Below, piece after piece: positions 1 through 64,000 of a stretch of 64,000 nucleotides of DNA; within the stretch, counting starts at the first letter, position 1; each line of letters starts with the position of its first letter. The translations under genes and the position numbers were made by a program. The notes beneath the pieces were generated by a model. That model worked only from the letters and a program-made list of their open reading frames with translations. It did no database searches and was not told the DNA's origin. The stretch lies in assembly GCA_030324005.1 (NCBI GenBank), contig JARDVH010000115.1:40690026-40754025 (forward strand), read 5' to 3'. The stretch is from Negaprion brevirostris (lineage: Eukaryota).

Positions 1-699
1 TGGCTTTGTTTTTGTTCATTTTTATATTCCTACTTAATGGCCATTACAAGTTGAGTTAAATTTTACATTTATTAAACAGTAACCAAACGGTTATGTTTAT
101 TTCAAAGTGCTGACGTAGCCTTCGAAGTTGATGGCCCACATCCATATTAATGATTAAACCATACTGGAAAAACAAGCAGCGCCTCCCTCACCTCGGGGCA
201 CGCACCATCGGGCAACTACTTTCATAAAAAGTAAATAGAAGCATTTATTGGAAGAGAGCTTATCGTTTTAGATTGCCGTTTTGCACATAGCAAATTGCAC
301 AACAGGAAACTGACAGGGGGTTAGATGTGGGTGGATGTTGCATAATTATTTGGCTCGATAGTGACCGAGTTTTTAAACCTCTATGCAATGATTTAATACT
401 TTTCTGACGTTACGATGACTCGTTTTTACCATTTTCACAGAAAGCCTGGCCAAAAACGCTCGGTTTGTTTAGTTTTGAAATGCTGAGATTGTAGTGCTAA
501 GATACTCACCCCCTTGCATTAGTTTGGGGGCGATCTTAAAAAAAAGTCTTGTAATGAATAGATTGCTACTAAACTGGGAGTGGAGAAAGCAGAGGAGCTG
601 GATGAGTGCAGTATTAGTGCAATGTGCTGGCTCTGTGAGTGACTTGGTGCAAAAGGGATGGGGAGTTGCGACATTCTGAGGGGACTGAAATAGAACAGG

Positions 700-790
700 C
701 CCTGACGTCATGGGGCGGAACTGGAGCTGCAGCTGGGGGCGGGGGAGTAGGACCTTGACTGATCTCACATACCCGCTATTTAAATATGCA
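700..790 (+). promoter_or_regulatory. Distal promoter candidate: CRE + two GC boxes + TATA-like element
   Basis: TGACGTCA 703-710, GGGGCGG 712-718, GGGGCGGGG ~736-744, TATTTAAA 777-784; additional TGACGT half-sites at 111 and 405; CCAAT at 917. Confidence 0.55.
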
Positions 791-1235
791 TTTTATACAG
801 TAACTGCTCTATTGTTATGTGTTCAGTCTTTATGACGGTCAAAGGAGATCCTTTTATCGCAAGTTTTGGTACTCGTCATTAATACTTAGCCCGATGTTGC
901 AGTCGGGGAAGCCAGGCCAATTGCTCAGCAAAATGAATGTTATTTCTGTGCTGTCTTGGCCCTGCCTGGGATTGCGTCGTTTAGCTGAAGTCTAGGATTT
1001 AAAATGTAATTGCTGAGCTGGTGTCTCATTTTGCCTTTAAGTACAACTTTTACCTTTTGGTTGTAGAAGGGATTAGGAGAATGTTTCAGCAACGCAGCTA
1101 TTTTAATAAGCATTCCCCTAATGTGCTTTGGTAACTGAAGTATTAAAATGGAAAATTTCTAGCATTCATTTTGAAAATATTGTTGTTAGAGGACCTCTTC
1201 CATTACTACCGCGTGTTCAATGACTTGGTGTATCG

Positions 1236-1410
1236 GACTGAGTCACGTTCAGAGTAATTGGGCTGAGAGCCCCATGCTGGCTGGGGAAGGCTACGGCTGC
1301 GCACTGGCAGCGGGGCTGGGGAAGTCGCGCCTGCGCACTGGCGGCGGAGCTGGGGAAGCTGCACTTGCGCACTGGCGGTCTGGCGGTCTGCAGCGCGGCG
1401 CTGACGTCAC
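1236..1410 (+). promoter_or_regulatory. Proximal promoter elements: AP-1, NRF1-like site, CRE
   Basis: TGAGTCA 1239-1245, GCGCCTGCGCA 1327-1337, TGACGTCA 1402-1409. Confidence 0.55.
1280..1380 (+). repeat. ~34-bp tandem repeat, about 3 copies
   Basis: GCTGGGGAAG at 1280, 1315, 1349; TGCGCACTGGC at 1298, 1332, 1366. Confidence 0.85.
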
Positions 1411-3180
1411 GCGGCGCTCGGAGAAGCTGGGTGGCGCGAGCGGGAGGTGAGGAGAAAGCGGAGAGCGGAGCAGGAGAAAGGCGAGCGAGGGAGCCCGGGC
1501 CCAGCCACTCAACCCCCAACGCCTTCGCACCATGTCCGCTGCACAGGTCTCTTCGTCCCGGAGACAGTCGTGTTATCTCTGCGATCTGCCCCGCATGCCG
1601 TGGGCCATGATCTGGGATTTTACCGAGCCTGTGTGCCGGGGTTGCGTCAACTACGAAGGGGCCGATCGCATCGAGTTTGTTATCGAGACGGCGCGGCAAC
1701 TGAAGCGGGCTCATGGCTTCCAGGAGGGCCGCTCTCCGGGGCCGCCCCCTGTCAAAGTGCAGTCCTTGGGAGGCAGCAAGGAGGCGGCTCAGCAGCTCAA
1801 CCACGTCGACGGCTCGTCCAAGGCGCCGCAGCCGCCTCTCGATCGCTACTCCCTAAGCGAGAGACCTCGCTTCGAGTATCCGAGCCTCGCCCACGCTGGC
1901 AGGCTTCCCAATGGCCTGAACGGACCCAATGGATTCCCCAAACCCGAGGACATACCGCCGGAACTGAACCGGCAGAGTCCCAACTCATCGCGGAGAAATC
2001 ACGGCATCGTGCCCCCGGGCCCGGTCACTGTGCCGCCCAACCTGCTGCCTCAGACCACCTTAAACGGTCCGTCCGCAGGAACCTTGGCCCCGCACGGGCT
2101 GCTCGGCCGGCCGTCACCTTCCAGCAGCCTGGCTGGCACATCAGTGACGGTCAGCAGCCAGGTGCTGAGCGATGTAAACAAGCGGCCGGGCTCGGTATCC
2201 AGCAGCGACCAGGAGCGGGAGCTGAAGGAGAAGCAGCGGAACGCCGAGACCCTGGCCGAGCTGGGTGAGAGCCTGAGGAACCGCTCGGAGGACTGGGCCA
2301 ACAAGCCCAAAATCGTGCGGGAGACGCTTCTCACCCTGTCCAACTGCAACCCCTTCGATGTGCGCTTCAAGAAGGATCATTCTCTGCTGGGCCGGGTCTT
2401 CGCTTTCGACGCCGTTTCCAAGCCCGGCATGGACTTCGAGCTGAAGATCTTCATCGAGTACCCGAGCGGCTCGGCCAATGTCTTCTCCAGCGCCTCCGGG
2501 GTGGCCAAGCAGATGTACCAGGACTGTATGAAGGATTTCAGCAGAGGCCTATCGTCAGGCTTCAAGTACTTAGAGTACGAGAAGAAACATGGTTCGGGGG
2601 ACTGGCGCCTCCTGGGTGACCTCCTGCCCGAGTCGGTGCGTTTCTTCAAGGAGGTGGTGGGGGCCGACATGCTGCCGCAGCCCCACATCGACGCCAATTG
2701 CCCCATCTTACCCACTGCCCTGTGCAACATGCCGCGCCCCCCGCCCAACAGCTCCAGAACTGGGATGCGCAAGCGGAAAGCGTCCCCCGAGCCCGACTCG
2801 GACGCGGGCAGCGTGAAGCTGGAAGAGCGGCAGCAGCAATGGCTCTCTAACCAGAACGAAGCCTTAAAGCTCACTATGGCGGTATCCGGCAGCTTCGGGG
2901 CAGGCGGCGTGCCGCACGGTGGTTCCGCTCTACCACCCAACCGGACCACCCCCCCCGAGTGCAGCACCCAGAACGGACAGTCCCCCATGGCTGCCCTCAT
3001 GTCCGTGGCTGACACCCTCGGGAATGCCCACTCGCCAAAGGACAGCAGCAATTCCGTACATTCGACCACGAGTACCAGCACCAGGAGGAACAGCAACAGT
3101 CCGGTGTCCCCGGCCTCAGGGGGCGGCCAGCGCCGCATGGTGTCCAGGAACGGGGATGCTGCTCTGTCCGTGGCCCCTCC
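1280..3180. promoter_or_regulatory. CpG island over the IRF2BPL proximal promoter/5'UTR and most of the CDS
   Basis: Visibly GC- and CpG-rich compared with the AT-rich, CpG-poor remainder of the window. Confidence 0.85.
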
Positions 3181-3514
3181 TAACAACCATCCCAATCCCA
3201 GCATAGACCCCGTTCATCCCCCAAACATTCCAGACTCACCGATGGCCAACAACGGGCCCCTGTGCTGCACCATTTGTCATGAACGTTTGGAGGATACTCA
3301 CTTTGTGCAATGTCCATCAGTGCCCAATCATAAATTCTGTTTCCCATGCTCTCGGGAGAGCATCACGGCTCAGGGGGCGAATGGAGAAGTTTATTGCCCC
3401 AGTGGAGAAAAATGCCCTTTAGTAGGTTCAAATGTCCCTTGGGCATTCATGCAAGGAGAGATTGCTACAATCTTAGCAGGGGACGTAAAGGTCAAAAAAG
3501 AAAGAGACCCATAA
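1532..3514 (+). CDS. IRF2BPL: Interferon regulatory factor 2-binding protein-like (IRF2BPL/EAP1); single-exon, 660 aa transcriptional co-regulator / RING E3 ligase
   Basis: Uninterrupted ORF with start context CACCATG and TAA at 3512-3514. N-terminal IRF-2BP C4 zinc finger [48 protein letters not shown]; central [22 protein letters not shown]...[25 protein letters not shown] block; [12 protein letters not shown]; C-terminal [32 protein letters not shown]...CPSGEKC ending KVKKERDP. N-terminus and lack of intron fit IRF2BPL better than IRF2BP2; a slowly evolving IRF2BP1 paralog is not formally excluded. Confidence 0.92.
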
Positions 3515-4400
3515 TTTTTAACTTCAGTAATTGAAGTAAAATGTGAATAAGAACTAAAAAGTTAGTCTTATGTATAGACATTTTTCATTTCCGTCGTATG
3601 TTTCTATATTTTGAAACAAGGTATGTACTCTTCTTCATTTGAAGGATGAACCTGGTTTTGTTTAAAGAATATCAGATATTATTGCTTAATACTGTTTTCA
3701 CTTATTGAGGCAGTGTGTTGGCTAGGTACAAAATCATAGCACTTAGCAATTAACGCTGCTGGTGTGTTTTTGTAAATGTATGCACTTCGCTGAATTGCCA
3801 AGGCCAGTGTTGACGTCTGCAGAAATGCAAACAAATTGTTACAAAGAATGGTCACAGTTAGTTATGTTACACGCCCTGGAGATAGTCTCCTACAAAGTGA
3901 CTTTTTTAAAAAGGTGAGGGGTTCTTTTTATTAGTTTCCAAGGGCAAAATATTTCATTTTATGATTCAGTGATCTGAATTTTTTATAACTTTTTTTGCTT
4001 TATGGATGCACGAATGCTTTAAATAGTAGAGCAAAATGCTGTACTGTATATGACAAAACTGCTCTGTTTGTTCTTTATACATTTCTGTAGTAACAGAAGA
4101 CTGTAATGTGCCTTGGAGCTGAATAAATTGTAATAAATTCGATGAATAAGCTCCCTGACTAGTCAATTTCTTTACAGACTGTAGGAAATGTGAACAAATT
4201 GGATGTGAATACCTATGAGAAAATGGCTGCTTTATTGCTTTAAAAGTTACATTACTGCAATCGCTGTCAGAGATGTCATTCTTATAATTAAATAAATACT
4301 ATCATTGCAATATTTACTTATTTTGGCAAAGAGCCCACATATTTATAAATCACCTGAATGCTTCAAAAATAAACTGCTGATTCAGGTTTTCCCATTCACT
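3515..4400 (+). other. IRF2BPL 3'UTR with candidate polyadenylation signals
   Basis: AT-rich, repeat-free sequence after the stop; AATAAA at 4122, 4132, 4291 and 4368; true end not determinable. Confidence 0.55.
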
Positions 4401-7400
4401 TTTTTGCTGGACTAAAACCTGATGAGTTCCACTGAAACAAAATATGAAATAATTGTTCTGAGATTAAAGGCACTTTAAAGTGATCGAATGTTACTGTGTG
4501 AAATCAATGGCAGTTAGTTAACTGTAGTGGTCCAGGTAATTGTAACAAGTTTGAACACAGATGTTAAGACCAAAAAGCAGCTGTTTCATTTTGAGCTGAT
4601 GAAAGCAAGGGCTGTGGTGCTGGTACAGGGAACTGTATCCTGCATTCTATGCAGCAAATCCCTGGTCTGAGTAAAAATGCTTTTTAAATTCATCTCTTCA
4701 AATCATATGCACTTTAAAACCAGCCATTTGATATTTATTGATGTTGAAAAACATTCTTCTGATACAAAAAAAAACTATTTCCTTGCCTTTTACACATTTG
4801 CAATGCTTACACTTATGATAGTTTGTCCTAATGTATGATCTCAAGTTATGTTTCCACAGTGTACATGTTAAGCAACTCGATGCAGTAGGTACTGCAACTG
4901 GACTGCTGCAGTTAATGTTTTCTTAGTGTGCACAATTGAATTTAAATATCTGAAAAATGCACTTTCCTTGAACATTGAAATATTTGAAGTACTCATTTCT
5001 CACTTTCAAAATATTAATGGTGAAAATAAAAGAGGAATTTGGTGTGAACATGGACTTAATTAACTGGCGATATAGTGTGATATTTTTGTTTTTATTTGTT
5101 TTGAATCGACCTTTTTGCATCTTTATCCCAAAGCTAAATTGTGTCACTTTTAATTGAAGGAATAGGGAAATGTGATGAGAGCTGAAGTGTGTTTTTGGAT
5201 TTTTTAAATCAAGCCCATTATAAGCATTTTATCAATATACAACAGAACCCCCTGTACTGTAACCTAACAACTTCACTTTGGTATTAATAGTTCATTATTT
5301 TTGCTATTGCTGCTGAGCTGCATATAAGTGATTAACAGCACAAATTAAGTTCCTTAATGGAAAAGCTGATACTATTTTCAAAGGATAACTGAACCCTATT
5401 TGATCTTTAATCGAGGGCTGGTGCATTCAAGATTTATAGCTCCAGACTTGTTTGTTTATACAGCTGTTCTTCATCTGAAGATTTTGATTCTGAAGGTACA
5501 AAGTTGGGAGTTATTTTTATATTTTAATTACAAGGATTTTAATAGTTATTGTTGATGTTTAATAAGGCATTTTGCTTATAGCCTTGATCTTGGCCCCTGC
5601 CAAATTATATGTTCTCACAATACGGTCTAGGTAATAAATTCCAGTAATGTTTTAAACAATAATATAATCTAAATAATTTACTAACGACCATATTTTAAGT
5701 TTGTTTTTCAAATTTTCTAATAATTGAATGTAGAGCAGATCTGGAGAGGGTGTTGTCCATCCGTTTTCTCCACCACCAATACTAAAGCTGAAATCTTCAC
5801 TTTGATATGCACAAGATCATTTGAAATGGATCTTTCCGCTTTCTAATGCCTTGGTGCTGCATCATCCTGAACATATTCTTGACTAAATACTCTTTGATAG
5901 ATTTAAAAATATTATTGGGTTTAAGATTTGGATAGTCTTGAAACTTGGGAAATGATGCATTATCTTTGTATTATTATTTGAACCAGGAGTATTTTTGTTC
6001 TAATGTATGTTTATCCATTTGCCATTCTATTTTGCATTTATCATTGTAAACAAAAATTCTGTAGTATTCCAGATGATTCCAGTCCTGCAAGGAGCAAAGC
6101 ATACATTATACAGCATTAACTGAGTACTGAAGCATCAGAAAAATACTGTAGAGGGGTAATAAAATTATTACTTGGTTTAGAATTTTTATATCTAAAAAGA
6201 TGGGGTTGAGGAGCAAAATACCTAAAGGAACAATGAGTGTAAAAAGTTGGCCCAATATTTGTGCAATTAAATTTATATATTTAACAAAATATACTCTGTT
6301 GGTATGTGCAAGTCTATTACATAAGAGTTAAGTTTTTAAAATGACCTATGCTGCAAAAGCAGTTAATAAAAGCAATCATCAGGACAGACAATTATAAAGT
6401 TTGTGGGGATGGGGGGAATGATCAATTAGGAAGAGTTGATGGTACAGAGAGAAGCTAGATAGTATCAAGATATGTATAAGTATCAAGCTGTAGAAATTAA
6501 AAAAGAAGTGTTTCACGCCAATTCAATTGACAAGCAGACTTTTAGATCTGAAGTGTTTTGGGTCTGGCCTGATGGTTTTAAGAGTAGAAAATAATAAGAT
6601 TTTTAGATGTTGCCAAGGATGGACCAGCTGAATCCACTCCATGATGTGCTGTTTGCCATAGAGGAATTAATATTGTTCCAATCAATGGAAAGTGAACTTC
6701 AAAACTCAAAGTTCACTGATACAGAATATTATCTAATACTTGGGTTCATTGCAGCATTTTATGGATCGGTTGATCAGAGTGAGAATTAATTTCTCTTCAA
6801 ACTAACAAGCAATCTGTATATAGTATATCTGAAGTACTGAGGCTACTGCATCTGTCTGCAGTTGCTTACTAGAACACCTGATATTCCAAGCTTGGCAGTT
6901 AGTGTATCATTTACTCTTTGACATGTAGGAAATCCACATATCAAGCTTTGGTACAATTTCAGCCTCCCTCTTAAGAAATTTTATTGTGCTTTTCAGACTG
7001 TAACATGCTGTTGCTTAAGAATTATGAGAGGGTTATTCTGTGTGCTCTCTTGTATGTATCCTCAAATTAATTTAGTGATAATCAACTTCACTGATATTTG
7101 ATGGCATTACTTAACTCCAACTGTATTGACATCTAATATAAGTAATTTTGCTAACTAGAGTAAATGTGCTGGGGTTACACTAGAAGTTGCTTAGTTGTAA
7201 ATGCTGATGAAAATTAATTTTATTCAAATATTACTGTTCAGCAAACAACATAAAACACTTCCAAGAGAAAGGTAAATGGATGTTTCATTTGAGATTTAAA
7301 CAAATGTTCCTATTGTAAGTCCTTTGCTTTTGACTTTGTTGAAGTTAACCCCGTATGATGTGTTTGACGTTGAAAAAATTGCCTTGTCTGAGTAATAGTT

Positions 7401-10009
7401 GCTATTTGAATACTGCATGTCATGGCCTGAAATTTTCTGAGTCCAACAAGCTTTAAATATATGATGATTTAAATGTACAGCATAATCCTATTTGGCTATA
7501 TTTTGCATTGCAAAGTTACCATCTCCTTTATTCTGTAGTCATTCTGATCTATGTTCCCTTCTCCACTATGGGACTTTTGATTTTTAAAGTAGCTCAACCT
7601 ATAGCTATTTGTTACCTAGTTTAAATATTTGCATCATGTATGCCACTGGTGGAACTGTGGAGTACAAGCAGTATTATAAAACTGCTTAGAAAGCAGATGC
7701 AAAAGGGGAAAAAAAAGTACCTAATAGGTGCAGCCCTTTCTATTATAAGATACTTACCATTTTATATCAGCCATATATTTGGGTGGCTTATGAAAAATTT
7801 CCTGAGAAGTCCCTTTGTAAAAGACTATGTGTAGTTCCAAGCTAACTAAGAACACAATGCTGTTGCTGATAAAAAATAGTGTCTTGGGGCAACGTTTTCA
7901 AGCAGAAGGGATATGGGTGGGTGCACTTAGTGATTCATTTATGTGTTGAACTTGATCAGTTCAGAGTTGTTGAGCAATAGATTTCTGTTTACAACATTGA
8001 GCTAATAAATAAAACACAACCTGTTGAAAGTATTCTCTTAAAGGCAGCTTTTCCTTTAACCTTGTTACTTCTGCTAATACTTGTATATGATTATAAGTGT
8101 AAAGTCCTTGTATCTGTAATGTTACTTTTTAAAGAAATAAATGTATCACAAAAATTGTGTTGTGGATTTTATTTTAGTTTGCTCGCTGAGCAGCAGTCTT
8201 ATTCAGCGACTTCCCTTGGACTAACACTGACTGTGCACCGTAAATCTGATTGTTTTAATCATTAATTTAAAAACATTGTTGCATTAATTCAAGTCCTTCG
8301 ATTAACCTTTGCGATGATTTAGCCAAAATAGTGTGGGGCTAAAAATTGTGAAATAATGCACAATTTCGACAAGTGAAATAATTTCAGTCATTTTTTAAAA
8401 ATATACTTTAAACGTGACTGAATTCTTCACCCTCAGCATTTTTTCCTTTTGGGTTCTCTTGGTGCCTCCCTACTGCAGGTGGATCTGGTCAGGAGTTCCT
8501 GATTCTCTGTTTTACACTTTAAAAGATACCTGAAGGTATTAGTCTACTGATGAAAGTTCACTGCTTTAAAGAAGCCTGCTAGTGCAATTTTAGTGAACCT
8601 TTTTCTATGATGTCTGGTAATCAGCATGACCACGTTTTCTCTGGTTGGATCATATTTCAGTGAAGTTTTGCATGGCTACTTATCTGTTTTTCCAAACACT
8701 TAGTAAAAGCATCAATAAAAAGTGAAACGAGCTAGCTGTAGAACAGTTAGGTAGAGGCCTGGATGGAAGCCATTCCTATAGTTTCTTAACTGGAAATGAC
8801 AAAAGGGAAGACATTTAATAAAAGTACAGATTGGATTTGTGTTACTTAGATTTTAAGTTCTAATATAAGCCTGCAGAAATAAAATCTAAAAATTTCCAAG
8901 TGTTGAGTCAAGAGATCAAATTGGCATTAATATGCTGCTTGCGCTGCCTTTACATGCTTTGTAGTGTATACGTACTATTGAATACGTACTATATCCTTTT
9001 AAACACAAATATTCCTTTGGTCATCATGTTTTCAAACATTGCACATTTGATTGGATTCCACTGATGGGAGAAACCATTAAAAACAATTCTTTAGATTTTG
9101 TAGAATTCTGAAAGGCAATGTTTGAATAGAATGTGCTTTGACAGGAATCATGCATCAAAAATCTTAAATATCAGTATTAACTTTAGAATTATTATATAGT
9201 TAGGCTACTTGTAACATTGAATAGCTTCACCACTGGGGGACATTGTTGTTTCACCTTCATGTAATGCATTCTGGGAAACATAATTGTAGCCAGTTTGTGT
9301 CCTGNNNNNNNNNNNNNNNNNNNNNNNNNNNNNNNNNNNNNNNNNNNNNNNNNNNNNNNNNNNNNNNNNNNNNNAGAAATCTCTGGAAAGTTTTATAGCA
9401 ATGATACCGAACACAAGCAGCTTGGATTGAAACCAACCCAGAATTCATTGCACGAACGAGGAATAAATGATCTCTTCCTGGTGGTGGAAAAAAAGCAGTG
9501 TGTGCTCACTGCAACAAGTGGTTCAGATAACAGAGATTTGTGTTGAGGGTTGAAATATTAATGCCTAACTCAACTTTTAAATAAATATTCTTTTAAAAAA
9601 TTAAATACGAGCAGTACAGCTAAATGAATGTTATATTTTAAACAACTAATTGGATTGTAACAGAATATTTTGCTTTTCTTGGCCTCATAGCTGTGTAAAG
9701 TAAGAATTCAAGCGATGTATATGAATATATTCGAAAGTATTTTTCGTATGCTGTCTCTTATGCTAATACCTATATTGCACACTTCCGTTTAAATATCATT
9801 TATTTGTGATAATTATTGCAAGAACTGAGAGCTCTTCAGTTTAATTCATTTGACAACTAGATATTTTTCTAACTTCTTTAAAATCTGGCTTTGTGGATCC
9901 TTGACCAGTATATATTAAACTTCAATTAGTTTCAGATGTCGGGATTTAAGAAAAAATCTGTGCTGAAACGTTATAGCTTAAATCTCTGTTGACTACAAGT
10001 ACACTGTTT

Positions 10010-10172
10010 CCTGTTTCCATACCAGCTGAGGTTTTTCATTCAGGCCCCGCCTTCTCAGCCTTTCCCTTGCCTGAGGTGCGGTGACGCTCAGGTTAAATCA
10101 TCACCAATCAGCTTTCCCCCTCTCAAAAAGGGGAAGAGCAGCGTATGGTCTTCTGAGACTTTAGCGACTTTT
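10010..10172 (+). mobile_element. Ancient SINE body/tail fragment (possibly UCON3-type)
   Basis: cttgcctgaggtgcggtgacgctcaggttaaatcatcacc...gagcagcgtatggtcttctgagactttagcgacttt resembles a recalled fish SINE 3' half. Confidence 0.4.
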
Positions 10173-12475
10173 TTCACATTCATAAAATGAAAAGTTTTAC
10201 AATTACTGCCAGTTTACTTTTATCATATTGGGAAAATAAAAGGATAAACAGGTCACAATTTATGTCATGGGTGAAACAAAAGGGTAGAAGAGGGAAGTGG
10301 TTAGTTTCTGGTACCGAAGAGTTTGCTCAGAAGACATTTCAGTAACCACAGGTGTGTTATATTTTTTGAAAATATGGAAGTATTTCTGGTTATTGTCCAT
10401 AGCTGTGGTTAAGCAAGGTGTTCGCAAAGAGGGAAAGGGAATGATTTGTAAATTGAATCAATCTTGAGCTCATATACTAATTGCAGTAGCTTCTCAAAAA
10501 CGACACTTGCAGAGAAAATTTAACCTTGTATCCAGAAGCACATGATGTACATCAGATTACTGAAATTAGCAAACAAATGGCAATGGTACATTTTCTCATT
10601 TTTCTTTGCTTTACCTGCAATGAAGTAGATGTAAAAAAAATTGCTGTACAGCAACAAAAAACACTTTGTATAGAATAAGTTTACGAACTTAGCAAATATA
10701 AAGCAACAGAATTTTCAAGAAGTGGAATTTAACCTGACCTGAAGGCAGCTGAGAGCTTGTGAAACTAATGTCTGAAAAATTTTCAGGCTACACTTGTGGA
10801 CAAGCCAACCAAGCATGTTATTTTTAGTGTGGCTAACACATTGAGTGCCCTCTGAATTTGAAACCATTGCATTTGTTTCAAACAAATGTTTAGTTTAAAA
10901 TCTGGAGCACGTTAACAATACTGAACACATTTTAGGATGAAATTAAATGATTATTAATTTTGAATCTATTCAAATAAAGTTAACTTGGTTTATTTGGAAG
11001 GCATTTTAAAACATGAGTTTTAAATATGAATTGCATGTAATGTAAGAATTGTAGGTTTGCTGGTCTTCACAATATTGCTGCCATGTCATTTTAAAATGTG
11101 TTAATTACCTATAGTTGCCCGATACATTGGTCTACATTTGCCGAAGGGATTTAAGAAAACATTTTGCAAGATTCAGCAGAAAGATTTTAGTTATTGAGCA
11201 CACAACTTTTTATATCATGCAAAATATATAAACATTTTATTTTTCTGAAAAGCTGAGTTACATGGAGGTGAATATATTTATATGGGTAGCGTTCTGTAAA
11301 CCTATTAAGAACCTGCTTTCCTTTTATAAATTATCCAACTTGACTTGAGTCTGGATAGATAAGGAAATAGACTTTAAAAATGAAGCTTGCTATTCAGTTT
11401 ATATAGATTTTATGTCTCATCAGTCAGGTTTTTTTTTTTGACACTAAACGTTTAACTTGATAATGCCATCGCCCATAACAGGTTACGTTCTGCAAGAAGA
11501 GTTGTCAAATGTACAATACTCTTGCCAGAAGCTGAATGACATTTCCGTACAACACCAGTCCTGAATCTGCTAACTGGTTTTATTTTAGTGTATAAATGTT
11601 CCAAGAATGCCCAAATATTTAATGGAAGCAACCCAACAGTGAGCAAAACATTCCATTATATAATTGTTTATATTAAGCAAACACCATAGGATAGGTAGGA
11701 AATTGATGCCTGAGTAAATATTGCCTGTTCAAAGAAAAGTGCTGCTTAAAAGTGTATCCATTTAACTGACATCTCCTGTGCTAAAAATGGCAACTGATGG
11801 ACCTTGTTTCATGAATATTTCCCCTTTTGCTTTTTGTATTCATACATCATGTTGTTTCCGGTTGAGGGAGACAGTCTTCTGATAGCCACTGTTACTTCAT
11901 ACCCATCTGTTAAGTGCAGAAGACAGCATAGGACAACCTATCTACTTATTTTCCTTTTCTAGTTTATTACTAAAGCGATTCTAGTTTATAAATTTATATC
12001 TACTGTTCGTTGAGTTGCTTGCAACAGCTGTATGTAACCATTCTGTTGTAATCCCTGCTGTGAATAAGATGCACTTGACTTCCATCTCTATATTATGGAT
12101 TATTTAAGAACAAGGAAACTCTGGGAGCAAGCAGCTTATTTCTGGTTTTGTTAACTGTCTCCATCTGTNNNNNNNNNNNNNNNNNNNNNNNNNNNNNNNN
12201 NNNNNNNNNNNNNNNNNNNNNNNNNNNNNNNNNNNNNNNNNNNNNNNNNNNNNNNNNNNNNNNNNNNNCACCTCTGTAAAATCACTTGATCCCACTCTTC
12301 CCTCAACTTAATTGCTGCTGGAACCCTCCTCTACATCTCATTACCTCTAGGCTTGGCCAGCAGCAGATTGAAATAGTCAAGTACTCATCTTTTTTATATT
12401 AATTCTCGGTGCCTCTTCTGGCTTCTTGCTCACGCCACTCTGCTTGACATGTTGCATTTCTCTCTCTGCTCCTTT

Positions 12476-12550
12476 TTAAAATGTATTTGTTCATAAGATA
12501 CGGGCATCACTGGCTAGGGCAGAATTTATTGCCCATCTGTAATTACCTTC
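12476..12550 (-). mobile_element. 3' tail fragment of the MetaSINE / partner LINE family
   Basis: Reverse complement contains gatgggcaataaattctgccctagccagtgatgccc, matching the tails at ~22130 and ~29870. Confidence 0.65.
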
Positions 12551-12574
12551 TTCATACCGCAAGCTGTACCACAA

Positions 12575-12740
12575 GAAGATTACGGACCATCAAATATTGT
12601 CATCAAGGGAACCAAGTTGAATGTCGTCAAACAATTTGCATATTTGGGGAGCCTCATCTCTTTTGATGCCCCCATAGATAAGGATGTGGCTTTCAAAACC
12701 TAAGCCTTTGGCATACTTTACAAGGTGTATCTGGCCTAAT
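12575..12740 (+). mobile_element. RTE-clade LINE RT fragment
   Basis: Translates PSNIVIKGTKLNVVKQFAYLGSLISFDAPIDKDV...AFGILYK (RTE thumb region with YLGS). Confidence 0.65.
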
Positions 12741-15700
12741 CATATGCTCTGCATCAAATCTGTGAAATTTTGATTCATTTGTGATATTTCCATACATACA
12801 CAATTAGTTTTGTCATGGGTATTTTAAATATTTATGATTGCTATACCAATGTTTACAATCCAATAATCTCGAGGATCTAGTTTCAACGTGACTAAAGAGG
12901 AGACTAATCATTGTGCAGTTTGTAGGCCTTTGATTCATAAGACCTCACACCAATGCATTTTTATTAGCTGAATTAAAACTAGGTTGCATTCCACTTCTGA
13001 TTTGACTTAATTTCAAATTGTGAGTATTAAGGCGACATTTTCAAAAATGTATTGATAATGATGAAATTGCCTTTCTGATCGCTGGAATATTTTAAACGAC
13101 AAAACAACTTTCTATTCTGCCAAGATGATGAAGTGGTGCTCAGACATGAGGCTGCGTTTTAACATGTGCTGTAGTGTTACAGAACAAAGTAGCAGGGATT
13201 GAAAAACAGTCGTTCACGAGTCTTTTTGTGCTGATTGAAACATTTTTGTTGTAGTTCTTACAATTTGTGCAAAACATTCATCAGTTTCTGCATGTATGTT
13301 AGGTTTTTCTCATTAATGACCCTTGTTTTGTTGCTGAACAAGTATATATTTTTATGTGTATGCAACAGAACTTGTTGCATGTTTTCCATAAGGGCAAAAA
13401 GCTCCTGATGTGATTGAAAACTCTGCGAGACAGTGAATGGAATGTGAAGGCATGTGGACACAGATGGAATTAACTATGCTTGACTGGTTACTGGACTAGA
13501 CAGTCATGTGATGTAGCCTTCATTCCCAGTGGCGTTCCTGAAGGAACAGTTGTTATTGGTGCATGTTACACGTCTGTGCTGCTGTAAGTCAGAGAAACAA
13601 TCCTTTACTGTCATCAATCTCCTTTCACTGAGCAGAGATGAATGACTTCTTACAATTCCTGCATTGTACAGTAATTCACAAACACGCATAGTAATCTATT
13701 CAGTTTTTTTTATTTCTAGGAGCTATTGCAATCAAGATTGCCATTAGTATGAGCCTGAGACAGTTAGGATAACCTCATGCAGTAAAAATGGTAGTGTAAT
13801 AACTACTTCAAATGCTGATTTAAGTATGTGTGTATTGGAAATGAAAAGATTCATACTGGGGCAAAGAAATGGTCAATGAAAACTAAATATTTTTTCTTTT
13901 ATTGTAGTTGGTTAAATTATAGCTTACAATCTGTTACATTTTACTGATGTACAGCTTTACAGTTACAAAAATCATTTATGAAAATACATCCACATTTGTG
14001 AATTTATTTAAATCTTATATATTGGTAGAAGTTTTAAGAACAAAATTACTCAGGAAATCTTGTAGGCATTAATATATTTTGGCTGTTTCTAGGTTGGTTT
14101 ATTATTTTTTCTTAAGTAAGCACTTAATTTATTGAACTGGTACATCTTTACTGAAAAGCTTTCTTTTGACAGAAATGCATTTTTCATGCCATATGAAGTG
14201 CAAGTAACTAAATACAAAGAAATAATACATTTAATTGAAAATCTTCAAGAAAGTTTTAGTAATTGGTCACACCCTTCCCTAATGGAATAAGAAGCTTATT
14301 CAAAGGTGCTCGTTATGTTCTGTTTAAGTTATTTCTAGAAAGAATAAAACCAAATGATATGCCACATCAAAATGTGACAAATCCAGTAATGAGAATACTT
14401 ACCATACATTTTGGAGCAGTGTGGATTTGGAAATTTTGATTTTTGTACAAGTAAAACAGAAAAAGGCTGTTTATTTGGATGATACACTATCCAATTGGAA
14501 GAATTATTCACAAATCATTTCACTGTTAATTGATGATTCTGAGGGCCTGTGCGCCTGCATAGTTACAGAGAAGAAACCGAATAGCAGCTCCTTTGTGACT
14601 GTAATGCTGCAAAGACTAAGTCTGTCGTTGCTTTATTTTTAGCTGCTCTATATTCTGGCAGCTGCTCTGCCTCTCATTTAAGTAGGCTTTTATTACTGTG
14701 GCATGTGAGTAGAATACCGCACAGTCTAAAAAAATTGATTATTCTACAGAATGATGCAGAGTGCAGGATGGTTGAGTGTTGAATTTCAAAGATAGCTTTG
14801 CTGAATTGGCACACATTTAATGGCTGACCCTCCCTTGCTATTTTGTTTCTCTCAACACTAAATATATCATGTGGCAGTTGCAAATGGGTAGCTGGTTGGC
14901 AGAATGGTATACTGTTACATTTGTTCAAGAGTTGGGCAATGCTGGTAGTTATACAACGCTTTTGAATGCCGTTGTGCGTATAAAAAAAATCAGAATATAC
15001 TTGTATTGCATAATGAGGACTGCTCTCGGATTTAAATGAACAACTGCACATAATGGCAAAGAATGTCAGTGCAGTAACTATAAACTGTACTGGCTGCCTG
15101 CACTGGCTACTGTGTTTGAATATTATCACCCAGAATTAATTCATAAAAATGTTGCTTTTACTTCTGCTACTGGGCAGTTTCTCTAAAAAGAATTACATGG
15201 AAATGCATGACCATGGTTGTTTTTGCCTGATCTGGACTTGAGAGAGCACCAGCTAAAAATATCAGAGCATTTTTGCTGTATCATATACCAGCTGGGGAAT
15301 CTAATCTGGGAAAGTGTGATTTAACTCCCTGGGGCTTATACATGGGAAACAGACTATTTCAGAGCTTTCATTTTAGTTGCCCTGTCCTGAAAACCTTGAA
15401 AAATTCAGCAACAGCCAGTAACGTAGGGCACTCTTGCAAAAGTAATTTCTATAAATTTAGTATCATCTCTGATTCATAATTTTGATGGAAAAGGAAATTT
15501 GGGGGAAGCAGTCTGAATGTCTTCAGTGCGGTTATTTTGGAGAATGGTTAAAGGGTTACTTGTTTCTTGGCATATTGGTTTACGTTGCTACAGTTGTACA
15601 CAATATGTTGGTGGATTTTGCTGAAGCATGCATTGTCTGTTGCCATACTGGGGTTTCATGCCTCAGAATTGTAGTCTTTGTGTTACCAAGAAACAATGAA

Positions 15701-16388
15701 AAGAATTGGATAAAAACACATCTGTGGGAACTTGCAGTCCCAGTGTAATTATTATTCTGGGTTGTATGTTCTGTGCTTTAACTCTTACTTTGACAAAAAC
15801 CTGACTCAGATTTTGCAAAAGTATTTGCATTTAGTTTCATATTCCATTCTGTATGGTTGAACTTTTATAGAAGTTATAAATGCAGCGAATTAAAGTTTAT
15901 TTTTCAAAATCCTGATTTTCATATTGACCTGGATTTTGTGTTGGGAAGTAGGTGAGGCTCACAGCGATCTCTGTTTATTATGGAGTAAATCAGCCAACAG
16001 CTTCTGGATTACGTATCTGCGCAGTGAAACATGAAAATCTGGGCACTGCACTCTGTCACCCTGTTGCTCTTCAGGTTGAGCTACGCCAGTGTTGTGATGA
16101 TATAACATCAATGCTGAATCTTAGTGTGGAAGTTGTTGTTCTTATCCATTTGTTACCAACTAAACACAGAAAAGTTAGGGCTGGTGCATTTATGTGAAAG
16201 TAATTTTTTAACGAGCTGCTAAGTCATAATTACTCAATTCTGATGGCACTGAATATATTTTTGTAATTGTGGAGTTATTTCTTCGTAATTTAGTGTTGGA
16301 GAACTTTAATTTTTAAAAAAAACCGCTTCCATCTTTTATCCCTCTTTATGCCCACCTTACTTGCACTCTCTGTTTTGCTTTCTATATC

Positions 16389-17810
16389 AGCATGTGAATT
16401 AGGAGCAAGAGTAGACCATCCAGCCCCTTGAGCCAGCCCCACTTTTCAATCAGATCATGACTGATCTGATTGTAACTTCAATCCCACATTCCTGTCTACC
16501 CCTGATAACCTTTCACCCCACCTTGTTAATCGAGAATCTATCTAGCTCAGTGTTAAAAATATTCAAAGACTGCTTTCGCTGCCTTTTGATGAGGCAAGTT
16601 CCAGAGACTGATGGCCCTCTGAGGTAGAAATGTTTCTCCTCATCTTTGTCTTAAGTGAACAGCCCCTTATTTTAAAACAGTGATCCCTAGTTCTAGATTC
16701 TCTGACGAGTAAAAATCACCTTTCCACATCCACCCTATAAATGCACCTCAGGCTCTTAAAGGTTTTGACCAAATTGCCTCTGACTCTTCTAAACTCTCGT
16801 GGATACTTCCCTGCTGTTAGGCTTGTAAACCTTCTCTGAACAGCTTATACACTTGCATTTTTCCTTAACTGAAGAAACCAATACTGTACACAATACTCCA
16901 GATGTGGTTTTACCAATGCCCTATATACCTGGAGCATAACTGCCCTACTTTTGTAATCGATACCCTCGCAATAAATGAGAACATTCTATTGGCTTTCCTA
17001 AATAGTTGCTGTATATATACACTAGTCTTTAGAGCTTCATGTGCTTATTGTCTAAATGGTAGGTGCAGAGGAATCCTCTGCACCCACCTTTTAGATAATA
17101 AGCTGCTTTTCTTATTCCTGCCAAAATGGACAATTTCACATTTGCCCACATTATACTCCATTTGCCAGAGTTTCACCCACTCACTTTACCTATGTCCTTT
17201 TGTAACTTCCTTACATCTTCACAGTTTACTTTCCTATTTGTCTTTCTGTCATCAGCAAACATCCATATCTTCAGTCCTGGCATCTAGGTCAGAAGGAGAT
17301 CCATTTATGCCAATCTTCTGTCTACTGTTGGCTAGCCAATCTTCAGTCTAGGAAAATATGTTTCCTCCTATGCCATGAACTTTTATTTTGCACAATAAGC
17401 TCTGATGTGGCACCTTATCAAATGCCTTCTGGAAATCAAAGTATAATAAATTTGTTGGTTCCTCTTTGGCACAAGTGGCTCCTTCAAAGAATTCCAATGA
17501 ATTGGTTAAAGATGATTTCTCTTCCACAAAACCATATTGACTACCTGACTAACTTGAATTTTTCCAAGTGCCATGCTATAACATCTTTAATAATGGCTTC
17601 TAACATTTTTCCTATGACAAATGTTAGACCAACTGGCCTGTAGTTTTCTTTTTTTCTGTCTCTCTTTGAGTTATATTTGCTGTCTTCCAATCTCATGAAA
17701 CCTTGCCTGAATTTTGGAAAATTAAAACCAATGCATCAACTATTTTGTTAGCTGCTTCTTTCAAAAATTTAAGCTGAAGTCCATGTGGACCAGGGTATTT
17801 GTCAGCCTGC
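16389..17810 (-). mobile_element. Decayed CR1-clade LINE (RT and 3' end)
   Basis: Minus strand near 17400-17445 reads YFDFQKAFDKVPHQSL; CR1 tail (aggagcaagagtagaccatccagccccttgagcc on +) at ~16400. Confidence 0.85.
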
Positions 17811-20800
17811 AGACGTACGGTTTAAATCCAATTAATATTTCTTGTTTTAAAGTCAAATAAAAAGTTTAACTCATTCAAAACCTATTCAGTCTCACAGTTA
17901 AAATCCAGCTCCATGTTTCACCCTCAATCTGGTCAAAAAGCCTCACTTTTTTTTTACCTTGTCACATGGAGTGCGCTGTGTTCAAATCAGGTGCCCAATG
18001 ACAGGATGTTTCTGCTCAAAAGCATACCAAAGTTTTTGTGGGCAGCTGCCAGTGTCGTGAATGGCAAGCACCGTTCATTTGCTGCTGACTACAAAATCTG
18101 GCCAATACAAGCATGGGGTTGAAATTTAAACTTTTTGAGTAACAGCCAAATAGAACCTTACATTAATTATATCACCATATAAACTTAATTTATTACTTAA
18201 GTAGTGAGTGTGGCTAAAAATAGCAATGAGACACCAAAAGTAATTTTCAAGTCAGTGTAGAGCATTTTGCTTCATTCATATTTATGTATTATGTTACTAA
18301 TAGAGCACCTCAGATGCAGCTACATAAAAATCAAGTGTGTCTGAAAATCAGACATATTTTCCCACACCCCAGCAAACCTTGGCCTCACCAGACCCAGCTT
18401 GGAAAAGCTTGAGGGAATTGCCTAGCACTGATCGACTTCATGTGCCTGACATTTCCTGCACTCCAGCTTATTTTGATCCAGCCCAGCTCGGAGAAGTTTG
18501 AGGAGTTGCTGAGCACTGATCAACTTGTGTCTGATGCTCCAGTGAACCTTGTCCCCACCCAACCCAGTGTAGATGTGGTTGAACACACCCAGGAAGCAAA
18601 AAAGGTTCATACAGAATCCAGTGAGATAGAATATTTCATCGTATGTTGTGCTTGGCATCAGGATATGGGTCTTCTTGTTACAATACAGGGTATCTGTATT
18701 GTGTTTTGATGCCATTAAGGCCACCCAAATAGAAGCCCAAGGGCTTAAATTCAAACATTGTGTTTGAATCCCAAAAGCCTCAAGTTCCATGGGCTCTGAT
18801 TGCCTTCTTGCAGCTGGCCCAAGTCAGTTCAAAGAGAGTTATTAAAGATTATGGCACAATCTTGCATGAACAAAAAGCAAATAGTTTTCAGTTATAACTA
18901 CAGGGTATTTTTAACATTTTTTTGATTGATCTTTTCTCATTTTAAACAGGTGTACTGATGTAGGGAGGTGGGGGAGGCGTGAAAGAGTTATTAAATCCAA
19001 TGCATGAGAAGTGAATTAATGTCAGCAGTGACATGCTTATTAGCCCAAACTATCTTGCAATGATCATCAGCTGGTTTTTCTGTGTCCCCTCTTCACTGAA
19101 TTAAGGTATTCTGATTTGAATTAATGGATTCTGATCTTTTTTTCTTAATGTAGGCCAACATGTTCCGAAATCTGGCACAGTTTTGGTCCTGAGATTGCCA
19201 GATTTGAAGTGCTCTATCTCATAAAATGTAAGCTGGGAATGAGAATCAGAAGAAAATGAACAACTTGTTTTGCTGTTGACACTCACTCCTAGTTGCAGTG
19301 TTAAGCAGGCAGTGGGTGACCCTTGGTCATTTGACTCTTCGAAGATGTCAATCCTTGGCACATATTCTGCAGTTATAAGTTGACTTTCCAGGAAAGGCCT
19401 GGTGGTTTGGGCTGTGGAGCTTTGGGCCCAGCCAGATCATCACAAACCTAGTTCAAATTTGACAAATTCTAGCCTTGATTTCTTTGTGAACCTCAGGTCA
19501 TGTCAGTAAATCATGGAACAAGAGGAATAGGACGCACAAAGATGTTGGCATCTGAGCATATTATTTGCTAGCTCAAGGAGGAAGTGCAGCATTGAACAAC
19601 AAGAGTGGGCCAGTGTAGATGTTCTACAACTATACACACAAAATAAGTTTGAATTGTTGGATGCATGCATCCAGAGGCCTTTTTTTTGCATTGTTTTCAT
19701 AGTTGTCCTTGTTTGCTGCCAGTGATCCAGCTTGGTAACACATCTCATTATGCACAAGCACAAAACAAAAAAGCTGCCTACAGATAGTTGTATATATGCT
19801 GCCATCTGGGGTATTTAGTTAGCAGCAATTTTCAGAGAGATAAATACTTTGTTATTTTTGAAGATTGCTCATAGAGGTCAGATTACGCAATTGGTTGACA
19901 AATGTTTTGAGTTTGGATTCAATGTTGATTCAATCAAAAGAGGATGCTTGAAATTTAGTGAACGCCGGAACATGAACATGAGTGAATTCAGCAGTGCAGT
20001 TCTGATGCCAGAAAAATTAGTATTCCAATAGCTTACATAGTGAGAATTCTGCGAGGGAGCTTGGCTTGAGGCCAAGGAAACAGAAGATGGTGAATTTAAT
20101 TTGCTATTCCAGTAAGGAAAATCAAAGAGTTTTTGTCATTGGGGAAGGATTTGTCTTTCAAATTTTCTACCTTGCCTTGTTTCTTAAATTCTGATTTCCA
20201 CATCTCCCCACCCCACCCACCCAAACAGAATCACCAAAATAGCTGAAGGGACAATATGTCAGGTTCTTCATGACAGAAATCTAATTTACCCAACCGTAAA
20301 ACAGAGGGGAAAACAGTGAAATAAAATGAAGGAAAAATTAACAGTTAAATCAACAATTGTGCAACAATATAGGGAAAAATATCTGCTAAGAACTCAAAAA
20401 TGAAACATACCTATCCATTCTCTGAACATTGGACAAATAAAATATGTATTGGCTTCTTATTTTCATTTGAGATTCCTGGTTGCATTAGGTACTTGGGTGG
20501 ATTGGAATCCACCTGGAAGTGACATAGAGCAACTAATCTAGAAGAATGATGTCTTAGGAAGTACGCAAACACACATGAATACCTGTTTCAAGTTCAAAGA
20601 TGCATTTTATTCCTGATAATGTTACTGCAAAGCCCTAGAATATCAGAATCATCCTTACTGAATCACCATCATAAAATTAAAAGAATGTGTTTATTTTGCC
20701 ATTCATGTTCTACCCAGCAGTAAATATTGCTGAAACAGTTTGCATAATTTTTCCCACTTAATAAATAAATGGGTAGAAAATTAAGGTGATAAATTCAAAA

Positions 20801-21989
20801 CCCAAGTCTTACCCAGAGGGGCAAGCATATTTTGGAACAATCTGAAATATATTTGTCTTTAAATAATCTGTCACTTTTTACTAAAATGCAGGATTAAAGC
20901 TTGTGTGATTTACCAATTCATTATTTTGCTTTGTCAATTGTATAAATCCTGATCAAAATGCTGCATTTTTTCACAAATGGGTTATTTATGGTTCAGGATT
21001 CAGCCATGTTTAAATGGAATCTTAATTAAGAAGGCTGTATTATTGCTAAACCTGTCAATGATGCGACACAAAATTAATGATGGGGCTCAGATTCCCCCAC
21101 TTCCTCTACTCCCTGTCAACCTCCCCACTAACTAATTTCTTACACTATTACTGGTTAGTACTTGAATGTACAAAATAAAACAGCTGTTGTACTAATGGAA
21201 AATAGTTTTCAGGTAAACAAGTAAAGGAAGCTCAGGGCCTCACTGAAATAAAATTTGGTTTCCTTGTGAGGCTGAAACTGTTAATACATTAGTTAGATTC
21301 ATGCATTGGAGGTATAGAAACATTTTATGGAAAGACCTTGGATTTCTGCTGCTTGTGCTGGCTGTATGATGAGGTTGACCAAAAATACTTTGGTTTTATA
21401 GCATTAATAAAAGCATCACAGACTAAACTGCTGTGGCAATCTTCTATCCGTTGTGGAAAATATTTTCAAAATTACTTCTAATGTAAATATTATTGAACTA
21501 AATTTTGGACTTCCTGCAAAGTCTCTTCATCTGTGTGTCTGCGAGCTTAAAAATCCTTGTAGATAAATGTCGAAGGAAATCAGCCTTTATATTTGTATTG
21601 AAAGTGTGTTTTATACAGCTGTATCCCATTTTAAGTAGTTCCAAGGAAAGAAGTTTTGTTGTAATGTAGTTCAAAAGTTGTTACTGATTTAATAATTTTA
21701 AATGACTTGCCCTGTTGTAATGTATTTTACCAAAGTTTCAAGGTAGTCAGGTCATTTAGGAATTCAGAATACCCTGACCAAGTCAAGATAAGAAAGGAAA
21801 TGAAAAATTCAGAAGCTTGAAATCTGAAGTAAAAACAAAATCCAGAACAGTCAGCTGTCTTACTAAAATAATCAAAGCAAAAATAAATCTCAACATGGGG
21901 AGGAGCACAAGACCAATCCAGAGATAGAAATGACTCTTTGGTGGTTAAGNNNNNNNNNNGAGACCAAATTAAAATATAGTAAACTACTT

Positions 21990-22177
21990 CCAGCAATGCA
22001 TTCACTGTTGCTGGGTGAAATTCCTGGAACTCCCTTCCTTGCTGTATTGTGGGTATATTTACAACACATGGACTGCAGTGTTTCAAGAAGGCAGTTCACC
22101 GCCACTTTCTTGAGGTCAAAAAGAGATGGGCAATAAATGCTGGTCTAGCCAGTGGTCTCGTGAGTGAACTAAAAAAA
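21990..22177 (+). mobile_element. 3' end of a LINE of the same family as the 25190-28773 element
   Basis: ctggaactcccttcc...ggactgcagtgtttcaagaaggcag...gatgggcaataaatgctggtctagccag...aaaaaaa; homologous to the reverse complement of 25190-25350. Confidence 0.7.
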
Positions 22178-25100
22178 TACTCTTGAAGATGCTCATCGTT
22201 TTGCACTGGTGGTTTATCTTCCCCCTTTCCTGGATGGTTGATGTGGTCTGGCTTAACTTGGTGCGTAGTTTAAACTTGGAGCCAAGTGGGAGTTATGCTC
22301 ATGTCCTGGAGAGGAGAGTTAAATGTGTCCTATCTGAGCTGGAGATGGAGAGTGGAGCGGAGCCTGTGACTCTGTCCAGACTTACGTGAAGGAGAGAGAG
22401 AGCAAGCAGGTAGCCCTTACATGAGATAGAATGGCTGGATCGGCTGTGATGGGAAAAGGAGCAGTGGTTGCACATCTCCCCAATCCCCCACCTTCCCATT
22501 CTCCAATCCCTCGCTCAGGAACCCCCATGCTCTCTCATAGCCACCCCTTTCAACTCAACCTCTATCAGCTCTGAATCTTCCCCTCCCACTCCTGGGCTCG
22601 GAATCTTTCCCAGTCTCCTATCCCACACAGTCCAATCTCCCATTTCCCTTCTGGTGATCCTGAAACTCCCACAAGATTCAGCAAATTCATTCACCCACTC
22701 TTTAAAGCAAAATGTTACTCTTTGGAAGGGAGCCCTCTGTCTCTGACCTCCCAGTAAGTCCTTCCCACCTCATTGATGGTGTTTTAATTGTTTTTCTGAA
22801 TTGCAAGTGCCTTCTGTTGTGTCTGTTCTTCGGCCTATAAAATGATGTATTTCATTTACAGGGCCAAAAATCTTGGGTTGGGCACAAATCTTCTGAAATT
22901 ACATCCATTTAAATAGGGAAAGCTGCTTCAATATAAATGGCTTTGCTTTAAATAGTTGTTTCCAGGAATGTGTCGACTTAAAACAAGGTATTTCTGTACT
23001 GACCTTTTGTAACAAATGTCAAACAGATACCCCAAAGGAGGTATACGAGCTTCGGCTTCCAGTCCTCTGCAGTTGCTTTGTGCCATCTCAACTGGGTGTG
23101 TTCCAAACTTGCATAGACGACAAAGGCAACCACAATTTAAGACTAACTAGAGAGCTGCCAAAACAACAAAACCCTTAGTAATTATGCTACTTTCTGTGAA
23201 ATTTCCGTGCCCAGACTGTAACACGGATTTCAAGGGTCACACAATTCCTGAGTGGTTTATGGGTCAGTAAGTCATGACCCCCTATTGTTTTCAAAGGAAA
23301 TTCTCATGGATACTTGCCTTTGGTGACATCAAGGAATCGTTTTGCAGGAAGAGGAGGTCTGGATTTGTCTGTCTCCCAGTGGTATTGCGATTGATAGTTA
23401 CAATAAGGCCTATCAAGACTTTTGTATGACATTTTTCAGTATTAAGTTTGTGTCCTCCTTCATCTTAAATTAAAATTACTTACCACAGCCTATCTTCCTA
23501 CATAACTTTAAATTGTGAATTTATCAAGGCACTTATGAAATCCTAAATTCCTAAATCAGTATTGCTACTCTCACTGATTTAAGGTTAGGCAGATATAAGT
23601 AAGCTATTATTCATATAAAGTTATTTGGATTATTATGGTAAACCAGTGATGATGCGTATGTTTAACATGGTTAGAGAGACCTTGATATAAGTTTTTATTT
23701 GTTCATGGGATGTGGACATTTCTATAAAAAGCCTAAAATGATGTATTGAATGATTCTTGTCCATTGAAGGGGTCCTCATGAAATGAATTTGATTAGTCTT
23801 CCCCCTTATTCCAAGGGAATGCGGACCTGCACGATCTAGCTGCCATATATTTGGACTCATAAGTAGCATGAGAATTGATGTAAGAAATAGACAATGCCAA
23901 TTGGTACACTGAGGAGTGCTCTTCTGAGTTTGATAAGGTATTGATAGGAAAGAGTACGTTTACTTGACCACGTTCCGAACAGTGATACATTTAGCCTAGA
24001 AGTGCTTTATGCTAATTTCACATGTTCAAAATGGAAAAGTAAGTTCTATTCCTAAGACAGGCAATCTCTATTTGATGTGGATAAAAAAGTTAGCCATAAC
24101 TGTTTTTGATGTGCATAAACATTGAGTAATTTTGCTCAAAATTTAAGATGCAAGTTTTATTGTGAAATACATTGGTTCATTATGACACCATTTATTTTCA
24201 AAAAACTTAAAATATACACTTCTTGTACCNNNNNNNNNNGTGGTCCTTTTTTGAATAATTATAATAGGCCCTGCGATATTCTTTCATGGCTTTGAAATGT
24301 CTGTCGGATACTACAAGTGTTTGTACACATCTGGTGTCTGGCAGGATGTTACAATTGCCAAATAGCTTAAATTGTTTTCAAAAGAGGCCCAGCCAGGAAA
24401 TGGTTAATTACTACTTGCAGCAAATGGAATATAACCAGAGATTCACCACTCCATTTGGATCTATCCACAGTTGAAAATTGCTGGCGTGTTAAGTGTTAAA
24501 TGCTGAGAACAATGTTTTGAGTGTGATAAATGGTGCTGTTGAAAATGATCATAAAGGAGTACGCTGCTCCAGCCTTTGGCACTGAGAAATTAAGAATGAC
24601 AATTTATTTTTAACCATCTTCAATGTCCTTTTCTTGATGTATCTGCTACTGTCCTCCACCAGTTTTCACATTCTAATAGCTTTAATTTTGTAGCTATCTT
24701 TTGTCTAGATTTCTGTGTTGAAAGCACACAAAAGTAAATGTAACGGAATTGACTCCTGTATCACTGAATGCGTTGTTGCTTCTGGCAACCAGTCTTTCAG
24801 ACGGGATTGATTTTATTCAGAAATGCAAGGGCACTAGATAATTAACTTCTCATGTACCAAAGTTTGTTTTGAACTGTGCTACTGAAAGTACCATTTAACA
24901 CTACTGTATTTATTTTCTTATATAACTTACTGTTTCTAATAATTGTACACCATAGAGCATGAAGTAAATAGGAGTATCATTCTCCATTGGAAGGTACAAA
25001 TACAAGAGGGAGTTGTTTCCATTTGCATTAGTTGCAGCTTTATGGTACAACATTTACAGACAACGATGTCAGAAATCTCTTTCAATGCCTTGGGCTTCTT

Positions 25101-25479
25101 GATTAAAATGTGTGCAATCTAAAGCCTTATCTAAGGCAGATAAGCTGTTCAGGCCTAACGCCATATTCCCTGGCCTCCTTTGTTTGCAGTTTTTCTTTAT
25201 TTGTTCATTGGATACGCATGTCACTGACCAGGGCAGCCTTTTTTGCCCACCAATAATGCCACTCAAGGTGGTGTTCATCTTCATGGACCACAACAGTTCG
25301 TATCCTGAGGAGTGTTGTTAGGTAGGGAGTATTAGGATTTTGACCTAGTGACGTTCAAGGGACATCCTATAAATTTCCAAGTAAGAACGTGTGACTTGAA
25401 CAGGAGCTTACAGTTGATCATGGTCTCTTGCATCTGCTGTCCTTGTCTTTTCAGGCAGTAGATGTGTCAACAGTGACCT

Positions 25480-26511
25480 AATTGGCCAATGTCAGGACGA
25501 TGCTTCCATGCAGAGGTAGACTTGCACTTTTGGGAGCCCTGTGCTCTGCCTCCATGCCAGAACCCCTGTGACATCATGCTCTGCTTCCCAGTAACGTGAC
25601 TTCTTTACCCTCCTCAGCCCTGGCCATGGGGTCGTGTGGCCCCCTGCTACAGCTGGTCCCCTTGATGATCTCAGCTTGTCAGTGTGCTGGTGGCTCACCG
25701 GCTACTGCTGGCTATCTAGCTTTGGCCTCTGCTCTCACCCATGCCAGTTTCATTACAGTCCAGCCACCCCACTCTCAGATATGGCTTCTGCTTGAATTGC
25801 CCCACTGCTTCCTGAAAACCACGCTGGTGCCTATTGGCCTCACATCTTCCAGTCCCAACAGCTCACCTCTTGCTTGCATGGCTGAGCCTCTAGTCTCGAT
25901 GACTGTGTGGACTTCTGACTGGCTGCAGTATCTGCCTAGCCCAGGCTGCTGCTGGCTATCTGGCCTAGCCTCTGCACTTTCTTTGTTTCCTCTTCCTTCC
26001 CCCAGTGAGTTGCCCTGCTGCTGCCCTTGATGGCCATTGGCCAGCATCACCGCCTCAACCCTCACACTTGGCCTTGCAGGTCTGCACTCTGATGTAAGGT
26101 CAGCAACCTCACTCTAGCCTCAGGCTGCTTGCCTGACTGTCGTCATAAGGCTGCTGCTTTACTAATGGAAAAAAGTTCTGAAACTTCAGACCAGACAATC
26201 AACAAATCCATCTGAACTGCTCTCAAGTTACCACCATCTCTCAACTAGGACAGTGTTTTCCTGCGCTAAGTGAACTCCTCCAATCAGATCCATGTTGTTC
26301 TCCATTGCTTGCTGATGAGTCTATCAGCAAATTAAGAGCTACAAGGCTCTGATCCTGCCACTGCCACCTCTTGGTTTGGGGCCACCCCATTGGTCAGGGC
26401 CCTGTGTTGACGTGCTGTGTGTTTCATTGAAAGTCCGCCTCTGCTAAAGTTGGATCTCCTCCTACTTTAGGCCCCTGGTTGTGGGACTCAGTCCACAAAA
26501 TAAGATCCAGC
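25480..26511. mobile_element. GC-rich insertion within the LINE, probable non-autonomous TIR DNA transposon fragment
   Basis: Abrupt GC-rich block interrupting LINE homology, ending in aaaataagatccagc, similar to the termini seen at 17900, 47826 and 49421. Confidence 0.4.
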
Positions 26512-27832
26512 TTTGCATTTCCGAGATGAAGAGTAGGTCATTGATGCAACTGAAGATAGGTGTGCCTAGGGTGCTTCCTGAGGAACTCTGCTGAGATGTT
26601 GTGGGTTTGAGATGATTGGTCTCCAACAACCACCACAATCATCTTCCTTTGTGCTAAGTATGATTCCAGCTAGTGAAGAGTTTTCCTCTGATTCCCATTG
26701 ACTTAAATTTTACCACAAATTATTGATGCTATACTGGGTCAAAGACTATCTTAACACATTTCGACTTCAGCTTTTTTGTCCATGTTTGGACCAAGGCTAT
26801 AATGAGGCCTGGGGCTAAATGGTCTTGGTGGAATGCAAACTGAGCATCAAGGTGTAGGTTATTGGTAAGTGCTGCTTGTTAGCACCACCCATGACACTTT
26901 CCATTATTTTGCTAATTGAGTTGACTGATCAGATTGTAAATGGTTTGATTTGATTTGCCCCTTTTCTGGACAGAATATTTCCTAGTTAATTACCCATCTT
27001 GTTGCTAGATACCAATATTGTCACTGTCCTGGAACAATTTGGCTAACCAAGTGGCTAGTTGTGGAGTGCTGGTCTTGAGCGCTGCAGCCAGAATGCTGCT
27101 GGTGCCTGTAGCCTTTGGTGCATTCAGTGCTGTCGGGCGTTTCTTGATGTTGAGTGAATCAAATTGGCTGGAGACTGACATCTGTGATGTTGAGGACTTT
27201 GCTCAAATGGCATCCGTTCATTTCATCTGCTCAGCACTTCTGTCTGAATACAACAAAATGTTTCAGCCTTTTTTTAACTGAATTGCTGTGCCCACCAACA
27301 GTAAAGATAGGGATGTTTGTAGAGCCTTCTTTTCTTAGTTGTTTAATTGTCCACCACACAACACATCTGATCCATTAATTATGGGATAGCTTAGGTTTGA
27401 CTAAGATATGCCCCTGTCGTTTAGCATGCATGTTGTACTGTATTGTAACTTCAACAGGTTGTCAATTTTTAGGTATGCCTGAAGCTGTTGTGCTACCTTA
27501 TAATTCATAACGGCAGTGGTAGAGTGTGGGATATTCAAGGCCATGAGGTTCAGATTATGGTGGAGTATAATTCTGCTGAATACTTGCAGCCTTTTATCTG
27601 TGACCAAGTCCATTATGGAATAAGTAGATTAGTAAAAATGTTTTTTTGTTATTTTTCTAATATCTACCACCTAGTTTGGAAACTGTCGTTCAGGACTTGG
27701 TAAGTAGTTATGATGCCAAGCCAGTTGGAGAGGTCAATGTCCATTATTTAGAGTACATTCTATGCTAATGCCACTCGCTGCTTCTTCCAAGTGATGTTCA
27801 ATGTCGAGGAGCACTGACTCATCAGCTATTGC

Positions 27833-28121
27833 TGATGTGGATTGGATTGGAAGGGGCCTAGAGCTGGGGGTACGGAGGGAGAGGAGTTTGTAAAATGTGT
27901 GTTGGAAGGGTCCCTAGAGCAGTACGTAACTANNNNNNNNNNNNNNNNNNNNNNNNNNNNNNNNNNNNNNNNNNNNNNNNNNNNNNNNNNNNNNNNNNNN
28001 NNNNNNNNNNNNNNNNNNNNNNNNNNNNNNNNTACACACAGGGCAGGGTAGGTGTAGGAGGATGCAGCGGCGCGGGCTCGTTGGGCCGAAGGGCCTGTTT
28101 CCTGTGCTGCGTTGTTCTTTG
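27833..28121 (+). mobile_element. Younger CR1 LINE, mostly collapsed into an N gap, inserted into the SINE-headed LINE
   Basis: Left flank translates DWKGPRAGGTEGEEFVKCVLEGSLEQYVT (CR1 endonuclease); right flank has the CR1 tail gggccgaagggcctgtttcctgtgctg; candidate TSD TATTGC at 27827 and 28122. Confidence 0.75.
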
Positions 28122-29601
28122 TATTGCAGGGCAGTAGACAGTAACAAGCAGAAAATTTCTTGCCCATGTTTAATCAGATGTCTGGAGTCCTTGTTAAGGA
28201 CTCCCAATGCCACTCCCTTCAACTATATACCACTGTACCACATTTATGGCAGATCAATCCTGCTATTGGGCCAAATTGTGTCAGGAACCATGAAGGTGGG
28301 GTCTGGGACTTCGATGAAAGGTAGGTTAGGCTGTTACTTGAATAGTCTGTGGGACAGCTCAGGTACAACTTATTGAGGAGTATTTTGCAGGGTTGTCTTC
28401 GATGCATGTATCTTTGGCATGCCTGGTGCCTAAGTTGATGAAGGCTTTATTATTGTATTTTATGTAGTTTAATATAACTTGTGTGGCTTTTTAAGTTGAT
28501 GCAAAGAGTAGTTAGAGTCTGAATCACATATAGGGCAGTCCAGTTATGGAAGGCAGATTTCAATTACTTAAGAACGTGATTGAATAAGATGGATTTTTAC
28601 AGCAATCTGATAGTTTCATGGTCACATTATTGATATTAACTTTTCATTCTAGATTATTTTATTTAATTAACTGAATTTAAATTCCCCAGTTTCCTCAATA
28701 GAATCTGAATTAACCCTGAATCCAGACCTCTGCATTAGTAGTCAAGTAACATAACCACTATGCTACCATATCCTTACTTTATATATTGTACTTTTACGAT
28801 AGTAATTCTTTAAGTATCAAAACAGAACATGCACTGTGTATGAAATTATATTAGTAAATACATATTACCAGTTGTAAGGAGAACTAAATACTTTCACAAG
28901 GCTGTAAGGGAAACATCTGCATGCAACTGCAGTCAAATAAATTCTCCTAAATTACAGTTCACTCATTGGTTTAGGATCTGGAGATATCCTTTATTATCCA
29001 CTTTCTGACAGAATTTCATGCATCTTCTTTTAAGAGATACAGTAATGTCCCAAGTAATTTAAACATATATTTTCAAAGCTGACCTAAGTGCAAGTACTTG
29101 GATCCAGATGGATAGATGAGCAGGAATGTACAATACAAGCCTGTTTTCAAGCCCTCTGTTTGGCCCCAAGGTGGACAAAAACAGATTCTTGGACATTAAT
29201 TTGGGTCATTGAATACTGCCAGGACAGCATTCTTGTTTATTTTGTGAGTCAACTTTACAGAGGAATGACAACTCAGACTAGGACATGGCCAAGTAGTGGC
29301 GTTTTTTTTTCAGAATGGAAATATTTGTGCAATTTGGAACAGAGGATGTAACCATATCAAGTTTCTCAAGGGTATTTCATCCACTTTGTCTGCACTGTCT
29401 TTTCAAATGGAGAGAACCTATTCGTTTTTTTTCTATCAAAAGTCTTTCAATAATGTTACAGTCTTGGAAAATAGGTTTTCATTTTGTGGTTCGGGAATTT
29501 TGTTGGTTAATTGGAAATGCAAAAGAAGGCTAAAATCTGCGGAACGTAAGTTGGAATAAATGCTTGCCTATTACATTGCCTTTGTAGACTATTGCCTACT
29601 A

Positions 29602-29919
29602 GGGAAGGTGATGGCTTAGTGGTATTGTCGCTGGATTAGTAATCCAGAGACCCAGATTCAAATCCCACCATTGCAGGTAGTGAAATTTGAATTCAATAAA
29701 AATTTGGAATTAAAAATCTAACCATTCAATTGTCATAAAATCCCATCTGGTTCGCTAATTAATGAAAGCAATCGACCATCCATCCTTACCTGGTCTGGCC
29801 CGCATGTGATTCCAGATCCACAGCAATGCGGTTGACTCTAAACTTGCCTCCTCATGGACAAATTGGGGATGGGCAATAAATTATAGCCCAGCCACATCCC
29901 ATGAACGAACAAAAAAAAA
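29602..29919 (+). mobile_element. Full-length tRNA-derived SINE with Meta domain (MetaSINE-type)
   Basis: A-box TGGCTTAGTGG 29612-29622, B-box GATTCAAATCC 29655-29665, central ccttacctggtctggcccgcatgtgattccagatccacagcaatgcggttgactct, tail gggatgggcaataaa...gccacatcccatgaacgaac plus A-run. Confidence 0.8.
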
Positions 29920-30034
29920 CTCAACATCGTACCACGTATACAATATCACGTACTGGTTGGTATTTCCTGTTCAGCGTTAATGTGAGCAAATCAATGTACA
30001 ATATAAGGGCGCTCATTTGTATGTAATTGGTAGG

Positions 30035-30372
30035 AGCATTTCAGAGAAGGTTCATTCCACTGATTCCCAGGATGAAAAGGTTATTCCATGAGGAAAGATT
30101 CAACAGGTTGGGCCTGCCAGAGATAGAGATTTTTTTCTCTAAAAGCTGTTAGCCATTATCCTCTTCCTTGGGTTAGTGGAGGCAGGGCCATCAGATATTT
30201 TTTAAGGCTGAGTTAGATAAACTCTTAATTGACAGTAGATTTAAAAGGGTATTGGGGGTAGACAGGAAAGAAGAGTTGAGTCCATAATCAGATCTGCCAT
30301 GATCTTATCAAATGGTGGAGCAGTCTTGAGAGGTTGAATGGTCGCTCCTACTCCTACTTATCTATGTTCATG
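30035..30372 (+). mobile_element. CR1 LINE 3' fragment
   Basis: tttaaggctgagttagata...gatctgccatgatcttatcaaatggtggagcagtcttgagaggttgaatgg...tcctact. Confidence 0.75.
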
Positions 30373-31551
30373 TTGCAATCCGCTCTCACCGTACATTACA
30401 TTTTGTAGCTATAATTCCTTCAGAGTTTGAGCATCTGTGAAGTAACAGAATGTTATCTCCAAATTCAATGCAAAATTAGTAGCATTTTTCTTGTACTCCT
30501 AAGTGAATGACCTCTTGTACATAACATCACAAGCTATGAAATTCTGTATTAGTCATTAAAGTTATAAAAAAAATGACTGGTGTAATGCACTGCTGGAAAA
30601 TCTCAGCAGGTCTGGCAACACCTGTAAGACGGAAGCCTGTTCTTTTAACTGGTGTCTGTGGTGTAACTGTGGGAATCCTCTCCCTGAAGCAGAAAAACTG
30701 CCGCGTTGTCTTTAAAACATTCATGATTTAGAGATTGTGATTCTCTTTTAGTGAAAACTGAAGGGAAATGGTGGCCTGTCCATAAACTCAGCAATTAAGT
30801 GTGGAGTGCCAGTAATTATGCAAAGGAAATCTGCACTAGAGGTTAATCATTTATCTTTAACATTCTTTGGTGTAATGTTTGCACAGGATGTCAACTTGTG
30901 TTTTTTGTACCAGGTCCATAGGACACCACTTCATAAAATTGGTGTACAGTCAACGTTGAGGTCATCTGAAAATTTCTGTAATGTTTCAAAGCAGGCTCTG
31001 TTGAAAAGCAGGCTCTTCCTGAGAACAAAATAAGCAGAGTCAGAATAAGCACTGCCTGCATTCCTTAAGATAAAAATTTAAACTTGTCTCTTTCAGCTAT
31101 TAGGTTAACTATTTTAATTGAATTTGGACACAAACGTAAAATGACTATTTTGAAACTTTATATTGGCAGTATTAATCTTTCAAAAATCTATGTTCTTATT
31201 AATATTCCCTTTGCTGAAAGTAATGTCTTGCTGAAGTATAGGTAGATGGTAGCAAGGTGTCCATCAATGCTTGCACAAAAATGACTTATTTTAATATTTA
31301 TTTTGAAACCCAAGAACTGAGGAGAGAGCCTTTTGAACTAGTTTCACAGCCAAGCTCAGTTCTTCACATGTCCAGTAGGGGTCATTGAATAGCAATTAAG
31401 ATGTGGAACCCTGTCTAATTTTACCCTTTCACTTGAGGTGTGTTGAGGTCATTTACATCACTACTATTTCCTTCAGAGCTAAGATCGATTGAGATCAGAC
31501 TGGGAACTCTCCCTGTCTTAAGAGCAAAATGGCTGCTGATTGAGGAAATTG

Positions 31552-31662
31552 AAATAAAAGCAGAAAATTCTGGAAGAGTCATGGACCTGAAGCATTCATT
31601 CAATTTCTCTCTCCACAGATGCTGCCAGATCTGCTGAGTAACTTCAGCATTTTCTGTTTTTA
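31552..31662. mobile_element. Penelope-like terminal repeat fragment
   Basis: tctctctccacagatgctgccagatctgctgagtaacttcagcattttctgtttt, same family as 42969-43205 and ~30590-30625. Confidence 0.6.
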
Positions 31663-31805
31663 GCTCTTCTAGTCTGTATAGCTTGTGCACTGGAATAACT
31701 TGTTGCACCATTGGACTAGCACAAAATACTTTAGCACAATGATGAAGAACAGCAGTTCCCTTCGATAATCCTGCCAATGGAGCAAAGAATTATACAGATA
31801 ATTAT

Positions 31806-32640
31806 TAAACGTGTATTTTTATAGCACCTATTTTGTCAAAAATCATCCCAATGCACTTCCCAATGTAGCAAAATGTCTTGATGTTTCACAGGAGCATTAT
31901 TGAACAAAATTTGACAGAGTTACTGATGAAGATGTGAGGACAGATAGCCCAAAAGCTTAATTAAAAGAGATTGGTTTTAAGTAATGCCTTAAAGAAGGAG
32001 ACAGAGATGGTGAATTTTTGGGTGGGAATTACCAGTCTTGGGACCCAGCCAGCAGAAAGGACGGCTGCTCATGGTGGAGGGATTAAAACTGGGGATGCAT
32101 GAGAGAGCAGATTTGGAAGAGTGCAGAGTTCTTAGGGGTTACTGTGGGAGGAGGGGGGTCAGAGTCTATGGCAAAATTGGAAAGTGCTTATCAAAATTTT
32201 AACATCAACCCATTGCCATAACACAACACAAGCCAGCAAGTAGAGGGGGATATGTGAACCGAACTTAGTTTGAATTAGGACATGAGCGGCAGAGTCTTGG
32301 ACTGTCTGAAGTTTATGAAGGGTGGAAGATAGAAAAGGCCAACCAAGAAATAATAGGAAGTGTAATTAACCAAAATTGATACCAAGCCAAGGAAGCAATC
32401 TCAGGGGAGAGGGGAGAGGCGAAAGACTTTGTTAAAGTTGAAGTTTTGACTTAAAAAGAAGGAATTTAGGGAGGAAATTCAGGAGTTTTGCTCTTGACAG
32501 CTTAAGGGCTGTACAATACTGCAAGTGTGGGAGTCTCATGAGGTTTGAGTTGGGCAAAAGAGGCAGTTATAGAGCAATGGAGAGACCATTGGAGGGATTT
32601 GAACAGCAGTGATGGGTGAACCGGATTTGGACGTGCTTAG
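31806..32640 (-). mobile_element. L2 LINE 3' fragments (two pieces)
   Basis: tttatagcacc...ttcacaggagcattat...caaaagcttaattaaaagagattggttttaag...gggaattaccag, typical reversed L2 3' end; second piece from ~32365. Confidence 0.65.
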
Positions 32641-35600
32641 TTTTAAAACCCGGGGTGGGGGAGGGGACACGTAGAACGGCTTGTTACAGACAGAATTTAG
32701 TGTTGCTTTTTATTGTCAGTGATCCGTATGTTTGTGCGTGAAAGTTGTGTTTTTTCCTCATGATTGTCCGAATTTAAATATCCCTGTAGTAAGTCTTTGT
32801 GAGTTTTAAAAATAAGGTTATTTTATTAGCGCACACTTGCCCTGGATGTTTAAAATGTGACACTTCGGACACAAAGGTTAGACGCAAATGAAGGTAAAAC
32901 AATGGAATTACATTTTATGATTGTCTCAGGCTCTTTTGTGGCATGGCCTATGGCTACTTAGATGAGTTGATGCAAAGGTCTTGTGAGACAGAATTTTCTC
33001 AGTAAGCTAATTTCTAGGAGGTTGGTTCTCAGGCTGGGGTGGGAAGGGTGTCCTCTCACTTTCAAGCTAATTACTGTTTACTACCTTGGTTCCTGAGATG
33101 ACTAGCAGCTGATATTATTGCTTTCTGATGGAATTCTTTCTGCCGAACAGCTTCTTAATGTTACTTTAAAATCAAAGTGGCTTTCTCACCTTTGAACCTC
33201 TTCCCAAAAAGGGATGATATGTTGATTACACGTCCTGTGTTGTTGTTTGAAATTCATCCAGTCCACTTTGGATGAGGGACCATCATAAATACAATGGAGG
33301 GTCTCTGGGATCCATTCATGTTTGTCTAGCATACATTGAATTTCAATGTTTCATTTCTGGAGGCCACATTGAAACATCAGAAAGGTGGACTGGCTGGTAT
33401 ATTTGAGTTCTTTTGTTGATATACATCCCTTTGTTTAAGGATGGTCTGAATTCTCCCGATGACTGTGGATGTTCATGTATTTGTTTGAGATTCAACTGCC
33501 TTTAAGCTGTCAAAAGTCTCATAATTTGCTGTGGCCATTTTAGTAATCCATGTTCAAAATTTTAATGTATCACCTGAAAGTTTATATATGCTGGAATATA
33601 ACATGCCTCCACCGGCCAGGGAAGAAATGGAATCGGTTTTTTTTGGCTTGGCTTCCTTGCGAAGAAAAATTACGCATTGACTTCATATAGCAAGACATTC
33701 ATGCACAGTAATTTCATACATCTACAGCTGCTGTCTCCCTCATTCCCTGTTCTTAATGTCCCTAGTTACTTGTTATCTGGTGAATGTTCATTCAAATCAG
33801 TACACAAGGTTTTGGGAATATAACTCGCACACATTGTTTCTCAATGCAGTTTACAGCTAGGGAAGTTCAAACTTCATGCTGGCTCAGAGGGAGGAGTACA
33901 GTAAGAAGTCTCTCGACCCTGTTCTTACTGTGCTTATCCCAGTCCAACGCCAGCATCTCCACATCAGAGGGAGGAGTCAGGCTTTCATAAGATTGGATTC
34001 TGTTTTGAAGCTTCTGGTATGTAAATTACAAAGTTTGTTGTGTTGCCTGTAAGGCTCAATCCTTTCATGGACATTTCCACATTCCAACAGTTTGATAATT
34101 TGTGTTTTGGCTCATTGATTCTAATTTCTATGGTGATAGTGTGTGTATTATTTTTAAACCTATTTGAAGTGACTGAGTTCTACCCTGTCACTTATCATCA
34201 ATTGCCCTGGAAATTGAACTGTTATGTTCAAATAGATTTAAGTTTTGAGCTTGATCCTGTTATGGTTTTATGGTTAATTGTGTGTTAGCTGCCCCACCTT
34301 TCCCTTGTGGCTTTGGCAACTGTGATTCACCTTAAGAGATACTGACTTCCCCTTTTCTGTGAAATTGGGAATGGATTGGTCCCCAATCTGCCTCGTGTCC
34401 TTGAGGACAATACTGCCCAAAGGGAGCTGGCTAGCTTCTATGACTCTTAGATGGAGTGAGGTGTCTTCTTCACCTGTGTCTGCTGATCTGGGGACTTCCT
34501 ATATTTCTATTTATGAAATACATTGCTAACTAGACCTCTGGTTTAGCCCCTTCATTCTTTCTATCCTTTATGGGCCTTACCTTGGCCTCATTAAATTCTA
34601 TTGGCCTACCTTTGACCTCTTTAGCTTTGATGGGTTCCATCTTGATCATTTCTACCTCAGTAGGTCCTTTGGCCTCCAGAGGGACTCCTATGGCTTCTCT
34701 CCTATTTCCCTAATCTTTACTGGCTCTGTTGTCCCCTGGAGGAGGTTATGGATTTCTTCAGGGATTTGTCTAACCCCATTCCATTTTGAGCCTGGGCTTA
34801 GTTCTTTCAAGGTTATGGATGTGATTCTGACCATACCTCCACCTGTTGATTTCTTGGTGAATCAATGGTTTCCTTCTCTGTGCCCAGGCTTGCCACAGGA
34901 ATCAGACATTGTGTGTCTACTTTCCAAGCTCGTTCTTTCTGAAATTGGGGATTTATCTATTGTTTTAGATTCACGCAATCAAGTTTGGATGAGGGACTAA
35001 TGTAATATAATAGAAGGTCAATGAGATTCGTTCACATTTATTGAGCACACATTGAGTTTCAATACTTTGTGCATAGTAAAACAGAAAGATGGGCCGGGCG
35101 GAATGCTATAGTTATTTATTCTTAAACAAAGAGATGAGTGAATTCCCCAAATGGCAGTGAGCGATCCGGGTTTTAAGTATTTGCTTGAGATTCTGGAGCT
35201 CAAAATGTCAAAGATCACAAGATTAACAGTAGTATTTTAATAGTCTGTTTGCATTCAGAAATCTTTCACGTCTTCGTTGAAATTTTGATGTACTGGACCA
35301 TGACATTATTTGAAACTTAGAAGAAATAAGAGTGAAAACTTCTGAGCAATACTGACCACAGTTGCAATCAAAAGACCAGAAAGATTGTGATCAGAAAGGA
35401 AGGTTGTTAAAGGATTAGATGTATGAGGAGGATTTCATATCAGATGAAAATCTTTTTCTTGTGCACTGTGCAGGAGTAAAAAAGCGGTTGGACTAGAATC
35501 TCCATATTATTGAATCAGTAATCAAATCTTGTAATATACTGGTACTTCAGAGAGAATTTTAAATTTGTTGTGAGTAAAGCGAGTATTTGGCACCAAATAA

Positions 35601-38464
35601 GCAGCTTAACATCTTGGTGATAACTTTAACAATTGAAGACACATGGATGGTCCACATATGAAGTGAAACTCTAAGGGGGCAATAATCTGCAGCTGTTAGC
35701 CCCAGCCAGGAATCCTGATGGCGAAAGGACCAAACTTAGATTCTCACTGGGTGCCCAACCCATTGCAAGTCTCCCGGCCTCCTGTGCTTGCCCCTATCAG
35801 GTTCTTGCTCAGGTTCTTGCTCAGGGCTGGCTGAGACTGCTGATTTTGATGTATTTAAATGTAAGTACTGGGCTTGAAACTGGATGCTGCTGCCTCTTGG
35901 ATACCTGGAATCCTTAAAAATCACAGCAGCACTTCATTCTACAGTAGGGATTACCCTTGGTTGCTTTTGGGAGCCTTGGGCATTGCCATACCTGTTTGAA
36001 GTACTTTGATTAACAGGAGATATCAGTTTCGCTAGGCAGATCACCTTGCTTTCTCTCATAAGCCCCAGCTGCTCTGAAAGCTCTTTGAAGCACTCTGACA
36101 GGACCATTGAATTCCACTAGGGAGAATCCTCCTTTCTAGCTTGACTGAGCCCCAGCTGCTTTCAAGACTCTTAGAACTGTTTTGATTGACAGTTTCAAAG
36201 TAGATCAAAGAGGGGATTAGCTGAGGTTTGTTTACACAAGGAATTGTTGACCCACCAGTTGCTTTTTCACAGTTCCAGGGCAAATCAAACAGTTCATTGT
36301 TGATACAATCAGTTCACGTTCCATTAAACATGAAGTGCTTCCTCTTTTGAGCTGTTGCTGGTTCTAATTGCAGTTTTTTAAAAATAGACTTTCTCTTTGA
36401 TCAGAGCTGCCTACTCGTGAGCAGCTGCTGGTTCTAACCACAGCTTTTAAAAATGGGCTTTCTCTTTCTCGGAAGATCTCTTTCTCAGATCTTTCTAGAA
36501 AGACCAGGTGCATAGTCTGACTGCTGCTTTTCCTCATAATGGGTCTTTTTCAATCTTTTATTCTGGAATAGCATCCATGAACTGGAGATTGTTTTTAGCT
36601 ATAAAAGAAGCTAGCAAACCCAAAGGCCACTGTTTATTTCTCTGGATAGATATTATGTCCATGCCAGGGTGCTCAGTTTGGTGCCTGATACATGGTTGGA
36701 TCTACTCTATCCATGCCACCATGGCAGTGACACTCATGTCGGCGACAGGTACCAGGTTAGCACTGCCAAAGAGGGAGACTGAAGGATGTGAGGCATTTTC
36801 TGCCCCCAAAAGTGGAGTCTCTCTCTTGTGGGAGAAGAAAGGTGAGGTCTTGGGAGATGGGGGAGGGGAGGAATCTGGGTCACCCTCATGCTGGTGTGGT
36901 GTGGGGAGGAGGGATGATTTCAGCAGTTAGTGGTGCGGGGGGTTGGATGTTGCCCCCTCTGAGTGAAGGGTTCAGGTTGCTTCTCTTGTCTGTGGGCGGT
37001 TGTTTGGTTGGGGCAGGGACTGTTCTGAGATTGGGGCGTCCTGATCTCTCTGAAGCCAGGCTTGCCAGCATGTTTCACGTTGGGGATTTTTTTGCAACCA
37101 AAGAGTTGTTGAATCCTCCCTGATTAGTGCTGCAGCACTTTGATTTTATTGAGAGAATCGTGGCCCAAGGATGCAGCTATTGGAACTATAAGGTTATAGG
37201 TATTAGTCTATAAATGGGTGTGAAAAGACACTAATTTTAAAGAGTTCAAAGAAACCAGCTTTTCTTTGCCTCTTTGAAGAGTATGGGGGCGAGAATATGA
37301 TGATATTCTGATTCAGTCATTGCATTAAAAGGTGAATGGGAGTTATGAACAAGGAAGGTATACTAATACAAATTTAATTATATCTAGTTTCTTTAGCTGC
37401 TATTTATATTGTAATTTTAATTTGGCAACAACTCAAAGTTAATTAGCTGATGGAATTCCACTTTTTGACAGACTTAAAACCAGTACCAAACTTAAACTCA
37501 TTTGTGATAATGTAAAACAGAAACGAAGTATGTGGCAACTTCAGAAAATCTTTGGATAACAAATTGGGGGGGGGGGGATTATTTGCATGATTCTTTCCCT
37601 TTCCAAGTGTAATTTTGTTCATTTATTTATAAGGCAATTAACAAAACATTGAAAAATATCAGTATGTTATTGACATTTAAACAGCGAGGCGCCATTATGA
37701 AATTTCTGGCAAGTCAAACACTGCAATTCCCAGCACACTTCTCTAAGGTGAAAGAGTAGATGTCGTTTCAGGCAGTTCCAGGAAAGCCAAATACAAGCTT
37801 AATTCCTTAGTGACTTTCAAATACAATAAACAAGAGTTAGAATTCTACTGACATAGGTTCAGATTGGAATTTGTAATTTCAGTACAGAATGCATTTGAGC
37901 ATTTAATCAGAAATAACATTGTTAGAATTTTAACTCTCCGTATCCTGAATTTTTGAATCATCTTGAAGAATGTCAACATTATTTTGTCAGTTGTAAACTC
38001 TTGTGCTGTATTGAAGGGATTGCTATTCAGAAGTAAAGCACAAAAACATGCTTAGTTCATGGCATAAACCAAGTAATTGGCATTTATGACAACACTTATG
38101 ATGTAGTTAAGCATCCTAAAGGATTTACATCAGTGTGCAAAAAAGCAGACTACCATTGAAGTGATTAAAGACTAAGGGGACAATCTTACCATCGTAACCC
38201 ACGTCCAAAGGGCGGGGCGAGCCAGTAAGATCTTGAGAGTGCCAATAAATTGGGTTCGTGCCTGATTTCCCTCTCCTCAAGATCTTACCGGCACCAGATA
38301 TCCAGCGGGATCAGCCTTGTGCTCGAAAAGGGCGCAAGGCTGTTTGTAAGATTTAACTTCAATTTATGAAATGTAATTTATGCTGCAATCGGGATGGCCT
38401 CACTGGTTGGAACCTCACACATTGGCCTCCAGTGTGCAGACGACTTGTGTGGGCATAGCAGATA

Positions 38465-39590
38465 GTGAGGTGGATACAGCAGGATATAAATCTGCAGGAG
38501 ACCTGGGCCAAAAGATGGCAGATGGAATTTTACTCGGACAAATATGAGGTGATGCGATTTGGAAGGTCTGTTGCAGAAGGAAAGTATATAGTAAATGGTA
38601 GCGTCCTTATTAATATTAGCATACAGAGGGATTCAGTTGCTCAGCTCCACAGTTCCCTGAAGGTAAAAGTAAAATTTATTTATTAGTCACAGGTAGGCTT
38701 ACTTTAACACTGCGATGAAGTTACTGTGAAATTCTCCTAGTCGCCACTTGACAGCGCCTGTTTTGGTCAATGCACATCTTTCAAACTGTGGGAGGAAACC
38801 AGAGCACCTGGAGGAAACCCACACAGACATTGGGAGTATTTGCAGACTCTGCACAGTCAGTGACACAAGCTGGGAATTGAACCCAGATCCCTGATTCTGT
38901 GAGATAGCAGTGCTAACCGTGCTGCCCTCTGGCAATTCAGGTAGACAAGGTGGTCAAGAGGGTGTAATGCATGCTGGTCTTCATCGGTCAGGGCTTTGAG
39001 TATAGGAATTTGAAAATCATGTTGCAGCTGTACAAGACTTTGGTTGGGCTGCATTTGGAGTATTATGTACAATTCTGGTTACCACACTACTGGAAGCAAT
39101 ATTGATGCATTGTAAAGGGTGCAGAAGAGATCTATCAAGATGTTGCCTGGTTTGGAGGACATGGACTATGAAGAAAAGTTGAACAAACTTGGATTGTTTT
39201 CATTGGAGTGTCAGGGGATGAGGGGGGATCTGATTATGACAGGCTTGGATAGAGTGGATAGTCAAGAGTCTTTTTCATGGGGTCGCAGAGTCAGTTAGTC
39301 GGGGGCATAGATTGAAAGTGAGAGAGGGAAAGTTTAGAAGACATGTAAGGAGCAAGTTTTCCACACACTGGTGAATCCCTGGAACACACTGCTGGAGGAG
39401 GTGATGGAAACTGACTTTATAACAACATTCAAGAGGCATCTGGATAGATACGTGAATAGGCATGGATTAGAGGGATATGGACCACCTAGAGGCAAGAAAA
39501 TATTAGATTAGAGAGATTATTAGAGATCTGTGTCGCACAGACTTGGTGGGCTGAAGGGTTTGTTCCTGTGCTATATTGTTTTTTGTTCAC
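38465..39590 (+). mobile_element. CR1 LINE 3' part (RT C-terminus and tail), interrupted by a SINE
   Basis: IQQDINLQETWAKRWQMEFYSDKYEVMRFGR; resumes with ...YKTLVGLHLEYYVQFWLPHY...; tail ggtgggctgaagggtttgttcctgtgct. Confidence 0.88.
38663..38927 (-). mobile_element. V-SINE (tRNA head + V domain) nested antisense in CR1
   Basis: Minus strand: gggcagcacggttagcactgct...gggttcaattcccagc (B-box)...gtgtgggtttcctccaggtgctctggtttcctcccacag (V domain)...taataaataaat. Confidence 0.85.
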
Positions 39591-39594
39591 TCAC

Positions 39595-39862
39595 TCAAAA
39601 ACTCTCTGGGTCATTGCTGACTCCTCCAAATCATGTGAGAAAATGGACCTTTCATTAAACACGAAGAAAACTAAGGTCCTCTACCACATAGTTATTACTG
39701 CAGAATGCCTCCCCCCATCAAGATCAACTGTGAGCTCCTGAAGAATGTGGACCATTTTCCATTTCTTGGGAACCTCCTCTTAATAATAGCAGACATTGAC
39801 AACCAAATCCACCATTGCTTCCAGTCCTGCATATGCCAACTGAGGAAATTAGTCTTTGAGGT
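39595..39862 (+). mobile_element. RTE-clade LINE RT fragment
   Basis: NTKKTKVLY...IKINCELLKNVDHFPFLGNLL...ADIDNQIHHCFQ. Confidence 0.7.
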
Positions 39863-40105
39863 GGTACAGTTGATACAATAATTTTGTATTTGTAGCTAAT
39901 AATCGAGAAAGGTAACTGTTTCTGAATACAATTTTATTTTAAAAGAATCTAGTTCACTTGACTTTTGCTTTGGCCTAAAACTGGAGTTTTCCATTCTTGG
40001 GGAAAAATGGAAAATGGCCCACATTCTTCAGGAGCTCACTGTTGATCTTGATGGAGGGAGGCATTCTGCAGTGATAACTATGTGGTGGAGGACCTTTGTT
40101 TTCTT
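39664..40105. repeat. ~101-bp inverted repeat (39664-39764 vs 40005-40105)
   Basis: Manual alignment gives 6 mismatches and no indels; spacer ~240 bp. Confidence 0.92.
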
Positions 40106-42423
40106 GCTTTATCTTGGCTCTGCAAGTTTTACAGACCACCTCAGTTCGTCCCTGGGCCACTTGAAGGATGTACTTCTACTGGCTAAGAAAGAAAATATGC
40201 ATTGTTTGGAGTTTTGCCAATTTTTCAATAACAGTATAGAATTGCTTTGTGATACTTTCAGATTTGAATGTAAGTTCAACTGCAGCAGATTTTACTCCTT
40301 ACTATGTTTACTTTAAAACCATGGTGATTGATGGAGACTGAATCTGTGTTGCTGTGTAAGCAGCATGAATTCAATATGCTAAGCACCAGGATGTCTGATG
40401 TACTGAGTAGTATCCACAATCTGCTGATTTATACATTACGACCAGTACAAATGTGAGGAGTGACGCATGAACCACAATTAATTCAAAAAAAAGCAAGCAA
40501 GAAATGAGAAACATTTCCTCGATATCAAGACAGGAGAATATTCAAGGGAGGGTCTTAATGAATAAAAGTCAAAGTAACTTAAAGTTGAAATTAATCCTCG
40601 GTTTGCTAAAATGCATTGCTGCTGTCTTAGCTTGTATTTTACCAGTTACTGATAATACATTAGCTATTTGAAGTAAAATTAAGGGAAAGTAAAAATAGGG
40701 AATTAGCAGTAGAAAGTGAGAAAGAAATGTAAAAAATTACATTCTTGGAGCATTTAAAAAAAAAAGTTATTAAAACAGAGGTACACAGCTACCATCACAG
40801 CCTTATTTTGCCTGAAAGCTTAGATGCCCGTATCAAAGAAAGCAGTGTTTGCTTCAGCAGCAGTGTTTGCCATATCGGGTATCAGACAGAAATTCCTCAC
40901 TCGTTAATTCTTAANNNNNNNNNNNNNNNNNNNNNNNCTTGAGAATTTTTGTTTAACGGGGAAACTAAGCACGTTACAAAAGATTGGTTCAGCATTTCAA
41001 CTTCAGATATTTTGAGGCACTCCCTTGATATTCCAGCTGAAAGGAATGCAGGCTCTTTCATTATTTTAGGTTTGTTTACATCAAAGGCTGGGAGCCATCT
41101 TGGCTTGAGGCACTGCAAACACAATTAAACCATCAGGGTTACACTAGTTCCTGGTTGCATCACGTAGGCTTGAGTGCTTTATCAGCTTGAAATGGGCATT
41201 AATTTCTCCCTTTATCTTGCAGCATATATAATTAAAGTCAAATCCCTTTACACTGCTGCTTGTCATTCTAGTAGCTTATACCGACCCTCTGCTTTTGAAT
41301 TGCATCATGTGACCATCTGTGAGACAGTTCACTTGATTAATCTTTCATGAGAAGCAGGATGTGAAGCCACAGCTTTGACAGGGAAAGAATTAGAATTACT
41401 GAAGGCAAGGTCAGACCTGGGGCATTCATTGTCCACATTCTGGCCCACAGCCATCGCGCAGAAAAATTATTTGCATTACAGCTACTTGACTAGTCAGGGC
41501 AGTGTAGGGGAAAACTGCTGAATCATCATTACTTGACAATTAAGCAATCAGATGAGTGTGACATGGGTTCCTTTTTATTAGTTTTAGAATGTGAAATCTT
41601 CAGCGAAGGAAAATCATGTACTCTGACCTTTCCAAACAAGTCACTTGCTTTTCATGTGAACATTATTTTGTTACTTTATTTTTTAGTTTTTAAGTTAAAT
41701 TTGTCTCTTTTGGAGATGTACTGTACACCCATTATTATTTGTAAGGAGAGTATTGTTCTTTATTAGAGAGTCTGAACTTAGTTTATGAGAAAGCAAAAAG
41801 TAGTTGTAAGGAGATCTAACCACTTAAAGAAACAAAGCAAAATTGTAGCCCCAGGCAAGGTAGACTCTTTCATGTGAGTCATCTTCTATGACTGACGTTG
41901 GAGTTCCTCCCAGGAAATCAAAGGTGACAAAAGCCTGTGTAAACTCGTGCTCTGGCTGAACAAAGCTAAATTAAAGTGGAATTGCAAGATTTGTGCACTA
42001 ACCTTCTGTTTGGTGTGGAAGGGCTGCCTTGTAGCAGGTAATAAATGAGGCCTCCAATAGAGCCACATGACCTACGTTTTGACAAAAACATAAGAAAAAC
42101 CGATGTCCATGAGAATGAACTAGAGACGTTTCCCTTCCTTTTGAAAAGCCATTTTAAAACAATCAGTAAGATGCAATTTCAGAAAGTTTTGGATTGGTTA
42201 TTGTTGACCCCTTGCCCAAAGCACTATCTCGTGACTTGCTTGACATCATCACAAGGTATTACCCAGAGTAGAATGCTATTAACACATTTTATTTGTACTG
42301 AACTATTACCCTTTTTAAAAAAAAGTTCAGCATTTGAACATTTGCAGTCATCACCATCCCACTCAATAGCAACTGAACACTTGAGGGAGTACTTTGAGGA
42401 AGAAATTACAATCAATCTTGAGA

Positions 42424-42735
42424 TGTCAGCTGTGGCTCAGTAGTAGTATTCTCACCTTTTGAGTCAATAGTTCATAGTTTCAAGCCCCATTTCACCTGTT
42501 ATGCTAGCGTTTCAGTGCTGTGCAGCTGCTGGTGCCCTCTTTTAGATTAGGTGTAAAGCTGTACCATTATCGGCTCTCAGGTGAATTTAAATTATACTAA
42601 GTCAATATATGTCAAAGAACTTGCAGATTCCTGACTGTTTATCCCTCGGCGAACGCTGCTAGACACATTATATGGTCATCTCACTGTTGTTTGTGGGACC
42701 GTTTCGTGCAAACGATGGCTGCACATTTCCCTTTA
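42424..42735 (+). mobile_element. DeuSINE (SacSINE1-like) head and Deu domain; tail displaced to ~44082-44162
   Basis: gctgtggctcagtagtag (A-box)...ctctcaggtg...tttatccctc...gtttgtgggacc...atggctgcacatttccc; tail gttgtgaaaggagcaatttaaatgcaagtttt at ~44130. Confidence 0.6.
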
Positions 42736-42968
42736 GAAAGAAAAGTAACTCAGAAGACTGAAGGAATATTAACCTTCATTTCAAGGCAGGGTGAAAATTC
42801 TGCTGCAGTTGTATTCGGTTCTGGTTAGACATCGGGTGTATTGTGTTCAACCCTGGGTACTGCCCTTAGGAAAGGTATATTGGCCTTGAAGGATGCGCAA
42901 AGCAGATTTACCAGAATGATATTGTGACTAAAATAATTAAATTATGAGGGCAGGTTACATAGATTATG

Positions 42969-43205
42969 AAATAAAAACAGAGAATGCTGGAAAAATTCAG
43001 CAGGTCTGGCAGCATTTAGGGAGAGAGAAACCCTGAGTTCAATATGACTCTTCACATCTAGGTCTAGTTTTGAAAAAGAGTTCTATTGGACTCAAAGCAT
43101 TAATTCCTTTTCTCTCTTCACAAATGCTGCCAGACTTGTTGAGATTTTCCAGCCTTTCTGTTTTTATTTTAGATTTTCAGCATCCTCAGTAATTTGCTTT
43201 TATTG
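42969..43205. mobile_element. Penelope-like inverted-repeat (hairpin) element
   Basis: Left arm aaataaaaacagagaatgctggaaaaattcagcaggtctggcagcattt...gagagaaa (42969-43030) pairs with right arm 43109-43169; inner arms ~43035-43054 and ~43071-43093. Confidence 0.7.
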
Positions 43206-43401
43206 TTTAAACAATCTTGAATTCTGTTGAACATAAAAGATTATGGGGTTGGTGGTCTGTGGACTGTCTGTGCTGTTGTGTGCTCTGTCTGGGGCTGGAG
43301 CTCTCTGTTCGCCTGGCGGGGTGGTGGGGGGGCTTGTGAGTTTGCTATCAAGTGGATCGGTTGGACTTGACCTGGTGTTGTCAGATTTCTTACTGTGTTT
43401 C

Positions 43402-43740
43402 ACACAAGATAGAGGATGGTGGTGGAGGGAAAATTTTCAGACTGGAGGCCAGTTACCAGTGGTGTACCATTGCGATCAGTGCTGGGTCTTCTGCTATTTG
43501 TGATTGTTATCAATGACTTGGAAGAGGGGGCNNNNNNNNNNNNNNNNNNNNNNNNNNNNNNNNNNNNNNNNNNNNNNNNNNNNNNNNNNNNNNNNNNNNN
43601 NNNNNNNNNNNNNNNNNNNNNNNNNNNNNNNGAGCACACCAGAATGATAGGGAGTGGGATAGCTTGATCTTGGGTTTGGACATAGCTCGGCATAACATTG
43701 AGGGCCGAAGGGCCTGTACTGTGCTGTTATGTCCTATGTA
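43402..43740 (+). mobile_element. Younger 5'-truncated CR1 LINE spanning an N gap
   Basis: [38 protein letters not shown] (RT motif); tail gagggccgaagggcctgtactgtgctg. Confidence 0.85.
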
Positions 43741-44943
43741 TATAATTGAGATATTTAAGATGATTAAAGCATTTAATGGGGTAAAGCGAAACTATTTTCC
43801 AATGTGAAATCCAAAACAAGCAGCATAACCTTAATATTGGAGCTTTATCTGTTAAAGGTAAAATTAGGAAGCATTATTTCATACAGAGTATTGGAAATCT
43901 GAAATCCACTCCCTCAAAAAGCATTCAAGACAAGGGTAGTTAACATTTCAAAGCTGAGTTTTAGATTTATGGTAGGCAGGTCTTAAGGATTTTGCAACAG
44001 GGGCAGAATAGTTCAAGCATGATCTAATCGAATGGCAGCTTGGATTCAAGGGGCTGAATGGCCTTTTTTTTGTTTCTAATTTACAACAATTTCAAAAGAA
44101 TTTTATTTGTCCATTGGAATGTCTTGAAGTTGTGAAAGGAGCAATTTAAATGCAAGTTTTTCATTTTTAATTTATGAAATGTTTAGCAGAAAATGGAATG
44201 ACACTGCAAACTGGAGTACTTCATCTTAAAGTTTACTAAGTGTGCAAAAACAGTTGTCAATATTTTTTGCCTGAAAATTTTATTTTATCTTTTTCTGATA
44301 TCAAATGGTAATGGTATTAAGATGAAGATTGTGTCAATTCTGAACCGGTAAAGTTGAAGTGCCCATCAACTTTTTGCTATTTTGATAAAAATATGTCTTG
44401 TGAGTACCAGCCTTCAAAAGAAATGGAATGGTTGGCAAATGAGTTGTTAAACCAACAAGAATAGTCATTAATAAGAACTTCTGAAATTCTATTAAGTCTT
44501 TGTTTCCCTGGTATTTTCTACTGAAGTTGCTAATTGATGCCTGGGCACGATTCCACAGGCATTGCTCAGCCTCCAGTACCTTGCTCAAGGACCTAATCAT
44601 CACATGTGAGCTGATGTAATGTTAGCCAATCATGAGGTGGATTTATAGCTGAGTGTTTTTCTTACATTAACCTAAGGAGTAGCGATTGAAATCCTGACCA
44701 ACTTTTCCCTTTCATACCCTGATTTGCAGAGGGCAATTATAGCATCCTATTTCCATTTGTTAATTCAGCATAGGCCAGGAATTTAAGTTAGGATGTTGTA
44801 TTGTTCAGCCACACCATACCATTATCAGCCAAGGTGATGGTATTATTGGAGAGTTGAAAGTGAGAATGGCATTCAGTTCTTAGGTTACCCTTGTTTAGAA
44901 TGCGTATGGGTTTATAGTAGTGAAAAAGTTTTAAATGTATTAC

Positions 44944-45105
44944 AAACATACAAAATAGGAGCAGGAATAGGCCATTTGGCTCCTTGAGCCTGTTCCACCA
45001 TTTGAAAAGACCATTGGCTATCTGATTGTGAGCTCTACTTTCCTGTCCACCCCCCTCCTCCATATCCCTAGATTCTTGACTGGCAACGGAGTCAATCTAA
45101 CCTAT
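44944..45105 (-). mobile_element. CR1 3' tail fragment
   Basis: aggagcaggaataggccatttggctccttgagcctgttccaccatt. Confidence 0.7.
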
Positions 45106-47990
45106 TTATACATACAAATGGAAGTTGTGAAAAGCATTAAATAAATGCAAATCTTTCTTTATAACAGGGTTATTATTACAGTTCGATGCAACCACGTACT
45201 TTATATTACAGACATTTGCATACTTGTTTTTATTTTTGTTTGTTTCTTATGAATAATTACACTAACACTTAGTCATGTATTGCCAGGTGTTTCAAAGCCT
45301 CCAGGCGATGATCTTTCACTGCTTTGAAGTTAAGACTCAGCAACAAAATTCTCAGTGTATCATTGTTTCCTGTTACAGATGCCAGTAAACCAACGTTGAG
45401 TGTGTATACTTGAAAGTCATTTTGTTTAAGCCACAGGACCTCATAACGTTAGTGATAACATAATAAGTAGTTGCTGCATCTAACTGTAGACACTTGATAG
45501 TTTACAGATATGGTTTTTTAAAAAAAGTATTTAATTATTTTGAGATAAACAGATGATGCAGATTGTGAATTCCTTTGTTCAAAGCTTCGTTCATTTTGAA
45601 GATTGTTTTTAAGTCACAGAAATCGAGACTGAAAAGTGTGAAATTTATGTAGTTGTGGAGCTCCCCAAGCCAATTCTTGTCAAGTGTCGAGTTGAAAGGA
45701 GAGTATAGGTCAGCAGTATGAGTGTACAGAGAATATTTTCCTTCTATTTCCTCATCTTCACTATTGAAAACAACAATATTTTAAAAACAATTACCCACCT
45801 GGTTCAATTTTTAAAAAATGACAGTTTCACTAAAGAGAAATGCTTATGAAATAATAATCAGATTTTGTTAGTTTTATGGCAAGTAACCCCTTGTGTGGTA
45901 GTTTATTTTCTTTTGTTTGAGACAGACCTTGTATATGGCTATTATTTACATTGTGACACTTTATCTGTTAATTCTCTGTTAGGTACAGGTTCTTATTAAG
46001 TGACTCACTTTTGTTTCATTCTTAATTTGATAGATGTCACAATTCCATGTATATTGTATATATTTTTACTGTTTTCCTCTTCCTTTTGTAAAAGCTCCAG
46101 GAGGAATTCTGTGACTGTTCAAAACACATGACCAGAAAAGAATGTTCTGGATGAATGTATCACAGGAATTTTAAATGTATTTGACAGCTAGCTGAATTAT
46201 AATTCGGCTTTTCCACATGTTAAAATCTTGCTTAGTTGCGTCTATTCAAGCTGAGTGTATTATACATGCTCGAGTGGCCATTTATTGAATGGAGGAGGAG
46301 GGTGTTTGCTGGGAGAGGTTTGAATGTCAGTGTGATGGGAGAGCATAAATGAAGGAGGCTGAAATATCAGCTCTCTGATGTTTCTGTGGCTGGTCATCAA
46401 CCTGAAGAATCTCAGCTGTTCCTACTCGTGTAAATCATGGGTATGGTTGCCTAGATACAGATGCATTTGATTAGCTTGTTCTTCCCTTGAGATTCTGCAC
46501 CACCCTATTAATGGAAGACAGCAGCATTAGAAAGTGAGAAAAATGGCCCCCCATAAATGTATTTTTGTCTGCACTGAAGCTGCAACAAGAATGAAAAACA
46601 TTGATGTGCACCCCCAGGCTGTCTTTATTATTCTAGAGCTGACATTGAGCGTAAACAGAGGATGACTCATCAGTCAGACAACAAATGTCACTGTCAGGCG
46701 TTATCTTTAACTGAGAATTCTAAACACCCACTTGTCATCTGCTGCACGTACAGATCTATGAATTCGTTATCCTTCACCCTTGCATGGGGTGACCTGAGCC
46801 CAACAGGAGAATTGTTAAAAAAGAATGCAGATTTATTGTGGAGTAATTGCTGGCTGGTTTGAGGAAGAGGAAAATCTTTTTAGGTAAATCATGATCATCT
46901 GCACTAGGGGAGCACAATTTGCTTTGTAATGGAAAAATGTGCGGGAGTAGTGTGCACCACTGGTATGCTTGTGGGACTGTGTAAACATGGAACACATGAA
47001 TTACTGCAGCAGCTTTCATAATTTACACATTTTCTTCAAATAAAATGATCTTTGGTAACCTTCTGATTCCAGCTGCCTTTATTAAAAGAAAATGAAAAAA
47101 CTGTGGAACAAAAGCTATGAGAGTTCAGTCCTTTGGGAGGCGAGATAGCTTTTTAAAACTGATAAAATAGCCAAAAAGTGTCCTGTTGTTAATTATGCAA
47201 TGATGGGAATGCATTCAATTGTACGTGATCATGTTAAGCATTGCAGTAAAACATACAAAGGAAATAAATTTTTATAAGATGCAAGTAAGAAAATAATACA
47301 CCTATATAATTGGATTCTGTCCTGGAAAAAAAGTGCATGTCTTCGAATTATCAAGCTACTTAAAAAAAAAACTATTATCTTGCAATTTTATACTCTTAAC
47401 ACTTTCCTCTCTATTTATGCTTCTCCTCAGTCTGAAGGAGTAAATAGTTCACTTGTTTCCAGGCTTTAGTCTCTCTTGAGATGGAGCTTGGCAGCACAGA
47501 AGAGGTGGCTTACTCTCACTAGCTAGTTACCCCAAGCAGTATATTCCATAGCATAAAGTCGTGTGTAAATCCATGTCAAACAATAACATATTGGCTTTGA
47601 AAATCCACGGGGCTGCTTCCTGGCACAAATGTCAGGATGTTCCCACCCATGACTATCATAATTGACCCCCAAGGTAATTTAAATTCTGTCATTTATTTCT
47701 CCCTGCGACCGGAAAAGAGAAATTGGAATATAAATCCATTGTGGGTATTAGTCTAAAGCTGGTGCTAGTAATTATCAGCCTGTTTTATTCTATTTTTCTC
47801 TTTTCAGTTCAGAATGTAGTTGCTCAAAAATATCCAGCCCATATCCTAGATCATTTGCCTTCAATTTTCAAGTTGTTCAGACTTTGTTGCTTTTAAAAAT
47901 TTTTTTCCAGATCACATCCTAATTCCATGTTTCCTGAAACAGCAGAAATGGGAAACTTATGCTATACCACCAGTTGCCTATTCACTCACT

Positions 47991-48121
47991 GGGTGGAATT
48001 TTCTGACCCCATCATGGCAGGGTGGCGCCAAGGTCGGAAAATGCAGCAAGGCATTCAAACGTTCATTCAGTCCAGCGGAACTTGAAGATCCTGCTGGCAG
48101 GAGAGGCTGGAAAATTCTGGC
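47991..48121. mobile_element. Small MITE-like element with imperfect TIRs
   Basis: gggtggaattttc ... gaaaattctggc flanking a GC-richer interior. Confidence 0.45.
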
Positions 48122-50084
48122 TAGCTACGTCTTTCAACAGGGATTACTTATCAGTGACTGTAAAAAAAAAAAAGGCAAGGTGTTATGAATGTGTTTACAT
48201 CATACCTTTTGGATACTGGAGTTGTGTACTGAAATCTTTTTCCATGGTCATTACTGCCTTTGTTCTTTGTTCTTGAGCTTCAGCCCTGTCTGTTTATTCA
48301 AGTACCTCACTATGTCAGCCCCCGATGACATTGTTCAAGGAAGAACATTTCTTTCATGTCTCCATTGCTGAATATGAAACAAACTCAACATTTTGCCACA
48401 TCTCAGGTTCCCTTTTCACAATGCTATAAAATCTTGACAACCCAACACTGTTGCTGTCAAATCCCAAAATTGTATCTCCTGTGCCACCAAAGCTGAATAT
48501 CCCTGTCCCCAGCACTGCTGAATACCAGACACCTATNNNNNNNNNNNNNNNNNNNNNNNNNNNNNNNNNNNNNNNNNNNNNNNNNNNNNNNNNNNNNNNN
48601 NNNNNNNNNNNNNNNNNNNNNNNNNNNNNNNNNNNNACCTATTCATAGCCATGCCTTTCTTGCATACCCTCCTGTTTTTTATTCTCAGTTTCACAATGAA
48701 ATGCGTAGGTAAAGGATGATGGATATAAAAAATAAAAATCCTTGAATCCTAAATAATACTAATAGAATTTGATTTGTTACTGTAGGTAAATTGTGCATTA
48801 TACACAACATTATTCCCGTTTCAAGACCGTGCACTACATGATTCATTGGGTTAAATTTCAAAATGGCCATGGAGTTGAGACTGGTGGTAGAAGGGCCCAA
48901 GGTTTTTCGTCACCACTCAGCATGCTGGTTTTTGCCATCATCCTGCCTCTGGGTCATTTTCATTCTGGGAAGACTGGAGGCAGGGGGCAGTGATAGTAAG
49001 TGGACCCCAACGTGGCCCAAGGCCTAAGGAGACCAGTGTTCCATCCACCTAGAAAATCCCCAAATCCATCAAAGTTGTTGGACCGTAGCTGCTGCCGCTG
49101 GCTGGCAACTTTGACCTTTTTCTAATGCTTAAAATATTTTCATTCACTGTTGAGGCACCTTCTCCCTCCCTCCCTCTCTCTGTCTCTCTTTCCACCCAGA
49201 TCAGCGGATGGGAGGAGTGCTGACTTGTGAGGCCCAAAGGATCTCCTGTTGGCCCTCCAGCCTCGGGGAGCCCTGCCTCCAGCCTTATTTGGACAGCGAG
49301 AGTACACTCTGGCCACTAATTGACCTTTATTTAAAAATCATTTTGAATGTTGGGCACTGATGTGATGGAAGATCAGGATACTGGACCTTCACCTGATCGC
49401 AGGGTCTTGACTTCGGAGCGAAAATTCAGCCCAATATGAGTAACACTGAGTGATCTTGTTGCATTTAAAAATGGAACTATGAAATAAGGATTGTTTGAGG
49501 CTGCATTCAATCTCTTTTCTGCTCAGGTTTTATAAACCTTTCAAATTCTGCTCTTGTGGTTTATGACATCACCATAACTGCTCAGTTGAATTACTCCCAA
49601 CCATCTGTTATAACAGTGATTGTCCATTCCAGTCTTGTTTAAACTAATTTCTTGTAGTGTTGCTCGTCGGTAGTTTGAGTTCACTGTTTTATGTATGTTA
49701 TCTGTACAGAGCTAACGTTGCCATTTTATTTCTCAACAAATTGCAGTTATCCCTTGAGAGCTTCTTTTATGTCTGAGCAAGCTTAGAGAATTTAACTTAA
49801 TTCTNNNNNNNNNNNNNNNNNNNNNNNNNNNNNNNNNNNNNNNNNNNNNNNNNNNNNNNNNNNNNNNNNNNNNNNNNNNNNNNNNNNNNNNNNNNNNNNN
49901 NNNNAGGATGTGGTCATTACTGATAGGGCTGGAAATCTTAATTGTCCTGGGAAGATGACGGCAGGTCCTGTTGTTCAAGTGCTGTCTCTGGTGGTTTGAT
50001 ACAACTGTGCACCTTGCTAAGTCATGCTTCAGAGGCCTTACTGTGGTACCGTTGTCACACAGAATGGCAATTTTTATTTTCTCT

Positions 50085-50290
50085 CCCTAAAGGATATCAA
50101 TTAACTAGCTGGGTTTTTAAGATCATTCTCATAGCCACTTTTGATACCAGTTTTGTATTTCCAATTTTTTTTTAAATTGAAGTCAAATTGTTAAACAACA
50201 GTGGTAGGATTTGAACTCCTGTTCAGTGGATTATTGAACCAGGCCTGTAAATAACCAGGTCAGTAACGTAATCATTACACCGTCATGTCC
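50085..50290 (-). mobile_element. Degenerate MetaSINE-family head fragment
   Basis: Minus strand acggtgtaatgattacgttactgacc...ggagttcaaatcctacc...aatttgacttc, homologous to the heads at 28773 and 29602. Confidence 0.5.
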
Positions 50291-51199
50291 AATTTCTGAT
50301 ACTTAAGGATTGACTTTAGGCTGAAGTCCGACAGGTTTCTGGGTGGTAATTGTGGAACACTACTTCACTTTGTGTGTCCTTAGAGGAACATATTTTTACG
50401 TTCCAGTCAGCAGTTTTGGGATCCATGTCGGAGAGTTGCTTTATCATCTCCCCAAGTCTGTATGTTTCTCCCTAACTTTCTTAGTGCCTCAAATTTTTCC
50501 TTTTCTGTTTATATCTTACTGTCTCTCTGTTTCTGTTTTTCTTTTGTTTTGCTTTTTATTTCATCTGTGCCTATTTGACCTTGCCTTCCTCTGCTCTATT
50601 CTTGTCTTCTTTACCAACTTTATCTTTTTGTGTTTTTTCTCTTCCTTTTTCTGTTACTTTTTCTCTAATTATTTTTCTTAATTTCTTGCAGCAGAGTGTT
50701 TTCTCTGGAGGAGAAAAATGAGGTTGAAGAACAGCATTGTGAAATGGTCTCCTGTATACAGTGGAACTTGGAATAGGAAAAGCAATTGGAGCTGAGGCTG
50801 ATGGAGGCATTGGAATGGAAAATAATTCCCAAGAGTGTGGCCAGGAAGAAGTAAAACATGTTTAGTGATGTGACATGAGTTGAAAGAGTAAGAGAGATAA
50901 AGTTCACAAAATTAATGAAGCTACAGAGTAGATTCCATAAGAACAGGAGAGGTCACTCAGCCCTTGAGCCTGTTCCATTGATTCAGATCTACTTGATCAA
51001 GTGGTACAGTTGTGAGTTCAAGTAGGTGCCAGAAAATTGAGTGGTAATTCTTGATATAAGCATTTCCCATTATAATCTTTTATGTAAGAGTGTGACCAGA
51101 AGACATGACATTTGGAAATAAAGGTTTTGAATACAAAATATGTAGCTTACATGAGACAGTTAATGTATTATACGTGGGCTCAGACTTTGAGGTTGCAAA

Positions 51200-51500
51200 G
51201 ATGGTGAGACTGTCAGTGTTCACTGTCATTACAACTGTAAAGGTGACAGAAATTTCTTGCATCCACATACGTGAAACACAGAAGCCCAGAAGGTGTTTCA
51301 GTGATTCCATGCGCATCCATGGGTGTGCTGTTGAAGTTCCCACATATAGGGCAGAATTTGATAGTTCCGTGTTGGCAGGTTTGCAAGTGCTGGGGGAGAG
51401 TCGTAACATTTTTCCTGGAGGCCTTCACGCCACGACCTGTCCACAATCTTAGAGGGGGTTTGCCCAGTTGAGGCCCTTAAGAGCTTCTTCTTGTCGAGCC
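51200..51500 (-). mobile_element. L1/Tx1-group LINE C-terminal zinc-knuckle remnant
   Basis: Frameshifted CPICG...MESLKHLLGFC..SRMW across two minus-strand ORFs. Confidence 0.45.
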
Positions 51501-52340
51501 TCAATATTTAGGCTAGTGAGAGCAGTTCAGGAATAGCGGGGAGGGGGGAACCTGGTAGGTTAACTGGGCTGTGAATGGGGGAGTAGGGGTGGAACCTTCC
51601 ACAATGGCCCGTTTCTACATTCACCTGGCCCGGAGACCAGGACTGCTTGTAATCCCAGTTCTGGCCAGTATTGATACTGGTACTGCTGGGACTACAGATC
51701 CGCTGCCCAATCAGATTGGCCAAGGAAGCAGTGGCAGTCCCATCTTAAGCCAATTAATGCTTCTGGGAACATTAAATGGCTGCAGGGTTGCCATGCACCA
51801 ATGATTCTTTGGGTGATGGAGTAAGAAACCACAGCACCCAAAAAAGGCCTACTTGTATAGATCTTCCAAAATCAGTTCATGATGTAAGTTTTACTATAAC
51901 ATCATTGATTGTTATGTTGTCATGGATGGATGGATGGAATGAGGTGTAACTGGGTTTGCGATAATGTACTAAGTTCATAGCTGCTGCTGAACAACCATCC
52001 TGGCCTTGAGAAACTAATTTTGTATTTCTGGTTTATCAATTTTTCCAGTACAATGAAAATTCCATACGTTTTTAACTTAATACTTTTGAAGATTATTCAT
52101 ATTTCATTCTTTATATAATAATTACAATTGAGCTTAATAAAATTATTGTATTTTGTGGCTGTAACTTGAAGTTTAGGGTAAATGAAGGGGGGATTCATGT
52201 GACTGTTCTGAACTCTGCCCGATAGTTGGCCTAGGTGGTTTGATTGTTAGAGATCAAAGGAAGGCTGATGTTGTTTGCTGAGAAGAAAATGCAAGGCATT
52301 CAGAGGGGATTGGGGAGAAGGGTCCAACGATCAGTGGACG

Positions 52341-52548
52341 AACATAAGAAATAAGAGCAGGAGTAGGCCATCTAGCCCTTCGAGCCTGCCCCGCTATTCA
52401 ATAAGATCATGGCTAATCTGAAGTGGATTTCCCACTTTCCCACTTTCTCCCCATAACCCTTAATTCCCTTTTCTGTCAAAAACCTATCTACCCGTGACTT
52501 AAATATATTTAGCGAGGTAGCCTCCACCACTTCAACAGGCAGAGAATT
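52341..52548 (-). mobile_element. CR1 LINE 3' end running into a gap
   Basis: NSLPVEVVEATSLNIFKSRVDRFLTEKGIKGYG; tail cataagaaataagagcaggagtaggccat on +. Confidence 0.85.
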
Positions 52549-52742
52549 NNNNNNNNNNNNNNNNNNNNNNNNNNNNNNNNNNNNNNNNNNNNNNNNNNNN
52601 NNNNNNNNNNNNNNNNNNNNNNNNNNNNNNNNNNNNNNNNNNNNNNNNNNNNNNNNNNNNNNNNNNNNNNNNNNNNNNNNNNNNNNNNNNNNNNNNNNNN
52701 NNNNNNNNNNNNNNNNNNNNNNNNNNNNNNNNNNNNNNNNNN

Positions 52743-52861
52743 AATGCAGGAGGCCATTTGGCTCATCATGTCTGCACCGACTCTCCAAAAATCATCGCAC
52801 CCAAGGCCTGGGTCCCGGGCTCTGTGAGACAACAGTTAACCACTGTGCCACCATACTGCCC
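52743..52861 (-). mobile_element. Internally deleted HE1-like SINE
   Basis: Minus strand: head gggcagtatggtggcacagtggttaac...gggacc joined directly to tail gagagtcggtgcagacatgatgagccaaatggcctcc. Confidence 0.6.
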
Positions 52862-54002
52862 TTGGGAACTGATCTTTTTCAGTAGACTCAGAAATTAATA
52901 AGAGCAATTTTCATTTTACTACAGTTAGCGTCAACTTGAGCAGCTTCTACGAGCAATGTTGTTCTTCAATTCAAGTAACTCTGCAGTAGCATTTTTTACT
53001 GTGAAGCTTTAAGGGTAATTGCTAGTAAGTAACCATATGCAAATTATGACTGTAATTCTTACAGTAGCTACAGTGCTTATTAAATCTAAAAATAACTGCG
53101 AATTCATTGTGCTTTTTGAAAATTTTGTGATATGAAATTATTTGTTTAAAGTGTGAAATGAAGTGGCAAATCAATAATGCTGCCTTGAAGGCACTGTGAA
53201 ATTCACATACATTTTTATTGCAAATTATTATTGTACTTTGAGCTGTATATTTAAACATTTCTTTCAGTTATATACTGCTTTTTATTTGTAGGATTTCTAC
53301 AGTTTGACTCGAGTGGCTTTAATGTATTTATGAAGTCAAGCTTCTGTGCATATTTATATGTAAAATTGTGTCTTGGATTAGATTTGAAAAAAAAAGGTTC
53401 TGTAAGACTCTATCCTAGAGTTTATCATTCTTTGATATGTCTTCTTCAGTAAACTAGATAAAGGCAAGTGAAAGAAAGGAACATATCTAATAGGTCAAAT
53501 GTTTTCTTGTTCAAAAATTGTTTTTTTTAATACATTTGTTTTTCAAATGGTCTATTTTCCAGGAGAGTAAACTATTGACCAAATGGAAGAGTATTTAAAG
53601 TTGTTTTTTAGCTGCGTCTATTCTACCTTGCTTTTAAGAATGAGCTACAATCAGCTGGATATTCGTGGAGTAAGACGATATTGTAAATGCTCTTTATTAT
53701 GACTTCTGACCTCCTACTTTCAAGGGGCTAACTTTTCATGGTGCTGACCTATGCTGATTCAAATGACTCCTTAAGTTTCCATGTCGCTAGGTTGTTTTTT
53801 ATTGGTCTTTGATCCTAATCAGAGACCTCTGAGACAGGAGAATGCTGCTTGACTATTACTGAATTTTTCAGTCTCTCATATTCCATTCTGCATGAAAAAT
53901 CTGCAGGCATTACTGCTGAAAATTTTGGTTTTCCTGTGGATATGTTCTTTCATCCGTCTTTGGTCTAACACTTTGGTTTAGAAGGTCTCTGGTACATGAC
54001 TA

Positions 54003-54950
54003 ACTAGTTAGGCATCCGTGCGTTTCAGAAGATGATGGACTGTGCCGAAGGTGTATGTCACTTCTGTGTTGATCATTGTGAATTGTAGTTGTATAGGTCA
54101 AATTGTAAGTGGCAGTCCCTTCTGCTGCTGGCACAGATAATAGTGTTAGCCAGGGCTTGGCTGATAGTTTCATCCAGTGGGTGCTCTTTTCTGCCATCTG
54201 GTCATTTTCTTTACCCTGTGCTTTTTCTGTGCCCTTCCTGACTGCTCATTTTCAAGCATTCTGGTCAGCAGTGGGGACTTCAATTCCAATCCTGGTCAAC
54301 CTTGTTGGTGTATCCCCATGTTCGACACTCTGTCTTGACGGGAGATACCAGATATTCATCTGAAGCAGCGGAGGTGGAAGCTGTTCAGCCATTTTTCTTG
54401 GCTTGGATAAGTTGTTCCTGTCTCACAACTATAGGGAGGGTGCTGAGAACACAAGGCTGGTTAATGTGGAGCTTTATATTTTCATTTAGTTTGCCGTTGG
54501 ACCACACTTGCCTTTTCAACTGTGACATGACAGCAGTGGCCTTGGCAATCCAGTTGCTGATTGTTGTATTGAGGTAAAGTTTACATCATGGCCTATAACT
54601 TGGCTCCTCTTGATAATTGTTATTGCAAGACTCCTTGCAGGCCCAGACAACCAATCTATAAATTATTGCAAGTGAACTTCAGTATGGGACATAGCCTGGC
54701 ATCAGCAGCAAACAGTAACTCACTGAGTAGGACATTACGCACTTTGGCCTTGATGTGCAGTCTTGCCATGTTGAACAGCATTATCAGTCCTGACATGCAG
54801 GTAGACATCCTCATTTGAATCACTGCAAGCGTACAATAGCAGCATGGTGAAAGATATGCCAAAGAGAGTTGGTGCCAGGACATGGCCTTGCTTTACCTCA
54901 CTGCTGAACTTGGAAGCATCATGTCCATAAGACATGAAAGAGATCATAAA
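54003..54950 (-). mobile_element. RTE-clade LINE (RT to 3' end), decayed
   Basis: EVKQGHVLAPTLFGISFTMLL...VYLHVRTD / LFNMARLHIKAKVRNVLLSELLFAADA (RTE motif B' and degenerate FADD). Confidence 0.85.
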
Positions 54951-56107
54951 GTGTATATATCAAATCTTTCTACTTATTGAAAAGATAAAATGACTTTTCT
55001 GGATCAAAAACTTGGCTGCTATAGGTCACATGATTTGTAAGTTGCTGATAGTTCTGGGAATTTCCAATAGTAATTATAGAACAAAGCTCAACGCTCATCT
55101 TTGTGGACTCTCATCCCTATCATTATGTGGGATGAGATGATTTTACACTCAATGACACAAGGGAGTAGAGAATAGATGGCAACCATCTATATCACTGATC
55201 ACTGGATTTTGACCAGAGACATAGAAACTGATTGTTAACCTGAAACTGACTCGCCAGTGAATAACACCACACAATCTAAGCTCTTTTGGCCTTTGGAATG
55301 TTTATCCATTACATTCCTGGACTCGTGGGGCAGTCTGCTCTTAACATCCAGTCTGTCCCACCAAAACAGGACTCTAGGCTGGCAACAAAACCTGTCTCAA
55401 GTCTAAATTTGCTTGAAGCCTAGTTCACTAGAAGATTCCTGCCATCAGATCATATACTAACCTCACCTTTTTGCATCATCCTCAACTTTGAAGGAATTGG
55501 CAATTCCTACTTTCAGCCAGCTGAACCCTCTGAACCCTTACTAGACTCTGATATTCTGGACTTGAACATTCATATGAATTAATGTTCTTATCTTTGTTTT
55601 TTGTTCCAAGGTATTCTTGCTTTCCTTTCCAACCTCTTGTGTGCTTCTGTGTGTATGTGATTGTGATGACNNNNNNNNNNNNNNNNNNNNNNNNNNNNNN
55701 NNNNNNNNNNNNNNNNNNNNNNNNNNNNNNNNNNNNNNNNNNNNNNNNNNNNNNNNNNNNNNNNNNNNNNATCCCTCAGGTTTGAATATTTGAATAAACA
55801 ATACTTATCGCTTAACCTGAAAGAGAACTTGTTATGAGTCAGTTCAAAATTGACTTCTCAAACAGATGGTTTGAGGAAACATGCCACAGTCTATTTCAAA
55901 AATTAAATCACCTCTGCTTATAGGCAGACAGTGCAAAAATAAAGGACTTCAGTTTGCAACTCACCCCTGTCTGTAGCAGAAGTCTTCTGAAACTGTACAT
56001 ATTCTCACACAAACAAGAAATAACACCCAAGAGTCCAGCTTGGAAGTCTATTTTACGCAGCAGTTCAAAGAGTCCGTCTTTGCTGACAAGGTCAAAGGCT
56101 TGGTGAG

Positions 56108-56616
56108 GTACATGAGGCACTGTGGTTAACACTTTTTCACAGCACCAGAAACCCGGGTTCAATTCTGGCATTGGGTGACTGTCTTGAGTGGAGTTTGCAT
56201 ATTCTCCCTGTGTCTGCATGGGTTTCCTCCAGGTGCTTTGGTTTCCTTTTTCAGTCCAAAGATGCGCAAGTTAGGTGGATTGACCATGATAAATTGCTCC
56301 TTAGTGTCCCAAAAGGTGTAGGTTAGGGGAATAGCAGAGTAAATATGTGGGGTGACGGGAATAGGGCCTGGATGAGATGCTCTGTTGAGAGTCGGTGCAG
56401 ACNNNNNNNNNNNNNNNNNNNNNNNNNNNNNNNNNNNNNNNNNNNNNNNNNNNNNNNNNNNNNNNNNNNNNNNNNNNNNNNNNNNNNNNNNNNNNNNNNN
56501 NNCAGAGTAAATATGTGGGGTTACGGGAATAGGGCCTGGATGAGATGCTCTGTTGAGAGTCGGTGCAGACTTGATGGGCTGAATGGCTGCTTTCATTACT
56601 GCAGGGATTTTATGAA
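56108..56616 (+). mobile_element. HE1-like V-SINE (elasmobranch), spanning a gap
   Basis: ggcactgtggttaacac...cccgggttcaattc (B-box)...gggtttcctccaggtgctttggtttcc (V domain)...gagagtcggtgcagacttgatgggctgaatggc (CR1/HER1-derived tail). Confidence 0.88.
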
Positions 56617-56979
56617 TTAGGAAAAGATTTCCTTATGGGTTAATGAGGTGCTGTTTAGGATTATGGCAATAGTGCCAACTCAGGCCCCACCCCCTTGGCT
56701 TTGCCCCAACACTCAGGCAATGTCAGGGCGACTGGTCAGCACTGCATGTGCCAGGTGGATACTATGGATACTGCCCAGCCATGCTCCTGACCACCCAGTG
56801 ATTTCAATGGCCTCTGAGTCCCCTGGCGTACTCCTGGGACTTGCACCTGTTTTCCACTTGTGGGAGTTGGGAGAATTCTTATGTCGGATTGGCTATGCAT
56901 ATTTAAATGCTACATTTAAATATGCTAATCAACTTCATGCTCTTTGTGGGCATGATCATTTTGTGTCATTAGAAAGGGA

Positions 56980-57640
56980 CTAATGTGGACAATGGAATAC
57001 ATCGATACTGTTGTTGCATGACTGCAACTGACTGGAGAGGGAGCTGATACCTTATTCATTCCCAAAGAAAGCCCAGCAAGCAAGCTAGAACAAGCACATC
57101 AGAAAGCGAGATCTTGCCCAGAGAAAAGGAAAAGCCCTCCATTATAAAGAAAACCATCTCAGGCAATGAAGAGGCATTAATTTGTTTAACCTACAAGATT
57201 ATATCACTTCCCTACAGAGGTGTAAGCTACAATCTTGACTGAAAAATGAGAAATCTCCATTCTTGAGGAAACAGGAGAGAATCCTTGAACCACATAATGT
57301 TTTCAATCGTTATCTTAAGGGCTACAAAGAAATTACCTGTTTGTATTACCCCTTCTAGTAATCTAAGTTCATGTCACACCTTTAGAAGTTATACTTTCTT
57401 GTGTGTGTTCCTGTGTATGTATGACTGTGTGTTTGGGGAATGGGGGTTTGTTGTGTTTACATTTTGGACACTGTGAAAATAAATGTAATTTTGATTTAAA
57501 TTTACAAGAAAGCCTGCTTGTGCCTATTCTTTAAATTCACAGCACTCAAGGGGTTAAAACACTCTGCTGAAAATACGTTCTGTTGTCATCATTGGGAAAG
57601 GGACGAAAATTACCCCACATATATCCCCAACCATCACAAT
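56980..57640. mobile_element. Possible solo LTR remnant
   Basis: GT-rich stretch, AATAAA at ~57478, ends ...ccaaccatcaca; no partner LTR or TSD identified. Confidence 0.25.
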
Positions 57641-59069
57641 TACCAAGGCAGGGAAGAAGTGGATAGCAGAATCTGGATGAGTTAAATTTTGTTTATGCTG
57701 GGTGGTGGCTGAGCAACGTAGAATGTACTGGAGAAGTTGAGTCTACCAATTAAATGAGGATCTCAAACAGTAGGGTTGGAGGGTAACTGTTATGGAAGTG
57801 GATGAAGGCAAGCTCTGTGATTATGGAATTTTACATTCAGCTTTGGGTCACGGTTGTGAGCCATCGGATTCAACCTAAGCAAGCAGCTGGGAACAGGAAT
57901 CGAATCGAGATCAATGGGATGGTGTTTGCAGTGGGAGCTGAAAAAGTTCTGTCTTGCCAGTTCAGATGGAGGCAGTTCTGGATCCCCCAGAAGCAAATTA
58001 ATGCATTTGTCTTTGTTATATTAGAAGAGAAATATCATGCAGTCATTATTGTTCCTTTTAAAAATCCATGTGACTGTGTGTTTTCATAAAACGCATATTT
58101 GTAGATCGTTCACAAGCAGCTGTTATCCAAAACTGGCCTGAACTTGGGAAAATCAAGTGGAACTTAAATTACTTTCAGACTCTTAGCAAGTTCTTCCAGA
58201 TGTATGACGAGCTTGTGGTCTGCAGTTAGTAATAATCGTTACATAACATGTGTTTTATTATTTTCTGTGTGCCTTCACAAATGAATTTAAAATTCTATAG
58301 GAACGAGCATCACAATTAACATTATTTTTAATTTGAACCCTGTCATAAATCAGCTATATTCACATCGTACCTGTGCAGCCTGCTGCATAGAATTGTTTCT
58401 TTCTCCATTCAGGTGACATTGAATATGAATGAGACAATTTAAAGCTTTTTATAATTATCTAGAATCCCAGGGATAATGTTTGTACAGTCATTGTATGTTG
58501 CTGATAGAGGATTACCCATTGGAGTCCCCATCAATCATAATCCTTACTTCTCCATTACCCCTCGACCAAACCTTCCCTCCTCAGTGCCAAGCTCCCACAC
58601 ATTATGAAAACAAGAAGCCACTAGTACCAGCCTGTTTTTGAGGAAAACATTTTTGACTCCTTTGTAACTTTGAGGGGAAGAAAAATGTGATGTCCAGTGT
58701 TCCTTATTGTGTGTTTGCTGCAGGGCTGTAGGTTCTGAACAATATTTCAATGGCAAGTCATGATTTTGAATGATATTTAAAATCCACTTGGGATTTTGCA
58801 GTTATAATCAGAGAAATTCTAGGCTATCAATAGTTTTTCTCTTCGTTGTTTTTCACCTTCCTCTTTGTCTTACCAGTAATGTGTGCTCACTATTAAACAG
58901 GAATCACTGGGTGGCAACCAGGAGCAAGATTCCTGTTCACTTGTTCCCCAGCAACAAGAGCGTTGGCTAGCGATTGAAACTAATTCCCCACATATCTTTT
59001 TTGTTAAATACTTGGGATATATTACTATGCTGAAGACGCTGATTAAGTGCAATTTGATGTGTAGATGTT

Positions 59070-59445
59070 GACGAGGCGTTTTGCAACTTTGGCACCTTTT
59101 TAATCCTGACCTGAGCTTGTGACCGCATATTCTGCCTATTACAGAGACTGCTTACTTCTACCTTTGTGACGTTGCCCAATTTCTCACCAATTTGGCTCAT
59201 CTGCTACTGAAACACTCATTCATACTTTGGTTAGGCCTTGACTCACCTATTACATTGCTCTGTTGACCAGGCTCCTACCTTGCACAATACATCAACTTGA
59301 ACTCGTTCAAATTTCTATTGCCTGTATCTTAACTTGTACCAAGTCCCAGGTCACCCACCACCTCTGTGCTTACAGATCTATATTTTGCTCCTCGTCTGAC
59401 AAGATCCTGAGTTTTGAAGGAATCCAGCTTGCAATATTAGACATT
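59070..59445 (+). mobile_element. L2 LINE RT C-terminal fragment
   Basis: Degenerate NFG..FNP.LS...HI..ITETAYFYL..../ETLIHTLV/HQLELVQISIACILTCTKS/SVLTDLY pattern of L2 ORF2. Confidence 0.7.
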
Positions 59446-62409
59446 AAAATGAAATATAATAACGTTTTGCGTTGAATCTTTATCCAAGTCACAAAAACAT
59501 ACTTTGTTTTTCTGCTGTTATTGTAGACATTTCCCCTTTGGGTACTTTCCAAACATTTCTTTTGTTTTGTTGTATCAAATCTGTCTACTTTTGTCTTGTG
59601 CTTTGCTGATTTGTGAATGCTTTCCTTAGTACTTGTTTAATGTTTGAATTAAGCTTTTTCTCCTTTGACAGTCATGACAATAAAGAAAAAATGTTGCTTC
59701 CACCCCAGTGAGGTAATTTTGTTACCTTGTGTCTGAAACCTTCATAGCAGAGAGAACATACACCCATCAAGAGAGAATCAAATTCAGGTCTCAATGAATC
59801 CAGTGTTTCCAGTTAACTCCTGAACGGTTTCATTTTTCATTAGATTTATTTTAAATTGCTTTGATTTTGCAGGTACATGGCGAATGTAGCAGCATATTGT
59901 CTAGTTTTGAACATTGCCACTGTCTAAATTTAGCTTATGTAAGCTAACCCAAGAGAGTGTGTGTGATGAGTGTTGCAGAGCTAATGGCTTCAACCTAACA
60001 TCTGTTTGCTGCCTAGGTATACAGCATACATCAACAAAATATTTTTAGTGACTGAAATAAAGTGTATTATGATATACAGGATCTAAAACCCAGATTCACT
60101 GACTGATGAACCGTTTAACATGCAATGACTAAATTGTGTACAGAGGATGGCGAGGCGCGTTCAACACAGTTATTGGAAGCTGCTTCTGACTCTGAGTGGA
60201 AATTCCCCTGAGGCAAAAGCTGTTTACCATTTGCAGGGGACTTGACTTGCGCTGGNNNNNNNNNNTTTCTCTCGCAGTACAATGATATCTTCTGGGCTCC
60301 TGAGAACAAAAATAAATGAATGAGAAAGGGAGGCAAAACAATTGCAGTTTTGAATATTTTGTTACCTGCAACTGGCTTTGTAAAATCAAGTTATTGACAT
60401 TTTTCAGCTGTTTAAAACAATTTAATCAGTCTCAAAAGAGATAATTAAACATAAATGGGAAAGAATGCAGACTAAATGCATTTTTTTCTCATTTTTCTTT
60501 GTTCCCGAAATCACTGGCTATCCACTGAATTCCTGTTCCATGGGGTCCAGACACCTTTTGGGGTTTATCTATAGCACCATTATTAATCTGAGAGCTTCAA
60601 CAGTGAATGCTAGCAAGCACTGCAGTGAGGACAGGGGGGGTGTGAAGTAGAGTGCAGAGTGGGGTGGAGGGGGGAGTTGGGCGTCACTATATCCTATCCT
60701 ATTCTCCTTGAACAAGAGACTTAAACAAAAGTCACTTGATTGCTCCCTAAGTGAGAATCGTGATGCTTTTTCTCCTTTCTAACCTATGACCATGAGGGCC
60801 CCCCTCTCATCATTCTGCTTTCCAGCAGCTAGCCAAACACAGACTGGAGAATCGGACTTGTATTAACTTCCTGGTCTATATGGTGTTGCTACAGCTGGAT
60901 AACCTTCCTGAGTCATTGATGCCCATAAAATTTCAAGGTTAAGAGAAACAATGTAGAGCAAACAAATTGCACCAGTTAGGAATCTGCCTATTTAATAAAA
61001 ACAAAGGCAAGTGAGCTTTCTGCTTGAGTCAGAATTAGAAAAAAGAAACAGCTGATTATTTCAATAGGCACAGTTCAAAGTTCAGGAAAAATCCAAGTGG
61101 CTGTTTTCTTGGTACAAAATGTGACTGTAACTAAATAGCACTGATGTAAATGATTCTTTTGCATTAGTGTGATAGATGGGTTTGGGTCCTGAGGTCAGTT
61201 GTAAACTATTGGCTTGAGAATGAAGGAAAAACTTGCATTAGTACATTTTTATTCTGAGCAATCAAGCATTACCAACCAGAGTACATCATAGACTTTAGGG
61301 CATTGGTATCGATGGATTGGACTAAGGGGCTTTTGGCAAAAAAATTTCCCTTTGAAGATTTTAGCAGGAGATGGCTGCTGACATTTCCATGGCTTAAAAG
61401 GTCAACGTGTCTTCAAGAAATGCATGTGTAGTTCTGCCAACAATTAAAATGGGGAAAATTGCTCTAATCACAAAGTTTTTTTTATCTGTCTGAGAACTTT
61501 TGCTTTCATACTTCTGCTTAAAAAAAACCTGAGACAAACCAACGTACAATGGTGGTGATTTATACTCCTAGCAGACTTGTCTGCCCATGTCTCGGCTTGA
61601 TTTAAATTCTGCTGCATTCGTTTCATTTTTTTTCGAAGGCAAATAATACTTTTGAAGTCTGACCTTTTGAATCCTCCAAACGGCTCAGTGTGAAAATATC
61701 CAGGTCACCCTTCTTTGGCACTGTGGGGGCATGCTGACAGAATCTATGAAATGACAATTTGTTGCTGAAGCTATCAGTCGAAACTGCCAGGAATATTTTC
61801 ATTCTGCACACATGAATCCATTTTTTGTCCCCTTTGGAATGCACACACAAAGCATTCAGGATGAAAACTGAAACGTTGTGACAAATAAACATATGCATTT
61901 ATATGATTTTTTTTGCAGTACTGAGTCTCACTTCTGTTTGTGAACCTTCAGTCACATTTGTATGTGTAGCATTAAACAAATATCTGTACCCTTTCAGCTA
62001 CATAGTAGTATAGGATAGAAGAAACAATGTTTCTATAAATATGCAAAGTACAGTTTGGCATTTTGTTGCAAACCTATCTTTAACTTGATTTCACGGTTAT
62101 GGAAAGAGAAGGCAAGGATAAAGTGAAAGACATGCATTTGGTGAGGCAATGTGGATGATTTCTTTATACTGCTCATTGGTTTTGCAGAGTTCAAATTCCT
62201 CAAAATGCCTTGTTTCTCTTCAACCTCCTTACTTCTTCCCTCACCCAGACTGACAAGAAGGTATTTGTAGTCCTCTGCAGTGCTGCTTAATTATATACTG
62301 CTGGGAAATGTGCAATAGCAGTGTATGTTGTGAGCCATCTGGTATTTTTACTCTCTTTCCCATCTAGTTCTAATTAGTGCCTTTTGCCAAGGTCTTCTGC
62401 AGAGGCCAG

Positions 62410-62545
62410 TAACATAGGAACAGGAGTAGACCTTTCGGTCCTGTTTTGCCATTCAGTTAGATCATGGCTGATCTTAATCTAAATCATCGTGTCTGCCTTT
62501 CCCTATAATCTCTTTAATACCTTTAGTTGACATAATTTTAATCTT
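62410..62545 (-). mobile_element. CR1 3' tail fragment
   Basis: aacataggaacaggagtagacc...gccattcagttagatcatggctgatct. Confidence 0.65.
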
Positions 62546-62665
62546 AAAGATTGATAAAAGTAACAACTGAGATTCGTAGCACAGCACAGAAAGAAGCCCT
62601 TTGGCTCATCACTGTAATGATGGCTCAACTGTCAGTTCTCCATTATTGCTCTGTGAAACTGACAG

Positions 62666-62980
62666 TAATTTGATTTGATTTATTGTCATGTGTATTAGTA
62701 TACAGTGAAAAGTATTGTTTTCTTGCATGCTATACAAAGCGTACCGTTCATAGAGAAGGGAGAGAGAGTGTGCAGAATGTAGTGTTACAGTCATAGCGAG
62801 AGTGTAGAGATAGATCAACTTAATGTGCGAGGTAGGTCCATTCAGAAGTCTGTCAGAAGCAGGGAAGAAGCTGTTCTTGAGTTGGTTGGTACGTGACCTC
62901 AGACTTTTGTATCCTTTTCCTGACAGAAGAAGGTAGAAGAGAGAATATCCAGGGTACATGGGGTCATTAATTATGCTTAA
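62666..62980 (-). mobile_element. Rex1/Babar LINE 3' end
   Basis: PGYSLFYLLLSGKGYKSLRSRTNQLKNSFFPASDRLLN followed by a 3'UTR ending aataaatcaaatcaaa. Confidence 0.8.
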
Positions 62981-63299
62981 TTTCCAGAATCCTCACCTCC
63001 ACACTTGACACAGAAATCAGAAGTTGCTGTCAGTGATTCTTTGCTCCCCAGCTGGATGCGTTACTGATGTCCTCACCAATTGAAATCTTAGAAATAACTT
63101 GAATCAATGTGAACTTCCCTTTTTTTGCTATTGTAGCTGCTCCTATCTGGAGATATGCTGTCAAGATATGCTATGGTTATCTGTCTCACATTATCTTCAC
63201 AAATCCACTGTGGCTCATCTGCAACTGCTCTGTGACATCTGTCATCCAATTATGTCAATAATCAGATAATTAGCAATGATTACTCTCTCACCAGGACAG

Positions 63300-63469
63300 T
63301 GAGTAAATTTAAGGAGGAGTTGGATAGATTCTTAATTGGTAATGGGTTGAAGGATTATGGGGAGAAGGCAGGAAAATGGGGATGAGGAGCATATCAGCCA
63401 TGTTTGAATGTTGGAGCAGACTCAATGGCCCAAATGGCCTAATTCTTCTATATCTTGTGAACTTATGAA
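63300..63469 (+). mobile_element. CR1 3' end
   Basis: aaatttaaggaggagttggatagattc...ggagcagactcaatggcccaaatggcctaattc. Confidence 0.8.
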
Positions 63470-63489
63470 GCTGAATATTATCAAACCTA

Positions 63490-64000
63490 GTGAACATGGT
63501 TTTATGAAAGATAACTCATGTTTGACACACATCCTCAAAGAATTTGAGCAAATAACAAGGGGGAGTAGATAGAGGAGAGCCTCTAGATGTGGTGTATTTA
63601 GATTTCCAAAAGGCATTGACAAGGTTACGCATAAGAGGCTGGTGCATAAAGTAAAAACACATGGAATTGGAGGAAGTGTGTTTGCATGGATTAAAAACTG
63701 GCTGTCACCTAGAAAACAGAGTGTTAGAATAAATGGATCCTTTTCAGAGTGCAAACATATAACTACTAGAATACTGCAGGGATCAGTTCATGACCCGCAA
63801 TAATTCCCTATTTACATTAATAACTTTGGAGGAAGGAATGGAATATACAGTTTCCACATTTACTGATGATACGAGGATAGGTGGAAGGGCATGTTGTGAT
63901 GAGGATATTGTGATTCTGCAATGGGATATAGATAGATTGGGTGACTGGCAAAAACCTGATAATGTGGGGGAGTGTGATGTCATGCACTTTGATAGGAGGA
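63490..64000 (+). mobile_element. CR1 LINE reverse transcriptase, decayed, running off the window
   Basis: HGFMKDNSCLTH...VDRGEPLDVVYLDFQKA...WIKNWLSPRKQSVRING...LQGSV...STFTDDTRIGG. Confidence 0.9.

Follow-up and report, generated by a model that had tools for sequence, protein, structure and literature searches.

A tRNA-headed, ORF1-free Zenon LINE of sharks and rays as a candidate for end-to-end transcription by RNA polymerase III

Introduction

SINEs are defined as non-coding transcripts of RNA polymerase III (Pol III); LINEs are defined as coding transcripts of RNA polymerase II (Pol II). In a 64,000-nucleotide stretch of Negaprion brevirostris DNA (hereafter, the window), a tRNA-like head of SINE type is followed in the same orientation by endonuclease and reverse transcriptase (RT) remnants. 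This raises the question of whether the two belong to one element and, if so, which polymerase would read it.

Results and discussion

The window holds a decayed Zenon copy

This minus-strand locus holds a worn copy of the Zenon LINE of elasmobranchs, a family abundant in sharks and rays. Its tRNA-Thr-like head (28690..28775) includes the A-box TAGCATAGTGG at 28765-28755 and a degenerate B-box at ~28715-28700, both as claimed in an earlier note on this DNA; the family consensus has both boxes. Next comes a conserved 5′ body common to LINE and SINE (28473..28689, minus strand, consensus ~95-320). The head and body (28775-28500) aligned with a free SINE in the window at a score of 94 (best of 100 shuffles, 38), and the tail at 25260-25190 matched the tail of that SINE at a score of 42 (best shuffle, 32), confirming both likenesses reported earlier.

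An A-rich leader, a basic N-terminal stretch and the start of the APE endonuclease (from ~28390 on, ~120 bp past 28510) follow in decayed form at 28128..28472 on the minus strand, in continuous alignment (tblastn 28360-28136). Against the older consensus of the family, head, body and endonuclease align without a break (blastn HSP 28668-28180, E 2e-28). A later insertion in the endonuclease (27830..28122), which includes the assembly gap 27933-28032, opens with a common short repeat and has 14 matches in other loci. The remaining endonuclease, the linker and the RT remnants, with stops and frameshifts, lie on the minus strand at 26535..27827 (consensus 753-2363, E 2e-138; RT at 27170-26530), in the order that had been described. 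The copy is then interrupted by ~1 kb of unrelated DNA (25500..26530) that replaces consensus 2363-3014 and matched nothing among the fetched loci of the Negaprion brevirostris genome. The 3′ end of the ORF, the 3′ UTR and the A-rich tail common to the SINE occupy 25190..25450 (minus strand, consensus 3014-3286, E 3e-25). The whole decayed stretch, insertions included, contains 7 TTTT.

The junction recurs and the family has a single reading frame

We profiled 38 copies chosen by their endonuclease alone; two loci picked for their heads (L139 and L140) were excluded, and two short-contig matches of the family search were left out of the copy set. Head and body were colinear, at least in part, in 29/38, and 9/38 were truncated or gapped. 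A common 5′ end (within 15 nt) was reached by 16 of the 38, with unrelated flanks, and no other 5′ end was shared among them. Copies inspected by eye revealed neither a conventional or otherwise shared alternative 5′ UTR nor an ORF1. The head-to-endonuclease junction is therefore a family trait and not a chance neighbour, and the single-ORF LINE with a SINE-type 5′ end that the earlier note postulated is supported by this recurrence, by the consensus frame and by the absence of ORF1. Short A-rich ends, most of them worn, were present in 10/10 copies inspected, and by eye no target-site duplications could be made out in the inspected copies. A search seeded with locus L026 returned mostly a different repeat inserted in that locus. 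No relatives were found among viral contigs, and a word-index protein search gave one relative only.

The script-built consensus (3,294 bp) comprises a tRNA-Thr-like head with A and B boxes, one APE and RT frame, and an A-rich tail. An older subfamily consensus is 93% identical to the younger; it is not fully independent, because it was seeded from the younger, and it retains frame errors. The source copies were 79-89% identical to the consensuses. A consensus with one endonuclease-RT frame and no TTTT on the sense strand had been proposed as a check, and this is what was obtained: the stop-to-stop frame 295-3231 holds both domains in 979 codons, and TTTT is absent. Pfam Exo_endo_phos_2 and RVT_1 were matched on two genomic sister copies. 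ORF1 is absent, as only ~425 nt precede the endonuclease and stop-free stretches upstream extend over 34-51 codons at most. The first Met of the frame lies inside the endonuclease, with no in-frame ATG ahead of that domain.

An upstream AUG was retained in 6/7 published elasmobranch Zenon rows (by eye), and no canonical -1 slippery heptamer was seen by eye between it and the endonuclease. An Rfam scan of the window region and four well-preserved copies returned nothing meaningful, with no tRNA, IRES or ribozyme family. An IRES-like pseudoknot just before the ORF found no support, as RNAalifold on 15 copies gave no pairs there; ahead of the ORF, the published rows had by eye just one invariant pairing, of 4 bp and with no covariation.

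The family corresponds to published elasmobranch Zenon

By its sequence, this family is the elasmobranch Zenon already described by Stuart et al. (2026, PMC13343379). The CarCar_, RhiTyp_, ScyCan_, HypSab_ and SquAca_Zenon elements are 3.2-3.3 kb long, like the shark element, without ORF1 and with an A tail, and over the 400 nt compared by eye the first 400 nt of the published rows were nearly identical to it. To the eye, the younger consensus is like the RhiTyp row and the older one like the CarCar row, and the linker of the window copy is like the SquAca rows. The published consensuses open with the tRNA head; the main text of PMC13343379, with no mention of 'tRNA', 'promoter' or 'polymerase III', leaves the head, the T-run purge, the AUG-less frame and the SINE derivatives undescribed. 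The shark element has the traits of Zenon, a CR1-group LINE: APE and RT in one ORF, no ORF1, and a poly-A tail. In a 43-row RT tree without labelled Zenon references, it fell among single-ORF elements from amphioxus, moth and metagenomes (99/93) and away from the CR1 and Rex controls of the shark.

A tRNA-type promoter at the start of the LINE

Both boxes are found at tRNA-like spacing in the consensus, they are intact in the younger and older consensuses and in sharks and rays, and LINE copies begin at tRNA +1. Among 24 distinct host tRNAs, the head of the older consensus best matched tRNA-Thr(AGT) (z 6.1). By eye, the head stands at the start of 7/7 published elasmobranch Zenon rows and is absent in two hagfish rows and one coelacanth row, all three with TTTT within the first 400 nt. 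Since these non-elasmobranch relatives are without it, the head was likely gained once by the LINE lineage. Default ARAGORN on 15 loci found 0 genes, and Rfam likewise made no tRNA call on the head. Relaxed ARAGORN calls of heads as tRNA-Asn or tRNA-Thr were discounted, because that setting also yielded 114 calls across the 35 upstream regions used as controls. Some elements of the Ingi group reportedly have small-RNA-like 5′ ends.

T-runs are purged from the sense strand

Besides the absence of TTTT, the sense strand of the consensus has five TTT (0.13-0.2 of expectation), and the older consensus likewise has 0 TTTT and 5 TTT. Within the ORF, three TTT were observed, where codon permutation gives an expectation of 14.8 (none of 2000 permutations came as low) and synonymous resampling one of 23.3; TTTT numbered 0 versus 4.6 expected (P 0.013). 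Under codon permutation, the lack of TTTT does not by itself reach significance (P 0.07-0.08), and the purge signal rests on TTT, by ratio the most strongly depleted 3-mer (0.13). Broken T-runs were likewise absent from the ORF; TTC, CTT, TCT, AAA, CCC and GGG were at expectation, and polypyrimidine tracts and splice-donor-like motifs were not depleted. TTA and TAT were also at about half of expectation, so part of the signal may be general avoidance of U-richness.

Two control LINEs of the same genome, built in the same way, were at expectation: the ORF of a CR1 has 32 TTT and 8 TTTT in 1,452 nt, and that of a Rex/Babar-like element 17 TTT and 5 TTTT in 1,305 nt. Among 102 distant relatives (117 loci, 15 of them dropped for want of a usable ORF of at least 900 nt), TTT per kb had a minimum of 5.6 and a median of 30.6, versus 1.0 in the shark element; none of the 102 had 0 TTTT, and none carried both boxes.

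Transcription by Pol III or Pol II

Because a tRNA-type promoter is combined with a near absence of T-runs, this protein-coding element is likely read by Pol III. We propose, at a probability of about 0.65, that Zenon master copies, as 3.3-kb tRNA-headed, ORF1-free LINEs, are transcribed end to end by Pol III from the internal A and B boxes. TFIIIC and Pol III would start at +1, read the full 3.3 kb, since no oligo-T terminator remains, and stop in flanking T-runs. The resulting uncapped RNA, without an in-frame AUG, would need a non-canonical translation route: ribosomes may begin at a non-AUG codon, or at the out-of-frame AUG upstream and then undergo a -1 shift or reinitiate. Target-primed reverse transcription is established for LINEs, and the protein would bind the 3′ tail and copy the RNA in this way. 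An internal deletion that leaves promoter and tail would give a ready-made SINE, possibly more than once. The complete scheme, in which an autonomous coding retrotransposon has an uncapped 3.3-kb Pol III RNA whose translation needs no in-frame AUG, is maintained in both sharks and rays and yields SINEs by single deletions, appears slightly more probable than its negation. Contigs of four sequencing runs, guessed to be RNA, cover the element; they are silent on start, strand, level and polymerase.

To our knowledge, all LINEs tested so far are regarded as Pol II transcripts, and the strongest competing explanation, unlikely but with perhaps a chance in four, builds on this. They are also worded as such in PMC5786205. 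The captured SINE head would act as, or within, a Pol II promoter, or host Pol II would read through; the RNA would be capped, the upstream AUG used, and T-runs lost through avoidance of U-rich decay or silencing signals. The retention of the upstream AUG suits scanning, and the depletion of TTA and TAT suits U-richness avoidance. However, this explanation has to face the intact boxes in both consensuses and across sharks and rays, the start of copies at tRNA +1, the lack of a comparable purge in CR1, Rex and the 102 relatives, and the undepleted splice-type signals. If Pol III transcription holds, the LINE/SINE divide would be broken by a LINE that brings its own tRNA promoter and is free of Pol III terminators, and vertebrate cells would be shown able to translate a long Pol III RNA. 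New SINEs could then arise in one step, and cap-independent translation could be studied with a compact, ORF1-free, self-promoting retrotransposon.

SINEs of the family look like deletion products of the LINE

The SINEs of the family look like the products of repeated internal deletions of the LINE, and at the family level the earlier suggestion of such a derivation is favoured. Head and tail subfamilies were concordant in 18/20 SINE copies (Fisher P 0.0008), with tail calls that rest on one or two sites in most copies; in 12/33 SINE-class copies either the head or the tail call was missing, and L112, a LINE fragment placed in the wrong class, was dropped. In most cases the junction sets younger SINEs (about 290-295 to 3222-3226) apart from older ones (315-321 to 3192-3221), and both kinds bear the head and tail of their contemporary LINE. 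Another copy, L014, is a longer deletion derivative that retains consensus 2697-3100. The earlier note set this derivation against capture of a SINE head by a LINE; the two are not exclusive, as the LINE lineage likely acquired its tRNA head first and later gave rise to SINEs anew by deletion.

It is improbable, though conceivable, that the SINE is instead an old independent lineage sharing modules with the LINE, its head likeness owed to recombination or template switching. The tRNA head needs a source, most simply a pre-existing SINE, and module exchange is well documented in the relevant parts of PMC4824008 and PMC7245038. Depth in contigs of the four runs, a measure distinct from copy number, is far greater for head bins than for endonuclease bins, and 2/20 SINE copies were discordant. 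The subfamily-specific junctions with contemporary heads and tails and the longer derivative L014 argue against such a lineage, as does lepidopteran Zenon, also of a single ORF, which repeatedly spawns internally deleted elements with both 5′ and 3′ parts (PMC6740152). One of these, Persaeus, is without tRNA homology or a Pol III promoter, whereas in the shark a full SINE results. In bipartite SINEs such as Bov-tA and SINE2-1_ACar (Kojima 2018, PMC5786205), a tRNA head is combined with 5′ and 3′ parts of a LINE, as in the shark SINEs; in the former the head was joined to an already deleted LINE from RTE or Vingi, the only contributors named there, whereas in the shark the autonomous LINE itself bears the head.

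A chance SINE insertion beside a 5′-truncated LINE at this one locus would be compatible with the age of the window copy (61-70% identical to the consensuses, and interrupted) but is refuted by the junction in dozens of copies (105/163 body matches continue into LINE sequence, the loci having been selected mainly by endonuclease), in contigs from two or more of four other sequencing runs and in the published consensuses.

No support for a Meta domain in the body

The Meta domain that the earlier note read into the body was not borne out. MetaSINEs, in the relevant part of Nishihara et al. (2016, PMC4824008), have a tRNA-Thr-derived head, as does the shark LINE, directly followed by a 66-bp Meta domain, which was not found in the shark element by eye or with short motifs. 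By eye, the body was unlike the Meta consensus in Fig. S4 of PMC7245038 and the BivaMeta alignments, and scans with three short Meta motifs did not rise above chance. With the bodies of bivalve MetaSINEs it shared, by eye, a few short resemblances only.

Other family members in the window

The free SINE at 29602..29919 (plus strand, consensus 2-292 joined to 3212-3288) is an independent insertion with an older-type head and tail. It lies head to head with the LINE copy, ~830 bp apart on the opposite strand, and the two belong to different head subfamilies. This SINE did not derive from this LINE copy, a derivation that had been thought possible. Of the further family pieces noted at 12476, 21990 and 50085, the latter two were verified: a 5′-truncated 3′ fragment of the LINE at 22001..22152 (plus strand, consensus 3108-3258, E 7e-35) and a head/body fragment at 49996..50222 (minus strand, by alignment to SINE and consensus). 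The first is a tail fragment at 12484..12547 (minus strand), weak against the SINE (score 42, below the best shuffle of 44) yet matching the consensus at E 4e-9.

Architecture of the tRNA-headed LINE

The LINE copy on the minus strand of the window (~28775-25190), an elasmobranch Zenon element, opens with a tRNA-Thr-like 5' part (hereafter, head), whose A-box was located at 28765-28755 by sequence inspection. As the earlier note claimed, a worn B-box and an AT-rich linker are also present on this strand, and the body, the 5' stretch after the head that is common to SINE and LINE, was alignable with the free SINE at 29602-29919 (score 94 vs 38 for the best of 100 shuffles). Downstream, in the same orientation, come remnants of the endonuclease and then of the reverse transcriptase (RT). 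The LINE tail (25260-25190) was alignable with that of the SINE; the SINE is on the plus strand, and the two elements stand head to head. Two interruptions break up the LINE: an insertion containing an N gap (~27830-28122) and ~1 kb of unrelated DNA (~25500-26530) in place of the missing consensus positions 2363-3014. The latter is richer in GC, was unmatched among the fetched loci of the same genome, and is possibly another element.

The 3,294-bp consensus of the younger subfamily, built by script from 49 loci, comprises the tRNA-like head (1-95), the body (to ~320), a single stop-free frame of 979 codons (295-3231), and an A-rich 3' end; endonuclease and RT were detected by Pfam on two genomic copies. 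The element is a tRNA-headed single-ORF LINE, and the consensus, with one frame only, bears out the proposed absence of ORF1. The best match of the head among 24 distinct host tRNAs was tRNA-Thr(AGT) (z 6.1). Younger copies are ~85-92% identical to the consensus. The older-subfamily consensus, whose own copies average 79% identity, has the same head and is 93% identical to the younger one. The window copy is more ancient than these. The first in-frame Met of the 979-codon frame falls within the endonuclease, and an upstream AUG in the consensus begins a 36-codon frame that is out of frame with, and overlaps, the ORF start. No structure or slippery site that might explain ORF translation was found in the copies examined.

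Loss of T-runs and transcription of the LINE

The sense strand of the consensus, with its single endonuclease-RT frame, is free of TTTT, the state for which the earlier note proposed to look, and holds 5 TTT vs 21 AAAA and 73 AAA. Within the ORF, 3 TTT were observed; permuting codons among the same residues gave an expectation of 14.8 (none of 2000 permutations reached so low a count), and synonymous resampling gave 23.3. The Phe codons are TTC (16) and TTT (2). For TTTT alone, P was 0.013 under resampling and 0.07-0.08 when codons were permuted. By ratio, no other 3-mer is as depleted as TTT; TTC, CTT, TCT, and the remaining homotrimers occur at normal frequency, and TTA and TAT are at about half of expectation.

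Two control consensuses, built by the same procedure from the same genome (30 loci each) and tentatively assigned by motif to CR1 and a Rex/Babar-like group, had 22 TTT/kb with 8 TTTT and 13 TTT/kb with 5 TTTT, respectively, both at chance expectation. Among 117 relatives from metagenomes and contaminated genome bins, the 102 with a usable ORF had a minimum of 5.6 and a median of 30.6 TTT/kb, none had a zero-TTTT ORF, and the lowest observed/expected TTT was ~0.6 vs 0.2 in the shark element. An A-box and B-box together were found in none of the relatives, only 35 of which had at least 350 nt upstream of a long ORF. The head is absent from the non-elasmobranch relatives, most of which have an early ATG, so elasmobranchs probably acquired it within their own lineage.

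Transcription by Pol III is terminated by oligo-T (PMC4494074), so a purge of T-runs is the trace expected from selection for Pol III read-through. Judged from sequence, Pol III transcription of the LINE is the best inference, with a probability of about 0.65. That Pol II makes use of a captured head appears rather unlikely.

Recurrence of the junction

Own-genome searches with three queries (head; endonuclease start; RT) each gave the best 40 of 45 to 4,772 candidates, and among these the head lay 350-600 bp upstream of many endonuclease matches. For an unbiased junction count, a head-free endonuclease query was used (8,222 candidates, 40 places scored), and 38 places were taken, two on short contigs being left out. 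In these endonuclease-selected copies, the 5' start lay within 15 nt of one common end in 16/38, inside the tRNA part in 4, and inside the body in 9; the 5' region was truncated or gapped in 9, and the flanks look unrelated. Among the pieces listed, the body-endonuclease bridge was also present in contigs of at least two of four other runs, with different organism codes. The head-endonuclease junction described in the window thus recurs genome-wide, and because it recurs both in the 38 copies and in the contigs of other runs, a chance SINE beside a truncated LINE at a single locus is refuted.

Relation of SINEs to the LINE

The 163 distinct body matches in the fetched loci continued into LINE sequence (105), were joined to the tail (33), or did neither (25), classes that do not represent genome proportions as the loci were mostly endonuclease-selected. 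With one misclassified row dropped from the SINE table, head and tail subfamilies were called in 20 SINE copies from sites separating the two LINE consensuses, giving 7 young/young, 11 old/old, and 2 discordant (Fisher P 0.0008), with the tail calls in most copies depending on one or two sites. SINE junctions vary both within and between subfamily groups. The simplest reading is that the SINEs are repeated internal deletions of the LINE. The proposed internal-deletion origin is in this sense likely for the family and fails for the neighboring pair: the window SINE (old/old) is without the linker seen in the adjacent LINE copy and is therefore not derived from it. A longer bipartite derivative (body, consensus 2697-3100, and tail) occurs at 1650-2540 of L014, another copy of the element.

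Published elements

Zenon elements are described in part of Stuart et al. 2026 (PMC13343379) as without ORF1 and with a poly-A tail, and CR1-Zenon is named once in passages of a whale shark preprint. When the first 400 characters of published Zenon rows were compared by eye, the head opened all seven elasmobranch rows and was absent at the start of the hagfish and coelacanth rows. The words tRNA, promoter, and polymerase III are absent from the main text of Stuart et al. No description of a tRNA-headed, Pol III-type LINE was found in the literature searched (partly by titles and abstract starts); Repbase, Dfam, subscription journals, and bioRxiv supplements may hold one. The family is already known (Zenon), and its tRNA head and Pol III-type feature seem unreported in that literature.

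The Meta-domain label of the earlier note was not upheld, as the printed Meta consensus was not found after the head and scans for three short Meta motifs gave nothing above chance. What the shark element shares with MetaSINEs is limited to descent from tRNA-Thr and a small number of short similarities, and the label should be dropped unless backed by a scored alignment.

Other features

A single-exon 660-aa ORF at 1532-3514 of the window (plus strand), carrying a zinc finger at its N-terminus and a RING-like motif at its C-terminus, presumably resembles an IRF2BP-family gene (IRF2BPL-like). A MITE-like inverted repeat lies at 39664-40105 (101-nt arms, 94% complementary, 240-nt spacer). Fragments of another common repeat family were observed at 16397-16559, 30199-30369, 44945-45054, 52340-52421, and 62431-62477, and CR1-like RT remnants near 17285-17548, 43377-43520, and 63441-63827. 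A separate ~450-bp repeat, also at many other places (L349-L377), is inserted at ~550-1100 of the element copy L026. Eukaryote-type LINE ORFs within prokaryote genome bins (L281-L317), several of which lie on 0.1-1.6-Mb contigs (e.g., L284, L286-L294, L300), suggest contamination of these bins by host DNA. One of them, the distant relative L282 (35% identity), has a low T content and one TTTT in its 953-codon ORF, on a contig without the 5' region.
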